A DNA stretch of 64,000 bases from NCBI GenBank assembly GCA_904063045.1, contig CAJFCJ010000009.1, positions 1,488,968 to 1,552,967 of the forward strand, written 5' to 3'. Made by a program: the position numbers and the translations under genes. The notes beneath the pieces were generated by a model, which saw nothing but the letters and a program-made list of their open reading frames with translations, searched no databases and was not told the origin of the DNA. Positions 1 through 64,000 of the stretch are shown in pieces (positions within the stretch are counted from its first letter, which is position 1; every line of letters starts with the position of its first letter). This DNA is from Dimorphilus gyrociliatus. Taxonomy: Eukaryota > Animalia > Annelida.

Positions 1-1266
1 AAAGGTGGTGGCTGATGTATCTTCCTTGGCTTTTTTCTCGACAATATCCTTTTTTTCACTTTCTTCTACTTTCTGAGCTTCCCTTTGTTCTGATTCGCCC
101 ACCATTGCGTCTATCGAACCTTCATTATTAGCTTCCGTCACCTCTTCGACGCTTGTTGCATTTTGTGGAATTTTATCTTCAACCAAAGGTAAAACATGAA
201 GAGTAATTGACAGAGTCGTTTTGCTTTTATCAAATTTGGCTGATCCTTCATTCTCATCAACAGGATAGGGTAATTGAACTTCTAGCTTATATTTAGCGGG
301 AGATTCTGATTGTAAAAGTAATTTTCTTTCGAAAATATTCAAATCAACAGGCTTAGAAGATTTTAAAAGTGGCAAATGTATATTAACGATTAACTTGTCT
401 GGACGATTTTGAATCGATACCGGGGAATTTGTATATTTTTGTAAATCCATGTTGCTGCTATGCTTAATAGTATATTTTGGTTTTGTATATTCAGAATCGT
501 CAGCTTCTTGAGTTCTGACTTGTTCTTTCTTTGAATCTTTGTTGGTTTTCAAGTTTTTTTCTTGTTCTTGCGCCAATTCGGCACTCGACTTTTCTCCGTA
601 TGGATATGGAAAATGTGGAATACCATCAGTGCTTTTCGGTCCGTTCTTCGAAGCTTCAAAATCGTCTTTCTTTTTCCTTATAACTGTGGCTGTAGGAGTA
701 CCCTTATACTTGATATTATTTAATTCTTTAATGTTTTTCAAGTCTATAACAGCACCAAGTTTTTCTTTAATACCTTCAAAAGCAGTTTGTTTAACAATTT
801 CTTTAAATTTAACGTTAGTTTCAGCCATTCTTATACTATCAGGATGATAAACAACATCAAATATTGTGCATAATTTACCGTCCTTGTCGGAATTATCTCT
901 TACAGGGGACAGACTATATGGGATTGACCATGAAACTCCCCCTACTTCTCTTGTTGGCTTTGGTCTTTCGATGTTTTCATTACTACATATGTTTATATAA
1001 GCAGTCTTCTTGCCATTAACGGTTGTCTTCATTACAAAGCTTTCTTTTGGATGTACAAATTGAACATCCATACCTCGCTCTTTTTCCATTTGGGCTATTT
1101 CTTCTTCATACTTTTTCCTATTTTCAGGGTCGGCAATTTCACTAGCATACTCAACAAACATCTTTCGAAACTCTTCGTTTTTAAAAGCATTTGTAAACCT
1201 GTCAACCTCATCCTTCGTTAAATCTAGTTTCTCAAACGTTTCTTTCAAGTGCTCTGTAGCCGCCAT
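1..1266 (-). CDS. DNAAF2: Dynein axonemal assembly factor 2 (kintoun/PF13), 5' part; runs off the left edge
   Basis: Hand translation from ATG at 1266: MAATEHLKETFEKLDLTKDEVDRFTNAFKNEEFRKMFVEYASEIADPENRKKYEEEIAQMEKERGMDVQFVHP..YINIC..WSIPYSL..FDVVYHP (PIH1 domain), then a CS-like segment LPYPVDENEGSAKFDKSKTTLSITLHV. Open for 422 codons with no stop before base 1, which explains its absence from the ORF track. Confidence 0.93.
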   Translation of the reverse strand, partial: MAATEHLKETFEKLDLTKDEVDRFTNAFKNEEFRKMFVEYASEIADPENRKKYEEEIAQMEKERGMDVQFVHPKESFVMKTTVNGKKTAYINICSNENIERPKPTREVGGVSWSIPYSLSPVRDNSDKDGKLCTIFDVVYHPDSIRMAETNVKFKEIVKQTAFEGIKEKLGAVIDLKNIKELNNIKYKGTPTATVIRKKKDDFEASKNGPKSTDGIPHFPYPYGEKSSAELAQEQEKNLKTNKDSKKEQVRTQEADDSEYTKPKYTIKHSSNMDLQKYTNSPVSIQNRPDKLIVNIHLPLLKSSKPVDLNIFERKLLLQSESPAKYKLEVQLPYPVDENEGSAKFDKSKTTLSITLHVLPLVEDKIPQNATSVEEVTEANNEGSIDAMVGESEQREAQKVEESEKKDIVEKKAKEDTSATTF

Positions 1267-1394
1267 TTTGTGACGTCTGCTAGAAAGGAATTTCTCGAAA
1301 GATCGCCGTAGTAATGGTAAACAAAAAATCGAATCAGTTGAAATATTTGGATTAAACACACCCAAAAGATTTATACGATATATTATATCAAAAT
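1267..1394. promoter_or_regulatory. Shared bidirectional promoter of DNAAF2 and TMEM138
   Basis: Only 128 bp between divergent ATGs; TGACGTC at 1271-1277 and forkhead-type GTAAACAAA at 1317-1325. Confidence 0.55.
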
Positions 1395-1950
1395 ATGAAT
1401 GTCGCACGTTACAGACCAGTTTTATATATGCAATATCTCCTTCTTTTTGTTGATATTTTTATGAATACTTTCTCAAGTTTATTAAGATTCCAAAATGTTG
1501 TACTATTAGTTCTATATGTGTAAGTTTTTTTAATTATATATTAAAATAATTGATTAATTATGAATTAATGCCTATTTTTCATTCCTAAATAGAGTTCAAG
1601 ACATCGGTATTATATTTCAAGTGATTATTATTTTTCTACTCTTCTTCAATACATTCATCTTCCAGGCCGGTTTGGTGAATATTCTTATTAGCAAATTTAA
1701 AATGCCTATTCTGGCAAGTGTAACTTATCTGGCCCTATGCATTGCGTTACACGTTTGGGGTTTAACTCAACGATGGGATGATCCAAAGAAAGTACTAGAT
1801 GGGGCTGGTTTTCAAGTACTATTTGTTTTCCAAAGAACTGGTGCTGTGATATACTACTTTTTTTACAAAAGAACCGCCCTAAGATTGGCAGATCCTAGAT
1901 TTTACGAAGATTCTGAATGGATTGGTAGAGAATTTGAAAAAAGACAATGA
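1395..1950 (+). CDS. TMEM138: Transmembrane protein 138 (ciliary), 2 exons: 1395-1519, 1593-1950
   Basis: MNVARYRPVLYMQYLLLFVDIFMNTFS..VQDIGIIFQVIIIFLLFFNTFIFQAGLV..LFVFQR..YFFYKRTALRLADPRFYEDSEW matches the TMEM138 family; GT-AG intron 1520-1592 keeps frame. Confidence 0.93.
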
Positions 1951-2058
1951 AACTAGAGCTTTTTAGAGCAAGATATATTGTATAGATTGTTGTATAAAGA
2001 AATATTTAAAATGACTGAAATTTTAAAAATAAAAAGAAAAATAAAATTGATCTTTGAC

Positions 2059-5000
2059 TTATGTCCATGTGTTTGTCGGTATAAAGGCTTCTTTCTTTGT
2101 TAGGCTTGGTGCCAAAACTTCATCTTTTAAAAAGAAATAGGGTAATAAAACCAAATGACCGTGTATTTTCTTTATCAATTCTTCACTTTCTTCCGGATCT
2201 TTTAAGAACAGTTGTTCTTCACTTTGCATAGCTTTCATGTTCGAAAAACTGGTTGCCTTATTGGATGGAATACAATTAAATATTTTCTCAAAAATATTAG
2301 AATTCACTGAGGCTCTCTTAAGCCAGAAACATTTATAAAATTCCTCCGAAACTGGATCAATTAAAAGTGAATAGTTGTTCTCTCCTAGATGCTCTTTAAA
2401 TAAGGCTAGACGTAATCTCCCACAATAGTTACCGGATCTATATGGTTGGCCATTCATTTTTGAATCGAAGAAATTTATATCCCTAATCATAACCGCTAAT
2501 TCCGAATCACGTTTACCTAACATACTTCTATCATTAATATTTGCGGAACCAATTATGGCAGCTTTATCGTCCACTATCATCAATTTACTATGAACGTATA
2601 TTAATTCAGTAACCTAAAAATAGCAACAAAAACAAACCAAATATTATGTAACAAATAACAAAAAAATTATAATTATAGGCCTATTTACCAATTTATCATC
2701 CAACTTTCCATGTGTTCTAAGACCAAAGAACGAAATATATTCCGAGGGATCTGCACCTGTAAATGATAATTATATGAGTTCTAATAGCACGTTTAATTAA
2801 ATTATGCTAATGTATAATCTTGCAAGAATATAAAGATAGAATTCTTGGTAAAGATGAAATATTATCGCTGCCTTAGTTAATATTTTACAAGGGCAATTTA
2901 TGCTTATCAATGCATTCTACTTGTTTTAATCACTTTCTTTTTTATCTTATTTAATGAATAAAGTAATCTTTTGTTAAACAAATTAACCTATTTTGCTAAG
3001 TAAATTCTATCATTCTATAATTTATTACTTTATCACCAACCTAGTTGCATTATACGTTGAATAATACTGTTGGAACTTTCTGAATTTGAACCCCTACAGA
3101 TAGATTTATAATTCCAATCTGTAACGGCTTGAATAGATGTTCCTGTTGAGGTTCCAAATTCACCTTCGAATCCGGGTAGAAGAGGCATAATTACGTATAC
3201 TCTAAATGTCTCTTTCTTTCTATATTTGATACAAACGAAATAAGATTGGTTAGATAAAACAAGAAAACTTCCAACATACTCGTGAGCTTGTCTTATTCTT
3301 TGAAAGAGGGCATCAGCAATTCTATTATTAACATCCATATCATCAGCAATCGATACAAAGAACTGATTCTATAAAGAATAAAAAAGCCAATTATTTGGGG
3401 AATATTTGATTTATAAAGATAAGAGAAGTGACTTTACCTCAATGTAAATGAAATGCTCTGCTTCTCTAATCAATTTTATATAAGCATTGTGAATAGAGCA
3501 TTCGACAGCGCTTATTCCAACAGACCACTCTGAAGCGCTTCTTAGTACTTGGACATCGACTATATTTGCTCCTTTAACAAGGTGCTTTGGGACAGATAGT
3601 TTAGTATAGCTTTTAGGTAGTATCAACTGATAATTAGGATTGGTTTTTCTTTTTTGAATTTTTGTAAAATTCCATCTTTGGATGAAGTGTCTACCTACAT
3701 CTCTAGCCGCCCTCCCATAGACACTGCAACCAATATCATGCCAGGGCATTCTAGGTGTCTTACGTCTGTCTATAAAATCGTTGAAGGGTTTATTTAAATC
3801 AATGAAGTCTTTAAATATAAAATTCGTATAGTCTTTTCCTATCCATAACCTAGATCCGTCATCGCTATCTTCGTCCAAATCGTCATCATTTATAAATATA
3901 CTTTGCCCAAAATCAACCTTGGCCCCGCTTAAATCTATAGAGCTTAGGCGTCGTTTATGAAATCTATCTTTCCAATCTAAAGCCGCCTGGACAAATTTTC
4001 GATGTAATTTTGGGGTTTCAGGCTTTTCGACTGGTTCTTGGGAATCGGAATCAACAAATGCCGTATGCTTTGCGGCAACTCTTAATTTTGGCGCCTTTCT
4101 TCTGGCAGCAATGTCTGGAGTGAATTTTACTGTAGGAGAATTATTATTATCACCTTCGTCTTCAATTCGTTTTTGTCTGGAGAATTTTTGCCTCCTCGCT
4201 ATAGAATCTGTTGAAGTTTGGTTCTCCAATTTTCTTTCGGATTCTGGAGTGAGAGCAGCTAAATTGGCTATCACAGTAGATTCGTTGACTGTTTCCAATT
4301 TTTGAGAAACTGGACTTAATTTTGCATTTTCTCTCGGGGACGGAGCAGAGAGAGATCTTTTATACTCGGTATGAGTTGTTCGATGGCCTTCTTCGGACTT
4401 CCATTGACCTAAAGGGCGATGCTCTTCCTCTTTTTCCGCAGCTTCCTCTTCTTTATTTTCTTTATCCGCTTTTTGTATTTCATCCGGTTCGTAGCTTCCA
4501 AGATCGGTTAATCGATGACTAGAAGTATCCCAACGGCCATAGCAAATATCAATACCACCTAAAAAGGCTATTCTCTGATCAACAACGACACATTTCTCAT
4601 GATGAGACCACAAAGTTATTCCGTCAGGATGGCGTAATACTTTAATATTTTCCGGATGGAGTTTAAGTAGCGTTTCTTTAGTATAATAACTATTTATACC
4701 CAAAGCTTGTTTAACCTCTTTAAATAACTGTACGAATATTTTAATTCCACATTCCTGAAATATTTTTTTTTATGAAAAAAAATAATTATCAAATAAATTT
4801 AAAGCTAAAAAAGCAAAAAATATCTAATATTTTTTGCTTAGACAAGTAAATTTATTATATTTGAATAACAGATATAAGTATATGCAAGTGTATATATAAA
4901 TTAAAGATTTTTATATCTATAATATTGATTATTTCAACTAAAAAATGGTTTTTTTTCTTTCACAATTAGATTAAAATAGAGGCAATTGAATAAGATAAAA

Positions 5001-7154
5001 ATAATACAACAAAAAAGAACAAGAGACAACAACGGCGATGACAACAACGATGAAGACAACGACACTTCATCTTAACTGAAGTACTTACAATAAATTCCCC
5101 TTTTTTTGCTGCTACTACGAAAATGTTTTAATTAAAGCAAAAAGAAAGAAAATATGATGATAAAAATGATAAAAGCGACTGACAGAGGGAAGAAAATATA
5201 TAATAATTGATATGTATCATATATATATATAAAGTATACATACATAAATATATATAGGGTAAAGAGTAATATATAGTATAATAATAATATAAACCAAATG
5301 CATTAAAAACTATAATGTAATTAAAATAAATCAAACTTACAGCTTTTCGCTTCAGTAAAACGTCTAATCGCCATTTATGATCCTGTGTGATAGGTCTTTT
5401 CAAGTATACTTCAGGGCTTAACCTTAGGGGGTTATAAATTTACTTAAATTTAGATAATCGATTGTTCAAAGATTATATTAGAATTAATGTCTTACCACCA
5501 ATCGGCTATAAAAATTTCTTCCTCTGCAGATTCCATTGCGTCGGCTAAAGCTGACATGTAATCTCCACCATCCGCAAACCATTTTGCGGGTGACGATTTT
5601 CTTAATGGAGCAAATGAGTCTAATTCATTTTTAGCAATAAATTCCTTTCCTGTACTTTCCGAAGCTTGTTTTATAGATTCATAAAAATCATCTGCATTTT
5701 TATCAGTCGAACATTTCAAGTATAAATGCCTTCGTTTAGAAAAGATTCCATTAAGAATAAAAGCAGCAATTAGAATAATTAATTAAATACCTAGTCATAT
5801 TTGATATATGTAAACCTCTTTCTTCGGATTTCCCTTTTCTAACTTCGAAATCCTTATCCATAAATAGAACATCAGAAATTACGAAATCTCCTGGTCTAAT
5901 ATAAGCTACAAAGGTATCTTTCACGAGAAGCCTTCGATAAAAATTGGTTATAGAAAATAAATAAATCTCGTTACTGGACAAGCACGATAATTAATTACCA
6001 TCTGTCGTGCCATCGAGGGCAGCACAAACATGAGCCACAATCACAACAAGACAAAGAAATGAGTCTACCGCCGGAACGTTTTTCAATCATTCCCTCTTGT
6101 AATTTATCTCCAATACCTTTAACGAATGACAGATGGCAAACTTCGAGAAATTCCAGCTATAATATGCATTTTTTTTTTGTTATAGAAAGTATTATAAAAA
6201 TAAGCCTGCAATCGAAAGATACACAGGTGCTTACCACTTCTACATGTTGCCTGTAGATAGGAATTTGGAGAACAGCTGATAGATACTCTTCCAGTTTTTT
6301 CTACAAATAGTTAAAGATTTTGAATATTACACCTTATTAGTAATAAAATACTATACAATATTGAACAGTTTAACAAAGAACACCTATACAACTTACCTTT
6401 CTAGCTTCAACTTTGTTTGATGGAACCAAACGATCGTGTATAATAGGAAACTTCGGAACAGTTTTCTTACCAATTTCAACACTTTGTCTTCTTTCTCTAT
6501 TTCTATTTATGTTCTCCTTTTATTATTTTTGAAAATTTTATCTTTAATATATCAAACTTACGCGATTGTTGGAACAACACTCGACACTTGAGCTTTTATT
6601 CGTAGGAGTGAAAGAGCATCGTGTACTTGTCGAAAGTGTTTATATCTCCGTCTTATCTTCCAAGTATAGTTACCGTGTTGTAATTGTATGGTATATCTGT
6701 ATTCAAGTTAATTATCTTTAGTACAATTTGTTATATATATGTTTTTTATTATCTACAGGTTTATTATTAAACTTTCAATAGCTTGCTAATCGACTTAAAA
6801 ACTCCATATGTTTATTTTTTGTACTTACAAGTATGGATTAAGCTGGAAATCACGAGTTTGTTCTATATGAATAATATCAACTATTATTTTTTGTCTAGGT
6901 ATGAAGCACAGTTTGCCATAAGTTTCCTTCGATGATGGCTTTGCATGAACTCGATTCCATTCAATCTCAGGTTTGCCTATATGTTATTAAGCAATATTTA
7001 TTAAAAAAGTTGATATAAAGCTAATATGCATTAAGCGATTACCGGGCAAGCAATCAATTTCGTCGTTAAGATCACCAATGGGAAGGCTATCTAGTTCGTC
7101 ATCTAAATCTAAATCAACGCTCTCCATCCTCTCGATATTCCCTTCAACGTCCAT
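2059..7154 (-). CDS. PLD1: Phospholipase D1/2-type (PX, PH, two HKD motifs, long loop insert), multi-exon
   Basis: HKD1 WSHHEKCVVVDQRIAFLGGIDICYGRWD; HKD2 ELIYVHSKxMIVDDKAAIIGSANINDRSMLGKRDSE; RMPWHDI; WFADGGDY; PX segment WKIRRRYKHF. Start ATG at 7154 is approximate. Confidence 0.93.
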
Positions 7155-7259
7155 TTTTTTGGCTTTATGAAAAAGCACAAATAATCAATAAAATACATCA
7201 ACTGTTCAAAGTTCCGGCCTATTGCCTCTGCAATACGCAGCTAACTTTCTAATCACACT

Positions 7260-7271
7260 AGCGCATGCGCT
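7260..7271. promoter_or_regulatory. NRF1-type palindrome upstream of PLD
   Basis: Perfect 12-bp palindrome AGCGCATGCGCT about 105 bp upstream of the PLD ATG, near an ETS-like TTCCGG (7212-7217), in otherwise AT-rich DNA. Confidence 0.4.
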
Positions 7272-7378
7272 CAGAACAATGTGAAGGTCAATATCAAATG
7301 AAGCACGAATATAGTTGTATTTAAAGTTAATAACATATTGCGCCTCATGGCGTTTGGTCATAAAAAAAACTGCATCAA

Positions 7379-7400
7379 AATAATAATAATAATAATAATA
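7379..7400. repeat. (AAT)7 microsatellite
   Basis: Directly visible trinucleotide run just 3' of the ZPR1 stop. Confidence 0.85.
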
Positions 7401-7432
7401 GCAATAGACACTAATAAATATATTGACAATGT

Positions 7433-9404
7433 CTACGAGGCCGGAGACATTTTAAGACCGTCTATGCCCAAAAATACGTCTTGCTCGTGAGTTCGTTCGT
7501 AAACTTCTATTTTCATTTCGGGATCAACTTCAGGAGCATAAACGTTCTTTAAAATTGAGAAATTTATTATTAAATTGCATTAGTATTGAATGAAAGAAAA
7601 TTTCGCTTTGTTTGAAGTAATTACCTGTAAGTAACTATTACCCGCAGGGTCGTCTAACTCGATATGAACGTTATTTAATTCTCCATCAGCAATCTATAAA
7701 TTAAGTTAAAAATAATAAGTTTTCTTTAAAAATAGATACAAAAAATTTGTCACCTACATTTTTCAATTTTGTACAAAATTCTTTTAGCTTTGTATTCATA
7801 TTGTCTTCAACGCTATCACCAATGAGGAATGGATTGGAAGTTGAAAGCTAATAAGATTTCGAGATTAGCGAATGACTAATTACATAAATAGATAAATTTT
7901 TTGGATAACTACCTGAGTTATTATGTCTAATAGCAATCCTTCGATTGTAGTGAATTTACCACCAAGTGTACCAGCAACCAGCTCAAATTCTAATTCAGGA
8001 ATCTTCAAACTACACGTATTAGACTGAAATTACATTAAAATCATCAGACCTGGCTTTTCTATTTAGTAATTAGATAAGAGTCAATTACTTTTAGAATGTC
8101 TCTAGACATGTCACTGGGATCGGTTATTTTCAAGGTAATCTTCTTGCCCTTGTCTTCAATTCCCTTACCACTCTTAACTTCGCTATCCTTATAGCCGCAC
8201 ATATCACAGGATATCGCCATTATAATTACTTCTTTGAACATGGGAATATCTAACATTTTCATTTTGCTTTCAGCAGGGGAACCACACCTGGAACAATTTG
8301 TTTGAAAGTGAAGAACTTCATCCTTTAAATTTTCATCAGTCTCAGGCTCTTTTTCTTCCTATGAGTAATACAAATTCAATGGAAAACTTCAAAAAAATCA
8401 TGCAAAACATACGCTACTAAATCCCAGTAGTTCGTTATCGCGTGCACTTCTGCTGTAATGTATTATTTTTAGATTTTTGTCGACTTGAGGAGCATAAGGG
8501 TTCTCTATAAAACTATTCCCAGAAGGATCATTTAACACAAAAGTAAATGGTTTTTCTACTTCTGTTAGTTTCTCTAATTTTTCAATAAATTCACTAATTT
8601 TTTCAGCTATTTCTGGTGTTTCCAACTGAAATAAAATTAAAATTTACAAAAAGTTAATCGGGTTAACCAAAAACGATAAAAACAATACCTTTCTTTCATC
8701 TTGAAGGATTTCTAAATTTGAGATAATAGCATTCATAAAACCTTCAAGAGTATTTATTTCTACAAAAATGCAGTAAGTAATTCTTAATTTAATAAGTTTT
8801 TTTTTTGGAGAGAATTAAATGAATAATGAATCAAGTATTAAAGTATTTTTTATCATTAAAGACTTTTAGCTATCTTTTTACACTTACCTCCTCTCTTCTT
8901 TCCTACAACATCCTCAAATTCTAAGTCAGGTATGGCGAAGGATCCGTATTCTGATTTAATTACTTGCCTATTCAGATCCTTTTTTCAATTATATATAGTG
9001 AATAATGATAGGTTACGTAAATAGAAACTCTATTAATAAAATACTAATCATTACCTCTTTTTCTTTAACAGTAAGCTCAAATTTAACACCTTTCTCTCCA
9101 ACTATACCGGCTGACTGCACTTCTCTATTTGCGTTACCACAGTGTGGGCAATCGAAGGAAGAGATAACAATTTCTCTGAAGTGTGGTATTTTAGTCAACA
9201 TCAGCCGTGTTATTCCCTGGAGATTTTTTGATAAATTATTTTAGGGTTGATTCAGTAAACTATCATATATATTACATTGTTCTCGCAATTCACACATAAG
9301 CTTTCTATTTCAGTTACTTCTGGCTCATCGTCTTCGACCACCAATTCGCGAAATAAAGGTTTTGGCGGTTCATTGATATTCTTACTTTCAGAATTTTCTG
9401 TCAT
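7433..9404 (-). CDS. ZPR1: Zinc finger protein ZPR1, multi-exon
   Basis: Two ZPR1 repeats: [40 protein letters not shown] and [27 protein letters not shown]; [16 protein letters not shown]; last exon [26 protein letters not shown] (stop 7433-7435). Confidence 0.95.
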
Positions 9405-9637
9405 CTTGGCAATATTGCTTTCAGCTGTTATAATATACGAGTAGTGTTATAAAATATATTTATTATATTTTATATTCTTGCAATATAGTGATTTAATATG
9501 CCCAACCGTCTAAAAAGATTGCACAACGTGGTCCAAGTTCTCGATAAATTTAGGGTCAAGGTCTGAGAAAACTGGTATTTTTGAGTGTTTTACTTAGAAC
9601 AAGTTTTTACCGTAATTTTGAAAAACAGTTTAAAAAA

Positions 9638-12147
9638 ATGAGCAATTTTGTATATTTCAATCCATCAACTTCGGAGAAAGATTATGTTCTTGTTAGTTAA
9701 TAGTTTTGTTGTGTAGGATTGAACATAACTTTATATTTTGTATTAATTTCAGAGTGAAATAATAAAGCTCATACTTCAATCGGATGAGTTACCACCTTCA
9801 AATGAATGCCTTCAATGGTATACACAGTCAAAAGATAATGAAAACGGTAAATAATTCAACTGTTTTTTTTTCTAAATATCAATATTAAAGCCTATTTCCT
9901 GACTCAGAATCAGATCGAATTCTAGGACAAGAAACGAAATATTTTACTTCATCATCTTATGACAAACTGACGAATAAAATTATTGATAACTTACTAAATC
10001 ATAATTTTGACGACGTATTAAGTAATTTACTAAAACAAATAACGTTACCAACTAATTCACAATATGCCAGACACGGATTTTCATTCTTTCGAGTAAGTTA
10101 TTTTTTCTCTAACATTCTCTCAACCTCCCACGCATCTATTCCAAAATTTTCCCTTTAATCAATTAAACTTATGTTCTCGTTTTAACGATCATTCTTTTTA
10201 TTTACAAATAAATAGTTAGCTTTGGAATGTTTTAGACGAAAAGGTGAGGAAAGCCTATCTGATATGTCAGAGCTAATTAAGTATGATAAACGATTAATTC
10301 TAAATTGTCCATTCTAATTATCATATCTCACGACAGATTATTAGTTCGCTGGACTATCGTGTCTAGAGAACACGTTATTATTGAATATGCTAGAATGTTA
10401 GAACAGTATGGAGAATATGAACAAGCACAAGCATCCTTTGTAACGAATAATATTCTTTAAAAATATTAAATTTACATTAAATACAATCATAAACACATAG
10501 ATAAAAACTAAAAAATCGGGTTTAAAGAAGGCGTCACAATGGGAGAAAGAATTAGAAACACTGTACTTAGGTCAAAAAGCCGTATCGGAATATTTGCTTG
10601 CAATAAACAGATACTCTAGTAAAGTTGTTATGGAAAATTCTACCGAAGATTTCGAACGTAAATATTGACTTTTTAGCCGGGCAGGGGGTTTTTTAATTTT
10701 ATATGTGTATTTATATATAATTTACCTTTTTCTATATTTTCGTTTACACACTTCAGCTCCAAATAAAAAGCGACGAAAAAATGATACAAACAAGATTGTA
10801 CAATCAACAATATTATCTAAAGTTTTACCCTATTTTGTAAGAATATTGGATATGCCAAGTGCGAATTATGACTTTTATACCAAACTGAGCGTAGAGGTTT
10901 GTGATAATTGTTTTTTTTTCCAATCCCTTACGCTTTCTTTCATGCCTCCCCCTCCTCCTACACACATAGACGTACAGTAAATACAGTCTATGTTCTCTCT
11001 TTTCCTTTTATTATTATCCAAACGATGTCTATTTAGACGGAATATCTACTTTATTTATTCATAAAATAATGACATCTAATGAAATAAAAAACAGAAGTTG
11101 ATTGGGGTGAAACTCTGTCGATGGCTTTATTCTCTTAGTTTTTTGTTGTTTTATTTTCTGTTTCAAAAAAAAATTTGACTAATGAGCACGTTTTCTTTTT
11201 TCTTTTCCATCTTATTAGATTAAATGTAATAATGGACAGTTGGAAGATGCTATAAAGTTACTAAAAGCCTACTCACTAAAAAATCCAAGAAATCCAACTC
11301 CGTTTCGCGAATTATACTCATTATATCTGAAAGACTTGGGAGATGTAAAACCGGCTATAGAATATTTAGAGAAGTTTTGTCAGCTTTGCCCTAGCGATGA
11401 TCTTTGCATAGAATTATGTGAAATGCAGATGAGACGTAAGTTAAAGCTTGATGGAAATGTCTAAGATATTTTTTTTAAATATACAAACTATATTTCTATA
11501 TATACATTATATATGTATTTTTTTAGAGTACAATCTTGTTTTTTATTAGTTTGTAAAAATTTTCCAGACGAGTACAGTTCTCTCATTTGCATCAACGTAC
11601 TTATGAAATATTTGGAGTATCCTTGTAACACCGATAAAAGAAAAGCTTGGAAATTTCTTGCAGCGTTACTTTTGGATATAATGGACAAGTTCGTTAACCT
11701 AATCTAGTTTAATTATTGTAAATTGTACATGATTTTTTTTTTTTCATATTTTCCATATTCGTTCTACTTATCTTCTTCGTGTTCTTCTTTTGCTCTTTTA
11801 GAGACAGCGACAGTGAACTATCCGATTTGAAAGTTCTTTGTAAACAAAGGAAATTCTTTAAGAAAATGCATTTTAAAGAATGCTGTTGCATAAATCATTC
11901 AAAATTATGTTTTTATAAAGCTATCGTCGCCCTATTTATTTATAGAAAAAGTAAGTTTTACAAAAAATTTCCCATAACGCCCACTCTTTTTCTCTCTTTT
12001 TATTTATCGTTTGTTGGATTAGTTGGGTGACGTCATTGCTTTTTTTTCCTTCATTTTTTTACAGGAAATCCGTATTCGATTGAGATATTGTGTAGCGATG
12101 CCGTAAAGGAGAAGAGCATGGTTGAAAGAGCCTTGCAACATTTTTGA
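9638..12147 (+). CDS. TAF1A: TATA-binding-protein associated factor, RNA Pol I subunit A (TAF1A/TAFI48)-like, multi-exon
   Basis: Spliced translation gives LLKAYSLKNPRNPTPFRELY, YLEYPCNTDKRKAWKFLA and CFYKAIVALFIY, colinear with remembered TAF1A motifs ([51 protein letters not shown]). Divergent; the family call is from memory. Confidence 0.65.
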
Positions 12148-12149
12148 AA

Positions 12150-12911
12150 TTAATGAAGATCTCGTCGGCTTTTGGGCCGAATTTTTGTATATACATAGTT
12201 ATTATTGTTGATTTGTTTGTTAAAAGAAACCATTTTTTCTGGAGAACTTAGACTTTTAAATTTACGAGATAAGTAGTTACCCATCCATTTATGTGGTGGT
12301 AGGTAATGACTTTTTACTTCGTCTTCATCAACAAATAAACCACATGCTCTTAGTTTTTCATCATCGTTCATTTGCTCGAGGCGTCTAATTTGGCTTTTGC
12401 TTTCATTCTTAATAGCGTTTAACTGTTGGTAATAATCCGGTCGACGTTTGTTATTCACGTTAATTCGGTCATCCGTTTGTTTGGCTATTTGCTTACGAAT
12501 AAGTAATTTCCTTCTAGCCGCTATCAATGTATCCGCTGTTATCGCATTAACGTTTTGTTGGAGGGTAGAATGGGCGTAATTTAGGCATAATGAACAACCT
12601 ATTTCTTCCGGTTTCCTAGGATTAAGTAAATACACTCTTCTATCTGGTCTCGCAGTTCTATTCTCTAGTATTTTACGCCGAATTTCCGATTCCGTCCCAC
12701 TCCGAGGCTTTTTCATCAATTTTACAACAAAGTCAGCTAATCTCGGTACATCATCATCGGCCTTCCATAAACTGCCTCGACGTGCCGGAAATTGGGAGCC
12801 TCTGTTTGCTAATAACTGTTCTATTTTCGAATCATTCAACTTAGATTTCGCGGAAAATTCAACGGCCTTCCTAGCAGCTGATTCCCAGTTCTTTCGTTGA
12901 ATAAATTCCAT
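12150..12911 (-). CDS. Uncharacterised basic protein, about 253 aa, single coding exon
   Basis: Long ORF; first ATG at 12911 (the track start is a GTG overlapping a splice-acceptor-like ttttaag). Arg/Lys rich, one CxxC (GCSLC). No family recognised. Confidence 0.7.
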   Translation of the reverse strand: MEFIQRKNWESAARKAVEFSAKSKLNDSKIEQLLANRGSQFPARRGSLWKADDDVPRLADFVVKLMKKPRSGTESEIRRKILENRTARPDRRVYLLNPRKPEEIGCSLCLNYAHSTLQQNVNAITADTLIAARRKLLIRKQIAKQTDDRINVNNKRRPDYYQQLNAIKNESKSQIRRLEQMNDDEKLRACGLFVDEDEVKSHYLPPHKWMGNYLSRKFKSLSSPEKMVSFNKQINNNNYVYTKIRPKSRRDLH

Positions 12912-14219
12912 ATTTTTCACTTAAAATGATACTCTTCTATATTTCTTTTTACTTTATTACTTTTCAAACTTGTTTATTCTCGTCGCTTAACTCATAAACA
13001 GATAAGTGGCTGGTCGTTCATTCAAAGTGAAAAGCAAAAGTAGGCCTATAAAAGGTTGTCAAGTTATAGCAGGTAGAAAAAAAGCTAGAAAGAAAGAGGG
13101 TGTGTATGTGTATGTTTGAGTGTATCTGCCGAAGGTGGTAAAGGGGGGTTAGAATAGGTGTTAATGTTGGCACGGTAATATCGATTAAAGATTGAGAGTA
13201 ATATAAGGCGTCACATGGTGAATTCAAGGTTTTCTTCATTATGGTCTATGAATCTATGTTCAAATATATACAAATATATATACTGTATATACTGTATATA
13301 TATATATATAGTATACACTATATATAGCGTTTTTTTTTCAAATATTGACCGCCATTTTTCTAAATTGAAAAAATATGTTTTTATAGATTTTTATAGTTTT
13401 AAATTAGGCTAAAACATTTTATCACTTATTATATAAAAATTAACATTTTTTTATTAACTAACAAGTTTATAAAGATTATAAAAAATCGTATAAAGTAATA
13501 ATTTTAACAGATAAAGAACAATATTTTATCATTCTATTGATCGATAATAGGTGATAAAAATAGCTCTTTTCTTCCTACATGTATCTATATTTATACAAGA
13601 TAGGTATATAGAGTATAAATGTATTTAGTGCATTTACTGTTTGTATATACTATATTGCTATATATATGAGCTGTTTAATAGCTGTTTACATCTAAAATGA
13701 ACTGGTTTCTTTTCTATATTAAAATCGGAGCGTTTTTGTTTACTCCAATAAAACATCGGAAGATTCTTTAGAATGGAAAGTAAAGTAGACTAGTAGAACT
13801 TTTGCCTTTAGCCAAAATAGCATCATTAACTGTCGCACTGAATCCTCTGTCAGATGAACTTTATCGCGTTACGTTGTTCTTCCTTTTTTTAATAGAAAAT
13901 TATTCGGTTATTAGGCCTAAGAGAAGGAAAGTGAGAAGTATGGAAATTTCTTTCTACGATAGTAGACATACATATACACACATAAACAGAAAGTAGTAAA
14001 GTGTTAAAGAGTGAGCGAGAGGGTGAGAGAGAAAATAGCGCTAGTTTCGATACGGTTCTTAGGCTTAATAACAATAGCATAGATACAACAATAAAGTAGT
14101 AAGGGAGTGAAAAGAGGGTTAAAACGCGACAATAGTTTACTGGCCAACAATAGACGGATGAATTGCTTTCTAATTCTATTGTTGCCTTCCAAGTTGAGGA
14201 GGAGGACGATTCGAAAAAT

Positions 14220-16040
14220 ATGGCGCTTTTTTTTGCAATGTTTTTGTTATTTGGTTTATTACAGGTTAATTGGTCGAAATTAACGGTTACGGCTCGAGTA
14301 GAATCACTGGACGTTTTCCTTTTCGATTCGGTCGATGTACGAACGTTCTTCGACGAAACGAGGCCAATTACGTTAAAACCTTCCACTCGACGTGAGAATG
14401 AAAGCGTTGCCATCGATTTTTCTACTTTTACTAAAGGCGTCGTGAGTTCGCATAGGCCTAGAACAGAAAGTGGATTTTCAACGACCGATGAATTATCCTT
14501 TAATAGTGTTACCTTTCCGCTAAATGATAATAGCCGACCAAGCAGTAAGTTTCCCGACGGAGAAATGGACGTCTCTAACAGCGTTAGCAGTGAGCGATGG
14601 TCAGTGTCTAGAGAAATTGACGTTCAGGGTCGCTCAACTACTAATGAATTGATTAGTGAAGCGAGCAGTTTTGTAACAAGTGGACAAACTACTTCTATGC
14701 CCGCATTAAACAGTATTACAGAATTGAAGACAGCTGAAACGCCCATTGCGACTAATAGGATGTTAATAAGTAATAAAGATAAAGTGACTTTCGTTTCTTC
14801 CAGTCACTCTGGAAACGAACACACAACTGGAAATTTTGTAGATGTCACTCATCACCAAACTCGAATAAAAACATCGGACACGCCAACTGCATTAAATACA
14901 AAAACTATAGATGATAAATCAATTGAGGATGGACTAAAAGATACAAGTACATCTGCCTTGAGTACACGAACTCATTTGACGGAGAAAGGAGACGACGACA
15001 TGGAAGAAAGCACGATGGACAATGTTTACGCAACAACTGACCTCAGTAGAATTAAAATGTCTTCTACTTTGAAAAATTCGATTACGACTACACGAAACGG
15101 AAGAGAGCCTAATAGCGATGGGAATACAAATTCTTCTCCGATCTCTTCTCACAGCTCTCTGAGCATTAGTAGTAAGAAAGATTTAGATAATTCTTATTCA
15201 ACAATATATAGGATAAGTCGGAAAGATTCTACTACTATTTCAGAATTGTTTCACAGCAGGAGTGGAGGCCTTTCAACTATATTTAGTGCGATCATGGGAA
15301 AAAAGGGGCGTTCCATTAATACAATTGAGAATTACAATCGAGAAGAAACCAGTACAGCGTTCAAAGATGAAAAAGAACGGGTATATTCGTCGAATTTCGA
15401 CGTTACCACAGAAACGCCTTTTATAGCTACAACTAATACAGACAAAAAGAGGATAAGTTCACTTGCAACGCTTGAAAATAATGGAATACCGTTTGTAAGT
15501 GACAAGAGCGTCTCCAGCAGTGTAACGCCTAACGAAGTGAACGTAAAACGTTCGTATACTGTAACAGACTCGGAGAAAATTAATGAAGAGAAAAACAAGC
15601 GTTACTCGACAGAAAAAGGAGATATAACGACGTCTATTACGTCAGATAATGTGAATATAAAGCGGTCTAGCGAGATGATAACAGTAAATGATGTAGAAAA
15701 AGACATAAATTCGACCTATATTAACTCTATATTTAACAGGGATAAAGAAGCATATAGTACAACGATTTTTTCTCGTTTAATAACGAAAATCATTCGTAAT
15801 CGGCCGTTAACAACCAAAGGTCTAACTACTTATCTCTTCGACAAACAAAAACAAACTAGCTATCCAAAAACAGGACAAAAACTAAAAACAAGCAAACATG
15901 TATCAAAGCCTATAACCGGGAATTCTCCATTCAAATTAAGTACTCATTTATTAGAGGTAGCAAGTAAGGTGTTTACTCAAAAGCCGTCAAGACTTTACAA
16001 TAGGCAAGAGACGCCAATAACGACACAAATCCCTGTGTAA
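14220..16040 (+). CDS. Secreted Ser/Thr-rich (mucin-like) protein, about 606 aa, intronless
   Basis: ATG at 14220 opens a signal peptide (MALFFAMFLLFGLLQVNWS) followed by a long low-complexity S/T-rich region. No Cys and no TM segment are seen in the mature part. Confidence 0.75.
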   Translation: MALFFAMFLLFGLLQVNWSKLTVTARVESLDVFLFDSVDVRTFFDETRPITLKPSTRRENESVAIDFSTFTKGVVSSHRPRTESGFSTTDELSFNSVTFPLNDNSRPSSKFPDGEMDVSNSVSSERWSVSREIDVQGRSTTNELISEASSFVTSGQTTSMPALNSITELKTAETPIATNRMLISNKDKVTFVSSSHSGNEHTTGNFVDVTHHQTRIKTSDTPTALNTKTIDDKSIEDGLKDTSTSALSTRTHLTEKGDDDMEESTMDNVYATTDLSRIKMSSTLKNSITTTRNGREPNSDGNTNSSPISSHSSLSISSKKDLDNSYSTIYRISRKDSTTISELFHSRSGGLSTIFSAIMGKKGRSINTIENYNREETSTAFKDEKERVYSSNFDVTTETPFIATTNTDKKRISSLATLENNGIPFVSDKSVSSSVTPNEVNVKRSYTVTDSEKINEEKNKRYSTEKGDITTSITSDNVNIKRSSEMITVNDVEKDINSTYINSIFNRDKEAYSTTIFSRLITKIIRNRPLTTKGLTTYLFDKQKQTSYPKTGQKLKTSKHVSKPITGNSPFKLSTHLLEVASKVFTQKPSRLYNRQETPITTQIPV

Positions 16041-16612
16041 GAAACATGCAAGGGTCACCTTTACGACGGTTATAAACATTACAAGGTTTCCTTAAGTGGA
16101 CTTTGTTTTCCTTCGCTTGTATATCAATATATATACTTGTAAATTCTGTATTATTTTGTATTATTACATATATTCACCAATATGTCTATCGTTTAAGTAC
16201 ATATACTGTATTTGTGTAATGTATATCTTGTTATATGTCTCAATTAATTGTAAAGAATACGATGAACTAAATAAACGCTTTGTTCATATAAATAGTCAAC
16301 AGGAAAGTTGATTGTACATATTAAGATTGAAGAAATTAGTACACGATGCATTTTAACGCTCGCGTTGAATAAAAGTACTATATGCGAGATATAGAATACT
16401 AATATACTCCTATATAATCAATCATCAACGATGCAATGGTACAAAATTGATATTGCCTTCCATTAGCTATATAGAGCAATTTTACCTTGTTACTTATGTA
16501 CGGTTATTTGAAATATGTTTATATTATTTACGTAATAGTACTAAAGTACATAGATACAGTTATACTGTATTTATATACTATATATCCTTTACCGAGAATA
16601 TAACATATACTA

Positions 16613-16636
16613 ATATATATATATATATATATATAT
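16613..16636. repeat. (AT)12 microsatellite
   Basis: Directly visible dinucleotide run. Confidence 0.9.
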
Positions 16637-17655
16637 GTCTACATTACATCTGTTTGTAATTCATTTATTCTGCTAGATTTCCCCCCCGGGTGGGGCTACC
16701 TCTTCTTTTTTTATTTTATTTTATTTCTTTTATTTACATTTTTAGGCCTATTTATATCAAAAGCAGATATCACCCGCCAACTGTTAAATCCGCTGATTAT
16801 AAGCTTATTGCCTACTCTATAAGGTTTCGCTCTTGATTAACTATCGCTTCATTTTTGTGATCGTTTCTCTACACGCTTTCTTTCTTAACCTCCTCGATTA
16901 CCTTTTTTTTCTGTACTCAATGCCTTTCCCCCCGTTTAACGTATCTTAATTTTTCTGTCCACCCTGTCCTTGCTTCTCTCCTATTTTTTTTATCTCTTTC
17001 GCTTTTCAAGTATATTATAACCTTATGATTTTCTTTTATCGGATAGAAGAAGAAGAAATTGTAAAATAAAAGAATGAAAAATTCCCTCTAGCAAAGCGTC
17101 TAATAAATAAGATTATAATTTTTTTGCAGTTGCGCTTTTTATTGATTACAGATCGTAGTTACGTGGCGAATGTAATTATTGTTAGTTTTCCCGCATACAG
17201 TGAGTTTGTTCATTCGATATATCCGTAACAGACCGTTATTAACTATTAATCAAGTTTATATATATGTATAAATACATATAGACTAATCTATTTTTCTTGC
17301 TCACTTTCATTCTTAGCCTGAAAGGATAAGCAATCTTCAGATATATGACTGGTCAACAACAATGTGCTTACGATTTATTGCCTGCAGGAACAACATTCAG
17401 CCACAACGAGGTTGAAAAATTAATGAAATGTACAGTTCTTCATATATTTTTCTTCTTTTTTTTCAATGTTATTTACCGTTTATGTACAAACCAATTTTTT
17501 TCTATAAATGTACATTTTGTAAAATATATATTCATCTTGGCATTTTTCTTGTTTGTAGACGGGAAAAATTATTTTGGCGTAAACAAGTCGGGGCTGTAGG
17601 CCTGTTCTGCATCGACTTATGCAGGTATTTAAAGAGACGAGGCGTCGATCGATAT

Positions 17656-18299
17656 TTAGGAATTCGTAGCGCACGAACGCGAGGGCGTTGAATACCTGCG
17701 CGATTGGCTAGTTTCTTCCATAATAGCTTCTAATCCTCGGTCTTCTTGTATCGACATACCTCGCCGACGGCGAGGAGTAATCGGCCTACTCTCCTCCATA
17801 TGGGGAGGGGGATTGCCAGCGATAGCTCCGACTGCTTCGCCTCTTTCATAAAGAGCTAATTCAGGTAAAGGAAGAGAGAGAGCTCTTTTTCTAAACCCAG
17901 TTTCAGCATTCTCTGCTTCGAGAAGTGGTCCCAAAGTTCTCCGAGGGCTAACAACTGCTGTAGGCCGAACTTCTAATGAACGTCTTGCTGCTCGTCTGGC
18001 TTTCCGTTCTGTTGTCGTTTCACCTTCACTCTCTTCTGAGCTATCACTATTTCGCCGCAATCTCGTTGGTGAAATAGCGCTTATCCTACCTGGCGCTGAT
18101 AATCGTCTTCCTCCTGCGCCAAGAATTGGTAATCCTAATAAACGAGTTGAAGTGACTAGTGAGTCAATCATTTGCTCTTCTTCAGCTAGTCGTTTATGAA
18201 GAGGTTTCAGATGACGAGGAGACTTTTTCTCCTCTTCTTCATCGTCCGCCTCGACAAGAACGACCGGCGCCTCTTTGCGACCGTCCGTCATATCGCGCA
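17656..18299 (-). CDS. 213-codon disordered ORF: alternative terminal exon of DENND1 or a separate small gene
   Basis: GC-richer coding-like ORF preceded by acceptor-like ..caatgcag (AG at 18301-18300); internal ATG at 18291; many RRxS motifs. Confidence 0.6.
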
Positions 18300-18408
18300 C
18301 TGCATTGATTGCGGAAACTGTTGCTTTTTAGTCTACACTAGCGACACCTATCTATCGTATATTTCAACTGTATTATGGAAATTAATACTGCACAGATCAA
18401 GTGATTGT

Positions 18409-21400
18409 TTATTCGAATGTCACCCAACTATCCCTACAGTTTTTTTCACTTTGACTATTTCTGGATCTAGGAGGGGGCACTGGTAGATTTTCATATGGCT
18501 GAGGTGCTGGAGCTGTATTTGAGAAATTCCAATCAATTTCGTGAACTGCCATTCTTGACTGCGACGACGCTTGCATGTCGGGCGTGATATCAGTGCGTTG
18601 TATCGAAGTTGGAGCTGTCTGCAGGCGAATAGTTCTAGGCGAAGGAACAGGGGCGACTAACTGTTGCTGATGTAAAGGAATATCTCTTCTTGGTGAGGGC
18701 ACTTGATGGGCAGAGTCAGATTTTGCACTTATAACATCTTCCCAGCCCATCATTAAGTTAACGTCGTTGTTAATGAATACCGAGTCCCTACCTGCAGCTT
18801 GTGGCAAGCCGTTAGAGAGTGCCTCGTTGAAATCTAGATCAAGAAGATCACCAGCTGATTGAGAATTGGTTTTCTCAACAAGATCTTCGTTGTCAGAGGA
18901 ATCGGTGTTGACTGATTCCAAAGTTTGTATAATATGATCTAGAGTATTGGAATTGGTTGCCTTTGAAGGGCTTTCATCCACCAAACACTCCACACTGTTA
19001 TGACGTATTAGTTTAGGATTTCCACACAATTCATTTATTTTCGGGTCCCCAAGTAAAGTATCCTCCTGTAACAGCTGGAACTTTTTTTCAAAATCTGACA
19101 ATTCCTCCTCATCAAAAGAGTCAACGTCTAATTCCTTATAATTTCGTATTGGTTGCGAGTATTTCCTGCATGAGAGAACACGAAATTTGATATTGTTAAT
19201 ATTAACTTTGGTAAGAAAGACTACTTACGTTGTATCAGCTCGGTTTCTCGGTCTTGGCTTCTGGAGTAAAATATATAACTTTGTTTTACTAAATTTGAAA
19301 TCTAATAGCATTGTTTGTTAATTAGATAACGGGTTGAATGCGTTTCTAGAGATAAATATTGATTCTGATTGTCGGGTACTCAGGTAAATCTTTCAGATAT
19401 TATAAAAAGCAAGAAATCAGAGAGAAGCTTAGCAATACTACAGCAAAAATTTATCCTTCTCACCCTTATCGTTGTCAAAGGCTGCCTGAGTGATATTTGT
19501 CTCTGTAACCGCGTTCTTTCGCCCTGATTCTTTGTAGTATTGTAACAGAATATTTCATTAAGCAAGAAAGAAGATACATGCTTCAAGACGTAATGTATAA
19601 ATATTGATAAATAAGTTCTTAGAAGACTAGAAGAATAGTAAACGACTATATATATACATATATGTTTATATATAGTATTACGAGTGGCCCGAAATACATT
19701 TTTCCTTTTGTTATTTTCCTATTTCATTACTTACGATTATTATAGAAAAATTATAGGTTGCTATCTGTTAGAAAATTGTTTGCGAAGAATACAGAAGATC
19801 AAATCAAATTTTTAAGAGATTAGAAAAATTCCAGCTGTGAGAATAGTTAATAAATATCCTAGTTACCTTAGTCCCGTTTCTTAGTGCTTCAAGAACTCCT
19901 TTTCCGGATTGTTTCGCCTGAAAGGAGATAAATATGCGTGAAATTCACTTAGTTGTATAGTTTATTAAATAAGTTAGCACACTTTTAAGGCTAGGAATTC
20001 TAATTTTTCTTTCCGCCTTTGGCCGGATATCTGGAAAATTAATCGTTTTTAGCAAATTTTCACAGAAGATAAATCAACTGTGATTCTTACAAGAATGATT
20101 ACGTAAAAGGCAACTTGCTAAATTGTAAACGTACGTGATAGGGTTCAATTATACATCTTGTTAAGGTAATGTAACGCTCTTGTTAGAGGAAATTAATTTG
20201 CTTAAAAATCTTTATCAGGGACGTTCAAGGAAATGACTTTTGTCTTTAGTAAACTAAATGCTAAGTATTTTATTACATTACAATTTTTTCCAGACAAAAA
20301 TATTCTAATTAGATAGATGTCGTTTACGTTTACTCTTCACTTATTTACTTGAGAAACTAGATATTTTAGAAGAGAGATAAAGAACAAAATTTGAAATTAT
20401 AAACACGTGCTTAAGCAAATGGTCAAAATAACTAAAATCCCTTAGATATACCTTTAAATTTTCCAGTTTAATTATTTGCCTATTATTGTACTCCATTAGT
20501 GCAGTATCAAATTCTCGGTACTTCTCCCTAACCATAGAAAAATCGGCTGTTTGGCCTTGTTCCAAATCTCTACGAAATTGTTCAAACATCTGCTCCAAAT
20601 ATTAGAATTAGATATTTCAAATATTTTTACGCTTTAGCACAAAACCTGAGTTTCCCATAATCTTATTAAACATTTTCTATTTTTAGATGATGAATTTTTT
20701 AAAAAAGCATCCTTGTCTAACGTCACGTGATTCTTGTTAGTAACTGCATCTTGGTTATTCTTGAGACCCAAATGATATTTACCTACCACCAACAGAGTGT
20801 AAATTATTTATTTTTGTATAGCAATTAACTTTAATGTTAAGCATGTAAGAGTATTAAATCAAATCTTAAGATTATAATTATCAATTACTAATTAATTGGA
20901 TGATGAACATCATAAAAGCTTTTGCAACATTGTTTCCGTCAGTTTTCGATTGTAATTTATCTTTTAGCTCTTTCACCTGTAGATGTTTATACACATTTGT
21001 AAAGAACGTAAGCATAGTAAAATAAACACAACACGAATAGCGTGCTTCTTACTCACAGATTTTGACGGCATTTCATTGACGTCTTCAAAGGATGTCACAA
21101 CTTGATTTTCGTGATGTTCTTTATCTAAATATACAACGACAGCATCAGATAAGTTCATTTCGGCCTTGTTAGCAAGCTTTGATGAATAAGTTGAAAATTT
21201 AAAATAAAATTAAATAAAGTAAAGGTCAAGCTCGAGTATATACTTCAAATGTTTCGTTTGATAAACCAATCATTAAGGGCATTGTAGCCATAGTGTAATC
21301 CAATAACGAGGGAGGTAGAATAGGGATGAACATGTGCTGCCTATATTTTTAAAAATATTTTCAAAGATATAATATTTAAAAAAAAATAATACCAACCAAA

Positions 21401-22598
21401 TAAACGGATAAACCAGATTGGAAGCCATCAACATACACGATGTTAATTTACTTAATCGTTTACTGATAAAAAATATGCGCCTCTCGTTGAGCATACTATC
21501 AAAAAGAAGTATTTCTTGTTTTTTTTTTTCGCAAATGGAATTTCATTGAAAATTTCTATTCACCTTGCAAATAGACGAATTAAACTGAATGGAGATAAGG
21601 AGCATACTAGTTCCCCCAAATTAGTCTACAAAAAATAAATTTCCTTTATAATTTAAAAAAAAATTGCTTTAATAGAAGAGGAAACTTACGTCATCTGGTA
21701 ATTTAGGTAGACTCCAAACTTGTGGCAGTTTATGGTTAAACTAATGAAGAATAAATTAAATTAAAATCTTTAATGCGAATAATAAAAATACTCTAACAAT
21801 GTTTAAATCTGGCAGGTCAAAGGTTGTAGGATATTTTGGGAATGAAGGCTTATAATTATACATTTGGTCCAGAGCATTTTCTATCTCAATTTCAGAAGAT
21901 TTTTCAGCAATCTTGTGAAGAATGCTGGTAAATAACTTAAAATATGGCAGGTATCTAAAGGTTAAAGAGTTACTTTGTGTATTAATTTGAGAGGTGAATA
22001 ATAAATAAAAATCATACGTTAAAACACATAAAATATATCGAGAGTTCGGAGAATGTCGACAGAAACCGTATCTTTTATATGATTCTGCATCAGTTAGAAC
22101 AAATACGAATACTTCAATTTCAGAAGGTTTCCTTTAATGTGACATAATACCTCAGAATGTAACAAATCTAGAATTTAAAAACTTACTGCGAATTAGGACA
22201 ACAAAATTTTGGAAGATTAGCTAGAACATCTCGAACATCATAATTTTTTGGATACTTGTAGCAAAGTGAATTTGTTGAATCTGTATATTAACAAATCAAT
22301 TAGTAGGTAAACTTAATTATAACTTTTTTTATAGTCATATCACAGCCATATTTTGGCGGAACATTTAATTAATTATAAGTTTATAGAACATGCAATTTAC
22401 CTGGGCTTTGTTCTCGGTCTATTTTAGCAAATAGATCAAAAAATGTATCCGGATTCGGTCTGGAAAAATAAAGAAATAATGGGCGTAATATGACACGGAA
22501 ATTTAGATTGTATTTTTTTGAAATATTTCATAAAATACATATAATTTTAAAACACCTAGTAAGACAACACAAAGATTTTACCTTAATCTTAGCGGCAT
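18409..22598 (-). CDS. DENND1: DENN domain protein 1 (connecdenn, Rab35 GEF), multi-exon
   Basis: MPLRLRPNPDTFFDLF..YPKNYDVRDVLANLPKFCCP (uDENN), MLNERRIFFISKRLSKLTSC..WQHMFIPILPPSLLDY (cDENN), QMFEQF (dDENN). The tail has clathrin box LLDLD and C-terminal WVTFE*, like the WETFE AP-2 motif of connecdenn 1. Confidence 0.9.
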
Positions 22599-23030
22599 AT
22601 CTACGGCTTAAAGCAACACTCCAAAAATTAACCTTTAAAATAGATAAACGTTTTAGTAAAATATCATATGTTCTGAAAAATCCACCATGATAATTTTCGT
22701 AAATAACTATTTTAGAAATATTTATTCAAATTTCTTTTAAAATTAATAATAGGTATGGAAATATTTCGTTCGAAAACATTCTTAAAAATACTACTTCCGG
22801 TTTGAGAATACCATAAACATGAATGAAATTATACATTCGGATTTGGTATTTTTTTCTCATTTCATATTTTAAGTAAAATACCGTTTAATAATCTCGAATA
22901 TTTTATGAAGATGATTTAAAATAAAACCATTTGTTGTTTCTGGTGCTTTTTGTTTTATATGTCAAAGTGGTATTTTCGAAGAAATGGGTTAATTTAAAAA
23001 CCGAAATTACCGGAGGATTAGCATATCGTT

Positions 23031-26000
23031 ATGAATGCCGATCTCGCAGCTGATAACATTTCATTTTATGGTTTATTCAATTCTGACGCCTATGATACTC
23101 TAATTAAGCACGTTGAAGAGGAATTGAAGGAAAATGCTAGACAGTGAGTTATATTATAAAATTATTCCACATTGTAATTTAAAAGATGTAAACAAAACAT
23201 ATACATGGTTTATATGTTTCAGATTGGAAGCTTGTGTGTCGGAAGTGACTGATTTATGTTTAGAATTCCCCGAGAAGAAAGAAGATGAAGAGAATCCGGT
23301 TGAAGCCCTAAAATTTGTCCGCCAGAATCGAATATTAGATTCTCTGAGTTGCTTTGATTTAGATGCCGATCAATTAACTTGTACCTTATCTGATATAATT
23401 CAGAACAGCGAGAGAAATGAAAAGCAACTCGCATTAGATATTTTATACACATTCGAAAAAGAAGGTATTGTTTATCCTAAACCGGGAGCTGACTTAAGCG
23501 AATCCAGGTTAAATGTCGTAGACGATGCTGGTGACAGAGCAACTCAGGATACATGGAATGTTCTCATATCGAAACTCAAGCGTTCTCTTTTGCACGATGC
23601 TACGCCAGAATCTATATCTTTGGCGTCAGCTTTTTCTTGTCCTCAATCTTTATGGACCTCATACAGTGTTTTACGAATGCAGTATTTACAAAACCTCTTC
23701 CGATCATCACCTACCTCTACTTTTACAGAATATATCGATTCAGTGGTCCAAAAGTTGAAGATTTATACATCTTGTGCCATATCAGATTTGGAAAGTGTAG
23801 CATGTGGAGCCCTTAGCCCACCACCCAACGCCTTGAATGTTCTTTATGAAGATGTTTTATTTGATTTGTGCCATTCTATATCAAACATGCTGCAACCAAC
23901 TGAGTGCAATGGCCGACTATCATCAACTCCAGACGCTGTTAGAAAGTCCAGGAGCGAAGCTACTTTCAAAAAACCACCCTTATCTAGACTTCGGCAGCAG
24001 AGTAGTTCTGTAGAAAACCTTAACACAAACCATGTCCTAAGCACAGAGCAATTACTCGACTTATGTAGATTTATAGACGCTGCATCCGATGCTCTTCGGG
24101 AAATAGAAGAGATGAATTACTGTTTACTTTCCTCTCTACCTCGTTCTCGCACTAGATCTGTAAAATCAGCTTTAAAGCCAGTTACAAACAAAGAAGATAT
24201 ACCCGAAACTCGAAAAATCTGGGTGTCGTACTTGGACAAGCACTCTCAGGCCGTTATTGCTACTATTCAAATATACTTGAAAGAAAATGTCCAAAATATA
24301 AAATTCTGCGAAGAGTTTCATGTTTTACCGGGAAGAAGCCCAAAAATAATTGACAAGCAAATACTGAGAATATGGAACAATATAAATAGAATTGTTCCAG
24401 TGTCAAAAGAAAGCTCTACAGTAGTTCAGAATGCTTTTACCGATTATTGTTCTCATTCGTTGAAGAATCTAATGAAACAGTTTTACGCATTTTTGGAAAT
24501 CATTGCTAGTGGAGATAGGTCTAATGAAGATTATTTTCACGTACTGGCCTCTACTATATACCTAGCCGAAAAAACAAGAAAGATAAGTGCGAAATCCGAC
24601 TTCGGCCAACTTGTGGGAGCTGTTATCGACCAAATAGTTTCCTCTCAAATGTCAGTCATCTCATCTAGCGTTCTTCAAGACGCTGATAGTCAATTTTGGA
24701 AAAGCAGTCAAGCATTTTATGAAGATGAAAGATGTTCTTTTTCAGTTCAAGCTTGGCATAACAGGATGTTTTACATACGGCATCACCTGGCAAAAATTGG
24801 TGTACCAGCCACAGAGAGTCGTAAAGTATTGTCAAGAATTCTAAAAGAGTCGCTAGATATCTTAGTAGATCGTTATATAATGGCGGAACCATCGTACAAA
24901 AAGACGCCTTTAATTCTAAAAGATATTCTATCAACTCTTCTTTTCGCTTCCGACCACTTGTTGGCGGCTTCCTCAAATATTGGCGACTATCTAGACGCTG
25001 TGGAATCAAATGTCTACAGATGGATCCATACAAATTGTAGTTCTCTGCTGGCAACGATGGCAATAGTTTCTTCTCCACTAAAAACATTGTACCGCACTTT
25101 TAAAAGAGGTTATGCAAAGAAAAAAACAAATGCTTGCGAAGATGAATTATTTCTTAAGGCCTATCCATCTCATTGGCTGTCTTGGATTAGACCAAGTTTA
25201 ATTCCGTTTGGCTTTTCTTCTATGTTCGAATTGCAGACTTTTTCCGCAATTTATTTACAAGTTGAATTGCTATCTTCTCAGACTGAGCCTCGGTTAGACT
25301 TACTTTTGGAAGCTTTAACGCTAAAGCATTATACATTGAGTATACTACTGCTGAAGAATGTAACTGACGAAAAATATTTTACTTCGGTTCTCTTCTTACT
25401 AGTTCATACCTTTCCTGATGCTTTAAAATCTTGTTTAATTCCACTAATTGACTCGGCTGACGAATGGTCTGTTTTGGACGGCCATTCTACGCCGACAATA
25501 TGGCTCAAATCTCTCATTACTCTTCTGGAACCATTGTTTAAGCGACCAAGTAGAGTAGCCAAAAAGTTCTTAGAACGCACAATACCCCATTCCATATTTA
25601 AAGATGACTTGTTGGCATGTGGCTGTCAACCCTCACTAGAAGACGATTCTACGGAATTTGATTCATTTTCGGAAGCATTAACGTATTTAATCCGGTCTTT
25701 TGTTGACTTGAGCGCAAGTTTACCCCCTGCACTGGCTTCTTTCATCACAGCAGCCGATTCAAAAACAGATAATGCTCCAAGAAAGAGCGTTGCTTGTTTA
25801 TTGTTTGCAGCAGCAGCTAGAAACACCTTACAAAGGATGGAGAGTACTACATTGGCCCAAGCAATTTTTAGTGTGCTTGTCTTCGAGAAACCTTCAAATA
25901 AAATAGCCGCAGAGTTTGTTAAAAAGAATGAAAAATTCGTGGAAGCATGTGTTAAGAAGATCATTAAAAATACGGAAAGAACAGAATGTGGAGAAATAGA

Positions 26001-26454
26001 AGATGTTGACAAATATCTATCTCAAGAAAGTGAATTAGTATTTTCAACAATATCTGATTGTGTCCTGGAAAAGATAGACGGAAAGAACGCTTTTAATAAT
26101 GTATATCAATTAGTGACGCAAAATAAGTGTTGGGTAGGCAGCGAGCTCAAAGTTTCTCTCTTCTTCGGCGTTCAATCAGCTGACGTTGAATTTCAAATGC
26201 CGGTCGACGTTATTGATGAGCCATTTAATCCCATTCAAGAGTCAACGCACGTTCATGGCGTTCGATTTGAACATAAATTTGTAGAGGAATATCAGCTCGA
26301 TTGGGAGCGGCTACTACAAAATGATTTGGGACTATCGGAGGCAAATGTTCGGCTATTAATAAGTAAGCGAATTGAGTTCAGGGATAATAACGGATTAAGT
26401 GATGACGAATTAAAATACGTCAAAACCCTCAAACAGGTTTTCGCCATTCCTTGA
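23031..26454 (+). CDS. KIAA0825: KIAA0825 (C5orf36) homologue, 2 exons: 23031-23143, 23223-26454
   Basis: LQDADSQFWKSSQAFYEDERCSFSVQAWH..ILKESLDILVDRYIMAEPSYKKTPLI matches the remembered KIAA0825 block ([53 protein letters not shown]). The N-terminal exon splices in frame (ca|gtgagt..ttcag|a). Confidence 0.8.
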
Positions 26455-26641
26455 CTGTGTTGTCTCAGTAGTTGGAATAAATTACTTACAGAATTAGAAA
26501 TTTGCTATTTATTTATTTTACATAAAGAATAACGATTATAGAAAATCTTTGAGTAGAGACTTCATCATTAAAAAAAGTCTTAACCTTATATCATGCCTCT
26601 CCATTTATGAAACAAATTACAGCAACCTTTAATCAGTACAT

Positions 26642-29600
26642 TTAATCATCCTTAAATTTATTCTGTTTCTTTTCTTGCTGTCCCAGCGCTCTGTAGATTT
26701 TCTTTTTAACTTCTTTCGTTTTCTTTAGCTTTCGTTCTTCAATTTTCTCCAGCTGTTTCTTGTGAGATGTTACTCTTTCTTTCATTTGTGCTTTTCTTTT
26801 CTCTAGTTTGGCATCGTGTATTGCTTTCAGCTGTGTCATTAATTTGGACACCTTTCTCTCACGAGCTTCCCTTACAACAGCGACTCTCTTCGTTGCAACC
26901 CTATCTTTAACCTTCTTTTCCGTTTTCGGTTTGTCCTTAAACGGAAGATTTTTCTGCAGAGCCTTGGGGATAACAACCGGTTTCTGAACTCGTTCTCTTC
27001 TATGGATAGGCTGAAAGGATAATTTTTTTTACTTAAAACCTTGAAGAGAAAATATATTAGGTAGTAAAGACAAACTTTATATAAACTGTCTTCATTAGGG
27101 GTTCCTTGTATTCTTCTTTCCCGTTTGAGCTCACCGACCGTCTTCATGCCTCTCCATTGATTTCTTTCTTCAGAAGACAATAACAAAGTAGTAACGGGAT
27201 TGTAGAAATGAGGAGGCTCGACGGGAAACCAAGAACGAACAAAGACAATATCTGTTAAAGAATTATATGAAAGGTGAACTAAGAGACAATAGTTCTTTAG
27301 TGCCTACCGCTAAGTTTAATTTGATCTTCAAATGTTGCACGAAAGGCTCCTGCTGGTGTATTAACAGCTTTTTTAATTTGACCTCTTAAACCACTCACGC
27401 TCCTCAAAGCCGCTCCTTCAAATTTCGCTACCTCCAAACTAGAATTGAACATTCCCTCAATAAATGCAGTCTTTTTATAAACTTTAAAGGGGGTTCCAGT
27501 TAATTTCAATTTCTTAACTATACTCATGGATTTATCTAATTCAGAAACCGTGCCCGTTGCTGCTATTCTAAAATCAGCCTGTTAATTAATCAAAGTAAAT
27601 TAATTATTGTCAAGCACATCAAAAGAGATAAAAATATTTACTTTTCTCTCAGATATTGATTGTACAGCTAGTAAGCCTGTGCCTTGTGGTGTAACGGGTC
27701 CTTTAAGAATGAGTAAACACGTAATTTTACAAGATTGTTTTACATTGACATTTGATATTTACCCCAGAATGAGGCGTGACAATGAAGATGTTCGGGTGTA
27801 TATTTCAACAGTCTATTTCTCATGTTATGATCTTGAAGAGTGTATAAAGGTATAGTTTGAAATCTACGCCAGCCTAAAGAAATAATGAGGGGATCCCTAG
27901 TTTTTAATATTTTCTTATACCACCTATGCTTTTTCAATCTAACCTATTTAGTGATAAAGATTAATCTGTGATTACAAATGCTCAAATAAAATTGCAAAAA
28001 CGTACTTGTACAAAACCTATATTTTGTTCCATACTTAGTAAACCTCCAACAATTACTGGATAAGATGGATCAAAATTATTGACAAATTCGCAAGGTAAAC
28101 CGTCAATTTGAGCCCGCACGTATAATCCCGGTCTGAAACCCTCATATTCCGTCCTTTCATGTTCAGGAAGGTTTTCAAATTCGGTTCTATTAAGCTGAGC
28201 CTGTTGCTCTAATTCACTTTTTAAATCGTCAAAAAAAGTGCCTTTTTCTGATCCCTGAGCGGCGTCGTACTCAGCATCAAAAAGTTCTTTCATCCGTCTT
28301 TTTTTAGCTTCCCTTTTTTCTTGAACCTTTTTAGCTCTTGCTTCAGCTGGTGTTATAGCAACAGCTGAAAAATATTTAAATTCTTATCATTTGTGCAAAT
28401 TATTCAAAGAACTGCCAACATACTTTCTTCCTCTTCCTTTTCTTCTTTGTCATTAGTGTCACTACCTTCCTTTTCATCTTCCTCTGAATCTTCACTTTCG
28501 CTATGTTTGCGCTTTTTACCACCGGAGAATCTCTCTCCAGTTTCTAAATCTTCAAAATCTCCATATTCTGAGTCTAAAAAGAAATATATTTCACGCTTAA
28601 TGCTTCATTAAATATTAGTTCAATTAATCACTACCGTCATCATCATCGTCATCGTCTTGCAGGAGCTTTTCGGCATCTTCATTGTCCGCCCACTTACCGG
28701 TTACGAAACAATCACGAATGCTATCTTTTAGCTAAGGAATAATGTAACTGTAAAGCAAGAAAGGGAAAATGAAATCAAAACCTCTTCGAATTTCATTATA
28801 GAAATATCAGAATTGAAAAATTTTGATGATTCTCGGCCATTTATGTCTGTAGCATTTAAATCTGATGGCGCTGTATTAATTTTCCTTGTAACTGTAAATA
28901 AGTCCCCAACTTCTTCCTTTTCTTTGAGAACTTCGTAATTTTCTAAATAAGAAAATATATATTTACATTTTTTTATATATTGTTCAATTTAGAACTTACG
29001 GTTTCCATAAACAATGTCTTTTAAATTATCTGTAATATTTCTTCTCTTTAAGAATGATGCAGCTGCTTTCTCCTTCAAATTTTCTTTCCATTTTAAGTGA
29101 CCTTCAGAAGGACTAATTATAAATAATTAATGAAAATTTTTTTCTACTTTACCTAATTCCTCTGAAGATTCTGAGAATTAAATGATTTCTTAGTGTTTGT
29201 TCAACAATCATAAATATTTAAAGAGTGTAATATTTACCATCATTATCAGTAGAATTCTCATTTTCTGAATCGCTCATAATTTGGTCATTATCATCGTCCT
29301 CAGTGTCATTACTTGATTCATCGTTTTCTGAATTACTCATTAATTGGTCGTCTTCTTCATCACTATCATTGTCATCATCATCTTCATCGTCATCACTAAT
29401 TTTGTTCTCTTTCTTTCCCTTCTTTATCATTTTTGTCCCATTAATTCCGGTTGTCTTCTTACTCTCTCTGGAATATTCATCACTGAAAATAATGAAATCA
29501 TATATTTGTTTTTTCTGTGAAATGAGTTCGAAATGTACATTAAAGAAGCGGAATTTATAGGTTCCGATTCGCGAAACATTTGAAGTCCAGTTTGCTCCAT

Positions 29601-31085
29601 TTTTTCCTTCAATGTAAACTGAGTTTTAGCCAATTGCTCCATCAATTCGTTTTTTGGCTTACTGTCAGCTTCCTTTTTATGTGAATGACTTCCACCCAGT
29701 TCAATGTAAACAGCATCTTTATCATAGACGATTCCTCCCACTCCAGCCATAGGAGCATATATCAAACGCTCCTTCTGATCAAGGCTGCGTTTCTTTTCTT
29801 GCTCGGGCAGAGGACAAGGATCGTGAAGGAAGGTTAAATCAGATATTGAAAAATCTCCGCAACCTATAGGTTTTCAACAATTAAAGCTATCTTTTTTAGA
29901 GATGATATTAGAAAATATAATAAATATACCTGGAATATGGGCAAAACTATTCTTTTTTAAATGGGTGCCTCTAACATATCCATATAAGCATACTGTTCTA
30001 TCAATTTTCTCATCTTTTCTAGTTTTTTCCGGATCAGTAATATCTTCCATTCTATTAATAAGCAAAACATTGTATCCCGATTTTACTATAGACAGTATAT
30101 ATATATATATAGATTAATGTTATCAATACCTATCGACCAAAATATATGGATGATTTGACCGCCATTGCAGTGGTCTAAATTTCATAACTGATATAAATCT
30201 TCCCAAGTTATGAACTTCCGTTTTAGGGTATTCACCATTAACAACACCTGACAAATAAAACAATTTGGCACCCTAGAAAATCAAAAACATTTGTTTAAGG
30301 TAAATTTTCTCATTTTCAATAAGTGATTAAATATATTTACTTGATAAACTTCTGTCCAAAATCTATTCTTTAGCCTTTTCTTTGTTTTTTTTAGCTGTTT
30401 ATTTTCTTTAAAGTGATCTAAATGCGTTAATACTCCCATAATTTTAGGAAAACCATGAATTTGACATATATTAAGAAATTCAAAAACTTCCATTTCAAAT
30501 CCAAAACTAGCATCGATTAAAAGTAATGCCTAAAAAGAGAAATTGAAATTAAGCTATAAAACAACTCTTACATTTATAGTACCAACCAAATCACAAATTT
30601 TAGCTAGATCTATCATAGAATTTATGTCATTATTACATTCTACGAACGTAATTCTCTTCTTCTTTCCTATTAAAGATGTAATTGTTATAATGAGAAAAAA
30701 CAGCCTGATATCAGTTTACCTGATACAATAGTAATTGGACCATCTACAGTTGCCAAGTTTTGTCTCACAAAGTTTTTTATTAGGGAGTGTATAAGGGTTG
30801 TTTTTCCAACTTTTGGAGGGCCAACAACTGCTACTAAAATAGGAGGTGGTTCTACAGGAGTTCGATCAACAACAGGAATATGATGCTTTTTTTCTCTTAC
30901 ATCTAGGGTTCTGTAAATTAAAATTTTAGAACAAGACATGTGATATTTAATTAATATACAAGATACCTTCTCACGGCCCTTGACACTTTGTTAATGGACT
31001 GATAAGAGAACGCTTTGGGATTTCGTTTTTCTGCAGAAACGGAATCATCCTTTGCTTCTTTAGACTTTTTTTTATCTGAACCCAT
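26642..31085 (-). CDS. BMS1: Ribosome biogenesis GTPase BMS1, multi-exon
   Basis: RNPKAF; [23 protein letters not shown] (P-loop); [14 protein letters not shown]; [19 protein letters not shown]; [11 protein letters not shown]; [16 protein letters not shown]; [19 protein letters not shown]. Confidence 0.96.
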
Positions 31086-31756
31086 TATCCTGAAAATATT
31101 TGTGTAAAACATCTAAGATATACAAAAATCTTTAACTTTTTGCTAAATATTACAATATTATTTGTACTCTATGTTATTTATCATACCCTAAAAATCTGCC
31201 GACATATAAATAATAATGTAATATAAACTCAAAATAGAGTATTTTGAATGTGTACGTACGATTTTTAAAAACATGCTGCTTTTGTATATTCGCTGAAGTG
31301 AGCGATAATAAAAAAAATATAATTTTGAGCTTAAAGATAGTAAATAAGAAGTATAATCAGGATCATTACTAAAAATTGTAGTTTCAGAAACTATTTTAAC
31401 CTCAATTTGGAAAATTTCTTTTATTTTGTGGACATTTAAAAGAAAATAAACTTACGAAACACAGAAATCACATTTCTTGGTAGGATTCAATATTACCAAT
31501 AAATTATCTCGAATGCTTCAAACCAATTCGAAAAACATTGCCTCGAGAATTTTAACGATAAACTCTGCTCTCTATTTAAAAGAGATAAGTACGATTTTCG
31601 TTCTACAGCAACTATAGAACATTTAATCAGAATCAGTATAGATTTTAATTATTGATGTTATTAAAAAGAATTTCTCCAAAACTTGTATAAAACACTCAAA
31701 ATTGAGCGATAAAGGAAGAAGTTAATTTGAAAATATTTGGGCAATGAAATGAAAAT

Positions 31757-33330
31757 ATGAGTGATATTCAAAGCTGTTCAGAAGTTGCTACAACGACGAG
31801 GACGCTGGAAACTGCCGAAGCCCAGTTTGTGAACATTGGTGAATTTGCAGATGCTTGTAAATCAGATTATTTAGATTTAGCGTCAGGAGAGAATTACACT
31901 TCAGAAGAAGATAGAGACAATCTTCTAAATGTTGATGGAATATGCGGAGATACACTAAAGGAAATGGAAGAATTATTCGAGTGAGCTAATCTAATTTTTA
32001 TAAGGATTCCTCTTAATTTCCTACTTTTTGTGCCTTATAGCATAGGAAATCTGTTTGGAAGTACTGGTAAAAAATTAACGTCACAAGAAGCGATGAAGGA
32101 AGCGGTAGCCGATAATTTGGAATGCTCTCAGTAATCACTTAAAGCATTTTTTTAATAGAAAAGTTAGAAATAATGTATAATATTTTCTATTTTCTTTTAA
32201 GACAATTTACAGCATCATCAAAGAATATGGAGAAAATATCAATATTAATGCGTAATTTTAGTGAAAACCCTGAAGCGGTAAAATCTTATTTATTTCGATG
32301 TTAAGTTAAAATATGCTTTATCTACATTATTAAAAAATAACTAACAGGAGCACGAAATGAAAAGGATTCATTTTAAAGAATTACCAAGAGATGTAGAAGT
32401 AAATGGAACGATTGTTACTATTCAAGTATATTTTCCGTGTAAAAATACAAGTGCTAAGGTAATTTCAAATATAAATTCTATTCAATTTAATTTTTTTGAT
32501 TATTTTATAGCATAGACAGACATATTTCTGCTTTGGAAAGCAAGAAACATCGTTGTTAAATTGCGAAGTAGATATGCTTTCTTCTCAAACTCTAGCCGAT
32601 TTGTGCGATACAATTCGCTGCATAAATGATACATGCTTCCTACCAGTTTCTGACGTTTATTTACCCAGCAAGGTTTTCTTTTTAATGTCAATAATAATAT
32701 TCTGTTTTTAAATAACCAGCTTAAAAGTGATATAAAAGAATTGAATCTTTGTTTTATTATTAGAAAGTCGTTCCCGGAAGAATGTTCTTTATTAATGGTG
32801 TCTTCTACGATGATACGAGAAAAGCCAACGCAGAAATATATAGCAAGTAAATATTATAAAGAACATAAATGATATTTTTTGGTATATTACATCTCTATAT
32901 TATTTTTAATTTATCAAGGGAAATAATTAAATGGCTGAATAAGAAACCTCGAAATTTTAAAATGACTAAAGCAAGATCTATGGACAGTACCAAACTAGCT
33001 GATTTAAGAGTGCAATTGAACACACCTTATTTATATCTACATCAGGGAAATTGTGAACATATAATATCATTTAAAAATCTGCGACGCTTGCATCCGAAGG
33101 ATTGTCACATTATGAGAGCTTATCCTTTAGTTACTTATTTTAACCGTAGAGAGACAGTTCGATGTCTCGTTTGTATCAAACCAGCTTATTGGCAAGTTTC
33201 AAATAGTAAACGGTGTATGCAGAATCCAACTAATTTATGTATGACTTGTCATAAATGCTTGCATTTTGATGAAAACGGTAAGCCCGTTTGTGAATTTAAT
33301 GCAATATTTATCGATGACTTTAGAATGTAA
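31757..33330 (+). CDS. SNAPC3: snRNA-activating protein complex subunit 3 (SNAP50), multi-exon
   Basis: MLSSQTLADLCDTIRCIND; MFFINGVFYDDTR; LNTPYLYLHQGNCEHII; CLVC..NPTNLCMTCHKCLHFDENG zinc-binding C-terminus. Confidence 0.92.
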
Positions 33331-33406
33331 TATTCATTGTTATATTTTCGATATCCATTTTGAAAAAAAAATCAATGCATTGATGGTGAATAAAAAAGTT
33401 TTACTT

Positions 33407-34361
33407 TCATTTTCCTTTTTTCCCTATTATTGGATTACAAAATGATGGAGCTACTGTTGGAAGGGTAAAATAGACTCCTATACAAGCTGCAACTTGATAA
33501 GTCCATAAAATATTTTGAGGAATAGCTGTTTTTTGAATGGATGATATGAAGCATAACTTAATTTTAATAGTAGGAGAATTGGATTCCATTGTTCCAATCA
33601 TTTTTATGTATTGACCTGCAAGAGAAAATCGATGTTTAATTTAAAGAACATTGAACGCCTTCAATACCTTGTTTAAATTTATCTTTTTCAAAGGCAGCTT
33701 TTGAGATTAATCCTGTAATTAAACCGTATCCATCGTCTATACTGATAATAGCTTGTTCATCAGTAAAGCTGATCTAAAATTTTAATTATCATATACTGTA
33801 TAAATCACCTTTGCTAAAATCCTAAGGTGTTTTTTAATACTTACTGATACTATGTTTCCTTGAATCCATATATTTTGGAATGCAGTTTCACATTTTCCAG
33901 GCATTTTCCATAGTCGGATTGTCTCATTATTCGATTCAAGTTGTCTATACATTACTGCTTTCTTTAAATTTGTACTAAAATCTTTCCTCGCACTGAGATG
34001 GAAGTCGCCAAATAAATCAGAGTCTACTTCGGGCACTTTTAAGCGCTTTTGTTCTTCTTCTTCTTTCTTATTTTTCAATTTTCTTTTAAGCATATTTTCA
34101 GAGGGAGTACTCGGTCTGGGTTTTCCATCAGGATAGTATTGCAGCCATAAATCATTTTCTTCATAACTTCCAAGAAGGGGTTGATTGTATGAACCCTAAA
34201 ACGAAATAAAAGGACTAATCAAAAATATACAAATTAAATGAATATTTGTATCTTCTTTTCCTCAGGTTTTCGTGTAATTTTTTCCGGGAAATAGTTAAAA
34301 GAAATTTAATAGAATAACATACAGAATTTTGATTTAGCCATTCGCTAAATGTCTTATTCAT
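33407..34361 (-). CDS. RMI2: RMI2-like OB-fold protein with N-terminal extension (about 4 exons; 5' end uncertain)
   Basis: Spliced frame FQNIWIQGNIVS/ISFTDEQAIISIDDGYG../GQYIKMIGTM..ILWTYQV parallels RMI2 (AVWMQGRV..ARLRDPSG..GKYVMVMGVV..SMWELEV). Candidate first exon MNKTFSEWLNQNS|gtatgt at 34361. Confidence 0.6.
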
Positions 34362-34802
34362 CTTTAGGAATTATATTATATGTTTAGTGATAAAAAATTT
34401 TCTATAATGAAATACAACTACAGATGGCGATAGTAGCCAAAAAAAGAATTTTAGTGCACTTAACTGCATTTAATTGGATATTAGTACAAATGCACCAATA
34501 GATATTTTCAATATGGTACAATTTATTCTCTTTTGAGTAAGAAAGATCTTCTTTATCCATTAACAAAATTTTATAATGTAGTTCTAGATATTTAGTAAAT
34601 CTGGTAACAATGGGAATTTTGTCTTTCCTTATTGACACATATATGAACAATTTAAATTTTATATATAACGTTACGTTTGAAATTTTTTCAAAATGGGGTT
34701 TTTCTTCAAAAGCTTATCTATCGCATACACAATTTTGAAAGATATTGATTAAACTTTAAATAAGAAGGATTTCCTTCAAAATAGCAATGGATTAGTTTTA
34801 AA

Positions 34803-35639
34803 ATGTCGAATAGTTTCTATTATGATAATGAATATGAATTTCCTCAAGTTAAATCAACTAAAGGATGGATGAAGAAAGAAGATTCCGACTCTACATTAAC
34901 TGTCTTAGCAGTTTTATCAATATTAATATTTTTAGGAGTTTTATTAGTCTTTATCTTCTGTGGTAAAAAAAAAGGTTGGTTTTGTCGTACTGAAAAGAAG
35001 ACAGATATTGTAAGTGGACCATCCTCGGACGCGTCCCTTAATACTTCTACTGGAAAACAATCAATTCAAAGCGACCTACAACCTAAAAAGGTAAGTTTTG
35101 TTGAGTTAATAATTTATATATATTCATATAGTTGAGCATTACAATCAATTACAATTAAACGTGCTGAATTATTTATAATTTATTAGAGTATTGATGAGGA
35201 TGCTGACCAAAAGACTAAAAAGAATACATTACTTAATAAAACTGTGTCAGAGACTGGTAAGAAAGCATCTATGGATCAAGCATGGAGTCAAAGTTTAATG
35301 AATATGACAAATGCTCTACAAAATCAAATGAGTTTCCAAAATGTTCCTCAACAAAGCTTCCCAGTTGACGCTTATGGTCCACAACACATTATGCAACTTC
35401 AATTATTACTTAATCAACAAAAAGCCCTACAAAATAAAAAATTGTCAATTATCGACGACCGAGAACGTAGAAAAGACTCTGTTTCTCGCAGTAGTAATCC
35501 AGCAGATGATGAAGATAGATCAAAGGGTGGGAGGGTTTATAAAGGGACAAGAAAAGGCGGTAAATTAAAAATAGCAGAAGAACCAGAAGTAGCTCATTTT
35601 GAGAAAGATGAAGACAATCATCAAGAAATAGGAATTTAA
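34803..35639 (+). CDS. Orphan single-pass membrane protein without signal peptide, 2 exons: 34803-35090, 35187-35639
   Basis: Short N-terminus, TM LTVLAVLSILIFLGVLLVFIF, then CGKKK; AAG|gtaagt..tattag|AGT joins the two track ORFs in phase 0. Confidence 0.75.
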
Positions 35640-36122
35640 TGTAAGATAATTGTATTAACCTACGGTTATTATATCCCTATATATTGATAAATTTTTTACG
35701 TTTTAGAGTTTTTCTATATTCTATTACTTTTTATTTATATGCTTTTCTTTTAGCTCTGATCCAATATTTATCTATTTTTTTGTCACATTTCAAGTATACA
35801 ATATGCACTATTGATAAATTGTAAATTGACATCTACTTTAGATGTATAATATCAGAAATGAATTATTAAAACAAAACTACTAAGTATGGACCGCACTATT
35901 ATTTTAGTAGCTGATGATGAAATCATAGTGTTCAAAAACTAGCGTATTTATTCTTAAAGCTTTTATTTTGTGTTTCATCGTATTCATTCTATAGTAGTTA
36001 ATAATATCCAAAAGCATACTTTTCGACAGAAATATATACTTTAGTATACTGTATACAGATATTAAAGGAAAAACAAAAAGAATAATTTTTAGAGAAGGAA
36101 TTAGAGTAAATATATTCTAGGT

Positions 36123-39100
36123 TTATTTTCCAGAATTTAGTTGTTGTAGTTGTTTCTTTACTAGTTTCGTATATTCATCCATTCCCCCTCCTATTATCTT
36201 TACGTGACCATCGGCTACCAACCACAGTTCTTTACAAACTCTTTTTACTAATTTCTGATCGTGAGTTACCAAGATCACCGCACCAGCAAAATTATCGATT
36301 GCTGTTGAAAGTGCATCAATAGTATCCATATCTAAATGATTGGTAGGTTCGTCCAATACAAGAAAATTGGGACTGCTTAAAGTCATCATGGCAAAAGCCA
36401 CCCTGGACTTTTGACCTCCAGAAAGTTTCCTAACAGTTCTTAGTGCCATATCTCCACTGACACCAAATCCTCCTAATTTGCTCCTAAAAATAAAATAATT
36501 AGTTTGTAAAAAGTTTTTTATGTCAAAATATCATTTACCTGTAAAATTCAACAGGTTTTCCAGGTAGTGCACTTTGTAACACTTCAACGGGATTCTTATC
36601 CAAATCTAACCTATCTATATGATGTTGGGCGAAATAAGCAAATCTACAATGCCTATGTGCCTTTCTTTCGCCACCAGTAGGAGTTAATTCATTTAACAAT
36701 AGCTTTATAAGTGTAGACTTTCCTGCTCCGTTATCTCCAACAATACAAACCCTAGCATCAGGGCTGGCATTAATAGAAACATCTCGCAAAATCACTCTAT
36801 CGCTATTGTCATATTTAAATTTAACTTCATCTAATTGAACTGCTGCACCTCCAGATGGCGGATCACAATCAGGAAATTTAAAAATTACTGGAGGGTCCGG
36901 TTCTACAGGAATTAATTTTGGTAACTTTTCCAGATGTTTAATTTTACTTTGAACTTGAGAGGCTCTATTTGCATTATACCTAAATCGATCTATAAATACC
37001 TGCAACAAATTAGAGTAATAAGAATTTGGAGAAGTCCGAACGTAGAATCATAAAGTATAAATTTTATAGTTCAGTGATCAAAGAAATTTTCATTACAGCA
37101 TTTTTTGTCTTAACCGCTTTAGAAACTAATTTAGTATTTTTGCTGAATATGTCAAATTTCTTACTACAATGAAAACTATTCTCTTCTCTAATGTAGATTT
37201 TGAGGAATAGTTTTAAATTTCTTCCCATGGCTTTAATAACTTTTTGAATAGTACCCAGGGAAATCAGAATTTATCGCTTATTTTAGTATTTTCAATTTGT
37301 TTATCTCTCTTTTAATGAGTTTTATCTTTACTTAAAAGTGAGTTTGATCTATCAATATTTTCTGAACATCCAATAGTTCCAATATTTCTCGATAGAGAAG
37401 TAACCTTTTTTCATATGTATTCTACACTCGATTTTATTTAAAGTCCATAGTATCACCTTTAAATTTTTTAACAGTGCTGAATTATTAATAATATCTATAT
37501 TTGTCCTATTCATAGTTTTAGCAAACTACTCAGAATCATGTTTAATAAATAATATGTAATTGACATACTTAGGATAAGTAAAAAAATGAAAATAATTTCG
37601 AACCCAACCAAGAAAGAGGATATTATGGATTATTCTCGAAAGTGATCTTGAGAAAAGAACACAAGATATGAAAATTTCCTCGATTCTTGATATATTTACT
37701 TGTTTATAAATTATTTATATACTTGTATATTAAAATAGTTTCATATTTTACCTGAATATGTTGTCTATACTCAAGCTGAGCTTCATATTCTTTTTTCTGA
37801 TTCTTTTCTCTTTCTTCTCGTGTTTTTTCGAACACTTCATAATCACCCCGATAATGAATTAATTGCCTTCTAATCATGTGTAGAGTGTCAGTGCATACAT
37901 TTGTTAAGAAGGCACGATCGTGAGACACTAAGAATACAGTTGATTTCCACGAATGCAAGTAATCCTCCAACCAAGCTATTGTTTTCATATCCAACATGTT
38001 TGTAGGTTCGTCAAGAAGTAACAGATCAGGTTGAGAGAATAGAGATCTTGCAAGAGCCAATCTCATTCTCCATCCACCAGAAAATTCACTTGTCTTTCTT
38101 TGTTGGGCTTCATTATCAAATCCTAAACAAAAAAATCAAATCAGATTGGTATTGAAACTATTTGTATGAAGTAGAATATTAAATAATATACCTAAACCAC
38201 AAAGGATTGCTGCAGCTCTAGCTGGTGCAGAGTCAGCGTCGATAGAAGCCATTTCAGCATAAACAGCTTGTAATTTTTCACTGCTGGAACCGTCTTTTAA
38301 TAGTTCTTGTTCCATTGCTATTAAATTGTTTCTCCTTTCATCACTCTCTAAAACACTCTGTAAAACAGGTGTATCATCGGCCTTTACTTCTTGCTCAACA
38401 TGTAATATTCTGATAATATTAGGAATTTTCAATCCTCCTGAAGCAATCATTCTTAACAGAGTTGTTTTTCCAACTCCATTACGGCCAACAAGACCATAAA
38501 TTCTTCCTCTTGACAGAGTTAAGTTAGCATTTTGGAGTAGTGTTTTTTCTCCATAGGAAACATCGAAATCTTCTAATCTAATATCAGAGTTAGCATCGAG
38601 TTTAGCAACCTTTCGGTCGGTTTGCTGACTAACAGTGGCCAGTACTTCTTCAGCCTCTTCTTTTGGCTTAACTATCTATAGTTTTAAAAAGAATTAACGA
38701 CATATAAATATATTAATTATTATTTATATTTGAACCTTGTTTTCCTTCTTTTCACTTTTAGCCTTAAGTTTCTCTTCAGCTTTTCTTAGCTTCTTTTCAT
38801 CAACAGTTCTCATTTTATAAATTTCAGGCTGGTGTAACATCTGCTTAGGTGCTTCAAGAATAGTTTCATTCATAATTAAAGGGTTTTCAAGTGGCTTTAA
38901 ATCAAACGTTTCTTGCTTTTCGCCAGTTTTCATTAATTTTAACAAATCATCACATAATTTTTTGATATTATCCGTTTCATTTCGAAAAGCTGGTCCACGA
39001 AAGAATTGAATAATATCATTATATAGCTCTTCGGCATTGTCATAATCATTTGCTCCTCCATCCGAGAGCATAGCTGCAGAAAAGACGATAATAAGGGGTT

Positions 39101-39276
39101 ATGCAACATGTTGTGCAATAACAATCTAACTAAACAGTATATTTTAATTTTTAAAAAAAAAATTTCCTTATTATACAAAGTATTGAAAAATTTAACTAAC
39201 AATTAATATAATTAGCTACTGATGTAGAAGTATTAGGGAAAATTTTTTTGACAATGTCCACGCAGGAAGCCGCCAT
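36123..39276 (-). CDS. ABCF3: ATP-binding cassette subfamily F member 3 (GCN20-like), multi-exon
   Basis: Two NBDs: GLVGRNGVGKTT, FSGGWRMRLALARSLFSQPDLLLLDEPTNMLD; GDNGAGKST, LSGGQKSRVAFA..LVLDEPTNHLD; N-terminal arm typical of ABCF3; no TM segments. Confidence 0.93.
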
Positions 39277-40058
39277 GGCTTTTCAACAGCGAAATATTCC
39301 AAATTCTACTCGCAAGTTACAACTGGTAAAAAATATTGATTTTTTTTTTATTTCTTTTAATAGTTTGAGGGACATTTAAATTAAATATTGATATAAAATT
39401 CAAAATTCCTATCTTAAATATTCTTTAAAAATACTCTCTTAAATTATTGCAGAATAATTTGCAGTGTGTTTTCATAAACACATCCTTTTTTAGGGAACTA
39501 ATATTCTAAGTTAGTGCCATCTTTTTATTCTTTATCATATTTGTTCCTTATTAGTATAATCTTCTTGTAAATTATATATTGTATAGAATTAAACTCTTGG
39601 AATTGTTTTTGAAAGTAAATCCAAGTTCTTTTCTCATTCAACCGAGTTCACAGGTTTTTTCAATACGGTCTTACATATGGGCTTGGTAGCTAATGCATAA
39701 TAAATTCTTTCTGAACTATTATCATAGCAGTAAACGAGTTTAATCCTAAAAAATTATGCAATTTTAGGCTAAATTGCATGACTTTCAACAGCGCCATCTC
39801 GGGCACCTTATTCAAGGTCATTTTACTAAATTACTCTTTCTAGAAATTCCAGGAGCCTTGTAAAAATGGTAAGTTCACGGTGTTAAAGCATAAATTTAAC
39901 GTCCCAGATAAGCTTGCCTTTTCTACAAATTCTATCTTTATAATATATACCAGTTTTGTGTGTTATTATCTGAAGAGCTGTAACATTTTTTTCGATTATA
40001 ATTGGTTTATCTAAAAATAAACGCTTATCAAGATTTTTCTTGTTAAACAGGCTCCACG

Positions 40059-41613
40059 ATGTCAACATCTTTAATTCTTTCTAGGAGATTTTCAACTGAA
40101 ATTAGAAAAATGTCGAAAGTATTAACCTTGGAAACCATTAATCCTCATGTGAGGAAAATGGAGTACGCAGTTCGAGGACCTATCGTTCAACGGGCTGGTG
40201 AAATTGAAAAAGAACTTAAAAACGGTGTTAAAAAGCCGTTTAAGGAGGTTATCAGAGCAAACATAGGAGACTGCCACGCAGTAGGTCAAAAACCCATCAC
40301 CTATCTTAGACAGGTAGTTGGTTGTTGCGTGTACCCTCCCCTTCTTGAGGATGCAAATTTACCATCAGATGTGAAAGATCATGCCAAATACATTTTAGGA
40401 GGATGTTCGGGAGGTAGTTCTGGATCATATACGCACAGTGCAGGTATTGAATTAATTCGTAAAGACGTTGCGGCTTACATTTCAAAGAGAGATGGCTTTG
40501 CTTGCGACTATAATCATGTATTTTTGTCTACTGGAGCATCTGATGCTATTAAGATAGTGCTAAAATTATTGATGACAAGTGACCCAGCTAATCCTGCGGG
40601 AGTTATGATACCTATACCTCAGTATCCACTCTACTCTGCAACAAATGCTGAGTATGGAGCCTATCAGATAAATTATTATCTTGATGAAGACAACAAATGG
40701 GGTTTGGATGTTAACGAATTGCAAAGAGCTTTGGACGCTAATAGGGAAAAATGTACTCCCCGTGCAATCTGCGTTATAAATCCAGGTAATCCCACTGGAC
40801 AAGTTTTAACACGAGAAAACATTGAAGAAATTATTAAATTCGCCAAAAGAGAGAAACTATTTATTTTGGCTGATGAAGTTTATCAGCATAATATATATGC
40901 TGAAGGATATAAGTTTCATTCTTTCAAAAAAGTTCTCTCTGAGTTGGGAAAAGATTACGAAAATGTAGAGCTTGCATCTTTCATGTCAGTTTCTAAGGGT
41001 TATATGGGTGAATGTGGCATGAGAGGCGGCTATTGTGAGGTAGTAAATCTTGATCCAGATGTTCGCGCTCAACTTATGAAATCTATATCTGCAAAATTGT
41101 GCCCTAATACACCAGGACAGGCAGCTATTGATGTTGTTGTGAATCATCCTCAACCTGGTCAGCCATCGTACGACCTATACATGAAAGAACGTACCCAAGT
41201 TTTGGCAGACTTGAATAAAAAGGCAAAAATGACGACTAAGTTGCTAAACGAAATTGAAGGAGTAAAATGTAACGAAGTTATGGGAGCTATGTACGCTTTC
41301 CCCAACATAACTATCCCTGAAAAAGCAATAAAAGCCGCCGCGGAAAAAGGACAGGCACCGGATGCTTTTTATTGCTTTCAACTTTTGGAAGAAACTGGAA
41401 TATGTGTTGTTCCTGGATCGGGTTTTGGACAGCGAGAAGGAACTTATCACTTTAGGTAAAGAATAAATTTTTGACGATGAAACTGTATAATACTTATTTA
41501 ATAACAACACTTTTATTAACAGAATGACCATTCTTCCAAGTATCCCCCAAATTGAAATGCTATTACAGAAGTTCAAAACCTTTCATATGAACTTCTTGAA
41601 CAAGTACAACTGA
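40059..41613 (+). CDS. GPT2: Alanine aminotransferase, exons 40059-41455 and 41524-41613
   Basis: LTLETINPHVRKMEYAVRGPIV; ANIGDCHAVGQ; PIPQYPLYSA; VINPGNPTGQV; ADEVYQ; PLP-lysine SVSKGYMGECGMRGGY; VVPGSGFGQREGTYHFR/MTILP. Confidence 0.96.
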
Positions 41614-41814
41614 ACTAATTTGGATCATACTTGTGCATAGTTTAAAAAGTTCATAGTCATAAATATCTTCTGTCTAATGGATAAATTATCGAATAGAGTG
41701 GTGATTAGAACTGATAAAGTAGCTATTGTTTGCTTTTTGTCATCTAGTAGTTTAATCCATTTACTATTGTTACAACAACAAAAACAAATAGAAAAATAGC
41801 AATATCAAAACAGA

Positions 41815-43102
41815 TCAGCGATTTAAACGAGGTATAGAATAACGGTTTGAATTTACTTCAAGGTCTGTCTTTGTACTTTCCGGTGCAAAGTCTCCTCCTA
41901 AGTACTCATTATCTCCAAACTCTTCCTGGGCTTTCTTTTGCAGCCTACGTATCTTTTTCACCTGTTTTTTCCATTTATCGACAATGAAGAACAATACAAT
42001 GCCTATTATACTTAAAATTGCACCTAGGACGCCCAAAATAATAAACGCTCTATAAGTAGATTCGGTCAATATTTCAGTAGTTTCTTCTTTTTCAATATCT
42101 ATTTTTTGATCGGAATCGAAATCTCCACATTTATTCTTCTGCGGAACAGGAAAAGAACAATTTCTGTAGCGTTCCATTATAAATTTATTACAAAATATTA
42201 AATTATGGCGGCATTTTGTCCAAGCGCTCCATTCTGACCACTCCCCATAAAGAGGACGCCAGCACACAACTGAACGTCTAGCTGAGCAACTCTCTGTGAT
42301 AAATGTAATATTTTCTCTGTTTCTTTTCAAGAGAGCAGCTACGCATTTATTTTTAGAATATTTCAACTTTAAATTTCTTTTCAGATTTTGTATTGTTGAA
42401 AATTTCGTATTATCCCATTTTGGACCTTTTTCTGAAAGTTTTAAACTCGTCCATAAATATGCTTTCTCTTTAAATAGTGTTATTAGTCGTAAATGAAAAT
42501 ATAACATTGTTTGAGAAAGATCTAATTTTATTAAATGCATATCTTTCTCATGACAAAATCTTTCGGCTTGATCATAAGAAAGTTCTCCTTTATAATATAA
42601 AAAAAAACAATAACCAGTAGGTTCGTCAAAGAAGTAAATTTCCCCATTTTTTTTAAAATCGCATTCAGAAGACGTTTTCACATAATGGAGGAAGTTAGTA
42701 TCAAAATTGATAGAAGTTTGATAACTTTGACAAAATTCTGTACTCAACCAACAGCTTTTACTTTCTAATTCATAAATTATACTAAGACAAAGTGGGTCAT
42801 CTGTACATAAGCTTAAACAGTCATTTATTGATATATCACGTACAGGTTCTTGCTCTTTATCATACCTTATTTTCAGCACTCTATACAATTTTAATTAGTG
42901 TAAGTGAGTAATATTTTCACCTTTTAAAGATAGCTTCGGAGTGGCAGTATTCATTCATCTTTTTAACAGCCCGAAATTCGAACTTAAACTGATCGTTCTT
43001 ATTATTGAACGCTTTACTTAGTTTTATTATGTTGTTATGCGCTTTCCCAGAAACTATAACAGTGTATAACACTTTTAGGGCAATAACCCAGGAGATTAGC
43101 AT
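41815..43102 (-). CDS. Type I membrane protein: signal peptide, PAN/apple, C-type lectin-like, TSP1, TM, short tail (exons about 43102-42920 and 42880-41815)
   Basis: ISINDCLSLCTDDPLCLSIIY..CWLS (PAN); YCFFL..SYDQAERFC..LWTSL..CVA..SCSARRSVVC (CTLD); GEWSEWSAWTKC..ERYRNC (TSP1); AFIILGVLGAILSIIGIVLFFIV (TM). Confidence 0.8.
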
Positions 43103-43789
43103 CCTTTGAAATTTTTACTGACATCATGCAAATCAATAATAATTTATTTAAAATTTAATATTCTAAATAAAGAATAGATACATCATCAATGTCAAATTAA
43201 TTTTTATTGATGTACATAATGTATAACAGTAGCTAATATTGGTAGGTTTTTCCAAGGTTATCGCTACTATATTGATTCTTCACAATGGTAATACTCATAG
43301 AAAATACATTAAGCAAAGATTTATTACTTTCTGAAACGAAAGTTGATCAAGTAATTGAGTCTTTATATACAAAATTTATATGTATAGTATATAAACGTTT
43401 CGAGCGATAAACGGTGAAGATAACTTTAATTGAAAAGATGTTTTTATCAAATAATCAATTACTAATAATAATCTAATTTTAGGTGGAATTCAAATAAAAA
43501 TTATCTATAGATAATTTGTGATCGATGCTGAAAGTTTAATCATCTTTGATAAAAAAAAACATTTCAAAATAGTGCTGGAGAATTTAATGTCAATAAAAGC
43601 ACGTTTATCAAACTGAAGAAATAAAAGTTAGTTGCAACAGTTTTATTTAAATTTATTAAAGAAAATAACAGGATCAAACTAATATATAACCATCTTCTCA
43701 TATTGAATATGGAGTAGATCGATATATTCTATATATAAATATACTAGAATTTTATTAATTTTGTAATAATCATTCATTATCGCCCAGGG

Positions 43790-45452
43790 ATGAATTTTTC
43801 ACTTAGATCTTCTGTTACCAACGGTTATGCAAGGTTGGGAAATCTTAGCCTTTCCTCTGAAGCAAATATTCAGCAAGAAACGCCATTCTGTATTCTCTAT
43901 ACTAAAACAGGTAGGAAATCCCAATAAACATAACCATTTCCCAGAAAGCGTGTTTTCCGCAGGTAGCGTTCCAATGCTGACAATCGATACACTAGAAAAA
44001 GCAAATGTTTCTCCTGGTTTAGCCCAATTCACACTATCATCTTTGTGAGAATTAATTTTTTATATATAGTAAATTTTTTCAAATATATATATTATATACA
44101 TATTTTCCTATATTATCACTTAGCCTTGATCATCAAGATGCTTTAAAAGAGTTTGGTAAAGGAGTTAGCCTTTTCTCAGGGCTTAAGGTAATAAAGTTAC
44201 ACTAGGAATAGCATTTAGCCGTTGCCATGTTTTTTATTTATGTTTTTCTAATAATTTAGAATTTTAAATGCTTTTCAACTGTACAAGATCATATGTTTAC
44301 TGTACCTGAGGGTTACAATGACAAACATTCGGTGGGTGTGTGGTGTAAAAGTGGAAAGGCTAAGTTAGATGTTGAAGCTTTCCTACAAGTTCAAAGTGTT
44401 ATGAAACCAACTTGCTATCAAGCACTATGTGATAGCGATGTTAATCCGAACAGTACAATAAAACGCATTCGAAAATCAACAGATAGAACTCTAGACTTTT
44501 TGGATCAGATTATGGAAAAAAAAGAAAATTATGATGTTAAGAAATTTTCTTAGGCTTTACAAAAATAAGTAATAAGCGAAATGTTTTTTCTTTCAGTCCT
44601 TAAAATCGGTTCCTATCTTTGGGGCTATTGAAGGTGGCTGGAATAAAGAGGAGCGCATTCGATCTGCCAAAGAGACGAATGCTCGTAACGTATTCGGTTT
44701 TACTATTGAAGGTTAGAAAAATTAAGTTTTTTCCTTTGAACATTGTATATTTTCTTTTTATTTCACAGGGTTTTCGGCTCCTGGAGCTAATTTTGAGCAG
44801 ATTGATTTATCTGTTGTTAAAGATCTGATGCGAACAACTATCGTTTGTACAGCAAACATTACATTCAATAAATTATTAATGATTTCTCGTCAACAGCAAG
44901 AACTGCCAGAATGTAAACCACGAGTTTTAAATGGTTCTTGGAACATTAAAAATCTTTTGGAAGCTATTGACTGTGGAATTGATATTTTTGACTCATCATA
45001 TGCATCAAATCTTGCTGAAAACAACAGAGCTATTAAAGCTGATTTTGTGGACTATAATCTAAAAGTAGAAATTATTGATTTAGCGGAACGCAAGTAAGCG
45101 CAAATATTTCTCTTCTTTAAACTTCATATAGAGTAATTTTAACATTTTGCCACAAAACAAAAATAAGGTTTGCCAACGATCTATCCATTTTATCGGATCA
45201 CTGCGACTGTTACTGCTGTAAAATGAAATTCACTGCTGCCTATATATCCCATTTGATAAATACTAAGGAAATCCTTGCTCAAATATTACTTGTTATGTAA
45301 GACTAAAAAACAAATTTTTTGTTTCTTCGACTAAATCATACTTTCATCTTTTCAGTCACAACTTGCACAACTATCTAAAGCTTTTCGAAACTATTCGTCA
45401 TCATTTGCGGAATGGAACTTTCCATTCGTTTAAGGAAGCTTATTTGAAATAA
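43790..45452 (+). CDS. QTRT2: Queuine tRNA-ribosyltransferase accessory subunit 2, multi-exon
   Basis: MNFSL..ARLG..PFCILYTKTGSVP..AQFTLSSL; YQALCDSD..IKRIRKSTDRTL; GAIEGG; GIDIFDSSY; CDCYCCK..YISHLINTKE..HNLHNY zinc site. Confidence 0.92.
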
Positions 45453-46557
45453 ACATATTCATAGACTTTTATATTAATAAACAAATTTTGTAAATTGATT
45501 ATGCAATTCTGTATATAATCAATGTAATTAATATACTTGTATCCAAAGCAACTGACATAATATTTAAATAAGAAAGGTAAGCAACTATTTATTCAGCGTC
45601 TAGTTGGCCATAACAACTATCGACGTCACTTTATAACACGCGTCTCTTTAGATTATCATAAATTATTATTATTATTATTTTGGGGAAAGTTTGGCATTTT
45701 TAAATAGACTTCTTTTCGGTCGATTATGTAAAACGTATTAATGATTAACTTCTTAGTAAAAACAAACAGTAATAACATTCTAATGAACTAATTTCATTGT
45801 TTTCTATTCAATATTAAGGAAGGAAAACATAGAGTTCTACCGCATCTTTATCAAGAAATTGAAAGAAATCTTCCCTATCTTGTTAAATTTTTTCATTGAA
45901 TAAACAAATACATGTTACTTGCGGATTATTTATTAAGATAATATTCTAGTGATTAATACTTAAAGTTACATTTATAAGAAACAAGAATTGGGATATTGTT
46001 ATTCCCATCAAATTCCCATTTTCAAGCATTTCAAGTTTGTTTGCCATTTACAATAGAAGGAATACATTTCATTGCAGAGGAGGTTATTGAATTTTCAAAT
46101 TCATGATGATGACAAGTTCTGTTGCGACTAATATCAAATCAATTAAACAAACTTAGATTCGTTTGTAGAACTATTACTGAAACTGAATGAAATATTTTGA
46201 CAAACTAGAAGCTCGTCGATAAGGAAACAATGAAAATATAAAGATTTACCGTTTCCAATAGTATCTTGATAAAATTAGAATTAATATTCTGGAAACCTAC
46301 TCGCTATTTTCATTGCGCATATGAATATTAACAAGAAAGTTTGCATTACAAACGTTAAGAATTGAATGTTTTTATGCAAATTGTAAATACTGACTATTCA
46401 AACAACATCTCTATGACAACAGAATAATACTTATATAAGCCCAGCGCGTTCTAATTGTACATCACAAGAGGAAAAAGCTTAATATCTACAGAAAGATTTA
46501 TAAATTTAGAAGAGAAAAGCAATAAAGTTTAAGAAAATAAGAGCAAATATCAGAATA

Positions 46558-49500
46558 ATGACACCTCTTTGGGTTATTTTTGCATGCTTTTGCGTGTATT
46601 CTGTAGAGAACGCCGCAGTTCCCACGAAAAGTAAGAAATTTTCAACTTTCTTTACAGTTTGTCAAGTCTTTTTAACTTTTAAACCTTCTTTATAGCATGT
46701 ACGGCCATTCAGAATTGTGATGATTGCAGTAACCCCGCTTTGACATGTACAAGATGTCCAGCAGGTTATACAATCAAGAGTGACGGACAAAAGTGTTTAC
46801 GTGAGTAATCATGGATACCGAGATCATTAACATAATTACTGAATACTTTTCATAAATTTAAACAGCTTGTCCCGACAACTGTTTATCATGTAACAACACG
46901 GAAGCCGAAAAGACCGTTTGTTTGGAATGTAAACCAAGTTATTGGTTAAAAAGTTCTGACAAAGTCTGCGAAAAATGTCCTAATAACTGCGCAACATGCA
47001 AAGAGAAGGGTACATCAGGAACTGCAGAATGTATAACTTGTTTTTTTAGCCATGGTTTAAAAAATGACAAGACCGGCTGCGTCCGTAAGTTATCAAATTG
47101 AAATTATATATTTTATAGATTAAGTATTACATTAAAGAATATTTCTTTATTAGCTTGTAGTGCAATGACAGGCTGTACAGTCTGTAAAGATTCAAATGAC
47201 GACAACGTTGCTGATATATGCGAAGCTTGTAGCAGCAATCAAGGTCTTAAGGGTGATAAGAAAGGATGCGTTGGTAAGATTTTGTCGATATTCCTTATGC
47301 AGTTTCAAAAAATATATATGCTTTTTATTCCTTTTGTAGCCTGTCCTTCAAATTGTCAAGTTTGTACTGACGCAGATAATGATGGTAAAGCAGAATGTTC
47401 ATCTTGCAGCAATCTTTTCGGTCTAAAACCCGACAAGACAGGGTGCGCTAGTTGTTCAGCTTTAGGATCTGAGTGTCTTACGTGTACTATTGGAAATGAT
47501 CAAACAACGCCATCTAGTTGCGATTCTTGTACTGGTGGTTATGTCGTTCGGGGCAATAAGCAAGGATGTTCGAAGTGTCCTGATGGTTGCAAAATCGACA
47601 AATGTTCGGATTCACAAGGAACTGGTACTGCCATTTGTGAAGAATGTAAGGACACTTGGGGAGTTAAAATATCCAAAGCTGGATGCGTCAGATGTAACGC
47701 TAATTGTAATAAATGTACTGTTGAGGCTGATGAAACAACAACTAAGTGTACAGAATGCGTTGCCAGATACGAAAAGACCAACATGAACACTTGCGATTGT
47801 AAGTTTGAGAGTTTTAAATTTTATATCTCATGTTAACATACTTTAACAAATATTACAGTTTGCCCTGAAAATTGCTTGTCCTGCGAAATCAGCAATGGTA
47901 AGGTAGTTTGTAAGAGCAGTGGATGCAAACAAAAATATGCTTGGAAGTCTGATGATGGATCTTGCGTAAAATGCCCCGTCAACTGCAATGAGTGCTCCTA
48001 TTCTGGTGGTATTTCAAAATGTCGTTCCGGAAAGTGCATATCTGGTTATACAGATCGTGTTTCTGATGGAAAATGTTATCGTAAGTTAAATAGTTTACAG
48101 TTGAATATGTCTTTCATAAGTGTCCTTTCATTTTCAGAATGTCCAGATAGATGTAGCAAATGTAGTGATGATGGTACAAAAACAAAGTGCGGATGGCAAT
48201 ACTGTCAAATCGGTTCAGCTTGGAAGGGAGACGATGGATCCTGTCCAGAGTGTCCATCTGGCTGTAAATACTGTTATGCCGATCGCGAATATCTCATCAA
48301 ATGTTCCATTTGTCATGAAAAGAAAACTTTGACCAGTGACAGAGCAGGCTGCACAGATTGTCCAATTAATTGCAATGAATGTGAGCTTGTTGATAATGTT
48401 GCCAAGTGTTTAGACCAACAGTGCTACGATGGCTATTATAGAGATGATAATGGACAATGCAAAGGTTTGGTTAGGGCTGAAATGTTAACTTATTTATTAT
48501 AAATATATGTTTTAAATAACTTTAGCATGTTCGACCGGTTGCAAATCCTGCATCAAGAGTGGCAGTACTACTGAGTGTTTAGTATGTAAAGCTTATTATG
48601 TAATGAACCCAACCACAAAAAAATGCGTTTGTAAGTAGTCTTATTCATTAATAAATGATTTTTATATATCAAAATTTCTCCAGCATGTCCTGGCGGGTGT
48701 GAAACTGGTAAATGCCAATTCTCATCAACAAAATCAGTATGCTCAAAATGTTTGAAAGGTTTTGTTCTAAGCGACGGCAGTTGCAGAGGATGTCCGTCAA
48801 ATTGTGATACATGTAAATATGAGGGTGGTAAAACAATCTGTACAACGTGCTCAGCCAAGCACTATCACGTTCAAACACAAATGTGCATAGCTTGTCCACC
48901 TGGATGTAAATCTTGTACTGAATCAGGAACCACAGTTATTTGTAATACTAATCAATGCTTATCGGGATATGAATACTATAATAACAAATGCTATAGTAAG
49001 TCAAGTGAAATTTAAAACACTACATTTACATAATATTTTATAAATACTACAGAATGTCCTTCTAAGTGTACATCCTGCACTGGAATATGGAGTGCATCAG
49101 TTTTCAAGACTGTTTGTGACACTAATAAGTGCTCAGGTGCTTTTGCAACTGACAGTAACGGTTTGTGTCAACCGTGTAGTGAAAACTGTGAATCATGTAC
49201 ATCACCGGGAAAATGCTCCAAATGTAATACTGGGTACATTCTTGCTGGTTCTGCATGTGAAGGTTAATTGTATAATTTAATTATTATTCAAAATTAAAAC
49301 TGAAATATTTTCCTTTTCATTTAGCTTGTGCAACAAACTGCGCAGATTGTAGCCAGCCTGGAAAGTGCTCAACCTGCCTCCCTGGATATAAATTGGACAG
49401 TGATGAATGCAAAGGTAACATTGATATTCATTTTTCTCTGATAAATTTTTACGAGAAGATTACTTTTATTTCTTTAGAATGTGCTGCGAAAGATCAGTGT

Positions 49501-52500
49501 GAAACCTGTAATGATCAAGGAGCTGGCCGTTGTGATTATTGCAAACTGGGATATGTAGTTAAAGACAACTCTCAAGCTTGTCTACAATGTCCAGCTGGTT
49601 GTAATTACTGTGAGCAAAAGAGTCCAACATCTGACGACCCTTGGTGTAAACCTGGAGGGTGTAAAATTGGATTCGCTCAGAAAAGAAACAGAGATTGTAC
49701 CGAATGTCCCCCAGGATGTGCCGAATGTACATATGATGCCACTGAAACGAACCTATTATGTCGTGCTGGAAAGTGCAAGCAAGGTTATACAGAAAGCTCT
49801 GGAGTTTGCGTGAGGTGTGCTGACAATTGTATTACCTGTAACGCTCAAGGAAAATGTAACGAAAAAGGATGTAAATCAGGATATACTAGATCTTCGAATG
49901 GTCAACAATGTGACAGTATGTGATAATGGTTTATCAAATCTTATAAATTTTAATGATTTTCCTTTCACTCAGAATGCGCCAATAATTGCTTTAAGTGCGA
50001 TATTAAAGGAGCTGCTAAATGTGACGAGGATGGATGCAACACAGGATTTGCCTACGATAATGAAATCTGTCAACCATGTCAGCCTACTGTTTGCTCTAGA
50101 TGCTCTAAGAAGGATAAATGTGATAATGGAGGTTGTATTGGAAATTATATATTGAAAGATGAAATATGTCAAAGTATGAATATTTTAATCTAGTTTTGAA
50201 TATTCGCTAAACATAAATATATTTCAACAGAATGCGATGACAATTGTAAAACTGCAAGATGTACTCAAAATGGACCAGGAAAATGTGATGTTGGTGAATG
50301 TAAGGATCATTACGTTCTTGATAGTAACAATGAATGCAAAAGTTTGTGATATGAATTTATATTTGAAAAGTATTCAAAATTTATGTCTCTCTTTTCAGGA
50401 TGCGATAATAATTGCGAAGACAACCAATGTGGAGGTTTTACTGTTGGTGGGAAATGCAATGAACTAAAGTGCAAATTACATTATACATGGGAATCTGATA
50501 GTTGTCACCAATGTGATACCAACTGCTACTTTTGTGATGGCTGGGGCAAAACTAAATGCGATGTAGACAGATGCTTTGAAGGTTATAGAATCAAATTGGA
50601 TTCTAGCGTACACACTTGTGAAAGTAAGCTTCACATCAAAAAATTAATTTTGTTTGCAATCAGATTATTTGCTTATCATAACAATATCTACCTATAGCAT
50701 GCTCTGTTACGAACTGTGCAAAATGCGACGCTGACAGAACCCAGTGTCAAAAATGTAAAAAAGGCTATACCCTAAACAGCAACACTTGCGACAGTAAGTA
50801 AAGTGGAATCGAATACCTTTAGTTTTCGGCAATTAAAAACATTCTATTATTTCAAAGAATGCTCCGACAACTGTGATTACTGCGATGTTGATGGGAAGGA
50901 TACATGTGATCAAGGATGGTGTTCAAGCGGTTACGGTTGGAACCCCGATACTCGACTCTGTGCACAATGCGCAAATTCGTGTACTAAATGTAGTAAATAT
51001 GGACATAACAAATGCGATTCAGCCGCACATTGTCCCGCTGATAAAGGCTATGATTCAACTAATCATGATTGCTTAAGTAAGACTGTTTAAAAATGAAACA
51101 ACTTAACCTACTTTTCTATAATGTTAATACCAAACAGCTTGCGATTCGAACTGCAATCCTGGAAAATGTACGGAGGCTGGTAAATGTTCAGCAGACCAAT
51201 GTCAATCAGGTTTTAAACTCAAAGGCGACAACACTTGTGAAGGTAAAAATTGACAATGTTTAAATAATGAAGAGTTCTTTTTATTAAAAATTTACAATTG
51301 ATATTTCAGCATGTGCAGACACTTGCAAAACTTGCAAAGAAGCTAATGATGCAACAAAATGTCTCAGTTGCAAGGCTGCTAACCAGTTCGTAACGGATTT
51401 AGTAGGAGGAAGTAGTTGTATACGTAAGTATTGAAAAAGATTAGTATTTGTAAATTTTAGCGAGCGTCTAAAACTAGTATTTTATAGAATGTGCGTCAAA
51501 TTGTAAGGTTGGCCAGTGCTTCGCAGCAGGAAAATGTAATAAAGATCAATGTATGGATGGGTATATGTTAGCTACAGATTATACATGCACAGGTAAAAAG
51601 AATTATTGTCCAGTTAGAAACTGCTAATTTAACTATTTTGTTTTTTAAAAAAGAGTGTGGATCGAATTGTAAAACTTGTTCGGCAGTTGGTAAATGCACA
51701 AGTTGCATGGGAAATAGATTCTTAAGTGGCGATCAATGCTTAAGTAAGATATAACAGTTAAACGCCTTGTAAATTAGTTATTCTTTGATATCTATTAAAT
51801 ATCTAGCTTGCGATCCAAACTGCAAACCTGGAAAATGTTCTGCAGAAAATAAATGTGATAGTCAACAATGTATGAACAATTACAAGTTCAAGGCAGATGA
51901 TCAAACTTGTGAAAGTAAGAAGTATATTACATCTATAACACTGTTATGTTATCTTTCATTTTAATAGAATGCCACGATGAATGTGCGACATGTGCTGCAG
52001 CAAGTGATGCTTCTAAGTGTTTAACTTGTACAGCTACAAGAAGTAGTGATAATGTTGCCGGTGGTACATGCGTTGGTGAGATATTTAATTGACTATGAAA
52101 CTGAATATATAATTTATATTTCTGCAACCCTTTTTCACGCCAAAATTCCAGTTTGTGATCCTAACTGTAAAGCGGAAAAATGTACTACAGCTGGACAGTG
52201 TAGTGAGTGCAGCGATGGATATGCGCTTGATGGAAATGTTTGTAAACGTAAGTAACAGATTTTATTTAAATAGTTCACTTAAATATAAATCTTTCATGTA
52301 GCATGTCACGCTGACTGTACAACATGTGCACAGCATAACGATGCTGCTCAATGCAAGTCTTGTAATGATCCAATGAAAGGCATCAAAGATGGTGCGGGTA
52401 CAGGAGAATGTATTGGTAAGAAAATTTTTACACAATAATTAAGATGAATCTCCATATTTCTACAACTTTTGTTTTATATATTTTTAGCATGTGATGTTAA

Positions 52501-55500
52501 TTGTAAACTGGGCCAGTGTACTACAGCTGGGCAATGTAAGGCAGATGAATGTAAAGATGGTTATGCACTAGATGGAAATTTTTGTAAACGTAAGTATCGC
52601 ATTTTATTTAAATTATTTGATTCATAATAAATATATCTATCATGTAGCATGTCATCCGGATTGCGCAACCTGTAAAGCTCATAATGACAAAGATAAATGT
52701 TTAACTTGTGCATCTCCTAACAAAGGTAGTGAAGATGCATCTAATGGCGGAGCATGCGTTGGTGAGAAATGTGCTTGATAATAAAAATGAATAATAAAGA
52801 TATGTTCTTCTCCCTCATATAATTTTAGTATGTGATCCTAATTGTCAACCGGGTGAGTGCACAGTGGCTAACCAGTGTAATACCGACAAATGTATAGACG
52901 GTTATGCAAGCGAAGGAACTGGTTGTACAAGTAAGAAATATATTTTACTTATTTAATTCAGTTAATTATAAATTTCTCTAAACTTCAGAATGTCATGTCA
53001 GTTGTAAAACGTGTAAAGCGCATACTGTTGATAATAAGTGCCTTTCTTGTATGGATATAACGAAAGGCGTCAAAGATACAGCTCTAGGAGGACAATGCAT
53101 TGGTACAAAAAAATTTACACTATGATTAAGATGAATATCCATATTTCTATAATTTTTGTTTTATATAATTTTAGCATGTCATGCTAATTGTAAACTGGGC
53201 AAGTGTGATACAGCTGGACAGTGTGACAATGGAGAATGTAAAGATGGTTATGCAAGCGAAGGAACTGGTTGTACAAGTAAGAAATATATTTTACTTATTT
53301 AATTCAGTTAATTATAAATTTCTCTAAACTTCAGAATGTCATGACAGCTGTAAAACGTGTAAAGAGCATACTGTTGATAATAAGTGCATTTCTTGTGTGG
53401 ATACAACGAAAGGCGTCAAAAATACAGCTGCAGGAGGATCATGCATTGGTACAAAAAAATTTACACTATGATTAAGATGAATATCCATATTTCTATAATT
53501 TTTGTTTTATATAATTTTAGCATGTCATGCTAATTGTAAACTGGGCAAGTGTGATACAGCTGGACAGTGTGACAATGGAGAATGTAAAGATGGTTATGCA
53601 AGCGATGGAACTAGTTGTGCAGGTAAGAAATATATTTTACTTATTTAATTTAGTTAATAATAAATATATTTATTATGTAGCATGTCATCCGAGTTGCGCA
53701 ACGTGCACAACTGCCAATGACGCAAATGCATGTAAAACTTGCGTGTCAGCAACTGGGAGTACAGACGCCGCTACTGGTGGATCATGCGTTGGTAAGAAAT
53801 TTAATAGACAATTAAAATGTACAGTTTTTTATAGAATGTTACATATACTTTCAGTTTGTGATCCCAATTGCCAACCAGGGCAGTGCAATGAGGCTGGGAA
53901 ATGCAATGCAGGAAAATGCAAAGATGGATATGCGCTTGATTCAAATGTTTGTAAACGTAAGTAACAGATTTTATTTAAATAGTTCAGTTAATTATAAATC
54001 TTTCATGTAGCATGTCACGCTGACTGTACAACATGTGCACAGCATAACGATGCTGCTCAATGCAATTCTTGTGTTGATTTAACGAAAGGCATCAAAGATG
54101 GTGCGGCTACAGGAGAATGTATTGGTACGAAAAGTTTTATAAAATGATTAAGATGAATCTCCATATTTCTACAACTTTTGTTTTATATATTTTTAGCATG
54201 TGATGTTAATTGTAAACTGGGCCAGTGTACTACAGCTGGACAGTGTTCCGATGGTAAATGTAAAGATGGTTATGCAAGCGATGGAACTGCTTGCAAGCGT
54301 TAGTATCCTATTTGATTGAATATTATTCAATTTATATTTAAATATATCTATTATGTAGCATGTCATCCGGATTGCGCAACGTGCTCAGTTCATGGTAACG
54401 CAGCTAAATGTTTAACTTGTGTGTCTCCATCGAAAGGTAGTGCAGATGCGGGTGCTGGTGGTGCTTGTGTTGGTAAGATATTAAGTGTAAGATTAATTAT
54501 AATCCATAACTCTTATACTCCTTATTATCTATAGTTTGTCATGAGAACTGTCAATCGGGTCAGTGTATTGAAGTAGGCAAGTGTAACGTTGACAAGTGTA
54601 CGGCGGGTTATATATACAAGACAGCTGACAAGACATGTGAAGGTAAAGAGTGTATTTTTTATAATAACTTTATTATTCTTACAAAATACTTTTCAGCGTG
54701 TCATGGAGACTGCTTAACTTGTACAGTCGCTGACGATAATACTAAATGTCTTTCTTGTATATATCCAAAGGCTACCACAAATCCTATTGATGGTGGAAGT
54801 TGCATTTGTAAGTTATACTATAAAAAGTTGATTTTTTAGCCGGTATAATTGCTGTTAACGTACTTCAGCTTGTGATTCTAATTGTAAAGAAGGTGAATGC
54901 ACAGCAGCTGGAAAATGTAATAAAGATAAATGCAAAGATAATTATATGTGGCAAAGTGATGGAACTTGCGCACGTAATGAATATATATATATATATATTT
55001 ATTTATGCATAATTAATCAATAATAACTTTTATTATGCAGAATGTGCTAGTGACTGTAAAACGTGCAGCGTAAAGGCCGATGCGAGCAAATGTCTTACAT
55101 GTGTTGATCTATCAAAAACCAGCACAAATTCCGTAGATGGTGGCTCATGCGTTGGTAAGAAAATCTACAAAAACATCTCTCTTAAACTAGTAAAACTGTT
55201 AACAAATATAACTTTACTCCAGCTTGCCACGATAGCTGCAAAAGTGGAAAGTGCTCCTCTACTGGCAAATGTTACGGGGATTTGTGTAGCGTCGGCTTTT
55301 TTCTGAAGTCAGATGGAACTTGCCAAGGTTTTTAATCTATTATAAGAGAAGATCTTTCATAACTATAATATTTATTTTCTATCATTAGCATGTGATCAAA
55401 CTTGCAGTACCTGTTTTGGTAGCACATTGAGCGATTGTATCACTTGTAAAGGTGATAGATTTTCCTCCGGCGGTAAATGTATTAAATGTCACGAAGAATG

Positions 55501-58500
55501 CATGACGAATGAATGTACTGAAGACGGTAGTTGTAAAAAGAATAAGTGTAAAGACGGTTTTACAAATAATGTTAGAACGGGAAACACTGTATCCGAGTTA
55601 CAATGCTCCAAAGCATGTGTTAGTAACTGTAGAAGATGTGATAATGCAGGTGAAAATAAATGTGATAAAGGAATGTGCAAAGATGGTTACGTTTGGGTCA
55701 ACTCAGGCGAATGTGCAGGTAAGGGGTATTTAGAATAGAAATAAGAATACTAGTAAATCTTATACTTTTATTTAGCATGTTCTTCTAATTGTATGAGTTG
55801 TTATACAAACGGAAAAGATAAGTGTGATACAGGCAAATGTATGTCTGGCTACACTTATGACAGTTCTGACAAAACCTGTAAAGCTTGCGGAAGTAACTGC
55901 TTGAAATGTGATAAGACAGGAGCTGGCGCTTGCGATTACGATCAATGCGTTAATAACATGATCTATGACAAAGCAAGCCAAACGTGCAAAAGTATGATAA
56001 TAAAATAATTAATAACAAAATACCACCTTAAAACTTATACTTTAAAAATTTAGGTTGTGATGTAAACTGCCAACCTTACCAATGCTATAATAGCGGTAGA
56101 CTCGATTCAAAATGCAATGATGATAAGTGCAAAACAAATCTCAAGATAGATAGTACTACTAAAACGTGTAAGCCTTGTCATGCTAACTGTAAAGCTGGAC
56201 AATGTACCGAGCCTGATACTTGTACCAATGGACAATGTATGGACAGATATGTTTCAGATGGCAATAAATGCTCCGGTAAGTTTTAATATAATTTTGCGTG
56301 TTAACATTTCATATTGCTGTATTTTAATTTATATCAGCTTGCTCTTCAAACTGCAAAAAGTGTGAAACAAAAGGAAAAGGAAAGTGTGACGAAGGTGAAT
56401 GTGACGTTGGTTTCGTATGGGTTAGTGACAGCTGTAAAAGTAAGTTAAGGTTTCATATCAAAGTTTCAAAAGTCATAAATCCTATGTCTGAATAGAAACA
56501 ATGTGTAATACTGGAGAAGCAATGAATCATTTAGGAACTTGTTTAACTTGTCCTACTGGTTGCTTAAAATGCCGTATTAAGACTAACAATGTAACCACTG
56601 AATGTATACCTGGATTATGTGAGCAAGGTTATACATACAGCAACGGAATTTGCGTCGGTAAGTCGAATCTAGTCGTCTTAAGGTTCAAGCTCTAACAATC
56701 TTGATTATTTACTTTAGCATGTCCTTCGAATTGCGATACATGTTTCTATTCGCAAGGAATATTAAAATGTTCAAAATCTGGATGTGAATCTCGCTACGGA
56801 TACAAAGATGAAACTTGCGGTCAATGTGCTACAGGATGCGAGGAATGTTCAAAATCAGGATCAGAGCTAGCTTGTGATTCTAGCAAATGTTTAAATGCTT
56901 ACGCACAAGTTTCTTCCAATACATGTTTGAGTAAGTGGAAGAGCATAATTTAAATATTATTCCTTATTTTCATCTACTCACTTATAGAGTGCTATCGTGG
57001 ATGTGATACCTGCACAATGAACACACAAACCAACTTCCTTGGTTGTAGCTCCTCTTCATGTTCAACTAGTTATACTCAGCTAGCGGATAAATCCTGTTTC
57101 TTATGTCCAACAAATTGTAATTCGTGTACTTATACTGAAGCTCTTTCTCAGACGAAGTGCGACTCGAACAAATGTGACACTGGCTATGTAATGAACAATT
57201 TGGATAAATCATGTCATAAATGTCCCACAGGATGTCATAAATGCAGTTATACAACTACACCAGTATGTGATATTCTTCAATGTAAGGATGGTTACGTTCA
57301 AAATCCCATATCAAAGGAGTGCAAAGTATGTCCATCTAAATGCTCAGCCTGCTTCTTTGATGAAGCAACCGCTGACGCTAAATGTTATGACAAAGGCTGT
57401 AGTATAAATTCTTACATGTCGAGTGGAACTTGCCTGAGCTGCAATTCAAACTGTCACCGTTGCATGAACGTTCTGGGAACTAAACAATGCTTTGATCAAA
57501 AATGTTCGGACAATTATGGGCTTAAATTTAACGATCGGCTATGCTATGCCTGCCCTGAGGGATGCAAACATTGTGACATTGCTACTGATGGAACCCCTAC
57601 TTGCAATACGTGCCAGAGTGGATACGCAATGAATACTGCTGACAAAACTTGCAAAATTTGTCCTGAAAACTGTAATGTCTGTGACTATGATGCAGGTATC
57701 ACTGATACCAAATGTCAGAGCGGCCAATGTAAAAGCGGATTTGCACAGAAAGACGATAATCGTTTAGGTTGCGTCCAATGTCAAACCTGTACCGCTTGCA
57801 CATACAACACAGAGAATCCATCCGTTCCAGACTGCGTTGATAATACATGTCCAGCTAAACAACAGGTTCAAACCGTAGGCAAACAATGCGGAAGTAAGTT
57901 ATTTACTTTATTCAATTTGAAGTAGTTAGCTATTTATAATATGGGGCTTATTTTGTTAGAATGTCCAACTAATTGTGCTGCTTGTGATGGAGATTTGAAA
58001 TGTACATTGTGTGATAGCAGATACGCTCTACAAGCAACAGATAAGCAGTGTATCGGTAAGCTACAAGAAGACGATTTTTCTTTTAATAGATAACTAACCA
58101 AGTAAAATTTTACAATAGTCTGTCCTGCCGATTGTCATTCTTGTGACTCTCTTGGCAATGGAAAAACTGGCTGCAAATCAACTGGATGCAATTCGGGCTA
58201 TGTCGTAACAGATGAAAAACTATGTAAAAAATGTCCAGATAATTGTTTGGAGTGTACTTATAACGCTGATACGAAGAAATCGCTATGTAAATCCACAAGA
58301 TGCGCATCTAGATATGCTATCACAACAGATTTCCAATGCATGAGTAAGTAACAATCTTTGAGTTATTTTATATTTTTAAAACTCATTTTACCATTACAGA
58401 ATGTCCGGATAATTGTTATGAGTGCGTTGTTGGTGCTGGAGGTAAGACGGAATGTAATGAAAACAAATGTGATTCCCGATATGGATGGCGTTCTAGTGAC

Positions 58501-59505
58501 AAAAATTGTCACAAATGTCCAGATAACTGTGCTACTTGTCCTGAAGCTAATGGTGTTTTAATATGTGACAAATGTGTCTCCGAATTTACTCTTAGTAATG
58601 CCGAATGTGGTGCTTGTCCCAGACACTGTCTGAAGTGCACTGAAGAAGCTTCTGAAGGTCTTAAATGTAAAGAATGCGAGGCACGATACGTTTTGGATGA
58701 CAATAAAAACTGTGCCGCTTGTCCCAGCAATTGTAATAAATGCAATATTAACAATGGCGAAGCTAAATGTGAATCCTGCGATAGTGGCTATACTTTAAAC
58801 ACTGCTCTAACTTGCACAGTATGCCCATCTAACTGCCAAAAATGCGAATATAAAAATAACAAGGCTGAATGCATGATATGCCATAATGGCTATGCTATCA
58901 ATGCTCAGAAAGGATGCTCTCGATGCGCTGATGTTACCCAAGTTCTTAACTGTGACACATGCACAAATGCCGATTCTACAGGAAAAGGAAAATGCTTGTC
59001 ATGCGTTAATGGATATGGTTTGAAGGATGATGCCAAAGAGTGCTTACCTTGCAGCGATCTCAAAGATTGCTTGAACTGTAGAGATCAAGCTTTATTGTGC
59101 AACAAATGTTCCTCAGGATTCACATTAACTCCAGACAAGTTGAATTGCGGAATCAACTGTTTTACATGCAATAGGTCAGCCGACTGTGCCAATGATCCCA
59201 AAAAATCATCAGAAAATTCGACTTTATGTGTCCCAGCATTAGGTCAAACTTGCTGGATGCATAGATTCGAAGAAAACAAAGTAATTGAACACGAAAGAGG
59301 TTGCTTCAACAGCACAGATTGCGGTAGCCGCTACAAGAGCGAGGAATGTCAAGAAGCTAATGGTAAAAAGGAATGCAAGAAATGTTGTACAACTGACAAA
59401 TGTAACAGCCAAATCCTACCTGGAACTGCCTCACATCTAACATCAAATGTCTTAACGATACTGACTGTACTCCTCCTTGGAGTTGTACGAGCAGTATTCT
59501 ATTAA
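46558..59505 (+). CDS. Giant cysteine-rich GPI-type surface protein (about 3,260 aa; about 86 furin-like/VSP-like 6-Cys modules plus C-terminal Ly6/uPAR domain), 52 exons
   Basis: Hand-assembled exons: 46558-46630 (signal peptide MTPLWVIFACFCVYSVENA), 46696-46800, 46866-47084, ..., 56988-57893, 57960-58055, 58119-58343, 58400-59505. They sum to 9,786 nt with no internal stop. Modules follow C-x2/3-C-x2-C..C-x2/4-C-x2-GY..C. The protein ends CFTC..ERGC..CCTTDKCN and then the hydrophobic tail TASHLTSNVLTILTVLLLGVVRAVFY*. Confidence 0.88.
52214..54472 (+). repeat. Higher-order duplication: 52214-52761 resembles 53923-54472 (offset about 1,709)
   Basis: gatggatatgcgcttgat..gtaagtaacagattttatttaaatagttca..catgtcacgctgactgtacaacatgtgcacagcataacgatgctgctcaatgc is shared by both copies, including intron sequence. 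Confidence 0.9.
52900..53591 (+). repeat. Direct tandem duplication, 2 x 346 bp (exon-intron-exon-intron unit), with a partial third copy to about 53650
   Basis: ggttatgcaagcga starts at 52900, 53246 and 53592. The two introns (58 and 72 nt) are identical between copies. Confidence 0.95.
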
Positions 59506-59769
59506 GACGGGAAACTAATTAGTTTAGCGTTTATATAATAATTTATTTAGTTTTAGATTAATACTTTTATTTGTTCGAAGAGAAATTATATTTAAAATGA
59601 CAAAGGTAACGAAAGCATCTTAATGAATCCAATACTTTTTCGTTGGTGGAAAGAGATGCATGATGTTTGTTGACTGGAAGAAGATTTAAAAATCATATGA
59701 CTGCTAAAATATTGCAGGAGATTTTAAATTTTCAATGAAGGTCTCAAATTGATATTTGTTACCTAAAAG

Positions 59770-59774
<5 letters not shown>

Positions 59775-59800
<26 letters not shown>
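59775..59800. repeat. (TA)13 microsatellite
   Basis: Directly visible dinucleotide run between the giant gene and SIRT4. Confidence 0.95.
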
Positions 59801-60028
59801 CATTGCTGCAGAGAACTAATAAACTGCAGATTGTATTGTACCTTTACAAGTTAAACTAATGTTTTACATAATTTTTACAAAAGGACATTTTGTATGTTTA
59901 ACTGTTTAAAAAAACGAAAATTGAAAAAAAAAACCTATTTGTTAATTCATAAAGCTAAAATAAAGTAAAATTGAAAGAAATTTCAAATTGGCGATTTTAA
60001 TGAATTAATCACTTTATCTTTTATTTCA

Positions 60029-61220
60029 TTATAACATGTTATCAACCGCTTGCAGGATAGTACCGCATTGAGCATCAATTTTTATTTGAGCTAGATGATC
60101 TCCTCTTGTTTTTCCAATATTGACTATTCCTATTGGTTTCCCTATGAGAAAAAGTAAATTGTGTAAATTTTATAACTAAAATGTTTCGGTATGTTGTCTT
60201 ACCATATTCTGATGCTCTCTTTAGAAATCGATAACCGGAGTAAACCTGTTTTTATCAAGTAAAAAGTATATTAAAACGAGAATTGACGATTTATCAATTT
60301 TACCTCCAAAGATGATCCTAATACCAGAAAGGCATCGCTCTCCGCTAATTTTTTCATGCAATTATCAACAATGGGCTTCTTAACGTTATCTCCAAAAAAT
60401 ACAACGTCAGGCTTTAGTTCTCCTCCACAAGATTTACAACAGGGTGGGTTAAACTTTTTGACAAGATCGTCAGATATTAGAACATCACCATCAGGTGCTA
60501 TCTCCTCAGTTTCAGCCGACCAATTGGGATTTAACAATTCAATTGATTGACTCAATTCTTTCCTAGATATACTCCAATGACAAACCATACATCTATTTTT
60601 TAGAACAGACTATAATGGAAAGTGTTACAATAACTTTTTAATTTTGCAAATACTTACATAACTCTAAATGAACAACCATGAAGTTCTGTTACATTTACAC
60701 TGCCTGCTTTTGTATGTAGTGAGTCCACATTCTGAGTTATTAGCCAGTTCATCTGCATAATTATATAAAAGACATATAAATGTAGTTATAGTAGTAAAGA
60801 AATTACCTTTTTCTCCTTTTCCCACTTTGATAATATCTTATGGCTAATATTTGGTTGGGTTGATGAAAAATTCTTCCATCCTACATGATTCCGAGCCCAA
60901 AATCTAATGAAAAGATGGATTAAACACAATTTTACTAAATAAAAGCTAATTGTATACCTTTGTCTAATGTGTGTATATTTCTTAAATTGTTGATAATCAA
61001 CTGGTCGTCGATTACTTCTTGCGTATAATCCAACTTCTTCTGATCTGTAGTCTGGTATACCACTTTCTGTGGATATACCAGCACCAGTTAGTACTAAAAG
61101 ATTTTGTGATTTTTTGATAAATTCTGCTAATTCTTCAATATCTTGATTTGTAACTGGTTGACTCTTCGGAACAAATTTTGCAATATGTGATAATTTACGA
61201 GACGTAATTCGAAAGATCAT
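60029..61220 (-). CDS. SIRT4: NAD-dependent sirtuin 4 (mitochondrial, class II), multi-exon
   Basis: [31 protein letters not shown]; [18 protein letters not shown]; TQNVDSLH; [22 protein letters not shown]; VLGSSL; [10 protein letters not shown]. Confidence 0.95.
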
Positions 61221-61758
61221 TTTCTAGGTTGTATATTCAGTAATCAATCGAAACGACTACCTTTTTGTACTATATATTAGTGTTTTTTATCATTCTATTC
61301 TTTTATATATGATTGTAGAGTAGAAAACAACACTTTTAATAAGAAATAAATCTAAAATAAGAAACAATGTTCTGCTAGTGGTGACTATTTTCGATTCCGT
61401 TTCCGTAGAAATTGGCGGGATTTTCAAATTAGATCATCATACTATTACTATCGGTCAGATGAGAAAGATTTAGTAGAAATAGTTCAAAAGCTATCATTAG
61501 TTTACTTTAAACAGGATTCAAAACCCTCTATTTGTTTATTCTTTCAATCTCAGTCTCTCTTGAAAGGATATCTAATTCACTCATGATGGCGTACGTGTTG
61601 CTCTCAAAGCCGAAGAGGGCTATTGATGCTAGTGTTCTTTGTCGGTAGATTTAAATTATTCCAAATGGATTGGCAATACAATAGTTAAAACGATAATAAT
61701 CTTGAACATTAAATTGTTTAATGATAATAAAAGAAAATAGAAACTTTATAATTAAAAA

Positions 61759-62327
61759 TTATTCAAAGTTACTTAAGAATTTTTGAATATTAGCCAAAGC
61801 CATAGGATTTGTACTAACGCAGTCATTTTCAGTAAACGGTGACGTCACATTTACTATTCCAGCAACTAGTAATATATTTCCTTGTCTTTCGACCGGTATA
61901 CGTAATTGATTAAAGTATTTGATCACATCTTCAATATTTCTAGATTGTTTCCTTTCCTTTTCACTGCCGAATTTCTTTTTTACTAAGTCATCGAGTTCTT
62001 GTTTTTTTACACTGGAATCATTATTTATAATTCGTATTCCCTGAATAGAATGACTTGTAATTAGCTCAATTGAATTATCTTCAAAATTCACTAGAACAAT
62101 AGTAAATGATTCTGGATCTATTGTATAAACCCAACCGGTATATTTGGACTTATTATTCATAATTATCTCAATTTCTTTATAGACGTAAGAATGTAAAGAT
62201 TCAGGATCGGTTTTTAACGATTTGAATTCATCATTTGACAGAGGTATTTCTTGTTCCTCCTATAGAAATATTTAAATGATCAATTAAAAAGTTAATACAA
62301 GGAAAATATAAAATAATTTTTTACCAT
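61759..62327 (-). CDS. GEMIN6: Gem-associated protein 6 (SMN complex); first exon is the ATG only (62327-62325)
   Basis: YVYKEIEI..KYTGWVYTIDPESFTIVLVNF..LIxSHSIQ..LRIPV..LLVAGIVNVTSPFTENDCVSTNPMALANIQ. Confidence 0.9.
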
Positions 62328-63049
62328 TGTTTTTGAATTGATTCAAATAAATGAGATATTAATTTTATAATATAAAAATAAGTAATAAGTCAACAACAAA
62401 ACAGGAAAATTACAATAACCAATCGTTAAATTTGCGCACTAGCAGACGATAATACAACACTAACAACCCCATCTACAGTGTGAATTAGTTTTAAGATAAA
62501 AGATATTCGTTTTTCGATTATGAAAGTAATTTGAATAAAACTTTACTATTACTGCTATAAGGGCAAACTGGAGACCCATACTTATCTGTTTACCGTCTTA
62601 TTTAGCTTATTATATGCATTTTGATCTTATTGAGTATCCACTTTGTGAATTGCTAATAGAAGTATTCTTTTCTTCTATTTTTCTATTCTAAGAAAGAATT
62701 CCATTGGGTCTAATTAAAGCACATAATAATTAGACATTTAATCTTGTCTTTGAAATAACCTTGAAGTTGTCTAGACACACTCGTGTTTGCCCTTTTTACC
62801 TTTTGACAAATTCAATAGAAAGTTCAAAGGTGAAACAATCACGTATGCCGTTAGGCTTAAATTAGACGCGAGAAAGGACTAAAAAGACCACGTGATCATA
62901 TTGAAAAAGAGAAGCGCTTAAAAAACGTGGTTACTCGTTATGTATTATAGTTAGTTGAAAGAGTTGGAACGGCGTGTGTGTTTAACAAGATTGTTAGAGA
63001 AGTATTTTTAATCTTTATTAAAAAATCCAAAAAAATATAAAGAGCAAGT

Positions 63050-63442
63050 ATGACCACGCCATGTTCAACTCCCCCTCCGAGGAGTAACATCTCTACGCCT
63101 AGCGCACCTAAAGTCGTCCGAGTAAGATGCGGAAAAATAGAATATAATATTGAGGAATCTCCTATGTCTGGCATTGTTAAGGGAACTATGAAAGTGAGTG
63201 TTTCCAAGAAAGAATCTAAGAAAAAAGTGAAGAGAAAACATTCCGAAAGTAAAATCGGAAATCCTTTTGCAAAAAAAACGAAAACGGGAGAGGACTTTGG
63301 TAATATATGGCCGCAAGAGGACCTATTTAACGCTAAGGAAAGACTAAAAAAAGGAAAGCAGGAAAGTGTTAAGGATGAAATTAATTGGCTAACCTTAGGG
63401 AAGAGGAAGAAAGTGATGTGGTTCAGAAACTTATCCTTTTAG
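63050..63442 (+). CDS. Uncharacterised small basic protein, 130 aa
   Basis: ATG-initiated ORF with coding-like composition in AT-rich surroundings; Lys-rich NLS-like KKESKKKVKRKH; several S/T-P sites. Confidence 0.55.
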   Translation: MTTPCSTPPPRSNISTPSAPKVVRVRCGKIEYNIEESPMSGIVKGTMKVSVSKKESKKKVKRKHSESKIGNPFAKKTKTGEDFGNIWPQEDLFNAKERLKKGKQESVKDEINWLTLGKRKKVMWFRNLSF

Positions 63443-64000
63443 TATTTCCAAATATTGTTTTCAAATTTTTGGTTCTATTTCTTATTAAAAGAAAAATACA
63501 TATCTAAATACTTTTTATTAAATTTAGTCAACGTTCTCAAATAATGGTTTTTTTCTATTATTATTGTTTTTTTGCTTCTTATATTTGAATCTTTGAAAGA
63601 AAGAACGTTCTATTTTTTTTATATAGAAAAGTTCTATGTTCATTTATTTTTTTTAAAAGAAAAGAAGGAATAGAACGTTTTTAAAAGAAAAACGGAAGAT
63701 TGTCTATTTTAAATTTTTTTTTCTTTGACATCAATTTACCGATCGAACGATCTACTTAATTTGTCTGTTTTTATATATATATATATATCATTACTGTATC
63801 GGACGAGTTTTTAAGGCTAATTAGACAGAATAACCTTATATGGTAAAAGTAACCTAGAGAACTAGAAAGTTCTAAAAAGTTGAGTAGTGTTATAAACTTT
63901 AAAAAAAAAAAAAAAAAAGTTGTCCAGACGGTTGACTTCACTAAAAACTGAGGTGAATATTATAGAATAGTCCTATAATATGTTCTATTCCAGACTATTT

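What the first reader, a model, noticed from the sequence alone, without database searches (positions are those of the whole stretch)
52989..53448. Youngest duplicate: introns identical, B exon hypermutated at amino-acid level
Seen by hand alignment of the 346-bp copies (52900-53245 vs 53246-53591): 0 differences in 130 nt of intron and 102 nt of A-exon. There are 11 differences in the 114-nt B exon (52989-53102 vs 53335-53448), 10 nonsynonymous and 1 synonymous (V>D, A>E, L>I, M>V, I>T, D>N, L>A, Q>S), with all Cys kept. The chance that all 11 fall in the B exon is about (114/346)^11, or 5e-6. The older pair 52302-52415 vs 54011-54124 likewise differs at 5 codons, all amino-acid changing. This is the reverse of neutral expectation. 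Inference: strong diversifying selection or exon-targeted gene conversion on a recognition surface. If the two copies are really alleles mis-assembled in tandem, it shows allelic hypervariability instead.
Basis: partly seen in the sequence, partly recalled or inferred. Interest (0 to 1): 0.9.

Follow-up and report, generated by a model that had tools for sequence, protein, structure and literature searches.

The report
Diverged exon inside identical tandem duplicate
Inside a giant cysteine-rich surface-protein gene of a spiralian invertebrate, a 346-base piece (two part-exons, one whole exon and two introns) has been duplicated head to tail, and the two copies differ only inside the whole exon, almost always changing amino acids; this is real and expressed, resembles the fast exon evolution seen in toxin and immune genes, and its cause is not settled.

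Summary
Copies 52900-53245 and 53246-53591 differ at 11 bases, all within 52998-53094 of the B exon: 8 amino-acid changes and 1 silent change, with every Cys kept. The other 232 bases are identical (p about 4e-6; 1-2e-5 after allowing for base-composition bias).

Both exons match DNA contigs and RNA contigs of independent runs exactly. In RNA each is as deep as the neighbouring unique exons, so they are tandem, constitutively spliced exons. They are not stacked alleles, polishing errors or mutually exclusive exons.

- dN/dS within the exon is 2.6 and not significant. The signal is the contrast with the flanks (10/88 replacement sites against 1/173 neutral sites, p = 1e-4).
- The "older pair" is not alike: its introns diverged as much as its exon.
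- Against a sister species, B exons evolve no faster than A exons and dN is far below dS.
- Deeper in the array, B exons are older than their own flanks even at silent sites, so recombination patchwork occurs here.

My best reading (0.5) is an unequal-crossover duplicate whose B-loop residues diverged under protein-level selection, with the flanks kept identical by youth and/or copy-to-copy conversion. The main rival (0.25) is a patch copied from an unsampled paralogue. This is a new member of a known kind, of moderate interest. Other scan notes cover this stretch; I found none of this pattern on other DNA.

The parts
46558..59502 (+). Host gene: a giant secreted cysteine-rich repeat protein. 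It starts with a signal-peptide-like first exon and ends with a 10-Cys three-finger-like module and a hydrophobic GPI-type tail.
   Evidence: Cys-rich open segments on the + strand only. There is an N-terminal hydrophobic Met exon at 46558 and a C-terminal 'CC..CN' motif plus hydrophobic tail. RNA contigs are spliced across it. No Pfam or PDB sequence match was found. Language-model features are nearest to VSP/Furin-like_2 clusters.
51138..55327 (+). Core array of 25 single-module, phase-1 exons that alternate between A (96-108 nt) and B (90-114 nt) types. Introns are 53-76 nt.
   Evidence: Exon table with AG/GT borders and an uninterrupted spliced reading frame. GT..AG joints are seen in RNA contigs of runs X2, X3 and X6.
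52900..53245 (+). Copy 1 of the 346-nt tandem unit: A6 tail (31 nt), 58-nt intron, B6, 72-nt intron, A7 head (71 nt).
53246..53591 (+). Copy 2 of the unit: A7 tail, 58-nt intron, B7, 72-nt intron, A8 head. A partial, more diverged third copy runs on to about 53665.
   Evidence: After 53591 there are 14 further matches, then about 10% mismatches.
52989..53102 (+). Exon B6 (37 full codons plus split codons). The divergence island is 52998-53094.
   Evidence: The DNA unitig 52968-53124 and the RNA contig 52989-53101 match exactly.
53335..53448 (+). Exon B7. The divergence island is 53344-53440.
   Evidence: The DNA unitig 53314-53470 and the RNA contig 53335-53447 match exactly. The wild-sample run X6 has one replacement change, 53392 C>T (S>F).
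53175..53276 (+). Exon A7, the chimeric junction exon. Its head is identical to the A8 head and its tail is identical to the A6 tail. The junction lies in the conserved KDGYAS-coding motif at 53245/53246.
   Evidence: DNA contigs of run X1 end at 52929 and at 53259, the two branch points that only a head(A8)+tail(A6) junction creates.
52829..52930 (+). Exon A6, with a different head and the same tail as A7. It is the left partner of the unequal exchange.
53521..53622 (+). Exon A8, with the same head as A7 and a different tail. It is the right partner of the unequal exchange.
52214..52530 (+). The older high-identity tract (A4 tail, intron, B4, intron, A5 head), paired with 53923-54239. It carries 16 differences: 7 in the exon, 7 in the introns and 2 in the A tail.
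   Evidence: The surrounding super-units are only about 79% alike, so this is a conversion or duplication patch between non-adjacent units.
53923..54239 (+). Partner of the older tract (A9 tail, B9, A10 head).
53103..53174 (+). The B-to-A intron. It is identical after B6 and after B7 and 86% identical to the introns after B4 and B9 (92% over its last 50 nt), whereas the B exons of those units are only 66-70% alike.

Best explanation
**Shown**
- A 346-base piece of the exon array was duplicated head to tail by unequal homologous exchange. The exchange fell between the conserved KDGYAS-coding motifs of exons A6 and A8 and created the chimeric exon A7.
- Both B exons are present in germline DNA. 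Both are spliced constitutively and in frame into the mRNA.

**Inferred**
- The two B modules differ because amino-acid changes at the exposed, non-cysteine loop positions of B were favoured, or at least protected from erasure, by selection on the protein. Selection on the protein is the one force considered here that would respect the exon borders without a further coincidence; an ectopic patch needs a roughly 6% alignment coincidence.
- The rest of the unit is identical because the duplicate is young, because the two neighbouring copies keep correcting each other by gene conversion up to the mismatch-dense exon core, or both. The result is a narrow island of divergence.
- There is no sign of ongoing hypermutation.
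For: **The duplicate is real and both exons are used**
- All 11 differences fall within 97 bases of the exon and none in the 232 flanking bases.
- Replacement sites of B (10/88) exceed introns plus silent sites (1/173, p = 1e-4) and replacement sites of A (0/79, p = 0.0017).
- Cys codons are untouched.
- The same loop columns vary in the independent pair B4/B9 (4 of 5, p 0.005-0.01).
- The chimeric A7 and the unitig breaks at 52929 and 53259 show an unequal-exchange origin.
- RNA depth puts both exons in every transcript. For B6, B7 and the two unique neighbours the values are 1711, 1998, 1527 and 1981 in X2, and 24, 26.4, 24.1 and 29 in X3.

**The divergence is stable, not ongoing**
- A slightly diverged wild metatranscriptome (X6) also carries both exon types. 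Over the parts of its contigs that read laying reports on (their ends are not reported), B6 shows no change and B7 one. The divergence therefore predates that split.

**Homogenisation of the flanks is plausible**
- In X6 both copies' A tails share a T where the window has A in both (52914 and 53260, E>D). This is a sign of concerted evolution.
- Units 6/7 and 4/9 share a B-to-A intron that is 86% identical, yet their B exons are 41-45% diverged at silent sites (p = 0.006).
- All six differences that read laying lists between X6 and the window change amino acids.
Against: - dN/dS within the exon (2.6) is not significant.
- If flank identity reflects youth alone, the implied dN/dS is about 20, which is extreme.
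- Long-term dN/dS is far below 1, and B is no faster than A against the sister species.
- The flank-homogenisation version needs conversion tracts on both sides to stop within 9 bases of the exon ends.
- The X6 evidence for concerted evolution rests on a single site, and it is read from contigs.
- DNA word depth in run X1 is puzzling. The B6 and B7 unitigs are at 139 and 134, the neighbouring unique unitigs at 193-203, and the shared flank at 234 rather than about 400. Single-copy haplotypes carrying only one B type may therefore also exist.
- No functional data exist for these residues.
Confidence: 0.5

Rival explanations
1. Ectopic gene-conversion patch (segment switch). After a clean duplication, the core of one B exon was overwritten in a single event from a roughly 90%-similar B exon of another member of this large gene family. 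The patch was confined to the exon because homology ends there.
For: - The differences look like one burst. Eleven lie between the copies, yet at most one or two have arisen since the split from the X6 lineage.
- Two codons differ at two adjacent bases.
- The array is demonstrably a recombination patchwork. There is a 317-base conversion or duplication tract between non-adjacent units, and some flanks are younger than their B exons at silent sites.
- Unchecked scan notes report many paralogous genes and 'silent fragments' elsewhere in this genome.
- One silent change among 11 is compatible with paralogue-type divergence (p = 0.05-0.20).
Against: - No donor was found in the window (the best other B exon is 70% alike and shares no 14-mers). 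None was found among 151 family homologues, in the protein databases or in metagenome DNA. None of these covers this genome beyond the window.
- The variable sites reach to within 9 and 8 bases of the exon ends. That leaves too little exon homology to start and end a tract. A donor would need similar introns, which pushes the exon-only puzzle back onto the donor.
- A tract of about 100 bases aligning with the exon by chance has odds of about 6% (my estimate).
- The one conversion or duplication tract identified in this array spans exon and introns (317 bases).
Confidence: 0.25
2. Captured alleles. B6 and B7 were two old, balanced alleles of one exon, whose flanks were homogenised by ordinary allelic recombination. 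An unequal crossover between the two haplotypes then placed them in tandem. Single-copy haplotypes may still segregate.
For: - DNA word depth of the B6 and B7 unitigs is about 0.5-0.7 of neighbouring unique sequence, and the shared flanks are near 1x rather than 2x.
- In X6 the same A-tail variant precedes both B types.
- Both types are older than the split between populations.
Against: - RNA depth parity in two runs argues that the tandem form is fixed in those cultures.
- The model still needs selection to explain why the divergence is bounded by the exon, so it is a variant of the best explanation rather than an alternative cause.
- Contig depth is a poor measure. Unique contigs nearby range from 193 to 345.
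Confidence: 0.12
3. Assembly artefact. Two alleles were stacked in tandem, or the introns were collapsed or over-polished, by the assembler.
For: - The DNA depth is ambiguous.
- Run X1 may be the sample behind the assembly, so it is not fully independent.
Against: - The short-read DNA graph breaks at 52929 and 53259, which requires the A7 junction words.
- The shared flanks are single unitigs without bubbles.
- In RNA of two separately labelled runs, B6 and B7 are each at the depth of the unique neighbouring exons.
- Both exons match exactly in DNA and RNA.
Confidence: 0.05
4. Exon-targeted mutator or somatic hypermutation acting on B exons.
For: Only the exon-limited pattern itself.
Against: - The same two sequences recur exactly in runs from 2017 and 2020. 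In a 2024 wild sample they recur unchanged but for one listed difference, over the parts of its contigs that are reported.
- There is no mutational signature (6 transitions and 5 transversions, with no hotspot motif).
- There is no RNA structure or known RNA element.
- Other B exons and the older pair show no excess over their introns.
Confidence: 0.03

Closest known systems
Accelerated evolution, or 'segment switch' (ASSET), in exons of snake-venom three-finger toxin and phospholipase A2 genes with conserved introns (Doley et al. 2008, PMC2474615; the PLA2 work of Nakashima et al. is cited from my own knowledge)
   Same: Young duplicates in which introns stay nearly identical while the exon segments that encode exposed loops of a disulfide-rich scaffold are replaced or diverge. 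The cysteines are kept.
   Different: Here the duplicates are neighbouring exons of one gene, both spliced into the same giant protein, rather than separate secreted toxin genes. Only one pair shows the pattern, and long-term dN/dS is far below 1.
Hypervariable mature regions of cysteine-rich peptides with invariant cysteines, as in conotoxins (PMC3862624) and mussel MgCRP-I (PMC4558851)
   Same: An invariant Cys framework, with replacement changes concentrated between the cysteines and conserved neighbouring sequence.
   Different: Those are small secreted peptides with a conserved pre-pro region. Here the unit is an internal module of a repeat protein, and no family-wide hypervariability of B relative to A was found.
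Divergence islands in tandem duplicates under gene conversion plus selection. Examples are the red/green opsin genes and MHC peptide-binding exons with homogenised introns, and the Teshima-Innan models (own knowledge, not read here).
   Same: The introns and flanks of neighbouring copies are more alike than the functionally distinct exon. In this array, flanks are shown to be younger than B exons at silent sites. A shared flank variant in both copies of another population also fits.
   Different: For the youngest pair, homogenisation is inferred from a single site. No phenotype or ligand is known.
Tandemly duplicated alternative exons of Dscam (population genetics in PMC3236188)
   Same: An array of similar, tandemly duplicated, frame-preserving exons that encode variable parts of an extracellular protein.
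   Different: Dscam variants are spliced in a mutually exclusive way. Here RNA depth and joints show all exons included together, so diversity is not generated by splicing.
Furin-like / Giardia VSP-type cysteine-rich repeat proteins (PF03302, PF15913)
   Same: CxxC-rich repeat architecture. Language-model features place a large exon of this gene nearest to such clusters (score 0.90, 175 shared features).
   Different: There is no Pfam hit for any piece of the gene or for its best homologues. This is an animal gene with a three-finger-like C-terminal module and a GPI-type tail.

Membership tests
Tandem duplication by unequal homologous exchange | Head-to-tail copies of one period, with a junction inside a motif shared by the two parental sites, giving a chimeric junction element | tested here: met
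   The period is 346 with 2.2 copies. A7 combines the A8 head with the A6 tail and is joined in the conserved KDGYAS-coding motif.
Tandem duplication by unequal homologous exchange | The junction and both copies are present in raw data independent of the assembly | tested here: met
   DNA unitigs end at 52929 and 53259. B6 and B7 unitigs and RNA contigs match exactly, and RNA depth is on a par with unique exons in two runs. Caveats: DNA depth is ambiguous and no spanning long read was seen.
Positive (diversifying) selection after duplication | dN significantly above dS within the exon | tested here: inconclusive
   pN 0.114, pS 0.043, ratio 2.6, Fisher p = 0.45.
Positive (diversifying) selection after duplication | Replacement changes exceed linked neutral changes (introns plus silent sites) of the same duplicate | tested here: met
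   10/88 against 1/173, p = 1e-4. Against replacement sites of the A exon, 0/79, p = 0.0017. This is valid only if no outside donor supplied the changes.
Positive (diversifying) selection after duplication | A persistent signal: dN/dS above 1 across the array and between species, with B faster than A | tested here: not met
   B5/B10 have pN 0.20 and pS 0.39. B6 against B4 has pN 0.34 and pS 0.45. Against the sister species, dN is 0.36 for B and 0.35 for A, with silent sites saturated.
Ectopic gene-conversion patch | An identifiable donor carrying the variant states as a block | not testable with these tools
   There is none in the window, none among 151 homologues and none in the protein or metagenome collections. 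The organism's own genome beyond the window could not be searched.
Concerted evolution with a selection-maintained divergence island | Flanks younger than the exon core at neutral sites | tested here: inconclusive
   Youngest pair: silent 1/23 against flanks 0/232, p = 0.09. Deeper level (units 6/7 against 4/9): met, with silent 0.41-0.45 against intron 0.14, p = 0.006.
Concerted evolution with a selection-maintained divergence island | Flank variants shared by both copies within a lineage but differing between lineages | tested here: met
   In X6 the A tail before both B types has T where the window has A in both copies (52914/53260). This is one site only, read from contig ends.
Mutually exclusive alternative exons (Dscam-like) | Each transcript carries only one of the variant exons | tested here: not met
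   B6 and B7 each reach the depth of the flanking unique exons in X2 and X3. Only intron-sized joints are listed.
Furin-like / VSP cysteine-rich repeat (PF03302, PF15913) | A significant match to the family profile | tested here: not met
   No Pfam family at E up to 1 for the exons of this gene or for homologues P0001 and P0005. There is only a feature-based lead.
Ly6/uPAR three-finger domain with GPI anchor | A profile match, or the 10-Cys pattern ending CC-x4-CN followed by a hydrophobic tail | tested here: inconclusive
   The pattern and tail are visible in the translation of 59152-59499. There is no Pfam or PDB sequence match.

The most novel reading that the evidence does not exclude
The B exons may be cassettes of a germline surface-diversification system in an animal. 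The scaffold (introns and A exons) would be kept uniform by conversion. B-loop cores would be repeatedly rewritten from a pool of paralogous or silent fragments, or driven apart by selection. Each new exon copy would then add a new specificity to a giant GPI-anchored coat protein. This would be analogous to protozoan variant surface proteins but built inside one gene.
Probability: 0.1. Interest if true: 0.8.

Novelty: new member of a known kind. Interest (0 to 1): 0.4.

Why it matters
The finding is a clean, small natural example of how a repeat protein gains a new, different module. The duplication breakpoints, the chimeric junction exon and the whole set of later changes can all be read directly. 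Both modules are shown to be expressed.

If selection caused the exon-only divergence, the eight residues mark the functional face of an uncharacterised, fast-evolving family of giant cysteine-rich surface proteins in a spiralian animal. If instead a donor exists, this genome would have a templated exon-replacement process, which would be worth studying.

The finding also carries a caution. In this array an 'intron conserved, exon diverged' pattern can arise from recombination patchwork, and it is not proof of selection.

Tried and rejected
**Donor searches**
- In the window, the other B exons are 47-71% alike and no shared 14-mer is relevant.
- A protein word search with the B6 open frame found no candidate.
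- A scan of metagenome contigs for a 21-base B6/B7-specific string returned 12 hits. Those with a source label are gut metagenomes and none sits on a record of this organism, so I took them as chance matches without inspecting them.
- blastp of B6, B7, B4 and A7 against 151 family homologues gave at most 50% identity.
- A look-up of earlier scan notes by sequence came back blank.

**Family naming**
- Pfam on five pieces of the gene and on two homologues gave nothing.
- PDB sequence search gave nothing.

**RNA-level explanations**
- There are no Rfam families in 50000-57000.
- The introns and both B exons fold no better than shuffled sequences.

**Species identity**
- I guessed the miniature annelid Dimorphilus gyrociliatus from the run metadata and read its genome paper. 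The databases hold no identical protein, so I dropped the name.
- The alanine aminotransferase next door says only 'spiralian' (best named hits Capitella, Lingula and molluscs at 66-70%).

**Depth and other tests**
- I tried to estimate the depth of the A7 junction unitig from the binned depths. The results depend on unseen contig borders, so I abandoned the attempt.
- Adjacent double substitutions as a sign of templating: about one such pair is expected by chance, so I rejected this.
- The older pair as a second example of the phenomenon: rejected.
Full report
**What is there**

The window carries one very large gene on the + strand (46558-59502). It encodes a secreted, cysteine-rich repeat protein. 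The protein begins with a signal-peptide-like exon and ends with a 10-cysteine three-finger-like module and a hydrophobic GPI-type tail.

The core of the gene (51138-55327) is an array of 25 short phase-1 exons of two alternating six-cysteine types, A and B. They are separated by introns of 53-76 bases. RNA contigs of three public runs show every array intron removed at exactly these borders.

No Pfam or PDB sequence match was obtained for any piece of the gene or for its best homologues. A language-model comparison places it nearest to VSP/furin-like repeat clusters, which is only a lead.

The neighbouring alanine aminotransferase is most like those of annelids, brachiopods and molluscs, at 66-70% identity. 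The sister-species contig carries SOCS-box and Gemin6 genes. The host is therefore a spiralian animal. I could not name the species.

**The observation**

It is correct to the base. Copies 52900-53245 and 53246-53591 differ at 11 positions, all between 52998 and 53094 in exon B6, matched against B7. The 130 intron bases and 102 A-exon bases are identical. Nine codons differ: eight change the amino acid (two of them by two adjacent bases) and one is silent. All cysteine codons are the same.

The placement is far from chance. The Fisher test gives 3.5e-6 and the span permutation gives 2.5e-5. The result is still 1-2e-5 if G/C sites mutate up to five times faster than A/T sites, a correction made because the introns are 17% G+C and the exons about 40%.

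**Is it real?**

In the DNA run X1 the word graph gives separate exact unitigs for the B6 core (52968-53124) and the B7 core (53314-53470). It gives a single unitig for the shared right flank (53095-53259). The unique upstream contig ends at 52929. The ends at 52929 and 53259 are the two branch points expected only if the chimeric exon A7 (A8-type head joined to A6-type tail) exists in the reads.

Runs X2 and X3 turned out to be RNA, because their contigs carry GT..AG joints. In both, exact B6 and B7 contigs have the same depth as the unique exons on either side. In X2 the values are 1711 and 1998 against 1527 and 1981. In X3 they are 24 and 26.4 against 24.1 and 29. Two alleles of one exon, or mutually exclusive exons, would each sit at half that depth. 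So both exons are in essentially every transcript.

The one discordant item is DNA depth. B6 and B7 are at 139 and 134, the neighbouring unique unitigs at 193-203, and the shared flank at 234. Contig depth nearby ranges from 193 to 345, so I treat this as unresolved. It leaves room for single-copy haplotypes in the sequenced pool.

**Origin of the duplicate**

The A7 head equals the A8 head and the A7 tail equals the A6 tail. The join lies in the KDGYAS-coding motif that most A exons share. This is the signature of unequal homologous exchange between A6 and A8. It agrees with an earlier scan note on this stretch.

**What the differences do and do not show**

The ratio of ten replacement changes to one silent change is not informative by itself. 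In this exon 79% of sites are replacement sites, and dN/dS is 2.6 with p = 0.45.

The informative contrast is with the rest of the unit. Replacement sites of B (10/88) stand against introns plus silent sites (1/173, p = 1e-4) and against replacement sites of the A exon (0/79, p = 0.0017). Taken at face value this implies dN/dS near 20.

The tract 52214-52530, paired with 53923-54239, has 7 differences in the exon, 7 in the two introns and 2 in the A tail. Exon and introns diverged at the same rate there. The two pairs differ significantly (p = 0.008). What the two pairs do share is position: four of the five B columns that vary in B4/B9 also vary in B6/B7 (p 0.005-0.01).

**Long-term behaviour**

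Older B pairs have pN below pS. A Logan contig from a sister species (L014) holds the orthologue of the 3' part of the gene, including B11, A12, B12 and A13. There dN is 0.36 for B exons and 0.35 for A exons, and silent sites are saturated.

B exons are therefore neither generally faster than A exons nor under lasting diversifying selection. What remains is an episode restricted to this pair.

**Timing**

A wild metatranscriptome (X6) shows six listed differences from the window across the array exons, a fraction of one per cent. It contains both exon types. In the parts of its contigs that are reported, B6 is unchanged and B7 carries one replacement change (53392, S>F).

All six differences listed between X6 and the window change amino acids. 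The B6/B7 divergence therefore predates that split and is stable. There is no sign of a running mutator or of somatic variation.

In X6 the A tail in front of both B types carries T where the window has A in both copies (52914/53260). This is a single-site hint that the flanks of the two copies evolve in concert.

**Recombination patchwork in the array**

The unit holding B6/B7 shares its downstream intron with the units holding B4 and B9 (86% identical, 92% over the last 50 bases). It also shares the following A head (about 85-90%). Yet the B exons of these units are only 66-70% alike and are 41-45% diverged at silent sites, three times the divergence of the adjoining intron (p = 0.006).

Silent sites cannot be driven apart by protein-level selection. 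In that comparison the flanks are genuinely younger than the exons, and conversion or exchange has reshuffled flanks and exons. The older B4/B9 tract is itself a 317-base patch of 95% identity between non-adjacent super-units that are otherwise about 79% alike. Conversion is thus active here, and the 'intron conserved, exon diverged' pattern can arise without selection.

**Weighing the explanations**

An outside donor would explain the burst-like character. I found none in the window, among 151 homologues, or in the protein and metagenome collections. None of these covers this genome beyond the window, so the test is still open.

Two arguments weigh against a donor. The variable sites reach to within 9 and 8 bases of the exon ends, which leaves almost no exon homology to anchor a tract. 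A donor with similar introns would only move the puzzle elsewhere.

Of the forces considered here, selection on the protein is the one that would respect exon borders without further coincidence. I therefore favour (0.5) a selected divergence of the B loops inside a duplicate whose flanks are identical through youth and/or continuing copy-to-copy conversion. The rivals are:
- an ectopic patch, at 0.25;
- captured balanced alleles, at 0.12, which also needs selection;
- an assembly artefact, at 0.05;
- a targeted mutator, at 0.03.

**Comparison with known cases and verdict**

The pattern belongs with several known cases:
- accelerated or switched exon segments in toxin genes with conserved introns (PMC2474615);
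- hypervariable cysteine-framework peptides (PMC3862624, PMC4558851);
- divergence islands in converting tandem duplicates such as the opsins and MHC (cited from my own knowledge).

It differs from Dscam-type exon arrays (PMC3236188) because all exons are included together.

The new element is the setting: two adjacent exons of one giant surface-protein gene in a spiralian, caught with breakpoints and all changes readable. That makes it a new member of a known kind. It is real and statistically solid, its mechanism is unresolved, and its interest is moderate (0.4).

Noticed in passing
window 53125-53225, with 52438-52538, 53471-53571 and 54147-54247: The last 50 or so bases of the 72-base B-to-A intron and the first 50 or so bases of the next A exon are 92-100% alike in four units (after B4, B6, B7 and B9). 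The first 20 bases of the same intron and the B exons are much more diverged. This is either a conversion hot segment or a constrained intron element.
   Followed up: partly
window 52152-54534: The array has a higher-order period of about 686 bases (four exons: two A subtypes and two B subtypes). The 346-base duplication breaks this period, leaving two KLG-type A exons in a row (A7, A8).
   Followed up: partly
window 51376, 52344, 52882, 52883, 52886, 53392: All six differences that read laying lists between the wild metatranscriptome run X6 and the window change amino acids (5 codons: A>D, A>V, T>A/N with a two-base change, D>G, S>F). None is silent. Pooled with the two young exon pairs, at most 2 of 25 recent changes are silent (p 0.02-0.08).
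   Followed up: partly
window 52900-53600, DNA run X1: Word depth of the B6 and B7 unitigs (139, 134) and of the shared flank (234) is lower than a fixed tandem duplicate predicts from the neighbouring unitigs (193-203) and long contigs (274-345). The cause could be copy-number polymorphism in the sequenced pool or uneven coverage.
   Followed up: partly
L014:1-5162 (Logan contig of a sister species) against window 54697-59502: The orthologue of the 3' part of the gene is conserved exon by exon. Amino-acid identity rises from 44-65% in the array exons to 70% and 81% in the last large exons. The contig starts inside the array, probably because repeats broke the assembly. The genes downstream are SIR2, Gemin6 and a SOCS-box gene.
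   Followed up: partly
window 53103, 53449, 54125, 54299: The array contains unusual donor sites: GTACAA after B6 and B7, GTACGA after B9 and GTTAGT after A10. RNA contigs show the B6 and B7 donors in use. The joints for B9 and A10 were not among those listed.
   Followed up: partly
window 23128-26451: A 1108-codon uninterrupted open frame on the + strand, probably a single-exon part of a large gene. I did not examine it.
   Followed up: no
P0001-P0150: The C-terminal exon of this gene has more than 500 relatives in the representative library, many of them 1000-3000 residues long. None carries a precomputed or detectable Pfam domain in the two I scanned. This is a large family of giant cysteine-rich proteins with no curated model.
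   Followed up: partly
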